A DNA stretch of 32,000 nucleotides, from positions 1,140,001 to 1,172,000 of the forward strand of contig NC_003272.1 in the NCBI RefSeq assembly GCF_000009705.1, read 5' to 3'. The stretch's first letter is position 1, and each line of letters starts with the position of its first letter. The notes under the pieces are model-generated. The model was not told where the DNA came from and did no database searches. It saw only the letters and a list, made by a program, of their open reading frames with translations. This document shows, piece after piece, positions 1 through 32,000 of the stretch. This stretch comes from Nostoc sp. PCC 7120 = FACHB-418. Its GTDB lineage: Bacteria > Cyanobacteriota > Cyanobacteriia > Cyanobacteriales > Nostocaceae. The translations under genes were made by a program, and so were the position numbers.

Positions 1-2579
1 CGTTCGATAGTTTCTAGGGCTTGTTCGACTTTTGTGGGGGATAGCTGCTTACTTCTGAGGATTCTTGACCAACCCAGAATGGGATTGAGAGGCGATCGCA
101 ATTCGTGGGACAGTACAGCAAGAAATTCGTCTTTGATGCGGTTGGCTGCTTCTGCCTTGGTGCGATCGCTTTGAGCTAACCGATACAAGTGGGCATTATC
201 AATTGCTAAGGAAGCACGGTAAGCCAATTCTTCTGCTAGCTGCATACTGCCTTGGTCATATTTATGACCAGATTCGGCGGAGATAAAGGAAATCACGCCG
301 AGAGTCCGTGTTTGGGTTCTCAGTGGTACTGTCATTGCAGATTTAAACCCAACTCGCCGCAAAATTTCTAAGTGTTCTGGGTCACGGGCTGATTGCACAA
401 GTAATTCATCAGAAATATCTATTAATAAATCTGATTGACCAGTTCGTAATGTTAATGCAGCGCCTCTGGGATCATTCAAGTTCAAAGGATATTTGCGTCG
501 GATTTCCTCTGCCCACTCCAGTTTAGCCGGGTCAACATGAGCCACCGCAATCTGCTCAATCAAACCATCTTCTGCCATCATGTGGACTGTACACCAATCA
601 GCTAACTCTGGCACTGCCAGTTGTGCCAAGCGTTCTAGGGTGGTTTGATAATCGAGAGAAGAAGCCAGAACTTTACTTGTTTCTGAAAGAAAGCGTTGAC
701 CACGCTCTAATCTTATTTGCTCTGTCACATCCAACACGTAAACTAAAACATCCTCTACTTGATGATTTGAGTTGGTTGTGGGCAGATAGTAGACATTATA
801 GTAACCAGGTTGGCGATCGCTGCGTCCGGGTACGTTGACAGCGAAACTAGGTGAGATGAAAGGCTCACCTGTAGTGTAAATGTCATGAAAGACTTGGACT
901 AATTGGGGATCTGATTGACCAAAGAGTTCGGCAATTGAACGCCCCAAGTGTTGTTCACGGGTCAGTCCGTTGATTTGAGCTAAGGCTTGATTAATGGCAA
1001 CATATCGCTGCTGGCTATCTAACAGGGCAATTCCTACCGGCGAGGTTTCAAAAATTGTTGCTAGTTGTCGTTGTGCGGCTTGTGCTACCGTCAACGCTAG
1101 TCGTAAGCGTTCTTCATTGTCTCGTAGCGCCTGCTCGATTTGTTTGTAATCGGTAACATCACGAGCAACATTTATTAAAGTTGTCGCATAACCATCACTA
1201 GCAAATTCTGGGACGATAAGGGATTGATACCAGCGAAGACCTGTTGGGGTGGGAAAACTAAATTCCACAACTTGTTTTTCACCTGTGTCAAAGGCTCGCT
1301 GTAGATTTTCACACCAAAAATTGCAGATTTCCTCCGGCATTCCCAATTCTGTATTAGTTTTCCCAATAAATTCCTCTGGTGGAATACCTGTAGCTGCTTC
1401 TACAGCAGGGCTGACATAAAGATGACGAAATTCTCTATCAATGCGGCTAATAATATCGGGGGCATTTTCCGCCACCATCTTGAATTCTTGCTCACGCTGT
1501 TGCAGTTCTGATTCTAAGTGTTTACGTTCAGTAACATCCTGAAAAACGATCGCAGCTGCAGCAATTTGTCCCTGACTATCTAAAATAGGCGCGGAGTTAA
1601 CGCTGATGAAAATATGGCTGTTATCTTCCCAGCGTAACAGCATTTCCTCCTGAGAAATCACTTCACCAGTCAAAAGCGATCGCGGCAGTGGATACTCATA
1701 AGGATCGTATGGCTGTCCATCACAGCGAAAGGCTGCAAAGGGAGTCACTGGTGCATATTCTTTTAGCTCTAATGAATCTTCAAATTGGTACCTCAGAATC
1801 TGTTTGGCTTGTTCATTAGTAAGAACTAACTTACCAGAAGCCGCATCAGCAATCATCACCCCAGCAGGCATTTGTCGCAAAACCGCTTCAAACCGAGCGC
1901 GTTCAGTTTCCAGTTCATGGAGTAACCTTTCTCTCTCCGCTTCAGCTTGTTTGCGTTCTGTGATATCGCGGAAATAAACCGCCACACCCTGAGAAAAAGG
2001 ATAAGCATTAGCCTCTAAGTAACATTGCACAGGCTCCCCAAATTCTTCCCAAGACACAGCAACTTGTTCTACTACCGCCCGGTGTAGTTCTTGGTAAGCC
2101 AAACCACCTACAAGTTCTGGAAAAACTTCATCCCAAACGTGTTTACCAATGAGTTCTGCTGGCGTTTTATGCAGAATTTTCACCGCCGCCTGATTCACAT
2201 AGGTGTAGTGCCAATTTTCATCAAAGGCAACAAAAGCATCGGTAATGCTTTCCAGAATCGTTGTTATTTGGCGCTCAGTTTCTGGAGATGTGATGAGTTG
2301 GAGTTGTTGATTGTTAGTGATGTCTTGATGAAAGACTGTAGCTAATATTAGTTGCTGTTCAGGATTTCCAGCATTTGTGCTAATTGCTTCATCCGCGAGA
2401 CTCTGCTCACTTCCCAAGTTACGGGCAAAATGTTCAATCAGTTCCGAACGAGAAATTCCCTGCTTGTGTGCTTCCTCATCAAGCGATCGCCATGCTGTAC
2501 TGGTAAGAGACACACTATATCTGTGTTTCGGTTCCGAATCCCAATTACTAACAAACTTACCTGTGGTGTCCCGTTTCAT
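1..2579 (-). CDS. Multi-sensor signal-transduction histidine kinase, N-terminal ~860 aa (RHH-like N-terminus, four PAS-like blocks, GAF, HisKA H-box). The 3' end lies beyond the left window edge.
   Basis: I translated the minus strand from the ATG at 2577-2579; an in-frame TGA sits three codons upstream. The frame stays open to the window edge, which explains its absence from the ORF track. It begins [58 protein letters not shown]-like blocks include [58 protein letters not shown] and [20 protein letters not shown]-like block reads [10 protein letters not shown]...[11 protein letters not shown]. The H-box is [21 protein letters not shown], with the His codon at 105-107. Confidence 0.85.
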
Positions 2580-3077
2580 GCAGATTCACCCGTATACATA
2601 CACGGTTTCTTATATTCAACCTGACTTACTCCCTAATCAGGATCTTCCTTAAGACTGAGGTTTTGGCTACCAAAAAGTTTCAACTATATGGACTACTTTG
2701 GTGTTTCAGAAAAACTGATTCTACAGAATAGAATTTTTAAGAAACACTGAGAACTGTAAGGTAAAAATAAGTCTATTCCTTCTACATTTTGCGAACACAC
2801 AGCTATGCTAGTCATGGACTGGCATTTTGTACCTAAGGGTAAATCTTGCCTCTAGATATTTTGTCAAATATACCCTCTTTGCTGATTTCTGCATACGTCA
2901 ATAAGTTTATAAATTAAAGTAGATTTCTATAGATTTCTTTTTGGTATTTCCATTTAGAAATATGACTTTTGTCATAATTAAATCCATGACTTTTGTCAGA
3001 AGTATTTTTCTGGAATAACAGGTTTAATGACTTCAGTAAGCGAGTAATTGAACTTGAGTTTGATGTATTCGGAACAA

Positions 3078-3216
3078 CCCTTTCCCATAGCTTGCTTCTC
3101 TTACGAGACGCTACCGCGAACCCCGACGGGGGGAGAGGATTAAAAGCCTTATTGCTTAGTAGTAAGTTGTATATCTTAAGTCCCTTCCCTTGTCAGCAAG
3201 GGGTTAGGGCTAGGTT
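3078..3216. repeat. Short dispersed repeat (Nostoc SDR/MITE-like) with G/C hairpin modules
   Basis: The 22-nt string ccatagcttgcttctcttacga (3085-3106) recurs as an exact reverse complement at 21947-21968. The string gagacgctaccgcgaac resembles ggagacgctacgcgaac near 7300. The module tcccttcccttgtcagcaagggg resembles the hairpins at 25886-25908 and 26798-26820. Confidence 0.5.
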
Positions 3217-3519
3217 CCGTAGAATTTACGTTAATTGAAGTAAAAGCTATTGATCCTTAATCGCACTGTATCATGACTGCTCGGCAATGCCCACCCTAAA
3301 CATACTTGGATTTTTCTGAACAATCACAGACTAAGCCAATAAAAATCACACTGAATTCCTACATGGAATTAAAATCTACATTTTTATCTGAATCGCCGAA
3401 TATAGCTACTCATTCTGTGGTTACAAATAAATAGATTTGTGAACTTTTCATACTTTTACAAATTTTGTTAGTTATAACCCTTACTGTTTAATATTTTCTA
3501 TTTTCAACGAGGATAATAA

Positions 3520-3792
3520 ATGAGTTATTACAACTTCAACGAGCATTTCTGGTCATCAAAAACAGTTTGTCTGCAAAAACCAAGTCAAGTAAATACTTCT
3601 GAGAGTAAAGCAAGGACAAGTCCTTATATATTATGTATTGCTAGTATATCTATAACGTTAATATTTGCAGCTTTTTTTACGGGAAATAATAGGAATCAAA
3701 CAGGCGATATTATGAATATTAATCATAGTAATTGCTTAATGTTGACAAGAAACCAACAAATGCAACTTTACTGTTCTAATTCACAAAGATAA
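3520..3792 (+). CDS. Hypothetical small protein with one hydrophobic segment (PYILCIASISITLIFAAFF)
   Basis: A 90-aa ORF from the track, with ATG preceded by gaggataataa (SD-like). It is AT-rich and I recognise no family. It sits in a 1.5-kb otherwise non-coding gap. Confidence 0.25.
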   Translation: MSYYNFNEHFWSSKTVCLQKPSQVNTSESKARTSPYILCIASISITLIFAAFFTGNNRNQTGDIMNINHSNCLMLTRNQQMQLYCSNSQR

Positions 3793-3800
3793 GTATCTTA

Positions 3801-3917
3801 GGACTTACGCACCCAGGTTTCCTATTAAGGCTGGGTGTAGAGGTGTAAGGGTTTTAAACATTGACACCCCTATACCCTTCTCCAAACCCTTGATTTTTCG
3901 TTTTCATGCGTAAGCCT
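3801..3917. repeat. MITE-like dispersed repeat with imperfect terminal inverted repeats (ggacttacgca / tgcgtaagcc)
   Basis: The internal module ggtgtaagggttttaaacattgacacccctataccc is closely matched by gggtgtaaatgtttaaaatccttacacccctataccc at 11202-11238. That second copy ends with ctgggtacgtaagtcc, the reverse complement of the ggacttacg(c/t)acccag end. Confidence 0.45.
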
Positions 3918-4092
3918 TAGTAATATTTCTGCTGGCGGCGCACCCAATGACCAAGAATATCACGAACCATAACAGAACTTGCCAACAAGCAATCGTGGTA
4001 ATTGGTAATCAGTAATGGATAAAGGGTTTTCACCATTACCCATTACTGACAAGAGCAACCATATATCTTCGGTATTCCAGCCTCATACCAAC

Positions 4093-4755
4093 TTATGAGG
4101 AATATTGTTGTAGAATTGCCGTCAAAGAATTATGTTTACGCCAATCTAACAACTCAACTAAAGACTCTTTGCTGTCATCAAACGGACTTCTCTGTTCTGC
4201 TGGTAAAACTGTCAACAGAGGTTTTTTGGTAGCCTGCATGGAATTTATTGGTTGCAATGTTGGTCTGGGGACAAACATTGGTTGAGTTTTGAGAATTGGC
4301 TGTTGCTGCTGTTGGGTACGGGATGATGTCGATAAAGCTTGATGAGAAATAGCCTCTCGTTTCTGAATTTTAGGACGCTGTATTGGCTGGTTGAGTAAAC
4401 GGAAAATAATTAAGCAGCCACTAGCACAACTGAGGGCGATCGCTGCTACCATCCACAAAGGTAGAGGATTGCCATTTTCTGTGTCAGCAATGATTGGCTG
4501 CTCAATCACAGCCACTGGTTCTGCTTCTAAATGTTCCACATCACCCACATGGACTAGGCTATACAAGGCCATGCCAGCACTTCCCATCAGTGTTGTGAAG
4601 ATCCCAGCCAATAAAAGTAAGGGATGACGTGTCAGCAGATAGATAAAAATTTTGTAGCTACTAATTGCTACGGACTTACTACTTTTTAGCACTGCTGTAT
4701 GTCTTGTTTCCTGATTTAGCTCATGCTTTATGCTCTGATTGTTTTCCATGATCAC
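4093..4755 (-). CDS. Hypothetical membrane protein (two hydrophobic helices, Q/P-rich C-terminal half)
   Basis: A 220-aa ORF. TM-like segments are HPLLLLAGIFTTLMGSAGMALYSLV and LPLWMVAAIALSCASGCLIIF. It lies co-directionally downstream of ddl. I recognise no family. Confidence 0.6.
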   Translation of the reverse strand: MIMENNQSIKHELNQETRHTAVLKSSKSVAISSYKIFIYLLTRHPLLLLAGIFTTLMGSAGMALYSLVHVGDVEHLEAEPVAVIEQPIIADTENGNPLPLWMVAAIALSCASGCLIIFRLLNQPIQRPKIQKREAISHQALSTSSRTQQQQQPILKTQPMFVPRPTLQPINSMQATKKPLLTVLPAEQRSPFDDSKESLVELLDWRKHNSLTAILQQYSS

Positions 4756-4879
4756 TTTCAGATTGTTTCCCCTCTAGTTCACGATTGTACTAAAAGGGAG
4801 AGCCATCAGGTATCCGTAGCCGATTTAGCTATTTTAGTAGTCTTTTTGTGCCATTTAGGCTACAAAATTTATTTTTCTG

Positions 4880-4914
4880 TTGACGGTTGACGGTTGACCA
4901 ATGACTAATGACTA
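4880..4914. repeat. STRR-type heptamer tandem repeat (ttgacgg x2, ttgacca, atgacta x2)
   Basis: The 7-bp periodicity is directly visible. The repeat overlaps the last codons and stop of ddl. Related heptamers occur at 6160-6190 and 10379-10400 (tgaccgt x2). Confidence 0.85.
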
Positions 4915-6008
4915 GGATTATGTCTTTCTATAGCCAGTTGAACTAACTTATCCACCAATTCTGGAAAGGGGATGCCACTATGGGCCCAGAGTTGGGGATA
5001 CATACTGGTAGCGGTGAAACCTGGTAGGGTGTTGATCTCATTAATCAACACTTCTCCTGTAGCTTCCACGTAGAAAAAGTCTACTCTGGCTAACCCGGCA
5101 GCGTCAACAGCTGCGAAGGCTTGTAAAGCCATGTTTTGAATTTGACGGCTGATGTCATCGGGAATAATGGCAGGAATCAGTAAATCTGCTTTACCTGCCG
5201 TATATTTGGTTTCGTAATCATAAAAGTCACTATTAAAGGTAATTTCGCCGACTGTGGAAGCTTGGGGTTGGTCGTTACCTAAAACAGCACATTCTACTTC
5301 CCTGGCTGCTACTCCAGCTTCGATAATAATTCGGCGGTCATAATTAGCGGCATTATCTAAAGCATCTTCTAATTCTTGGCGCGATCGCACTTTAGAAATT
5401 CCTACAGAAGAACCAAGGTTAGCTGGTTTGACAAAACAGGGATAACCTAAACTCGCCTCAATTTCATCGCATAATTTGGGAAATACGCAAGGATTTGACC
5501 AAATTTGCGCTCTGGTGACAGCCTTATATTTTACTTGGGGTAGTCCAGCTTGCTCAAAAGCCATCTTCATGGCTATCTTATCCATCCCCAGTGCTGAACC
5601 CAAAACGCCAGAACCGACGAAAGGAGTTTGCATTAAGGTGAGTAACCCCTGAATTGTCCCATCTTCACCATTAGGCCCGTGGAGAATGGGAAACCACACA
5701 TCTACTTCCGCAACTTGGGAAGGTGATTGCCAACGTTCGAGGGTTTGTTGTTGGGAGTTTACGAGATTATTTTCTGCTGGTGAGGAGTTTGATGATTCTA
5801 ATAGAGGCGCACCCGATTTCAAAACCTGTTGTGGGGCTTCTCCTGCTAGCCAACGCCCATCCTTGTGGATATAAAACGGCAATATTTCATACTTACTAGC
5901 ATTTTCTCCTGCACTTAGGGCTGAAGCGATCGCCCGTGCGGAACTTATAGAAACTTCATGTTCTCCAGAACGACCGCCAAATAACAATCCCACCCTCAAT
6001 TTACTCAT
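4905..6008 (-). CDS. ddl: D-alanine--D-alanine ligase
   Basis: 367 aa. The N-terminus [24 protein letters not shown] and ATP-grasp motifs ([29 protein letters not shown]) are classic Ddl. Confidence 0.95.
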
Positions 6009-6250
6009 CTTCTGTACCTTTACACTCCCGACGCTGATAGCGTATCACAACCTGTTCAAGTTGCTGTAATTTTGTCAGTTGTTAGTGGTTCGTGGTCAGT
6101 GGCAAAAAATGTTTTAGGATCGTTCACAACAAAGCTTTGAAACTAAGGGACGACGCTGATGACTGATGAATGTTGACTGTTGACTACTAGTACACCTCGG
6201 CGTAAATAAGCAGACCGTTCTAAACTAGCGAAACGCTTACGCTGTATTCA

Positions 6251-6273
6251 TTTTGAATTTTGAATTTTGAATT
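6251..6273. repeat. Heptamer tandem repeat ttttgaa x3
   Basis: The identical ttttgaa x3 array recurs at 15362-15382, immediately upstream of the purE ATG. Confidence 0.85.
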
Positions 6274-6325
6274 CCGCCTTGCGGTACTAGTACCTTTTTA
6301 ATTCTCAGTTTGTTAATATGCCTGA

Positions 6326-7174
6326 ATGTCACAAAAGCAACATCCCCAAAACACAAAACTTGGATGGTCTCTAGAAGAGCGAGATCCAGAGTTTATTAAA
6401 TCTGTTATGCCCCTCTTGGGCTTTTTCTACCATTATTATTTTCGCGTGCAAACTAGTGGCTGGCATCACATCCCACCACAGGGAAAAGTCTTAATTGTCG
6501 GTTCCCACAATGGTGGACTGGCAGCCCCTGATATGTTGATGATGATGTATGACTGGTTTCGCCGATTTGGAGCAGAGCGACCAAGCTATGGTCTGATGCA
6601 CCCCAGCGTTTGGCAAGTTACCCCAGCATTAGCGCAGGTAGTAGCGAAAACGGGAGCTGTTATTGCTCATCCCAAAATGGCTTACACAGCTTTGCGCTCT
6701 GGAGCTAGTTTATTAGTGTATCCAGGAGGAGCAGAAGATGTTTTCCGACCCCATTCTTTACGTAATAAAATCTATTTTGCGGGAAGACAAGGATTTATCA
6801 AGTTAGCACTTAGAGAAAACGTCCCCATTATTCCAGCAATTTCCTGTGGCGCTCACGATACATTGATTGTGCTGGCTGATATATATAACCTTGTCAAGCA
6901 GCTACATGATAGGGGAATGCCTTGGTTATTTGGTGTTGACCCGGTCGTATTTCCCATTTATCTCGGCTGGCCTTGGGGATTATCTATTGGCCCACTACCT
7001 AATATTCCTTTTCCTGTATCCATACACACGCGGGTTTGCCCGCCGATTGTATTTGAACGTTATGGAAGAGAAGCCGCAAGCGATCGCCAATATGTCGATG
7101 AATGCTACAACTTGGTTGTGAGTAAGATGCAGCAAGAGTTAGACGAGCTAGTATTATTCAGCCAAAAGCAATAA
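6326..7174 (+). CDS. Acyltransferase (PlsC / lysophospholipid-acyltransferase-like superfamily)
   Basis: 282 aa. VLIVGSHNGGLAAPD and LLVYPGGAEDVF resemble acyltransferase blocks I and III. Substrate is unknown. Confidence 0.6.
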   Translation: MSQKQHPQNTKLGWSLEERDPEFIKSVMPLLGFFYHYYFRVQTSGWHHIPPQGKVLIVGSHNGGLAAPDMLMMMYDWFRRFGAERPSYGLMHPSVWQVTPALAQVVAKTGAVIAHPKMAYTALRSGASLLVYPGGAEDVFRPHSLRNKIYFAGRQGFIKLALRENVPIIPAISCGAHDTLIVLADIYNLVKQLHDRGMPWLFGVDPVVFPIYLGWPWGLSIGPLPNIPFPVSIHTRVCPPIVFERYGREAASDRQYVDECYNLVVSKMQQELDELVLFSQKQ

Positions 7175-7364
7175 AGTCGGGGATGATTACTTAAGCAATT
7201 GCATTAAAGCAAAGGAACGCGGAGGACATCGCAGAAGAACACAAAGTTTTCTCCCCGCTCCTCTCTCTTGAAAAGTTTCCTACAGAGGGAAACCCTCCTT
7301 CTCCTGACGGAGACGCTACGCGAACAGAACTTTTCGCTGCGTTTACCTCAGCGCCCCTCTGCGT

Positions 7365-8838
<1,474 letters not shown>

Positions 8839-8973
8839 GATGTAGTTTACCACCTTGTTTATGACTGGGGGCAATGGGGTTAACAATTTATGAGGATGTG
8901 AAATGATTAGGGTGTGTGGGTGGCAATGTCGGTATTAAACTTTGCATAGAACTCTTCACTAATGTCATACGAA

Positions 8974-10056
8974 TTAACTCAAAACTCCCACCTGTTTCCA
9001 AGCATTCTGTACGGCTTGATGTTCTAGGCTACCGTCGCCATAGAGTTCGCTAGCAACTTGGATAGTGACATCAGCAGCCTTGATAAAATCAGCTTTAGCA
9101 CGTAAGCGATCGCGCAAAGCAATATACCAGATTTTACCAGCTTTCTCCCAAGCATAACCACCAATCTCTACTGCTGCTAGATAAAAAGCACGATTGGGAA
9201 TCCCTGAATTGATATGTACTCCACCATTATCTGCCCAGCCTGTATATTGGTCTTTTACATGACCTGGTTGGGGATCTTTTCCTAGAATGGGGTCATCATA
9301 GGCTGTCCCCGGTTCTTTCATGGAACGGACACCAACACCTTTGACTTTGGGCATTAATAAAGCATCACCAATCAGCCAATCAGCTTCTTCAGCCTTCTGA
9401 TTGTTTACCCTTTGTTTTACCAAAGCACCAAACACATCAGAAAAAGATTCATTCAAAGCCCCTGGTTCGCCGTAATATATCAATCCTGCCTCGTATTGAG
9501 TTATACCATGAGTTAGTTCATGGGCAATAACATCAATTGACTTGGTAAAGCGATCAAATAATTCACCATCACCATCACCATAAACCATCTGATCGCCATT
9601 CCAAAAGGCGTTTTCGTATTTAATACCAAAATGGATTGTAGAATCTAAACGTAGTCCTTTGTCATCGATGGAATTGCGTTCAAATATTTCGTAGAACAGG
9701 TCATAAGTAGCTCCAGCCCCATCATAAGCTTCATTTACTGCCACATCGCTGCTAGGGGGATCACCTTCAACACGTACTATTTTTCCTGGCAATTGTTCAC
9801 TGTTTTGAGCATCGTAAATAGTACGACTTTTCTCACCAGGAGAAGGAGATAAAAAGAGGTTGCCAATGATGTTTCTTCGTCCACGCAATTGGGCTGAAAC
9901 ATTTAATGTTTGAAAAGCCCAATTTCTTTGCAGTGGTGTACCATTCAGGGCAACATTTTCTAATATATGTGGTGGAATGACACAGCAAATAGGACATCTA
10001 GTATTGAGTGTATGATCACATTTCAATCTAGATGATTTATTCTTATTTCTAGCCAT
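8974..10056 (-). CDS. M4 (thermolysin-family) zinc metallopeptidase, protealysin-like with a short propeptide
   Basis: 360 aa. It has the HELTHG zinc motif, the downstream GALNESFSDVFG (third ligand Glu), and an N-terminal CCVIPPHILENV motif typical of protealysin-like propeptides. No signal peptide is visible. Confidence 0.9.
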   Translation of the reverse strand: MARNKNKSSRLKCDHTLNTRCPICCVIPPHILENVALNGTPLQRNWAFQTLNVSAQLRGRRNIIGNLFLSPSPGEKSRTIYDAQNSEQLPGKIVRVEGDPPSSDVAVNEAYDGAGATYDLFYEIFERNSIDDKGLRLDSTIHFGIKYENAFWNGDQMVYGDGDGELFDRFTKSIDVIAHELTHGITQYEAGLIYYGEPGALNESFSDVFGALVKQRVNNQKAEEADWLIGDALLMPKVKGVGVRSMKEPGTAYDDPILGKDPQPGHVKDQYTGWADNGGVHINSGIPNRAFYLAAVEIGGYAWEKAGKIWYIALRDRLRAKADFIKAADVTIQVASELYGDGSLEHQAVQNAWKQVGVLS

Positions 10057-10470
10057 CTAATCTATTCTCCTGAAAGAATTCAGCATTAAAAAAGGAGAGG
10101 AAATAAGGTAGATGGCAATTCCCTGGTTAATAGTTTGATGAACCGTTTCTAATCTTTATTTTCCAATATCTTGATAAAAAGTAAACAGTACCTCTAAAGA
10201 GCGATCGCAGATACAATATTATGTGGAAATACATATATTTTGAGTTTCTTAATAGTTAATAAACTCAGAAATAAAGCATATTATGTATTCACACCAGATA
10301 TTTTTTAGGCATGGCAAAGCTTAGAGTTCATCCACTATAGAAATAAGGCATGATTTACCACGCAATAATGATATGGCTGTTGACCGTTGACCGTTGACAG
10401 ATTTAGTAAAAACTAAGTATATATACTTCATTAATGCCAATTAGGGACTTCTCCAAAAACCTCTAATAAT

Positions 10471-10926
10471 TTAGGTATTTTTCATTGCCAAAATCTTCTG
10501 TGCTACGGAGTCGGAAACAGGCATCACCGATAATCTGTTTCCTTGTTTTACAACCATCAACTCCTCTGAACTAAACTTCTCTTTGAGAATTGTTAATGAG
10601 ATGGAATCAGAAAAATTTTCTACAAATTCTACTAATACTGTTTGCCAACGTGGGGTTTCTGGAGTTGATTTTGGGTCGTAGTATTCACTGCTGGAGTCAA
10701 ACTGAGTAGGATCGGCAACATCTGTTTTGACCACACGCATTAACCCAACAATACCCGGAGGATTGGTATTAGAATGGTAGAAAAAAACTAAGTCTCCTGG
10801 TTGCATTTGTCGCATAAAATTGCGAGCTTGATAATTACGGACACCATCCCAAATAGTCTGATTATCTTTTTGTAGATGAGTAATGCCATAAACTTCTGGC
10901 TCTGATTTCATTAACCAATAATTCAT
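10471..10926 (-). CDS. EVE (PUA-like) domain protein
   Basis: 151 aa. MNYWLMKSEPEVY...WDGVRNYQARNFMRQMQPGDLVFFYHS is the canonical EVE-domain N-terminus. Confidence 0.85.
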   Translation of the reverse strand: MNYWLMKSEPEVYGITHLQKDNQTIWDGVRNYQARNFMRQMQPGDLVFFYHSNTNPPGIVGLMRVVKTDVADPTQFDSSSEYYDPKSTPETPRWQTVLVEFVENFSDSISLTILKEKFSSEELMVVKQGNRLSVMPVSDSVAQKILAMKNT

Positions 10927-11300
10927 CGAGTTAATATTTTTAGAATAAATTGTATATATAGCTGTATGACGGTTGTCTGTTGACAGAATTAAAGTCCTTT
11001 TATTGTCAGGATTTTGTCTTAGCTTGATGTCCTAATCTATCTGGACACGGCTATATCAGAAATAACAGTAGAATGAGCAAGTATAGATATGCGTTAAAGT
11101 GCAACTCTCAACTTTATTGTGCAGTGCGTGTCAGTTGTTATCTGAATATTTTGTCTGAGCGATATTTTTTGTAGCCAGGCAAAATTGAAGGGTTCAAAGA
11201 AGGGTGTAAATGTTTAAAATCCTTACACCCCTATACCCCTATACCCTTATAACCAGTCTCAACAGACAATCTGGGTACGTAAGTCCTACCTTATTAAGGT

Positions 11301-12509
11301 CTAAAATACTGCTGCTGTTGCTTTCAACGCAAAAATTTTCTCAATCACATCTTCCACTACTTTATCTGGTGTAGAAGCTCCCGAAGTAACACCCACAACA
11401 ATTTTTCCTGCGGGTAACCAGTTTTCTGTTGTTACTAATTCTCCATTTAATTGCCGATGTTCGATGGAATTTATCGATTTAATTCGCTCCACCACATCGA
11501 TGTGATAAGAAGGCAGTCCACGTTCTTGAGATATTTGTTGCAATTGGGTGGTGTTAGATGAATTAAAACCGCCAATGACAATCATTAAATCTAAATTTTC
11601 TTGTACTAATTCCAGCATTGCATCTTGACGTTCTTGGGTAGCGTCACAGATGGTATTAAAACTTTGAAAATGTTGATTTAATTCTACAGGCCCATACTTT
11701 TGTAACATGGTATGCTCAAACAGCTTACCAATTTGCTCAGTTTCGCCTTTAAGCATGGTTGTTTGGTTAGCAATACCGACTCGTTCTAAATCTCTATCAG
11801 GGTCAAATCCTGCGGAACAAGCTTTGGCAAATTTTTGTAAGAATTCCTCTCGATTGCCACCATGAAGAATGTAGTCAGCGACATATTGAGCTTCTTTTAA
11901 ATTTAAGACGATTAAATATTTGCCAGCAAAAGAACTAGTAGCAATAGTCTCTTCGTGCTTGTATTTGCCATGAATGATTGAGGTGTGATCGCCTTTTTTG
12001 TGCTTTTCTACCGTATTCCAAACTTTTGACACCCAAGGGCAAGTAGTGTCAACAATTTTGCAACCTTTCTCGCTGAGTAGCTGCATCTCTTGAACACTAG
12101 CGCCAAAAGCAGGGAGGATGACCACATCATTATTGCCTACAACAGAAAAGTCTTTGTTACCAGCCTCAACAGGGATAAATCCTACCTGCATCTCCTGCAT
12201 TCGTTGATTTACAGAGGGATTGTGAATAATTTCATTGGTAATCCAAATACGTTCTGTGGGGAAATGCTTGCGAGTTTCGTAAGCCATAGCTACAGCACGT
12301 TCCACACCCCAGCAAAAACCAAAAGCTTGGGCTAGTCGGATAGTGACATCGCCTCTTTGCAGAGTGTAATTGCGATCGCGTATTTCCTGAATTAAGCTAC
12401 TCTGATACTCAGACTGCAATTGGGTAGCTACTTCCGCCTGATGACCGAAACCCTTACGGTTGTAATTTTCAGAATGTTGTAGTGTACGCTTAAAAGTTTT
12501 TGTATCCAT
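11301..12509 (-). CDS. ispH: 4-hydroxy-3-methylbut-2-enyl diphosphate reductase (IspH/LytB)
   Basis: Cyanobacterial IspH signature: [44 protein letters not shown]. The track start at 12650 is a GTG extension. The ATG at 12507-12509 fits the conserved N-terminus. Confidence 0.92.
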
Positions 12510-12760
12510 TGTTGTTGTATTTTTTAATATCTTCTCTTTCTGATTCTCTCGCGCCAAGAGGCCTTTTAGTTGAAGAGATCCTGAGGTTAACCATAAAAAA
12601 TTATAAAAGAAGGCAGGAAGAAGGGACTCAACTCCTGAGATATGTGACACCTAATTGACATCAGGTAACGATACACGCTACATCATGAGTCAAACATGAA
12701 AATTTCAAAGATGAAAAATTTCTTGAATTACCGACTTCATCAGTATGTGGAGGGGGGGAA

Positions 12761-13729
12761 ATGGATGTCAGCTTGATCATGTCAAACATCCTGAATCCGC
12801 CAGTACTCTTTTTCTTTCTGGGAATGCTTGCTGTTTTTGTCAAGTCGGATCTGGAAATTCCTGCGCCTATACCTAAAGCCTTATCGCTTTATTTGCTATT
12901 CGCCATAGGTTTTAAAGGAGGAGTAGAACTAATTAAAAGTGGGGTGACTCAGGAAGTGGTCTTCACGCTTCTGGCGGCGATGTTAATGGCCTGCTTTGTT
13001 CCCATTTACACGTTCTTTATTTTAAAACTGAAACTGGATACTTACGATGCGGCGGCGATCGCTGCCACTTACGGATCTATAAGTGCTGTTACCTTCATCA
13101 CCGCCAGCACCTTTTTAAGTGAGTTGGGGATTGCTTTTGATGGTTACATGGTCGCAGCCCTCGCCCTGATGGAATCTCCAGCCATTATTGTTGGTCTGAT
13201 CTTGGTCAATCTCTTCACCGTTGATGAAAAGCGAGAATTTGCCTGGTCAGAGGTTTTACAAGAAGCATTTTTGAATAGTTCCGTCTTTTTGTTAGTTGGT
13301 AGCCTCTTCATTGGCTTCTTAACAGGAGAACATGGTTGGCAAGTCTTAGAACCCTTTACACAAGGGCTATTTTACGGCGCTCTCACCTTCTTTCTCTTAG
13401 ATATGGGATTAGTGGCAGCCAGAAGAATTAAAGACTTGCAAAAAACAGGATTTTTCCTGATTTTATTTGCCATACTAATTCCAATACTCAATGCAGGCAT
13501 TGGCTTACTAATTGCCAAATTCATTGGTATGCCGGCGGGCGATTCTCTATTATTTGCTGTGTTGTCCGCTAGTGCTTCTTACATCGCCGTCCCAGCAGCT
13601 ATGCGGTTAACTGTTCCAGAAGCCAACCCCAGTCTGTATGTTTCTACCGCTTTGGCCGTGACATTTCCGTTCAACATTATTGTGGGCATCCCATTATACC
13701 AATACGGAATTAACCTATTTTGGAGGTAA
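12761..13729 (+). CDS. SbtA-family (sodium-dependent bicarbonate transporter-like) permease, short form
   Basis: 322 aa, with a ggaggggggg SD 1-2 nt (about 6 nt from the GGAGG core) upstream. By eye it aligns with Synechocystis SbtA (PPVLFFFLGMLAVF..IPAP..GFKGGVEL, and SASASYIAVPAAMRLTVPEANPSLYVSTALAVTFP). It lacks the long hydrophilic central loop. Confidence 0.8.
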   Translation: MDVSLIMSNILNPPVLFFFLGMLAVFVKSDLEIPAPIPKALSLYLLFAIGFKGGVELIKSGVTQEVVFTLLAAMLMACFVPIYTFFILKLKLDTYDAAAIAATYGSISAVTFITASTFLSELGIAFDGYMVAALALMESPAIIVGLILVNLFTVDEKREFAWSEVLQEAFLNSSVFLLVGSLFIGFLTGEHGWQVLEPFTQGLFYGALTFFLLDMGLVAARRIKDLQKTGFFLILFAILIPILNAGIGLLIAKFIGMPAGDSLLFAVLSASASYIAVPAAMRLTVPEANPSLYVSTALAVTFPFNIIVGIPLYQYGINLFWR

Positions 13730-13733
13730 TAAT

Positions 13734-14045
13734 ATGCAGCTAGTTAAAAAGATAGAAATTATTGCCAATGCCTTTGAATTGAGCAAAATCTTAGAAAGTT
13801 TAGACAAATCTGGAGTGCATGGTCATGCGGTCATCCGGAATGTTGCTGGTAAGGGATTACGAGGAACGACAGAAGATTTAGATATGACAATGCTCGACAA
13901 CGTTTATATTATTGCGTTTTGTCAGCCAGAGTATATCAAACCAGTAGCGGAAAATATCAAACCCCTGCTCAATAAATTTGGCGGTACTTGTTATATCTCT
14001 GATGTGATGGAAATTCGCTCTGTAAAATGCGTTGCTTCCTTATAA
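13734..14045 (+). CDS. PII-like signalling protein, SbtB-like
   Basis: 103 aa from the ATG at 13734, with a ggagg SD at 13722-13726; the track start at 13680 overlaps the permease. KIEIIANAFELSKILESLDKSGVHGHAVIRNVAGKGLRG matches the PII/SbtB fold pattern. It sits immediately downstream of the SbtA-like gene. Confidence 0.75.
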   Translation: MQLVKKIEIIANAFELSKILESLDKSGVHGHAVIRNVAGKGLRGTTEDLDMTMLDNVYIIAFCQPEYIKPVAENIKPLLNKFGGTCYISDVMEIRSVKCVASL

Positions 14046-14075
14046 AAGCAATTCGCAATCAATATTGGCTTTCTT

Positions 14076-15275
14076 TTAGCTGAACAATCGCTGCCATGTA
14101 AGTTTTTTTGTATGACTATCCCAATGCCAGCGCAATAAATTGGCAGGTTGACCCGGTTTCATTCCTGGCAAACCAATTGCCTTCCTTGGGGCATCAGTAG
14201 CAAGTACCAGTGCAGTTTCCACATCGCAAATTTCCCAATTCACCAAGTTTTCCACCCCTACTAATAAAGGTAAGGTTGTGCCTGATAATGTGCCATCTGG
14301 TAGCCGTGCAGTACCCCCTTGAACTTCTATTTGCCGACTATCCCAAGGATACACACCATCGGGTAGCCCTAAGGGAGCGAGGGCATCACTAACGAGAAAT
14401 ATTCCTTGAGTGGCACGGAGTAGGATTTGCAACATGATAGGCGAAACGTGCTGACCGTCGGCAATAAAACCACACATGACATGAGGATTAGTCATAGCTG
14501 CCCCCAAGAGTCCAGGTTCGCGGTGATGTAAGGGAGGCATGGCATTGAAGGCATGAGTTACCATTGTTGCACCCAACGCAAAAGCATTTTGGGCTTGGTT
14601 AGCCGTTGCCTGAGAATGTCCTAAACTAACCGTGATTCCTAAAGAACGTAAATATGGGATGACTTCTCCCGTAGGATCTAACTCTGGCGCTAAGGTGATG
14701 ACTTTAACAATATGGGCGTAATCTCCCAAAACCCGTTGGACTTCTTCTATTGTCAGAGGTAATAAATACTCGGCTGGGTGAGCGCCCCGCTTTTGATAGT
14801 TTAAGAAGGGGCCTTCTAGATGTACGCCTAAAATCTGGGAACCAGGTTGTGTGGTAGAGATAAAATCAGCAATAACAGCAAGCGATCGCTGGATATTTTC
14901 CACTGAAGTTGTCACCAGTGTAGGTAAAAATCCATCTACTCCCACATCCCATAAAAATTGGCAAATTTTCCCCAAAAAGTGGGCATTCTCAGCCGCCAAA
15001 TCAGGAAAAGCCAAGCCCAAAGCACCGTTAATTTGCAAATCAACGCCACCCAAAGAAATCCAATCTCCAGCCACATCTATTATTTGTAAGTCTGGTGACG
15101 CAACTCTGTTAAATCCAGTCCCCATCGGCAATATTTGTTCAATTATGCCCCCCTGATTCACCACAAGCATCTGTAAATCTTGGTAGCCAGGGACTTTAGC
15201 ATTAATAATATCTGTAGGCTTGTGTATGGTAGTCGGTAATTGGTAATCGGTAATTGTTAATTGGTAATTGCTCAT
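14076..15275 (-). CDS. nagA: N-acetylglucosamine-6-phosphate deacetylase
   Basis: 399 aa with amidohydrolase motifs GGVDLQINGALG, HLEGPFL, LGHSQA and THAFNAM. Confidence 0.88.
   Translation of the reverse strand: MSNYQLTITDYQLPTTIHKPTDIINAKVPGYQDLQMLVVNQGGIIEQILPMGTGFNRVASPDLQIIDVAGDWISLGGVDLQINGALGLAFPDLAAENAHFLGKICQFLWDVGVDGFLPTLVTTSVENIQRSLAVIADFISTTQPGSQILGVHLEGPFLNYQKRGAHPAEYLLPLTIEEVQRVLGDYAHIVKVITLAPELDPTGEVIPYLRSLGITVSLGHSQATANQAQNAFALGATMVTHAFNAMPPLHHREPGLLGAAMTNPHVMCGFIADGQHVSPIMLQILLRATQGIFLVSDALAPLGLPDGVYPWDSRQIEVQGGTARLPDGTLSGTTLPLLVGVENLVNWEICDVETALVLATDAPRKAIGLPGMKPGQPANLLRWHWDSHTKKLTWQRLFS
15234..15268. repeat. STRR-type heptamer array (cggtaat/tggtaat/tgttaat x5) inside the 5' end of nagA
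   Basis: The 7-bp periodicity is visible. On the minus strand it encodes NYQLTITDYQLPTT of the NagA N-terminus. Confidence 0.8.
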
Positions 15276-15387
15276 AAGTTACCTCCCTATCCCCTCATTC
15301 GTTGAATAGTAACTCTATGTGAGATGATAATTGCACCTACACCTTTATATGTGGGTAAAAATTTTGAATTTTGAATTTTGAATTATT

Positions 15388-15915
15388 ATGGCTCCCTTGG
15401 TTGGCATTATTATGGGCAGCGATTCAGATTTGCCCACAATGAAAGAGGCGATCGCTATTTGTGAGGAATTTGGTGTAGAAAATGAAGTGGCGATCGTTTC
15501 AGCCCATCGCACCCCAGAACGGATGGTGGAATATGCCCAAACAGCCCATCATCGGGGTATTAAGGTGATTATTGCTGGTGCTGGTGGTGCCGCCCATCTT
15601 CCCGGCATGGTAGCATCTTTAACTCCTCTACCAGTGATTGGTGTGCCAGTCGCTACACGAAACTTACAAGGTGTGGATTCTTTATATTCAATTGTACAAA
15701 TGCCTGGGGGTATTCCTGTGGCTACGGTGGCGATCGGTAACGCCAAAAATGCTGGACTATTAGCTGTGCAAATCCTCGCTACTCAACAGCCAGAATTATT
15801 AACTAAAGTCCAAGCATACCGTCAAAACCTATCTGAATCAGTAATAACAAAGCAAGCAAAGTTAGAACAACTAGGTTACAAGCAGTATTTGGAACAGGAA
15901 ATATCTGGAAAATAG
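15388..15915 (+). CDS. purE: N5-carboxyaminoimidazole ribonucleotide mutase
   Basis: 175 aa. [21 protein letters not shown] and [12 protein letters not shown] are the PurE class I signature. Confidence 0.95.
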
Positions 15916-16257
15916 ACAATGGGAACTGATGGGACAAAGGGGACTGGGGACAAGGAGAAACAAAGCTTTTGCCTTTGCGCGCTTCTTCATCCACGGGAGG
16001 TGTAGCCATAATTATTTGCTTAGGTAGGGAACAGGGAACAAAAAGAAAGGCAGGTATATCTGTACCGACTTTTTTCATCAATCAAATACAAGTCCTATAT
16101 ATCTCGGAGTTATTAACAGAAACTTATTTTTTTTATTTAAACTTAATAATTCTCTATCCGATGGGAGTTGATTATGGTGAAACGTTGACTTTACCGAGAA
16201 TTCCCGTATTTAATTTGACCAGGCATGGCGCATAAAATTTGTCTAAACGAAAAAAAT

Positions 16258-16271
16258 GTATTAACTAATAC
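16258..16271 (+). promoter_or_regulatory. NtcA-type binding box GTA-N8-TAC upstream of amt4
   Basis: The sequence tGTAttaactaaTACa is a perfect GTAN8TAC, extended to TGTA/TACA, about 235 nt upstream of the amt4 ATG. A TAaaT -10-like element follows at 16288-16292. That spacing is shorter than the canonical ~22 nt. Confidence 0.55.
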
Positions 16272-16506
16272 AGAATTAATGTTTAGGTAAATAGACAATC
16301 AATCAAATTTATTGATAAGTTAACCGAACAGCAACTTTCATAACAGAAATTAGTCACGCAATTTCTTAAACCTCAGATTTTGATTCTTAAGATGAGAAGT
16401 TGGGGTAGTTTTCGGGAAACCTCAATAAAAATTTTGACCAAATCTTGTCTACGTTATTTAGTTCACCTAAGCACAAAGGGTAAGTCTGCTACTACTAACA
16501 TCAATT

Positions 16507-18003
16507 ATGGCTATAAACACAGGAAAAAATAAGCTGATGAATAGGCATATTCGACCCTGGCAACGCCTATTGGTGTTAGCGATTGGCTCAATGGTATTTG
16601 CTGTTTTTGCACCGACAATTGTGCAAGCGGTAGATACTCCTACCCTAGAATCTTTATCAGAAACTACCATCAAACTGCAAATTTCCATTGATACTACTTG
16701 GGTATTACTTTCTGGGTTTTTAGTATTTTTCATGCAAACCGGCTTCGCCATGTTAGAAGCTGGTTTAGTTCGCCAAAGAAGTGTAGTTAACACCCTACTA
16801 GAAAATTTCATTGACGCTGCTGTCACGGTTTTGGCATGGTGGGCGGTGGGTTTTGGTATCGCATTTGGTACAAGTGCAGGTGGTTTGTTTGGTATAGATA
16901 CATTCTTTCTCAGCCAGTTACCGGGTGCTGATGGTAGCTACCCATTAGGCGCACCAGGTTCTACAGCTGCTATTAACACCTATACTTTGTTCTTTTTCCA
17001 GTTTGCCTTTGCTGCTACTGCCAGTACCATTACTACTGGTTCAATGGCTGGCAGAACCGACTTTATAGGTGACTTAATTTATAGTGCGATCATGGGTGCT
17101 ATTAGCTACCCAATTATCGTGCATTGGGCTTGGAACTCCAATGGTTGGTTAGGCAAACTCAGTTACCATGATTTCGCAGGTGGTTCAATTGTTCATACCG
17201 TAGGTGGCTGGACAGCATTAGTTGGGGCATATTTGCTTGGGCCTCGTCCCGACCGTCCTCCTTGGGGAAAACTACCACCAGCCCATAACTTAGCCTTGGC
17301 AACTTTGGGAACGATGATTCTCTGGTTTGGCTGGTATGGGTTTAACCCTGGTTCAACCCTTGGTACTGCTAATCCGGGGTTGATTGGGTTAGTAACTATC
17401 AACACCACATTAGCAGCAGGTGCTGGCGCACTAGCAGCATTAATCTTTCTGTATGTTCGTACAGGTAAGTGGGATTTAGTTTATTGTCTCAATGGTTCTC
17501 TAGCTGGTTTAGTCGCAATTACAGCACCTTGTGCTTATGTGGCTCCTTGGGCTTCTGTACTAATTGGTTTAACGGGGGGGATTGCGGTTGTATTAGGAGT
17601 GAGTTTAATTGAGTCACTCCACATCGACGACCCAGTGGGAGCATTTTCAGTCCACGGTATCAGTGGCATGATGGGTACTCTCTCCATAGGCTTTTTAGGA
17701 CAAGAGGAACTCACTCTCAATCAAAAAGCAGGACTATTGCTAGGTGGTGGGTTTGATCTGCTGGGTATCCAAATGCTGGGGATAGTGGCGATTACGGTTT
17801 TCACAGTCGCTTTTGCCTTTCTGATGTATGGTGGCCTCAAAGCTATGGGACACTTACGTGTTAATGCTGAAGCAGATCGTATTGGTATTGATACTTATGA
17901 ACATGGTGCTTCAGTGTGGCCTGATGTTTACTCAGTTGAAGAGTTGAGCAAACCACAAGAACATACAAAAATTTCTGAAAATAAAACTTTAGAGGGGGAA
18001 TAA
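16507..18003 (+). CDS. amt4: Ammonium transporter (Amt family), first of three tandem paralogues
   Basis: 498 aa with an N-terminal signal-like segment and Amt motifs (FFMQTGFAMLEAG, DFAGGSIVHTVGGW, WFGWYGFNPGS, DDPVGAFSVHG). The symbol is assigned by order, by analogy with the Anabaena PCC 7120 amt4-amt1-amtB cluster. Confidence 0.88.
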   Translation: MAINTGKNKLMNRHIRPWQRLLVLAIGSMVFAVFAPTIVQAVDTPTLESLSETTIKLQISIDTTWVLLSGFLVFFMQTGFAMLEAGLVRQRSVVNTLLENFIDAAVTVLAWWAVGFGIAFGTSAGGLFGIDTFFLSQLPGADGSYPLGAPGSTAAINTYTLFFFQFAFAATASTITTGSMAGRTDFIGDLIYSAIMGAISYPIIVHWAWNSNGWLGKLSYHDFAGGSIVHTVGGWTALVGAYLLGPRPDRPPWGKLPPAHNLALATLGTMILWFGWYGFNPGSTLGTANPGLIGLVTINTTLAAGAGALAALIFLYVRTGKWDLVYCLNGSLAGLVAITAPCAYVAPWASVLIGLTGGIAVVLGVSLIESLHIDDPVGAFSVHGISGMMGTLSIGFLGQEELTLNQKAGLLLGGGFDLLGIQMLGIVAITVFTVAFAFLMYGGLKAMGHLRVNAEADRIGIDTYEHGASVWPDVYSVEELSKPQEHTKISENKTLEGE

Positions 18004-18284
18004 AATGGCAAATCTGTTCAATATTTTATCTGACCAATCTTTACAGAAGTTTTTTGGAGAAGATATTGACAATGTGAGGCGATCGCTCCTCTAAATCGTC
18101 AAATTTTGTTCATTAAAGACTCAATGAAGGAGACATGAATAATTGGAAAAACAATCTATAATAAATTTTTCAGAATTCCTGAAAATAATATTTACAAAAG
18201 TGCCATCAATTTTCTAAACTCCTACTTAGGTCAATTAAATTTCCCATTTGTAAATTTGTGATGTCAATAAAGAATAGCAAATAA

Positions 18285-18388
18285 CCACTTAATTTCACCT
18301 AAGTAGTCTTTCTTTGTAAACTCCTCACACAAGAACTGATGAGAAAGAGTCTAGAAACTAGGAACTCAGTACTCATTACTTTCTTTTG
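18285..18388 (+). ncRNA. Candidate Yfr1-like small RNA (or Yfr1-like element in the amt1 leader)
   Basis: There is an exact copy of the cyanobacterial Yfr1 undecanucleotide ACTCCTCACAC at 18320-18330. A long imperfect hairpin follows at 18337-18378 (outer stem tgatgag/ctcatta, inner stem gagtctag/ctag-ga-actc), then a CTTTCTTTT tract at 18379-18387. A weak 5' hairpin (actta/taagt) lies at 18287-18304. The ends are not determined. Confidence 0.45.
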
Positions 18389-18425
18389 CTGTTAAAGATA
18401 GTTGGAAGGTTAGCAATTCGGACTC

Positions 18426-19982
18426 ATGTACCAACAGAAATCAAGAACAAGAAATAGGCGCTTTTCTACCAGAAATTACGCTAAAAGTAGACAATCTAAC
18501 TCGCAAATCCAGATATTCAATCTAGTCAAAAAACTCTCTCCCAGTTGGCAAGCTTGTATACCTCTGGCTTGTTTGATTGTTTTGGGTTGGAGTTATGTGG
18601 CAGTTGCTCAAGCCCCAGCCGCAGGGCCGACAACAGCAGAACTAAAAGTTGCGCTTGACACCCTATGGGTAGCGATCGCCGCTTTCTTAGTATTCTTTAT
18701 GAATGCTGGTTTTGGTATGTTAGAAACCGGCTTCTGTCGTCAGAAAAATGCTGTTAACGTTCTTGCCAAAAACTTAATCGTGTTCGCCCTGGCAACCGTT
18801 GCCTTTTGGGCAATTGGTTTTGGGTTAATGTTCGGTGATGGCAATGATTTCATTGGCTTCAATGGGTTGTTTCTCTCAGGAGTAGATAACAGCCCGGCAA
18901 CAGGTGATGCTTATAAAGGTGTCTTCAGCGCTTTAAGTTGGGCTGGCGTACCTTTAGCCGCAAAATTTTTATTCCAGTTGGTGTTTGCTGGTACTGCGGC
19001 AACAATTGTCTCTGGTGCAGTTGCCGAAAGAATCAAGTTTGTTGACTTCTTGATTTTCAGCCTTTTACTTGTAGGTATCGCCTACCCGATTACCGGACAC
19101 TGGATTTGGGGCGCTGGTTGGTTAGCCAAGGCTGGTTTTTGGGACTTTGCTGGTTCTACAGTGGTTCACTCAGTTGGCGGTTGGGCAGCTTTGATGGGAG
19201 CTGCATTTCTGGGTCCTCGTATTGGTAAATATCAAGATAAGCAAATTGTGGCTTTACCTGGTCACAACATGAGTATTGCTACCTTGGGCTGCTTGATTCT
19301 GTGGTTAGGTTGGTTTGGTTTCAACCCTGGTTCTGTCATGGCTGCTGACCCCAATGCTATTACTCACATTGCTTTAACAACTAACATGGCTGGTGCCGTT
19401 GGTGGTATTGCTGCTACTGCTACCGCTTGGCTGTACTTAGGTAAACCAGACCTGTCAATGATTATTAATGGCATTTTGGCTGGTTTAGTTGGTATTACCG
19501 CATCTTGCGCTTATGTGAGCATTCCTAGTTCTATTATTATCGGTTTGATTGCCGGAGTCATAGTAGTTTTCTCTGTGACCTTCTTCGACAAACTAGGTAT
19601 TGATGACCCAGTAGGAGCAACTTCAGTTCACCTTGTTTGTGGTGTTTGGGGTACTCTTGCGGTTGGTTTATGGTCGGTTGGCCCTGGTGTTTACTCTTGG
19701 TATGGTGAGGGACTTGGCCCAACCAAGGGTTTATTTGCAGGTGGCGGTTTAGGACAGCTGATTACTCAATTCTTAGGTGCTGCCGCAGTAGGTGGTATGA
19801 CTGTACTCGTCAGTAGCATTTTCTGGGTAGTACTGAAAGCTACTTTGGGTATTAGAGTCACCAGAGAAGAAGAATTGGAAGGCTTGGATATCGGCGAACA
19901 CGGTATGGAAGCCTACAGTGGATTCCTGAAAGAAGCTAGTCCTGGTGGATTTGCAGAAGGCAAGACATCTGACGGCTATTAA
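18426..19982 (+). CDS. amt1: Ammonium transporter (Amt family), second paralogue
   Basis: 518 aa with Amt motifs ([49 protein letters not shown]). It has an unusually basic ~40-aa N-terminal extension before the first TM. Confidence 0.9.
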
Positions 19983-20030
19983 AGGGGTTGATTACAAAAC
20001 TACCTAATCAATCCTCTATTTAGAATTTAT

Positions 20031-20063
20031 AACCCCGATTTCTCCAAGAAATCGGGGTTTTTT
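20031..20063 (+). terminator. Rho-independent terminator after amt1
   Basis: A perfect 11-bp stem aaccccgattt / aaatcggggtt with a 7-nt loop, followed by tttt. Confidence 0.8.
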
Positions 20064-20324
20064 AATTTAGCTTCCTATATAGCTGTTGCCAGTAGTGTTA
20101 GGACATCAATAGATGATACAACCTAGACATAACAAGACTTTTCACCTAGTACCCAGTTCCTAGTCCCTAGCTGTAAGTACGGAAGGGTTTAATTGATGAG
20201 TAAATCATTGAAAAATACAGAGTAATTGATTAACGGCATCTCCAGAAAGAATTATTTTTTGATTAAAATTTGCGGAAAGATAAATCAGAGTAGCTTGCAA
20301 GACAAAAATCTTTGGCTAAAAGTA

Positions 20325-20360
20325 ATGAAATGTAACTAAGTATACAAGGTTACATTTCAT
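20325..20360. promoter_or_regulatory. 36-bp palindrome with two overlapping GTA-N8-TAC boxes just upstream of amtB
   Basis: Perfect 12-bp arms atgaaatgtaac (20325-20336) and gttacatttcat (20349-20360) flank a central gtatac. GTAN8TAC occurs at 20332-20345 and again at 20340-20353. The palindrome ends 20 nt before the amtB GTG. Confidence 0.5.
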
Positions 20361-20380
20361 CAGGGAGTGGGAACATAGAC

Positions 20381-21793
20381 GTGTTTCAGAAAATTTTGAT
20401 AATTGGGGTGAGTACCCTACTACTGCTGACAAGTCCCATCATGGGTAATGCTTGGGCGCAAGTCCCAGGGACGACTCCACCTGCTGATACGGGAGATACG
20501 GCATTTATGCTGATTTCAGCAGCCCTAGTCTTGCTGATGACACCAGGATTAGCATTTTTTTATGGTGGTTTCGTCCGATCGCGCAATATTCTCAATACAT
20601 TGATGATGAGCTTTGTATTGATGGCGATTGTGGGCGTTACCTGGGTTTTATGGGGTTATAGTCTGTCGTTTGCCCCAGGGCTGCCATTTATTGGTGGTTT
20701 ACAGTGGTTTGGGTTAAACGGTGTGGGGCTAGAAACCACAGGTTATCTGCAAGGTTCCGAGCCTGCGAATGTGGTTTCCTATGCCGGGACGATTCCCCAT
20801 CAGGCATACATGATATATCAAGCCATGTTTGCCATTATCACCCCAGCTTTAATTTCTGGTGCGATCGCCGAACGAATGAGTTTCCGTGCCTATTGCCTAT
20901 TTGTGCTACTGTGGTCAACCTTTATTTACACGCCTCTAGCCCACATGGTTTGGGCAAAAGGTGGATTCTTAGGTTTGTATGGCGGCTTAGGTGCGCTCGA
21001 CTTCGCCGGCGGTACAGTAGTTCATATTAGCTCTGGGGTTTCTGCCCTCGTCGCCGCAATAGTCCTGGGGCCAAGGAAAACCCATCCCGATCGCCTCAGC
21101 CCTCCCCACAACGTAACATTTATTTTGTTGGGTGCTGGCTTGCTATGGTTTGGCTGGTTCGGTTTTAACGCTGGGAGTGCCTTATCAGTTGCTAGCAGCA
21201 CTTCTGGCAGTTTCATCACTAATCCAGCTACAACTGCCTTTGTTGCCACCAACACCTCAGCCGCAGCCGGAGCTTTAATGTGGCTAATTCTAGAAGGAGT
21301 ATTACGCGGTAAACCCACCGCCGTAGGTGCAGCTACAGGCGCAGTTGCCGGTTTAGTAGGTATAACCCCAGCCGCCGGCTTTGTCACCCCTCTAGCGTCA
21401 ATTTTGATAGGTTTTATCACAGCTTTTGTTTGCTTTTATGCCGTAAGTTTCAAACACAAGCTAAATGTTGATGATGCCTTAGATACCTACCCGGTGCATG
21501 GTGTTGGTGGAACAGTTGGCGCAATTCTCACAGCTTTCTTTGCCACCGCCGAAGTTAACTCAGGTGGTAAAAACGGCGTACTCAAGGGTAATTTTGGTGA
21601 ACTAGGTGTGGAACTAGCCGCCATTGTCATCGCCTATGTAATTGCAGCAGTTGGTACTTGGATAATCTTGAAGATTATTGATGCTACCGTTGGCTTACGG
21701 GTGAAAGAAGAAGCAGAATACCAAGGTTTGGATATCAGCGAACACGGAGAAGAAGCATATAACTCCGAGTTTAGCGATCGCATCGTACCGTAA
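20381..21793 (+). CDS. amtB: Ammonium transporter AmtB-type, third paralogue
   Basis: 470 aa with a GTG start and gggagtggg upstream. It has a signal peptide (MFQKILIIGVSTLLLLTSPIMGNAWA-Q) and AmtB-type motifs (LMTPGLAFFYGG, DFAGGTVVHISSG, WFGWFGFNAGS). Confidence 0.92.
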   Translation: MFQKILIIGVSTLLLLTSPIMGNAWAQVPGTTPPADTGDTAFMLISAALVLLMTPGLAFFYGGFVRSRNILNTLMMSFVLMAIVGVTWVLWGYSLSFAPGLPFIGGLQWFGLNGVGLETTGYLQGSEPANVVSYAGTIPHQAYMIYQAMFAIITPALISGAIAERMSFRAYCLFVLLWSTFIYTPLAHMVWAKGGFLGLYGGLGALDFAGGTVVHISSGVSALVAAIVLGPRKTHPDRLSPPHNVTFILLGAGLLWFGWFGFNAGSALSVASSTSGSFITNPATTAFVATNTSAAAGALMWLILEGVLRGKPTAVGAATGAVAGLVGITPAAGFVTPLASILIGFITAFVCFYAVSFKHKLNVDDALDTYPVHGVGGTVGAILTAFFATAEVNSGGKNGVLKGNFGELGVELAAIVIAYVIAAVGTWIILKIIDATVGLRVKEEAEYQGLDISEHGEEAYNSEFSDRIVP

Positions 21794-21840
21794 AAACTTA
21801 GTCGTAACCCAAAAATGTTTTGACAACTGATACTTTGGGT

Positions 21841-21980
21841 GACGCTCCTCACATCGCTACCGCTACGCTAAAACCAATTGCTTATGGGGAAACCCCCTTG
21901 GCGTAGCCCCGCGTTGGGGAGAGGTACCCTGTGGGTAGGCTTACACCATCGTAAGAGAAGCAAGCTATGGAGAGGGGTCA
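21841..21980. repeat. Short dispersed repeat, inverted copy of the 3078-3216 family
   Basis: It contains tcgtaagagaagcaagctatgg (21947-21968), the exact reverse complement of 3085-3106, plus gctaccgctacgc-type modules. It lies between the convergent amtB and HEAT-NACHT genes. Confidence 0.5.
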
Positions 21981-21999
21981 TTTGTCATTGAATTCCCAA

Positions 22000-24900
22000 T
22001 TACCTTGTCCGTAATAACTGCACAAAGGTATTACTCACCGTATTGTCTTTAGTATCTGCGGCGTATTGAATCAACTTCTCCCGCAATTCCTTGGCTGCAT
22101 CTATTGGAAGTAGGCTAGCTAACAGGAAGTAAACACCACGAAAGCGGGGGTCGCCCATTCTATCTACTAGTAGTGTTTCCGCTTCATCGCTATTGCCGAG
22201 GAAGTTCTGCACTAGGAAAAAGTCCATGATTTTATCGTGGCGGAAATACCATTCTTTCTTGGCTTCCCCTTTATCATCTTGCCATTGACGGCTGACTACC
22301 ATCTTATATTTCTCATCTTCCAAAGACATAACGACTTGATAAAATTCATCGGCGGGTAAGGCTTGTTTGTCGTCGATACGCATTTGGTAGACGGCGGCGG
22401 AGAATTTTTTTAAAGGAAATTCTTGCTTCCATTCCTTCAGGTATTCAGCCGCTATTAAATTGTATTGCTGTTCTTGCAGGCGGAATAAGTTGGGATGTTG
22501 ACCTTGGGATAACATCAGGGCTACCACGGTTAAATCCATTGGGTTGGAGAGAATACGCCTGGCTGCTTTTAATTCTTCCTCTGGTTGCTGAGTTGTGAGG
22601 ACTTCTTTTAAATAATTAATACAGGCTTGTTCGTAATCAGCACCCTGAATTTTGGCATCCTTGGGCAGTCGTGGTTCACGGGAGAGCAAGAACTCTTGAA
22701 TTTGGTTTGGTTCTAGGGGTTGTAGGTAGTAGGTTTTGGCCGTTGAGGGTGGTGTCCATTCTAGGGGCTGGGTAGTCATGATAATGTTGCCCCGGAAATA
22801 GCTTTCCACAAACTGGCAGATTTTGGCTCTGGTGTCGGCGGTGACTTCGTTGAGTCCGTCGATGCAGATATCTATTGCACCACTGTAAATCAGGTTTTTC
22901 AGGAAGTCGGCATCTTGGGCTTGGCCGTGTAGCTTGTCTTGGATGGCTTCAATTACGCCTTTATGGCATTTTTGGGCGGGGAGATAAACGACGATGCGCG
23001 GGGAGTTGTGCAACAGATGGCGGAGAAACATCGATTTACCTAAGCCGGAATCCCCTTCTAAGATGATTTGCCCCTTGATGCTGGGGAGGGCGGCGGTAAC
23101 TGGGGAGATTTCGCCTGTACCGGGAACTTTGACTCTGGATTCTGGGAAGTAGCCTTTGTCATTAAAGTTATCTAAGCCGGCATCGGCTAGGAGGGAGGGT
23201 TTGAAGGGTTCAAATAATTTACGGCGGAAGGGGGGAAACCAGGTGAGGAGAAAGCCGACGTAACCCACGCCTAAGATGCGGCGTACCCAAGGGTTCCAGA
23301 AGAAGATGGCTTGGATTTGGGGAAATTTGGGGTAAGCGAAGATGAGGGCAAGCCAGAAAGTAGCGTGTGTGAGGATGGTGATTCTGGCGTTGAAAAACCA
23401 CTGCCAACCCTTGAGGTTGACTATGACTGATTGCAGTGAATCAGCTTCGCTGTATCCGGCTTTTTTCAGGTTGTGGTAGTGAGTTTCTAATAGGAGAATA
23501 TCTTGTGGTTGCCAAGGAGTTTTTCTGGCGACTAGAGCGATTTGTTTTGCTAAGTCTTCCCGTAATCGAGTTAACCCTTGGCTAGGTTCCCAGGCTTGGG
23601 CGAAAATTGTCAGAGTTTTCTTACCTTCATTGTGGCTTAATGAAGCAGGAATTGTTTTAGTGTCGGGAAAACCCAGCCATGTTAGCAGCGTTTTCACTTC
23701 TTCAGTGCCGCCACCCAGAAAATAGGTTAAAAATCTCCACTGTGCAAATTCTGATTGACCAGCGTAATAAATGCTATCGAGAATTACAACGATATTATTC
23801 AGGTTGAGTTGTTCTATCTTGCCCAATCCCTCTGCTGCAACGTAACGAACATAACTGTCAACGGATTTATCCTTGAGGAAGTCGAGGATGTCTTTGAGGT
23901 AGGGTTTGGCAGCCTCCCCCAGATTTGCCAATGCCTCTGCTGCACCAGAACGAGCATTAGTGTCAACGGATTTATCCTTGAGGAAGTCGAGGATGTCTTT
24001 GAGGTAGGGTTTGGCAGCCTCCCCCAGATTTGCCAATGCCTCTGCTGCACCAGAACGAACACTACTGTCAACGGATTTATCTTTGAGGATATCAGCGATG
24101 TCTTTGACGTAGGGTTTGGCAGCCTCCCCCAGATTTCCCAATGCCTCTGCTGCATCTCTACGAACATAACTGTCAACAGATTTATCTTTGAGGATATCAG
24201 CGATGTCTTTGACGTAGGGTTTGGCAGCCTCCTCCAGATTTCCCAATGCCACTGCTGCACCGGAACGAACACTACTGTCAACGGATTTATCTTTGAGGAT
24301 ATCAGCGATGTCTTTGACGTAGGGTTTGGCAGCCTCCTCCAGATTTCCCAATGCCACTGCTGCATCTCTACGAACATAACTGTCAACGGATTTATCCTTG
24401 AGGAAGTCGAGGATGTCTTTGAGGTAGGGTTTGGCAGCCTCCCCCAGATTTCCCAATGCCACTGCTGCACCAGAACGAACACTACTGTCAACGGATTTAT
24501 CTTTGAGGATATCAGCGATGTCTTTGACGTAGGGTTTGGCAGCCTCTTCCAGATTTCCCAATGCCACTGCTGCATCTCTACGAACATAACTGTCAACGGA
24601 TTTATCCTTGAGGAAGTCGAGGATGTCTTTGAGGTAGGGTTTGGCAGCCTCCCCCAGATTTCCCAATGCCACTGCTGCACCTCTACGAACATTACTGTCA
24701 ACGGATTTATCCTTGAGGAAGTCGAGGATGTCTTTGAGGTAGGGTTTGGCAGCCTCCCCCAGATTTGCCAATGCCACTGCTGCACCAGAACGAACACTAC
24801 TGTCAACGGATTTATCTTTGAGGAAGTCGAGGATGTCTTTGAGGTAGGGTTTGGCAGCCTCCTCCAGATTTCCCAATGCCACTGCTGCATCGGAACGAAC

Positions 24901-25209
24901 ACTACTGTCAACGGATTTATCCTTGAGGATTTGGGCAGTTTTCTTAGCGATATCTTCCGGCTTCTGACCAACAGATTTTAACTTTTGCAGGTCATACTCA
25001 ACTAATTTACTCAGTGCATATCTCTTAACTTCGTTATATCCATCATCAAGGGCAGCTACTATGCCATTAATCTGCCACGCTGTCGGCTGGGGTTTGGGCT
25101 GTTCCTTTGCACTCACCCAAGGTAGGCAGAGTAGGAAAGAAAGGATGAAGGCTAAAGAATAAAGAATGTAGCGAGAAGGCTGGCGATGATGGCGGAGAGT
25201 TGTGACCAT
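22000..25209 (-). CDS. Membrane-anchored STAND NTPase: N-terminal signal/anchor, 11 HEAT (PBS-lyase-type) repeats, hydrophobic segments, NACHT-type P-loop NTPase
   Basis: 1069 aa. The N-terminus is MVTTLRHHRQPSRYILYSLAFILSFLLCLPWVSA-KEQ. Eleven 35-aa units of the form AAKPY(L/V)KDI(L/A)D(F/I)LKDKSVDSxVRxxAAxALxNLxE follow. Hydrophobic segments are ITILTHATFWLALIFAY and ILGVGYVGFLLTWF. Walker A is GDSGLGKS, Walker B is AIDICIDGLNEV, followed by IIMTTQP and YYLQPLEPNQIQEFL, the typical NACHT order. Confidence 0.85.
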   Translation of the reverse strand: MVTTLRHHRQPSRYILYSLAFILSFLLCLPWVSAKEQPKPQPTAWQINGIVAALDDGYNEVKRYALSKLVEYDLQKLKSVGQKPEDIAKKTAQILKDKSVDSSVRSDAAVALGNLEEAAKPYLKDILDFLKDKSVDSSVRSGAAVALANLGEAAKPYLKDILDFLKDKSVDSNVRRGAAVALGNLGEAAKPYLKDILDFLKDKSVDSYVRRDAAVALGNLEEAAKPYVKDIADILKDKSVDSSVRSGAAVALGNLGEAAKPYLKDILDFLKDKSVDSYVRRDAAVALGNLEEAAKPYVKDIADILKDKSVDSSVRSGAAVALGNLEEAAKPYVKDIADILKDKSVDSYVRRDAAEALGNLGEAAKPYVKDIADILKDKSVDSSVRSGAAEALANLGEAAKPYLKDILDFLKDKSVDTNARSGAAEALANLGEAAKPYLKDILDFLKDKSVDSYVRYVAAEGLGKIEQLNLNNIVVILDSIYYAGQSEFAQWRFLTYFLGGGTEEVKTLLTWLGFPDTKTIPASLSHNEGKKTLTIFAQAWEPSQGLTRLREDLAKQIALVARKTPWQPQDILLLETHYHNLKKAGYSEADSLQSVIVNLKGWQWFFNARITILTHATFWLALIFAYPKFPQIQAIFFWNPWVRRILGVGYVGFLLTWFPPFRRKLFEPFKPSLLADAGLDNFNDKGYFPESRVKVPGTGEISPVTAALPSIKGQIILEGDSGLGKSMFLRHLLHNSPRIVVYLPAQKCHKGVIEAIQDKLHGQAQDADFLKNLIYSGAIDICIDGLNEVTADTRAKICQFVESYFRGNIIMTTQPLEWTPPSTAKTYYLQPLEPNQIQEFLLSREPRLPKDAKIQGADYEQACINYLKEVLTTQQPEEELKAARRILSNPMDLTVVALMLSQGQHPNLFRLQEQQYNLIAAEYLKEWKQEFPLKKFSAAVYQMRIDDKQALPADEFYQVVMSLEDEKYKMVVSRQWQDDKGEAKKEWYFRHDKIMDFFLVQNFLGNSDEAETLLVDRMGDPRFRGVYFLLASLLPIDAAKELREKLIQYAADTKDNTVSNTFVQLLRTR
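23815..24940. repeat. About 10.7 tandem copies of a near-identical 105-bp unit (coding, the HEAT array)
   Basis: The string ccttgaggaagtcgaggatgtctttgaggtagggtttggcagcctc recurs with a 105-bp period. Units differ only at a few clustered positions. Confidence 0.92.
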
Positions 25210-25280
25210 GTTGGGGGCAAGGTGGCAGATTACACGCGCTTATGAGTAATATATCAGGCTTACTTAGAATAATTATGCCT

Positions 25281-25492
25281 ACGGTGTACATATATCTGAG
25301 TGCTAGGTACAGAATGTGGTTTGATCCCCCTAAATCCACGCCACTTGCTACAAGTCGGCAAAGCCGCCCAACGCAGTGGCTCCCCTTAAAAAGGGGGACT
25401 TTAATTCTTGTTCCCCCCTTTTTTAAGGGGGGTTAGGGGGGATCAAAACGTTATGGTGCTAAGTTATTAGACTTGTGTATACACCGTAGCCT
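25281..25492. repeat. Possible MITE-like insertion in the HEAT-NACHT upstream region
   Basis: The ends ctacggtgta (25281-25290) and tacaccgtag (25483-25492) are inverted repeats. The interior carries G/C hairpin modules (ccccttaaaaaggggg, cccccttttttaagggggg). I found no target-site duplication. Confidence 0.3.
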
Positions 25493-25510
25493 CTAACTAC
25501 CCTACTCTTT

Positions 25511-25783
25511 ACTCTCCCGCCAGTATTAAAGACTCACTCACGAGTATCAAATACTCTCCCGCCAGTATTAAAGACTCACTCACGAGTATTAAAGACTCTC
25601 CCGCCAGTATTAAAGACTCTCCCGCCAGTATTAAAGGCTCTCCCGCCAGTATTAAAGACTCGCTCACGAGTATTAAAGACTCTCCCGCCAGTATTAAAGA
25701 CTCTCTCGCCAGTATCAAAGACTCGCTCACGAGTATCAAAGACTCATTAACGAGACGTAAATACTCGCTCACGAGTATTAAAT
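25511..25783. repeat. 13-copy tandem array of a 21-bp unit in two variants
   Basis: Variant A is actctcccgccagtattaaag and variant B is actc(a/g)ctcacgagtat(t/c)aaag. The order is A B A B A A A B A A B B B, with a degenerate 14th unit to 25804. B units carry an internal inverted repeat (actcg-ctca-cgagt). Confidence 0.92.
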
Positions 25784-25848
25784 ATTCCTCAACGTGATTT
25801 TATAAAGGCTCTCGCTTGTGTGCAGCAAGGCTTTGACCTCTCTCCAAA

Positions 25849-25908
25849 CCTCTCTCCTACAAGGAGAGAGGCTTTGAGTCTTGCTCCCCTTCCCTTGTAG
25901 GGAAGGGG
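25849..25908. repeat. Twin 9-bp-stem hairpins (SDR module), possible terminator of the 158-aa gene
   Basis: The hairpins are cctctctcc-tacaa-ggagagagg (25849-25871) and ccccttccc-ttgta-gggaagggg (25886-25908). A related 10-bp-stem hairpin, ccccttccct-agg-agggaagggg, lies at 26798-26820. Confidence 0.6.
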
Positions 25909-25952
25909 TTGGGGGTTAGGTCTGAGTGCAACTAGGTGGCGATATCTACAAC

Positions 25953-26429
25953 TTATGAACCAGTAGCCGCTTTTGCAGGCTTATTTTTAATCGCCTTGAA
26001 CCGTTCCCCTAACTGTTCCGCCAGAGTTTTTAACCCCGGTGTTTTCTTTGCAGCCGTCTTGACGTAATCATATACAGTCAAACTGCTGCCCATTGCTTCG
26101 CTACCAACTGCCAATAGGGTATCATCTACCTGTTCTGTCAGTTGTCGCAGCCCAATTAACAGTTCGGTGAGGGTGGTGGCTAGTTGATAATCCCGCACAA
26201 ATTCCTCTACATCAAAACTGGCTGGTAGAATGTCTGGGTTAGACTGGGCAGCAGTCAGGCTAGTGTTGACAAAAGCTAGGCTTTTATCGCCCATCTTAAA
26301 TAACTTGCGTCGTTCTTCCACACTCAAGGTAACGAGAAACGGCAACTTTCCCTGAATGGTGGCAAATGCAGCTTTAATTTCTTTGACATCTTCAGCAGAA
26401 AGGGAAGCGGTGATATTTTGGTAAGCCAT
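25953..26429 (-). CDS. Conserved hypothetical protein, predicted all-helical
   Basis: A 158-aa ORF with clean codon structure. The LSVEERRKLFKMGDKSLAFV motif looks familiar from uncharacterised bacterial proteins, but I cannot name a family. Confidence 0.6.
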   Translation of the reverse strand: MAYQNITASLSAEDVKEIKAAFATIQGKLPFLVTLSVEERRKLFKMGDKSLAFVNTSLTAAQSNPDILPASFDVEEFVRDYQLATTLTELLIGLRQLTEQVDDTLLAVGSEAMGSSLTVYDYVKTAAKKTPGLKTLAEQLGERFKAIKNKPAKAATGS

Positions 26430-26530
26430 TGGATATTTACCTGGATAAATCTAATTGTCAAATGGCAATGGCAACTCTCCACAAGAGATATCGCCAGCAT
26501 TTTTTTATGATTCCCAGTGGTAAGGGCGAA

Positions 26531-26563
26531 TCATCAAACATCAAATAATTTGATATTTGATGA
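26531..26563. promoter_or_regulatory. 33-bp near-perfect palindrome built from four ATCAAA/TTTGAT hexamers
   Basis: The sequence is tcATCAAAcATCAAAtaaTTTGATaTTTGATga. Arms match at 14 of 15 positions. It lies about 100 bp upstream of the 158-aa gene, in the divergent region shared with the S8 peptidase gene. Confidence 0.4.
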
Positions 26564-26971
26564 CTGTTCTATTGTCATGAAAAATTCAATATTTTGAGTT
26601 TTATTTAATCAATAAACTTCCTGACAAGTATAGGTTTCAGCAACTCTAAATAAATAATTAAAATAACTGGGATTTTTTTGGTAAACAATAAGGCATTTTC
26701 TAAAATTCATCCGTAGTAATTATTGACTAGGAGGGCAAAGTTATTCAGTGCAAATATAGCGGTTTGCAGTTGAGTGTAATACTGACCTAACCCCCAGCCC
26801 CTTCCCTAGGAGGGAAGGGGAGTAATGGTTAAAACTTCTCACCTTGTAGAAAATGGGTTTGGGGAGGGGTGAAAGTGTATTGCATACAAACAAGAAGCGT
26901 AAATATTGCTTGGAAGGGTTTAAGAATTAAAACCGCAAAAAACACTTAAGTTAGTTGAGGAGCAAATACCT

Positions 26972-28438
26972 ATGCCCACAAATCAGACTGATCAAAATCC
27001 CCTTTCAATTGACAGGCAAAATTCCGCTTATATCTCCTCATCAGATATTTTTAATACAGACAATAATTATACTTCTCAGCTAGGTTTTCGTAGTAGCTAC
27101 ACTTCAGATATAAATAATCATGCTACTGCTACCAGCACTTACAACTCAACTAATGGTTATGGTTTAGTCAATGCAGGCGCAGCCGTACCTCAAGCTGCTG
27201 GACAAAATCCTTATAGTGATGTTGCTAACCTTGGCGGGAATAATTGGGGCTTAGATATGATTAATGCTCCAGAAGTATGGGCAAATGGACATACAGGCCA
27301 AGGCATAATTGTGGCGGTGATAGATACGGGCGTAGACACTAACCATGAGGATTTACGTAATAATATCTGGACTAATAGCAAAGAAATTGCTGGTAATGGC
27401 ATAGATGACGATGGTAATGGCTATGTCGATGATGTCCACGGCTGGAATTTTAACGACAACAATAACAACACCCTTGATAATAATGGTCATGGAACCCATG
27501 TTTCCGGGATTATTGCTGGGGGGAATAATGGCTTTGGTGTGACTGGTGTTGCTTACAATTCCCAGATTATGGCTGTGAAGGTGCTGGATGAATCTGGTTC
27601 TGGTTCTTATAGTGCGATCGCCAACGGAATTTACTATGCTGTAGATAATGGGGCAAAAGTCATCAACCTCAGTCTGGGTGGTGATTCGTCCAGTCGTACA
27701 CTCAAGTCTGCAATTGAATATGCTAGCAGTAAAGGGGCGATCGTGGTCATGGCCGCAGGTAATGATGGTGAATCTGCGCCAGACTACCCCGCTCGTTACG
27801 CCAATCAAACAGGAATCGCTGTTGGTGCGGTAGATGCTAATAAAAATTTAACTGATTTCTCCAACCGTTCTGGCAATACGACTATGGCTTATGTCACCGC
27901 CCCAGGACAAAGCGTTTATTCTTCAGTACCAAATAATCAGTATGCCAATTATAGTGGTACATCAATGGCAACTCCTTACGTTGCTGGTGTAGTCGCCCTC
28001 ATGCTCAGTGCTAACCCCAATTTAACTGAAGCCCAGGTGCGAGATATTATTACCAGCACCGCAGGAAACACCAGCAACGACACTACACCCAAAACAGACT
28101 CTGATTTTAACTTTGACTTTGGTTCTGTTGTAGATGACTTATTTGGTGGTTTAAGTCTAAATACCACATCAATTAGTGCTTCTAGTCTCAACTCCCAATC
28201 TTTGCAAAAGAGCAATATTTTCACCACAAGTTCAAATACTGCATCTGTATTATCTAATAATCAAACATCCACCGCTTACCAAATGGAGTTTACCCACAAA
28301 TATTATCAAGACTCTCTACCCAACAGCCTAGCCAACAGCCCAACAGATATTGACACTGGTAATAATATTGATTTTACAGAGTTCATGAATATCATCGTTA
28401 CACGACTGAGAGAGTACCAAAAATTGTTGGGTGCATAA
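26972..28438 (+). CDS. Subtilisin-like serine peptidase (S8 family)
   Basis: 488 aa with a gaggag SD. The catalytic triad contexts are VAVIDTGVD, HGTHVSG and GTSMATPYVAG, and there is a DDDGNGYVDD calcium-loop-like insert. It has a long N/S/T-rich C-terminal tail and no obvious signal peptide. Confidence 0.9.
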   Translation: MPTNQTDQNPLSIDRQNSAYISSSDIFNTDNNYTSQLGFRSSYTSDINNHATATSTYNSTNGYGLVNAGAAVPQAAGQNPYSDVANLGGNNWGLDMINAPEVWANGHTGQGIIVAVIDTGVDTNHEDLRNNIWTNSKEIAGNGIDDDGNGYVDDVHGWNFNDNNNNTLDNNGHGTHVSGIIAGGNNGFGVTGVAYNSQIMAVKVLDESGSGSYSAIANGIYYAVDNGAKVINLSLGGDSSSRTLKSAIEYASSKGAIVVMAAGNDGESAPDYPARYANQTGIAVGAVDANKNLTDFSNRSGNTTMAYVTAPGQSVYSSVPNNQYANYSGTSMATPYVAGVVALMLSANPNLTEAQVRDIITSTAGNTSNDTTPKTDSDFNFDFGSVVDDLFGGLSLNTTSISASSLNSQSLQKSNIFTTSSNTASVLSNNQTSTAYQMEFTHKYYQDSLPNSLANSPTDIDTGNNIDFTEFMNIIVTRLREYQKLLGA

Positions 28439-28548
28439 GAGAATGTAATATTGCAAAGTCATTAGTCTACAGCCCAAATCCCAATTTATACAACCAGTTA
28501 ACGAGCTAATGACTAATGACTTATATGCAGACGTTGTATGTAACGTCT

Positions 28549-28911
28549 CTATTCTTCTTCAGGTAAAATTTGGTTAATGCTGATAACCCAAGGTATACCT
28601 TGATTTACGGGAGAACTAATGCTAATTTTTGCTTGGTTAGCGAAACGTTTTAACTTACTAGCTAGGTAAGGAACAATCATCATAATATTTTGGTAGCTTT
28701 CGATATTATGACAAACCATGACTAACATCAGAATGCCACCATTAACTTTAAAGTACCAATGACAACTAGATAACAAAATACGTACTGATTGCTTGCAAGC
28801 TAAATAAAAGCTTTTCTTGGTCGTCTCTTCTAGTTGACTAAGTAATAATTCACTGATCAGAGTTGTTTTATGTGTGGGCAAATCGTCGGGAGAAAGATAT
28901 GGTTGCTTCAT
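28549..28911 (-). CDS. Hypothetical protein
   Basis: The track ORF starts at a GTG (28959); the ATG at 28909-28911 (MKQPYLSPDD...) is more plausible. I recognise no family. A 7-bp hairpin agacgtt-gtatgt-aacgtct (28529-28548) abuts the stop codon. Confidence 0.4.
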   Translation of the reverse strand: MKQPYLSPDDLPTHKTTLISELLLSQLEETTKKSFYLACKQSVRILLSSCHWYFKVNGGILMLVMVCHNIESYQNIMMIVPYLASKLKRFANQAKISISSPVNQGIPWVISINQILPEEE

Positions 28912-29391
28912 AGAACTTCGCCCTAATTTTCTAGAGTAAAATACTGACTTTAACTGCACAATTTGGACATGACTACAGAAGAATTATCTTCAGTAAGTAA
29001 TTTACGTCAGGTAGAAATATGGTCTAGTATGACATCCGTTCACTCCCATACAACTGTTTATAAGTTGAGTTTTTTGAGTCTCCCATTTTCATCAGATTTC
29101 TTTAGCAATTAGTCTACAAAAGTAAATAATGGTTAGTTTTTCTTGACGTTTGGCTTTTATTCATACTCTCATGGGGCAATGCTTCCTGCTATCCGTCTTT
29201 TACCTCCTGACAACGGCGGTAAGTTTTCCCATCCACCTATTTATATCTTTAGTTTTAGATTGGCTAAGATATGAAAATTGATTTCTCTGACTCGTGGCTG
29301 ATGTAAATCATTGTTCTAGTTAGTTTCTTAGAAGAAATAAGCCACATACTTGATTTATGTGTCTGATTTCTGTCACTAATTGGGCTACAAA

Positions 29392-30306
29392 ATGTTTTAT
29401 CACGCTAAGAAATTGCAATATTTCAGACCACCCGAAAAACCAGATGCAGTCTACGCGAATAAAATCCAAGAACTCATCGGTGGGACTTTTGGAGAAATGA
29501 CCGTAATGATGCAGTATCTGTTTCAAGGATGGAACTGTCGCGGGTCTGCCAAGTATCGAGATTTGCTTCTAGATACAGGTACTGAAGAAATTGGTCATAT
29601 TGAGATGTTGGCAACAATGATTGCCCATCTTTTAGATAAAGCACCCATCAAAGTGCAGGAAGAAGGTGTAAGAGATGCAGTAGTGGGTGCTGTTATGGGT
29701 GGGACTAACCCACGGGATGTCATTATGAACGCAGCTATGAATCCCCAGCACTCTATTGTTTCTGGTTTAGGTGCGTTGCCAGCTGATAGTGTAGGTTTTC
29801 CTTGGAATGGTCGCTTTATTGTTTCTAGTGGTAATTTACTAGCAGATTTTCGCTCAAATCTTCATGCTGAGAGTCAGGGACGCTTACAAGCAGTGCGATT
29901 ATATGAAATGAGCAACGACCCAGGGGTGAAAGATACCCTCAGTTTTATGATTGCTCGTGATACCATGCACCAAAACCAGTGGTTAGCAGCAATTGAAGAT
30001 TTAGAGCAATCTGGACTAGAAAGTACTCCTGTTCCCAGTTCCTTCCCCCTAGAATTAGAAAAGCGTGAATTTGCTTATCAGTTCTGGAATCACTCAGAAG
30101 GAACAGAAAGCGCCGAGGGTCGCTGGGCAAAAGGCCCCTCAATGGATGGTAAAGGCGAATTTGAGTATGTTGCTAACCCCCAACCCTTGGGGCCAGAACC
30201 ACAACCACCACAACCCGACCCACAACTACACGGTACACAACAAATTCCCCATCCTCAACAAGGTAACGGCTCTAGCGCACCTTCTTTAGTTGAGCGTATT
30301 TGCTAA
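29392..30306 (+). CDS. Manganese catalase (ferritin-like di-Mn catalase)
   Basis: MFYHAKKLQYFRPPEKPDAVYANKIQELIGGTFGEMTVMMQYLFQGWN and EEIGHIEML are Mn-catalase signatures. The track start at 29380 is a TTG; ATG 29392 fits the family N-terminus. The C-terminal ~70 aa are P/Q-rich. Confidence 0.9.
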   Translation: MFYHAKKLQYFRPPEKPDAVYANKIQELIGGTFGEMTVMMQYLFQGWNCRGSAKYRDLLLDTGTEEIGHIEMLATMIAHLLDKAPIKVQEEGVRDAVVGAVMGGTNPRDVIMNAAMNPQHSIVSGLGALPADSVGFPWNGRFIVSSGNLLADFRSNLHAESQGRLQAVRLYEMSNDPGVKDTLSFMIARDTMHQNQWLAAIEDLEQSGLESTPVPSSFPLELEKREFAYQFWNHSEGTESAEGRWAKGPSMDGKGEFEYVANPQPLGPEPQPPQPDPQLHGTQQIPHPQQGNGSSAPSLVERIC

Positions 30307-30361
30307 TCTGAAAGTTCATCCATGCAGTTACTCTCAAGGGTTTGCACTAACTAAGGAGTTA

Positions 30362-31389
30362 ACGTGATGTGCGACTTATTGTTTCGTTACACAATTGAGG
30401 TGTATGAACGATTGAAAAGAAAATTCCCACAATCCGCACTGGAGCGAGAAAATCGTTACCAGTGAATGGAATGCGGGAAAAATGTTTTCTATTGAAGAGT
30501 TTATCATTGCCGTATTTTGCTGTGTTGACGACGTGCTGATGGAAATCACCCAGATATACCCAATCAAGAGACGAGGTTTTGCTCCGAGTTTAAGGGAGAG
30601 TGAAGTTTTAACAATGGAATTAGTGGCAGAGTTTTTGGGAATAGATGCTGAAAAAGACATTTGGAAATACTTTCACCGTCACTGGTTAGGGCTATTTCCT
30701 CAGTTAAAGAGTCGCTATGCTTTTATTCGTCAAGCAGCTAATTGTTGGCAGTACAAGGAACTCATACAACAAAAATTAGCACAGTATTTAGGAGCATACT
30801 CTGATCAACTTCATTTGATTGATGGATTACCAATACCTTTGTGTGGCTTCAGTCGCGCTCCCAACTGCCGAAGTTTTAAATCCCTTGTAGATTATGGTTT
30901 TTGTGCTGCTAAAAAACAGACGTACTATGGGTTTCATGGGCATTTAATCGTTAGTGGCACAGGAGTTATTAGTGGGTTTACCCTGACTCCGGCAAATGGC
31001 AGTGAACGGGACGCACTTTGGGATTTAATCACGCGAATTAAAGGTTTATTAATCGGAGATAAGGGCTATTTAAGTCAGTTCTTGTCAGGAGAACTTAAAG
31101 AAGTGGGTATTACTTTACAAACCCCTTTGCGTTCTAATATGTCTGACTCTCGTAGCCGATCTTCAGTGCGATTAATGCAACGCTTTCGTCGCCTAATTGA
31201 AACAGTAATTGGTCAATTAGTTGAGAGATTTCATATAGAGAAGATTCGAGCGAGAGATATGTGGCATCTTACCAGTCGTCTCAATCGCAAGATTTTAGCT
31301 CATACCGTCTGTTTCTGGCTTAATCGCCACAATTGTGACCCTCTTCAGTTCGACGATCTTGTTACAGAATATTAAGTCGCACATGGCGT
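30362..31389 (+). mobile_element. IS982-like insertion sequence (~1.03 kb)
   Basis: Imperfect terminal inverted repeats are acgtgATGTGCGACTTA (30362-30378) and TAAGTCGCACATggcgt (31373-31389), with a 12-bp perfect core. They enclose a single DDE transposase ORF whose stop lies in the right IR. Confidence 0.75.
30482..31375 (+). CDS. DDE transposase, IS982-family-like
   Basis: 297 aa. The candidate catalytic contexts are LIDGLPIPLC, LIGDKGY and RRLIETVIGQL, in the order and spacing typical of IS982/IS4-like transposases. Confidence 0.85.
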   Translation: MFSIEEFIIAVFCCVDDVLMEITQIYPIKRRGFAPSLRESEVLTMELVAEFLGIDAEKDIWKYFHRHWLGLFPQLKSRYAFIRQAANCWQYKELIQQKLAQYLGAYSDQLHLIDGLPIPLCGFSRAPNCRSFKSLVDYGFCAAKKQTYYGFHGHLIVSGTGVISGFTLTPANGSERDALWDLITRIKGLLIGDKGYLSQFLSGELKEVGITLQTPLRSNMSDSRSRSSVRLMQRFRRLIETVIGQLVERFHIEKIRARDMWHLTSRLNRKILAHTVCFWLNRHNCDPLQFDDLVTEY

Positions 31390-31439
31390 AAAATATATAA
31401 CTGCTATAGGGCTAGTATTTGATTTCTGAAATAGACTTA

Positions 31440-31480
31440 GGGCAATGCCCACCACAACCATGATACGGTGGGCATTGCCC
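31440..31480. repeat. Perfect 14-bp-stem hairpin belonging to a dispersed repeat
   Basis: The stem is gggcaatgcccacc (31440-31453) / ggtgggcattgccc (31467-31480). The 3' arm and its flank, (a/t)tgcccaccctaNa(c/g)atacttNgat, also occur at 3287-3313. Confidence 0.6.
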
Positions 31481-31951
31481 ACCCTACAGATACTTAGATA
31501 TTTTCAATAATCAAATTAGATTCCTATAGCTTAGTTTAGTAAATAAGAGGATAAACAAGTAAATATTAGCAAATACTTTAAATATTAGTGCAGGAAATAG
31601 GAAAAACTATAAAATTGCTAATTTCCAGAGTTTTTACTCAGTGAAATTGGAAAAATCACTTGAAAAATTTAGAGTGATTAAGTTTAGTTAGCCCGATAAA
31701 TTATATTTGATAATTAATTAAATGCAACCGATTAATTGATTATAGAACAAAAATCATCTCTGGGGAATGGGGAGATTTCCCTACTAAGATAGACAAGCAA
31801 TTAAGAATATAAAGCATAAGATTATGAGGCAGTTAATTTTAAAATTGGTGTTAAGAATCAGTTTCTAGTGCAAATTTAATCGTCTATCAGGCACTCTTGA
31901 AACAAAAAATAAACACACCTAATTCAAATCTTAGTTTGTAGGAGGTTTGTG

Positions 31952-32000
31952 ATGCGAATTGCTCAAGTAGCCCCATTATGGGAGAGAGTACCCCCGCCTG
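31952..32000 (+). CDS. Glycosyltransferase (GT4-like), first 16 codons only
   Basis: ATG at 31952 is preceded by ggagg (31941-31945). MRIAQVAPLWERVPPP matches the common N-terminus of group-1 glycosyltransferases. The ORF runs off the right edge. Confidence 0.5.
   Translation, partial: MRIAQVAPLWERVPPP

Follow-up and report, generated by a model that had tools for sequence, protein, structure and literature searches.

A gene in the 32,000-nucleotide window of the Nostoc sp. PCC 7120 genome (the whole stretch of DNA analyzed here) probably encodes a single-chain, membrane-spanning NLR-type receptor with a periplasmic HEAT sensor, in a family of NLR-like conflict systems. This reading, held with moderate confidence, is drawn from the sequence and from comparison with relatives. 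The 1069-aa ORF runs from ATG to stop at exactly 22000 to 25209 on the minus strand in the ORF list; its start is backed by homologues with the same beginning, and full-length homologues share both start and end. The parts follow one another in the order signal peptide, eleven 35-aa HEAT units, helical stalk, membrane block, and divergent NACHT module. Thus, the ORF list, Pfam, hydropathy, and motif analyses bear out the module order proposed in the initial annotation (signal or anchor, HEAT repeats, hydrophobic helices, NTPase). The features are as follows, in window positions.

22000..25209 (minus strand), whole gene, stop codon included, for the 1069-aa predicted transmembrane NACHT receptor (ORF list; full-length homologues)
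25108..25209 (minus strand), predicted signal peptide, residues 1-34: basic n-region, 17-residue h-region, WVSA (hydropathy; conserved junction)
24928..25107 (minus strand), mature N terminus, residues 35-94 (motif recurrence in relatives)
23794..24927 (minus strand), PBS-type HEAT array, predicted periplasmic sensor, residues 95-472 (Pfam; tandem repeat)
23395..23793 (minus strand), juxtamembrane helical stalk, residues 473-605 (AF2 pLDDT 95.7, pTM 0.89)
23329..23394 (minus strand), TM helix 1, residues about 606-627 (hydropathy; AF2 secondary structure; column conservation)
23179..23328 (minus strand), membrane-embedded or juxtamembrane block of invariant length, residues 628-677 (conservation; AF2)
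22714..23178 (minus strand), NACHT nucleotide-binding domain, residues 678-832 (AF2 beta-alpha-beta core; Foldseek; HHalign)
23032..23055 (minus strand), Walker A GDSGLGKS, residues 719-726 (S721, G722, G724, and K725 invariant in alignment A2)
22846..22872 (minus strand), Walker B DICIDGLNE, residues 780-788 (D784, G785, and N787 invariant; E788 at least 90%)
22765..22785 (minus strand), sensor-1 strand IIMTTQP, residues 809-815 (Q143 of A2 invariant; TTQ aligned with tcr)
22507..22713 (minus strand), HD1, residues about 833-901, boundaries inferred (AF2 helices)
22210..22506 (minus strand), WHD, residues about 902-1000, boundaries inferred (AF2 secondary structure)
22003..22209 (minus strand), HD2, residues about 1001-1069, RFRGVYFLLA to LLRTR (RFRGVYFLLA aligned with rwrevfllav)

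N terminus and HEAT array

The N terminus displays canonical features of a Sec signal peptide. A basic n-region, MVTTLRHHRQPSR, is followed by a hydrophobic h-region (hydropathy maximum of 2.09 at residues 15 to 33; Kyte-Doolittle scale, 19-residue window) and by a c-region, WVSA-KE, that obeys the -3/-1 rule. The junction, (V/T/N/R)A-KE, is kept in homologues, and signal peptide-like N termini are present in at least 90 of 130 Met-start representatives. The VSA-KE signal or anchor of the initial annotation therefore holds, with cleavage probably occurring between A34 and K35. Residues 35 to 94 comprise a Pro/Lys-rich linker (KEQPKPQP), the conserved motif W-Q-I-x-G-x-x-A-A-L-D-D, and the solenoid's N-terminal cap. 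The motif directly follows the signal peptide in distant representatives and also appears in the consensus of alignment A1.

The HEAT array matched the Pfam profiles HEAT_2 (E = 8e-31; 106.6 bits against a cutoff of 27.7) and HEAT_PBS (E = 1.5e-26; 90.3 bits against a cutoff of 20.9). The eleven HEAT-type repeats counted at the outset, for which these matches above the gathering scores provide a profile check, correspond to ten in-phase 35-aa units (residues 95 to 444) and a degenerate eleventh. The underlying DNA is a 105-nt tandem repeat at 23822 to 24929 (10.6 copies, 91% matches, TRF score 1711), an array far beyond chance. The units are 84 to 99% identical in DNA and vary at about 11 of their 35 positions. 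The closest PDB sequence matches of the repeats are designed alphaRep binders (E values down to 3e-84 with the family profile), and the ectodomain shares with alphaRep and PBS-lyase HEAT-like proteins both the repeat type and the variation at a subset of repeat positions. Unlike natural PBS-type HEAT proteins, which reside in the cytoplasm, this array is preceded by a signal peptide, and its units are 35 aa long. Close homologues have anywhere from about 1 to 10 repeats, and one otherwise identical protein lacks 2+1 repeat units. Cytoplasmic modules sharing at least 73% identity carry repeats of either the 35-aa or the 31-aa class. The sensor is variable and the transducer constant, an observation that we count in favor of a receptor.

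Membrane block and topology

In the AF2 model, the stalk consists of three helical hairpins running into the TM helix. It is family specific, is present in most representatives, and had no significant match in a fold search against the PDB (best E value, 0.58). TM helix 1 forms the membrane portion of an unbroken helix of 40 residues (589 to 628), with conserved H615 (91%), W619 (100%), Y626 (100%), and P627 (98%) and no charged residue between 611 and 627. The block that follows contains two short hydrophobic segments (residues 629 to 642 and 645 to 661) bracketed by conserved K628, R643/R644, R662 to K664, and K670, and helix 659-677 connects it to the NTPase. Residues 611 to 683 form the most conserved part of the protein, with zero indels in 64 sequences, invariant F637, G647, Y650, and P668, and a Gly-rich GxGxxG stretch; Asp and Glu are absent between 611 and 666. 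Hydropathy analysis located the hydrophobic segments announced by the initial annotation at residues 610 to 626, 632 to 642, and 645 to 658, and AF2 predicted short helices at 630 to 637, 640 to 646, and 650 to 657. The membrane block may be either re-entrant or interfacial, or consist of two short TM helices.

One long TM helix and short segments of 14 and 17 residues give one or three membrane passes. Since both numbers are odd, the N terminus would be outside and the C terminus inside in either case. The concern that two helices would make the topology inconsistent is thereby settled in principle, the number of passes being left as either one or three. Each hydrophobic segment has a cluster of basic residues on its NACHT side. 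The same orientation is supported by relatives that place obligately periplasmic domains where the HEAT array stands, the ectodomains found on the same TM-NACHT module being Peripla_BP_6 (8e-37), GspD-N0 (2e-23), STN (1.4e-17), and PDZ. Sequence logic and domain swaps thus support an N-out/C-in topology with the HEAT array in the periplasm, or possibly in the thylakoid lumen. The signal peptide and these swaps likewise favor the original suggestion of a HEAT array facing outside the cell.

NACHT module and comparison with known systems

The NTPase contains the motifs GDSGLGKS (residues 719 to 726), which conforms to the Walker A pattern GxxxxGK[ST], DICIDGLNEV (780 to 789), and IIMTTQP (809 to 815), with key residues invariant in the 24 diverse relatives of alignment A2. 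Pfam PF05729 scored below threshold (E = 0.03; 14.5 bits against a cutoff of 26.7, over 20 residues only; scores of 14.5 to 17.1), and weak Pfam NACHT matches were obtained in 21 of the 24 relatives (best E value, 1.2e-5). The AF2 model of residues 473 to 1069 (pLDDT 93.9) was compared with the PDB by Foldseek. The best seven matches were to NLRC4, NLRP3-NACHT, NOD2, and NAIP (E values of 4e-8 to 2e-6; about 450 aligned columns), with a TM-score of 0.53 normalized to the NLRP3 NACHT; ORC, RFC, and Avs4 matched at E values of 7e-5 or worse. HHalign comparison of the family profile with a protein carrying Pfam NACHT and NCH2 (L002:18007-20274) gave a probability of 96.4%, an E value of 1.1e-9, and 292 columns, in register across all motifs, and residues 154 to 285 of NLRC4 were aligned by profile (E = 0.03). 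The sub-threshold Pfam score reflects divergence, not absence. Thus, of the "clear NACHT core" announced by the initial annotation, the motifs and the NACHT identity stand on the basis of Foldseek and HHalign, whereas the word "clear" does not, the Pfam score being below threshold. These results support assignment of the NTPase to NACHT, as a predicted complete but divergent NBD-HD1-WHD-HD2 module.

In Walker B, a family-specific DGLNE stands in for the NACHT consensus DGLDE and is aligned with lldgldev of a bona fide NACHT protein; conservation extends to Asp784 and Glu788, but the second Asp of the acidic pair is invariantly Asn787. The sensor-1 Arg of NACHT (T-S/C-R) is not present, the aligned position being occupied by invariant Gln814. 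Since both sites depart invariantly from the NACHT consensus, the nucleotide cycle may be atypical. HD1 contains the motif SNPMDL (888 to 893; N889 and P890 invariant), SNPMDLTVVA being aligned with tnpllltllc of a genuine NACHT. The WHD contains a beta-hairpin wing (971 to 989) and the motif FRHDKIMDFF (989 to 998; R990, H991, and K993 invariant), in which the histidine motif F-x-H-x-x-h-x-E/D-F/Y-h is found with His991; HHalign aligned WYFRHDKIMDFF with ysfshltfheyf. The protein ends after HD2, and no effector domain is fused to the switch. The absence of an effector from the C-terminal ~250 aa had been correctly noted, and this region is now assigned to HD1, WHD, and HD2.

By fold and profile, bNACHT antiphage proteins and animal NLRs (NLRC4, NLRP3, and NOD2) have the same NBD-HD1-WHD-HD2 module. 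They also have a repeat-type sensor fused to the switch, and relatives of the Nostoc protein carry TIR or EAD effectors. This family and bNACHT proteins also share an enrichment in multicellular bacteria, cyanobacteria included, which Kibby et al. (bioRxiv 10.1101/2022.07.19.500537) reported for bNACHT. In contrast to these proteins, the order is reversed here, with the sensor N-terminal and the effector, when present, C-terminal; the sensor is predicted to be exported, with the membrane between sensor and switch; and DGLNE, the sensor-1 Gln, and the sub-threshold Pfam score are peculiar to this side of the comparison. For the "TM-region" class of bacterial NACHT proteins (category 4 in the Supplementary Discussion of Kibby et al.; Kaur et al. 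2020/2021), multiple TM regions are described that follow NACHT or interrupt it; in the Nostoc protein, by contrast, NACHT comes after the signal peptide, a folded ectodomain of large size, and the TM block. KAP P-loop NTPases are likewise membrane-embedded, STAND-related bacterial proteins. Membership was rejected, since KAP TM helices lie inside the P-loop domain, whereas segments 606 to 661 are upstream of beta-1 and Walker A (714 to 726), and the fold matches NACHT, not KAP.

FecR-type anti-sigma regulators, TLRs, and plant receptor kinases share the logic of a swappable extracytoplasmic ligand-binding domain, one crossing, and a cytoplasmic signaling module. The STN/FecR_C-like and PBP ectodomains of relatives resemble those of single-pass outside-in receptors, and relative P0194 pairs a solenoid ectodomain with a cytoplasmic TIR in the manner of TLRs. 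The cytoplasmic module differs from theirs in being a STAND NTPase rather than an anti-sigma factor, a kinase, or a bare TIR, and there is no homology beyond shared accessory domains. No published description of the HEAT-TM-NACHT architecture was found in the literature or in the bNACHT census, the census table examined yielding no bacterial entry with HEAT N-terminal to NACHT, in agreement with the initial impression that no characterized example displays it. None of the outcomes that the initial annotation listed as refuting its reading was observed.

Relatives and possible roles

The family comprises 927 clusters at 50% identity, mostly from filamentous cyanobacteria. The filamentous or multicellular lineages that carry it are Nostocales, Microseira, Moorena, Trichocoleus, Parabeggiatoa, and Haliangiales. 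C-terminal additions in relatives include TIR_2 (3.8e-15), EAD11 (1.6e-17), EAD2 (8.3e-16), near-threshold Guanylate_cyc, and nSTAND-like second NTPases. Tails of at least 60 aa occur in 27 of 141 representatives (~19%), and these additions tie the family to NLR-type conflict systems, a link for which the filamentous or multicellular hosts and the multiple paralogues in some genomes also count. The effector-less form, which the Nostoc sp. PCC 7120 protein has, is in the majority: 84 of the 141 stop within 12 residues of the end of this protein.

In the mechanism that we propose, a periplasmic ligand, most likely a protein, would bind the variable concave face of the HEAT solenoid, and the change would reach the membrane block by way of the rigid stalk and the TM helix. 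An ADP-locked, autoinhibited NACHT module would then be released for nucleotide exchange and oligomerize on the inner face of the membrane. For roughly one-fifth of relatives, the effect of oligomerization would be to switch on or bring together a C-terminal domain (TIR, cyclase, EAD2/EAD11 adaptor, or second STAND NTPase), which would place the family among the NLR-like conflict (immune or cell suicide) systems of multicellular bacteria. The effector-less form may instead recruit an unlinked partner to the oligomer or cluster the invariant membrane block.

A possible, if somewhat unlikely, alternative is that the protein is a transmembrane signaling or housekeeping sensor, in which the HEAT array monitors an endogenous envelope component (e.g., peptidoglycan, septal, or exoprotein status in the shared periplasm of the filament) and NACHT acts as a non-killing ATP switch. 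The 600-aa transducer and NACHT part is very highly conserved, as this alternative would lead one to expect. The cytoplasmic module is 72 to 90% identical across Nostocales and at least 35% identical across 150 representatives, which is unusually high for an immune receptor and counts against the conflict reading. The genome scan found the family nearly ubiquitous in Nostocales, about 80% of members have no fused effector, and the family is essentially absent from viral contigs (1 match in 2.9 million). The neighbors in the window (amt cluster, subtilase, and Mn-catalase) form no recognizable defense island, no conserved partner gene was found, and no curated defense system model of PADLOC or NCBIfam matched over the NTPase. 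PADLOC matches were at the HEAT level only (HEAT_CxxC_PD-DEXK and RT_UG20), and NCBIfam EruA scored 21.7 bits against a cutoff of 1000 on HEAT residues 369 to 476. However, the same module is fused in relatives to TIR, EAD2, EAD11, and second STAND NTPases, domains that typify conflict systems (Kaur et al. 2020, PMC7159879). Sensor arrays shift copy number fast, paralogues multiply within genomes (two or more per genome in several Nostoc MAGs), and the protein has no regulatory output domain, DNA-binding or otherwise, all of which speak against a housekeeping sensor.

Less probable again is that the invariant membrane block is itself the effector, NACHT oligomerization clustering its segments into a pore or lesion that leads to death of the abortive-infection type. 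It would then be understandable that most members do without an additional effector domain, and this reading would fit both the lack of a fused effector or linked partner and a conservation of residues 611 to 683 (indel free, with invariant residues and GxGxxG) that exceeds the needs of an anchor. However, the block is as conserved in members with TIR, EAD, or cyclase tails, so that a transducer fits at least as well; alignment A1 includes none of the tailed members, which the representative search aligns end to end. Pfam-type and Foldseek comparisons detected no similarity to known pore formers.

We consider it very unlikely that both modules are cytoplasmic, in a membrane-tethered but otherwise ordinary soluble-type NLR whose N-terminal stretch is uninserted or whose anchor is a central two-helix hairpin. 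Only two segments of the central block exceed the threshold in simple hydropathy analysis, and HEAT/PBS-lyase repeats are typically cytoplasmic. Against this, all Sec signal peptide features are conserved although the N-terminal sequence is not, PBP, secretin N0/STN, and PDZ domains take the ectodomain position in relatives, conserved basic clusters lie on one side of every hydrophobic segment, and a two-pass hairpin with an exported N terminus would place the ATPase in the periplasm. A phycobilisome lyase or degradation-type HEAT protein, as suggested by the "PBS lyase" names of homologues in several records and by the HEAT_PBS match, can practically be dismissed, since a soluble lyase subunit cannot be reconciled with a signal peptide, TM block, and NACHT module; CpcE/F lyase was rejected (NF058502 equivalog, 28.8 bits against a cutoff of 330), the match being to the generic repeat only.

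Returning to the receptor, a defense output for the effector-less Nostoc protein is suggested purely by analogy with its relatives. The protein represents a large uncharacterized family that could reveal how NLR-type switches read signals from outside the cell.

Domain architecture and predicted membrane topology

The target gene is an ATG-initiated ORF that occupies exactly positions 22000 to 25209 of the minus strand in the ORF listing of the window and encodes a protein of 1069 residues. The initial annotation had described a membrane-anchored NACHT NTPase with an N-terminal HEAT array that may face outside the cell. This observation was borne out, since the ORF, the quoted hydrophobic segments, the HEAT repeats, and the motifs GDSGLGKS, DICIDGLNEV, and IIMTTQP were all found in the target protein.

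The N terminus displays a basic n-region (MVTTLRHHRQPSR), followed by the top hydropathy peak of the protein (2.09), a hydrophobic core of 17 residues, and then by a c-region, WVSA-KE, that satisfies the -3/-1 rule. Pfam searches revealed matches to HEAT_2 (8e-31) and HEAT_PBS (1.5e-26). The array consists of ten 35-aa units perfectly in phase (residues 95 to 444, phasing anchored on the KPY motif), plus a degenerate eleventh unit. At the DNA level, it is a 105-nt tandem repeat of 10.6 copies with 91% matches, the units of the gene being 84 to 99% identical and differing at ~11 of 35 positions. The ratio of nonsynonymous to synonymous codon differences among units (235:69) was close to the neutral expectation, and we therefore make no claim of positive selection on the repeats.

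Three independent lines of sequence evidence indicate that the N-terminal region probably lies outside the cytoplasm, in either the periplasm or the thylakoid lumen, with the NACHT module in the cytoplasm, as the initial annotation had envisaged. First, of 130 representatives starting with Met, at least 90 showed signal-peptide features in a crude test; those that failed were mostly visibly truncated within the HEAT repeats or lacked the basic residue only. The A-KE junction is conserved in homologues, as is the motif W-Q-I-x-G-x-x-A-A-L-D that follows it. Second, the HEAT array is swapped in some relatives, on the same TM-NACHT module, for bacterial-periplasmic domains:

Peripla_BP_6/ANF_receptor (8e-37), in Candidatus Parabeggiatoa
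GspD-like N0 (2e-23 and 4e-20), once alongside PDZ
STN (1.4e-17), plus a weak FecR_C match

Third, acidic residues are found between positions 611 and 666 in none of the 64 sequences of the family alignment, and conserved basic residues occur in the membrane block at positions 628, 643/644, 662 to 664, and 670.

The stalk preceding the membrane block (residues 473 to 605) is conserved and confidently folded (pLDDT 95.7), and a search of its fold against the PDB returned no significant match (best E value, 0.58). In the AlphaFold2 model, a long uncharged segment (~606 to 627) completes an unbroken 40-residue helix (residues 589 to 628) that extends from the stalk. Downstream are two short hydrophobic segments, 629 to 642 (14 residues) and 645 to 661 (17 residues), which the model splits into helices of 7 to 8 residues at N639-P640 and G647-x-G649. 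The membrane block may thus comprise either a single true TM helix accompanied by interfacial or re-entrant elements, or three passes, all of them short. We favor a single TM helix, given the shortness of the two segments and the presence of basic residues on either side of each. The initial annotation had noted that two helices would make the topology inconsistent; this concern is settled in principle, since one and three crossings are both odd numbers and place the HEAT array outside and the NACHT module inside. The block spanning residues 611 to 683 contains no indel across the 64 sequences, at 35 to 89% overall identity, and has more invariant residues (W619, Y626, F637, G647, Y650, and P668) than the ATPase core. 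The protein combines a HEAT solenoid predicted to be exported with a rigid helical stalk that runs on into a TM helix, followed by a conserved membrane block and a complete NACHT module predicted to be cytoplasmic. Taken jointly, this architecture and topology are, in our judgment, highly probable.

Identity of the NTPase

Single-sequence searches of Pfam, NCBIfam, and PADLOC with the full protein and with its non-repeat half returned, for the NTPase, only generic P-loop matches below threshold. The match to PF05729 was limited to the 20 residues surrounding Walker A (14.5 bits for a cut-off of 26.7; E = 0.03), AAA_22 and AAA_16 were also sub-threshold, and the PADLOC and NCBIfam matches were confined to the HEAT part. 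No significant match to the NTPase half was obtained among PDB sequences by phmmer and profile hmmsearch. Among PDB sequences, the NBD of NLRC4 (E = 0.03) alone gave an alignment extending from Walker A through sensor 1, and matches to Rossmann-type glucose dehydrogenase (0.016) were taken as spurious. An initial profile built with the HEAT columns was discarded, as its result was swamped by alphaRep/PP2A matches.

AlphaFold2, run on the 64-sequence alignment, produced a very confident model of residues 473 to 1069 (pLDDT 93.9; pTM 0.81). The top seven Foldseek matches to this model in the PDB were all animal NLR NACHT modules aligned over ~450 columns, namely, NLRC4 (4kxf, 4e-8), the NLRP3 NACHT (8wsm, 2.6e-7; target TM-score, 0.53), NOD2, and NAIP. 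The next matches were ORC/Cdc6, Avs4, and RFC, all with E values of at least 7e-5. HHalign comparison of a 24-sequence profile (residues 672 to 1069) with a genuine NACHT protein (Pfam NACHT+NCH2) encoded at a Microseira locus gave a probability of 96.4% (E = 1.1e-9) over 292 columns, in the following register:

Register of the target profile (left) and the NACHT+NCH2 protein (right)
Walker A: in register
Walker B: IDGLNEV = ldgldev
Sensor 1: TTQ = tcr
SNPMDL = tnplll
Winged-helix histidine motif: WYFRHDKIMDFF = ysfshltfheyf
RFRGVYFLLA = rwrevfllav

Weak matches to Pfam NACHT were found in 21 of the 24 members of the profile. The NTPase is a complete though divergent NACHT module, with the following parts:

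~678 to 832: NBD
~833 to 901: HD1
~902 to 1000: WHD
~1001 to 1069: HD2

The NACHT core recognized in the initial annotation is upheld by Foldseek and HHalign and not by the Pfam PF05729 cut-off, and the C-terminal 250 residues, in which that annotation had seen no effector, are accounted for by HD1-WHD-HD2. Two departures from the NACHT consensus are invariant in the family: Asn787 replaces Asp in Walker B (DGLNE), and Gln814 occupies the position of the sensor-1 arginine.

Variation, distribution, and gene neighborhood of the family

In contrast to the conserved membrane block and stalk, the HEAT array is highly plastic. Close homologues contain roughly 1 to 10 units, and repeats of two classes, 35 and 31 aa, accompany cytoplasmic modules sharing at least 73% identity. 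The public ENA protein P0001 (964 versus 1069 aa) is identical to the target protein at every aligned residue and lacks residues 177 to 246 and 385 to 419, corresponding to exactly 2+1 HEAT units, which could reflect true copy-number variation or assembly collapse. Many public assemblies stop within the conserved module or a short way upstream of it (loci L005, L009, L013, L015, L022, and L029 to L032, among others), suggesting that assemblers break in the near-identical tandem array, which would explain the many "partial" database entries for the family.

The C-terminal end was compared in 141 representatives having a complete C terminus. It lies at most 12 residues from the target stop in 84 of them and extends by at least 60 aa in 27, whose tails include the following types:

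TIR_2 (3.8e-15)
EAD11 (1.6e-17 and 6.9e-10)
EAD2 (8.3e-16), in a cluster that includes a Haliangiales MAG
Class III cyclase, near threshold (21.1 versus 21.9 bits)
Second STAND-like NTPase (nSTAND1/AAA_16), sub-threshold
Two types without domain assignment

A domain of ~550 aa containing the second NTPase, with the P-loop GLRKSGKTS, follows HD2 in the relatives P0123, P0126, P0159, P0168, and P0204, which are tandem "sensor NLR plus second NLR" proteins in a single chain. TIR and effector-associated domains are characteristic of the NTP-dependent conflict systems found in multicellular bacteria (Kaur et al. 2020, PMC7159879); they likewise mark the bNACHT group (Kibby et al., bioRxiv 10.1101/2022.07.19.500537). 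No separately encoded homologue of the tail domains was found near the gene.

A word-indexed search with the target retrieved 647 proteins; across the 597-aa non-repeat half, none of the best 120 falls below 72% identity. When 1.84 billion cluster representatives (50% identity) were scanned exhaustively with HMMER, the scan revealed 927 clusters at an E value of at most 1e-3, most of them covering the whole 597 aa, and 506 at 1e-30 or below. Members occur largely in filamentous or multicellular taxa (Nostocales, Microseira, Trichocoleus, Moorena, Leptolyngbyaceae, Parabeggiatoa, and Haliangiales), and several Nostoc MAGs contain two paralogues each. A viral origin was rejected on the basis of a single match among 2.9 million viral contigs (locus L083, IMG/VR contig IMGVR_UViG_2832142748_000002, 50% identical to the module). 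Database names such as "HEAT repeat protein" and "PBS lyase" are mis- or under-annotations; Pfam NACHT and defence-finder models both miss the family, and assemblies often break or collapse inside the gene.

The neighborhood of the target gene, which includes three convergent amt genes, a subtilase, a Mn-catalase, and a transposase, is neither conserved nor defence-like:

Features of the window
7365-8753: 462-aa ORF
8746-8842 (-): TPP riboswitch (Rfam RF00059, 60 bits, E = 1.5e-9) that immediately precedes the 462-aa ORF and presumably controls a thiamine-biosynthesis gene
14076-15275 (-): NagA, N-acetylglucosamine-6-phosphate deacetylase (TIGR00221, 254 bits, above cut-off)
15388-15915: purE, adjoining nagA
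16507-21793 (+): three ammonium-transporter genes arranged in tandem and convergent with the target gene (Pfam Ammonium_transp, 1e-114 to 6e-124)
25511-25782: intergenic 21-nt tandem repeat, ~13 copies of the unit ACTCTCCCGCCAGTATTAAAG, 80 to 86% matches
25953-26429 (-): orf158, 158 aa
26972-28438: S8 subtilase
29380-30306: Mn-catalase
30482-31375 (+): DDE transposase (DDE_Tnp_1_3, 9e-26), close to the Mn-catalase and subtilase genes

A link to ammonium transport was rejected, since amt adjoins a homologue in none of 82 related loci, this adjacency being unique to the window. No conserved operon partner was detected among these loci. The product of orf158 (84 to 94% identity), encoded upstream of the homologue on the same strand in 31 of the 82 loci, had no match in Pfam (E ≤ 1e-5), NCBIfam, or the PDB. 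Its conservation is limited to the nearest Nostoc clade, and its distance to the homologue is always at least 600 bp. The 21-nt repeat, located ~300 bp upstream of the target ATG, yields a spurious 87-aa ORF with "SESLILV" repeats and is possibly a cyanobacterial repeat of the STRR-like type. Scans for promoters and terminators near the gene gave results no better than chance. The surroundings of the Microseira wollei homologue (locus L002, 10987-20274) are mobile or defence-like, in contrast to the window, and include an integrase, an SbcC/AAA_23-like ATPase, a PemK toxin, and a canonical NACHT+NCH2 protein.

Proposed mechanism and relation to known systems

We class the target protein as a putative NLR/NACHT conflict-type switch having a trans-membrane, reversed-order sensor. 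The interpretation of the initial annotation is supported and sharpened for architecture and topology. Ligand would bind to the variable face of the HEAT solenoid, and the signal would pass via the stalk, the TM helix, and the membrane block, thereby releasing NACHT autoinhibition and leading to nucleotide exchange and oligomerization at the membrane. In some relatives, C-terminal effectors or adaptors would provide the output; that of the effector-less target could come from an unlinked partner that it recruits or from clustering of its membrane block, and our confidence in any specific output for this protein is low. We lean slightly towards a conflict or immune role. Against a defence role of the target gene are its neighborhood, which is neither conserved nor defence-like, the lack of a linked partner, and the conservation of the cytoplasmic half at housekeeping-like levels.

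The bacterial NACHT class with TM regions has these regions C-terminal to or inside the NACHT domain (Kibby et al., bioRxiv 10.1101/2022.07.19.500537), whereas the membrane block of the target precedes it. Predicted periplasmic sensors of other conflict systems have been discussed (Doré et al. 2024, PMC10907252). No description of the order signal peptide, N-terminal solenoid or PBP ectodomain, TM, and NACHT was found in Kibby et al., Doré et al. 2024, Kaur et al. 2020/2021, or the 2026 STAND survey. Its absence from the portion of the bNACHT census table consulted is weak evidence, the sole "HEAT_2+NACHT" string there being a eukaryotic double-NACHT protein. Within these sources, the architecture is, as the initial annotation had supposed, not among characterized examples.

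A more tentative and, on balance, doubtful proposal is that the family comprises bacterial NLRs surveying the periplasm rather than the cytoplasm. Such "outside-in" receptors would combine, in a single polypeptide spanning the membrane, extracytoplasmic ligand capture by a fast-evolving solenoid, in the style of TLRs and receptor kinases, with nucleotide-gated, NLR-style oligomerization. The periplasm of filamentous cyanobacteria is continuous along the filament. In these organisms, the receptor could sense phage, competitor, or damage-derived proteins filament-wide, before or without their entry into the cytoplasm, and the ultra-conserved membrane block would serve STAND NTPases either as a new type of transmembrane element for signal conversion or as a pore-forming output.

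To our knowledge, the NLR/STAND immune switches of animals, plants, fungi, and bacteria that are understood mechanistically sense their ligand in the compartment of the NTPase itself. This family wires a complete NACHT module through the membrane to a swappable, predicted periplasmic sensor (HEAT, PBP, secretin-N0/STN, or PDZ), making it testable whether, and how, a STAND switch can be gated across a bilayer. It would extend bacterial innate-immune sensing into the periplasm and would offer a prokaryotic counterpart of receptor architectures that combine a solenoid ectodomain with a cytoplasmic TIR domain.
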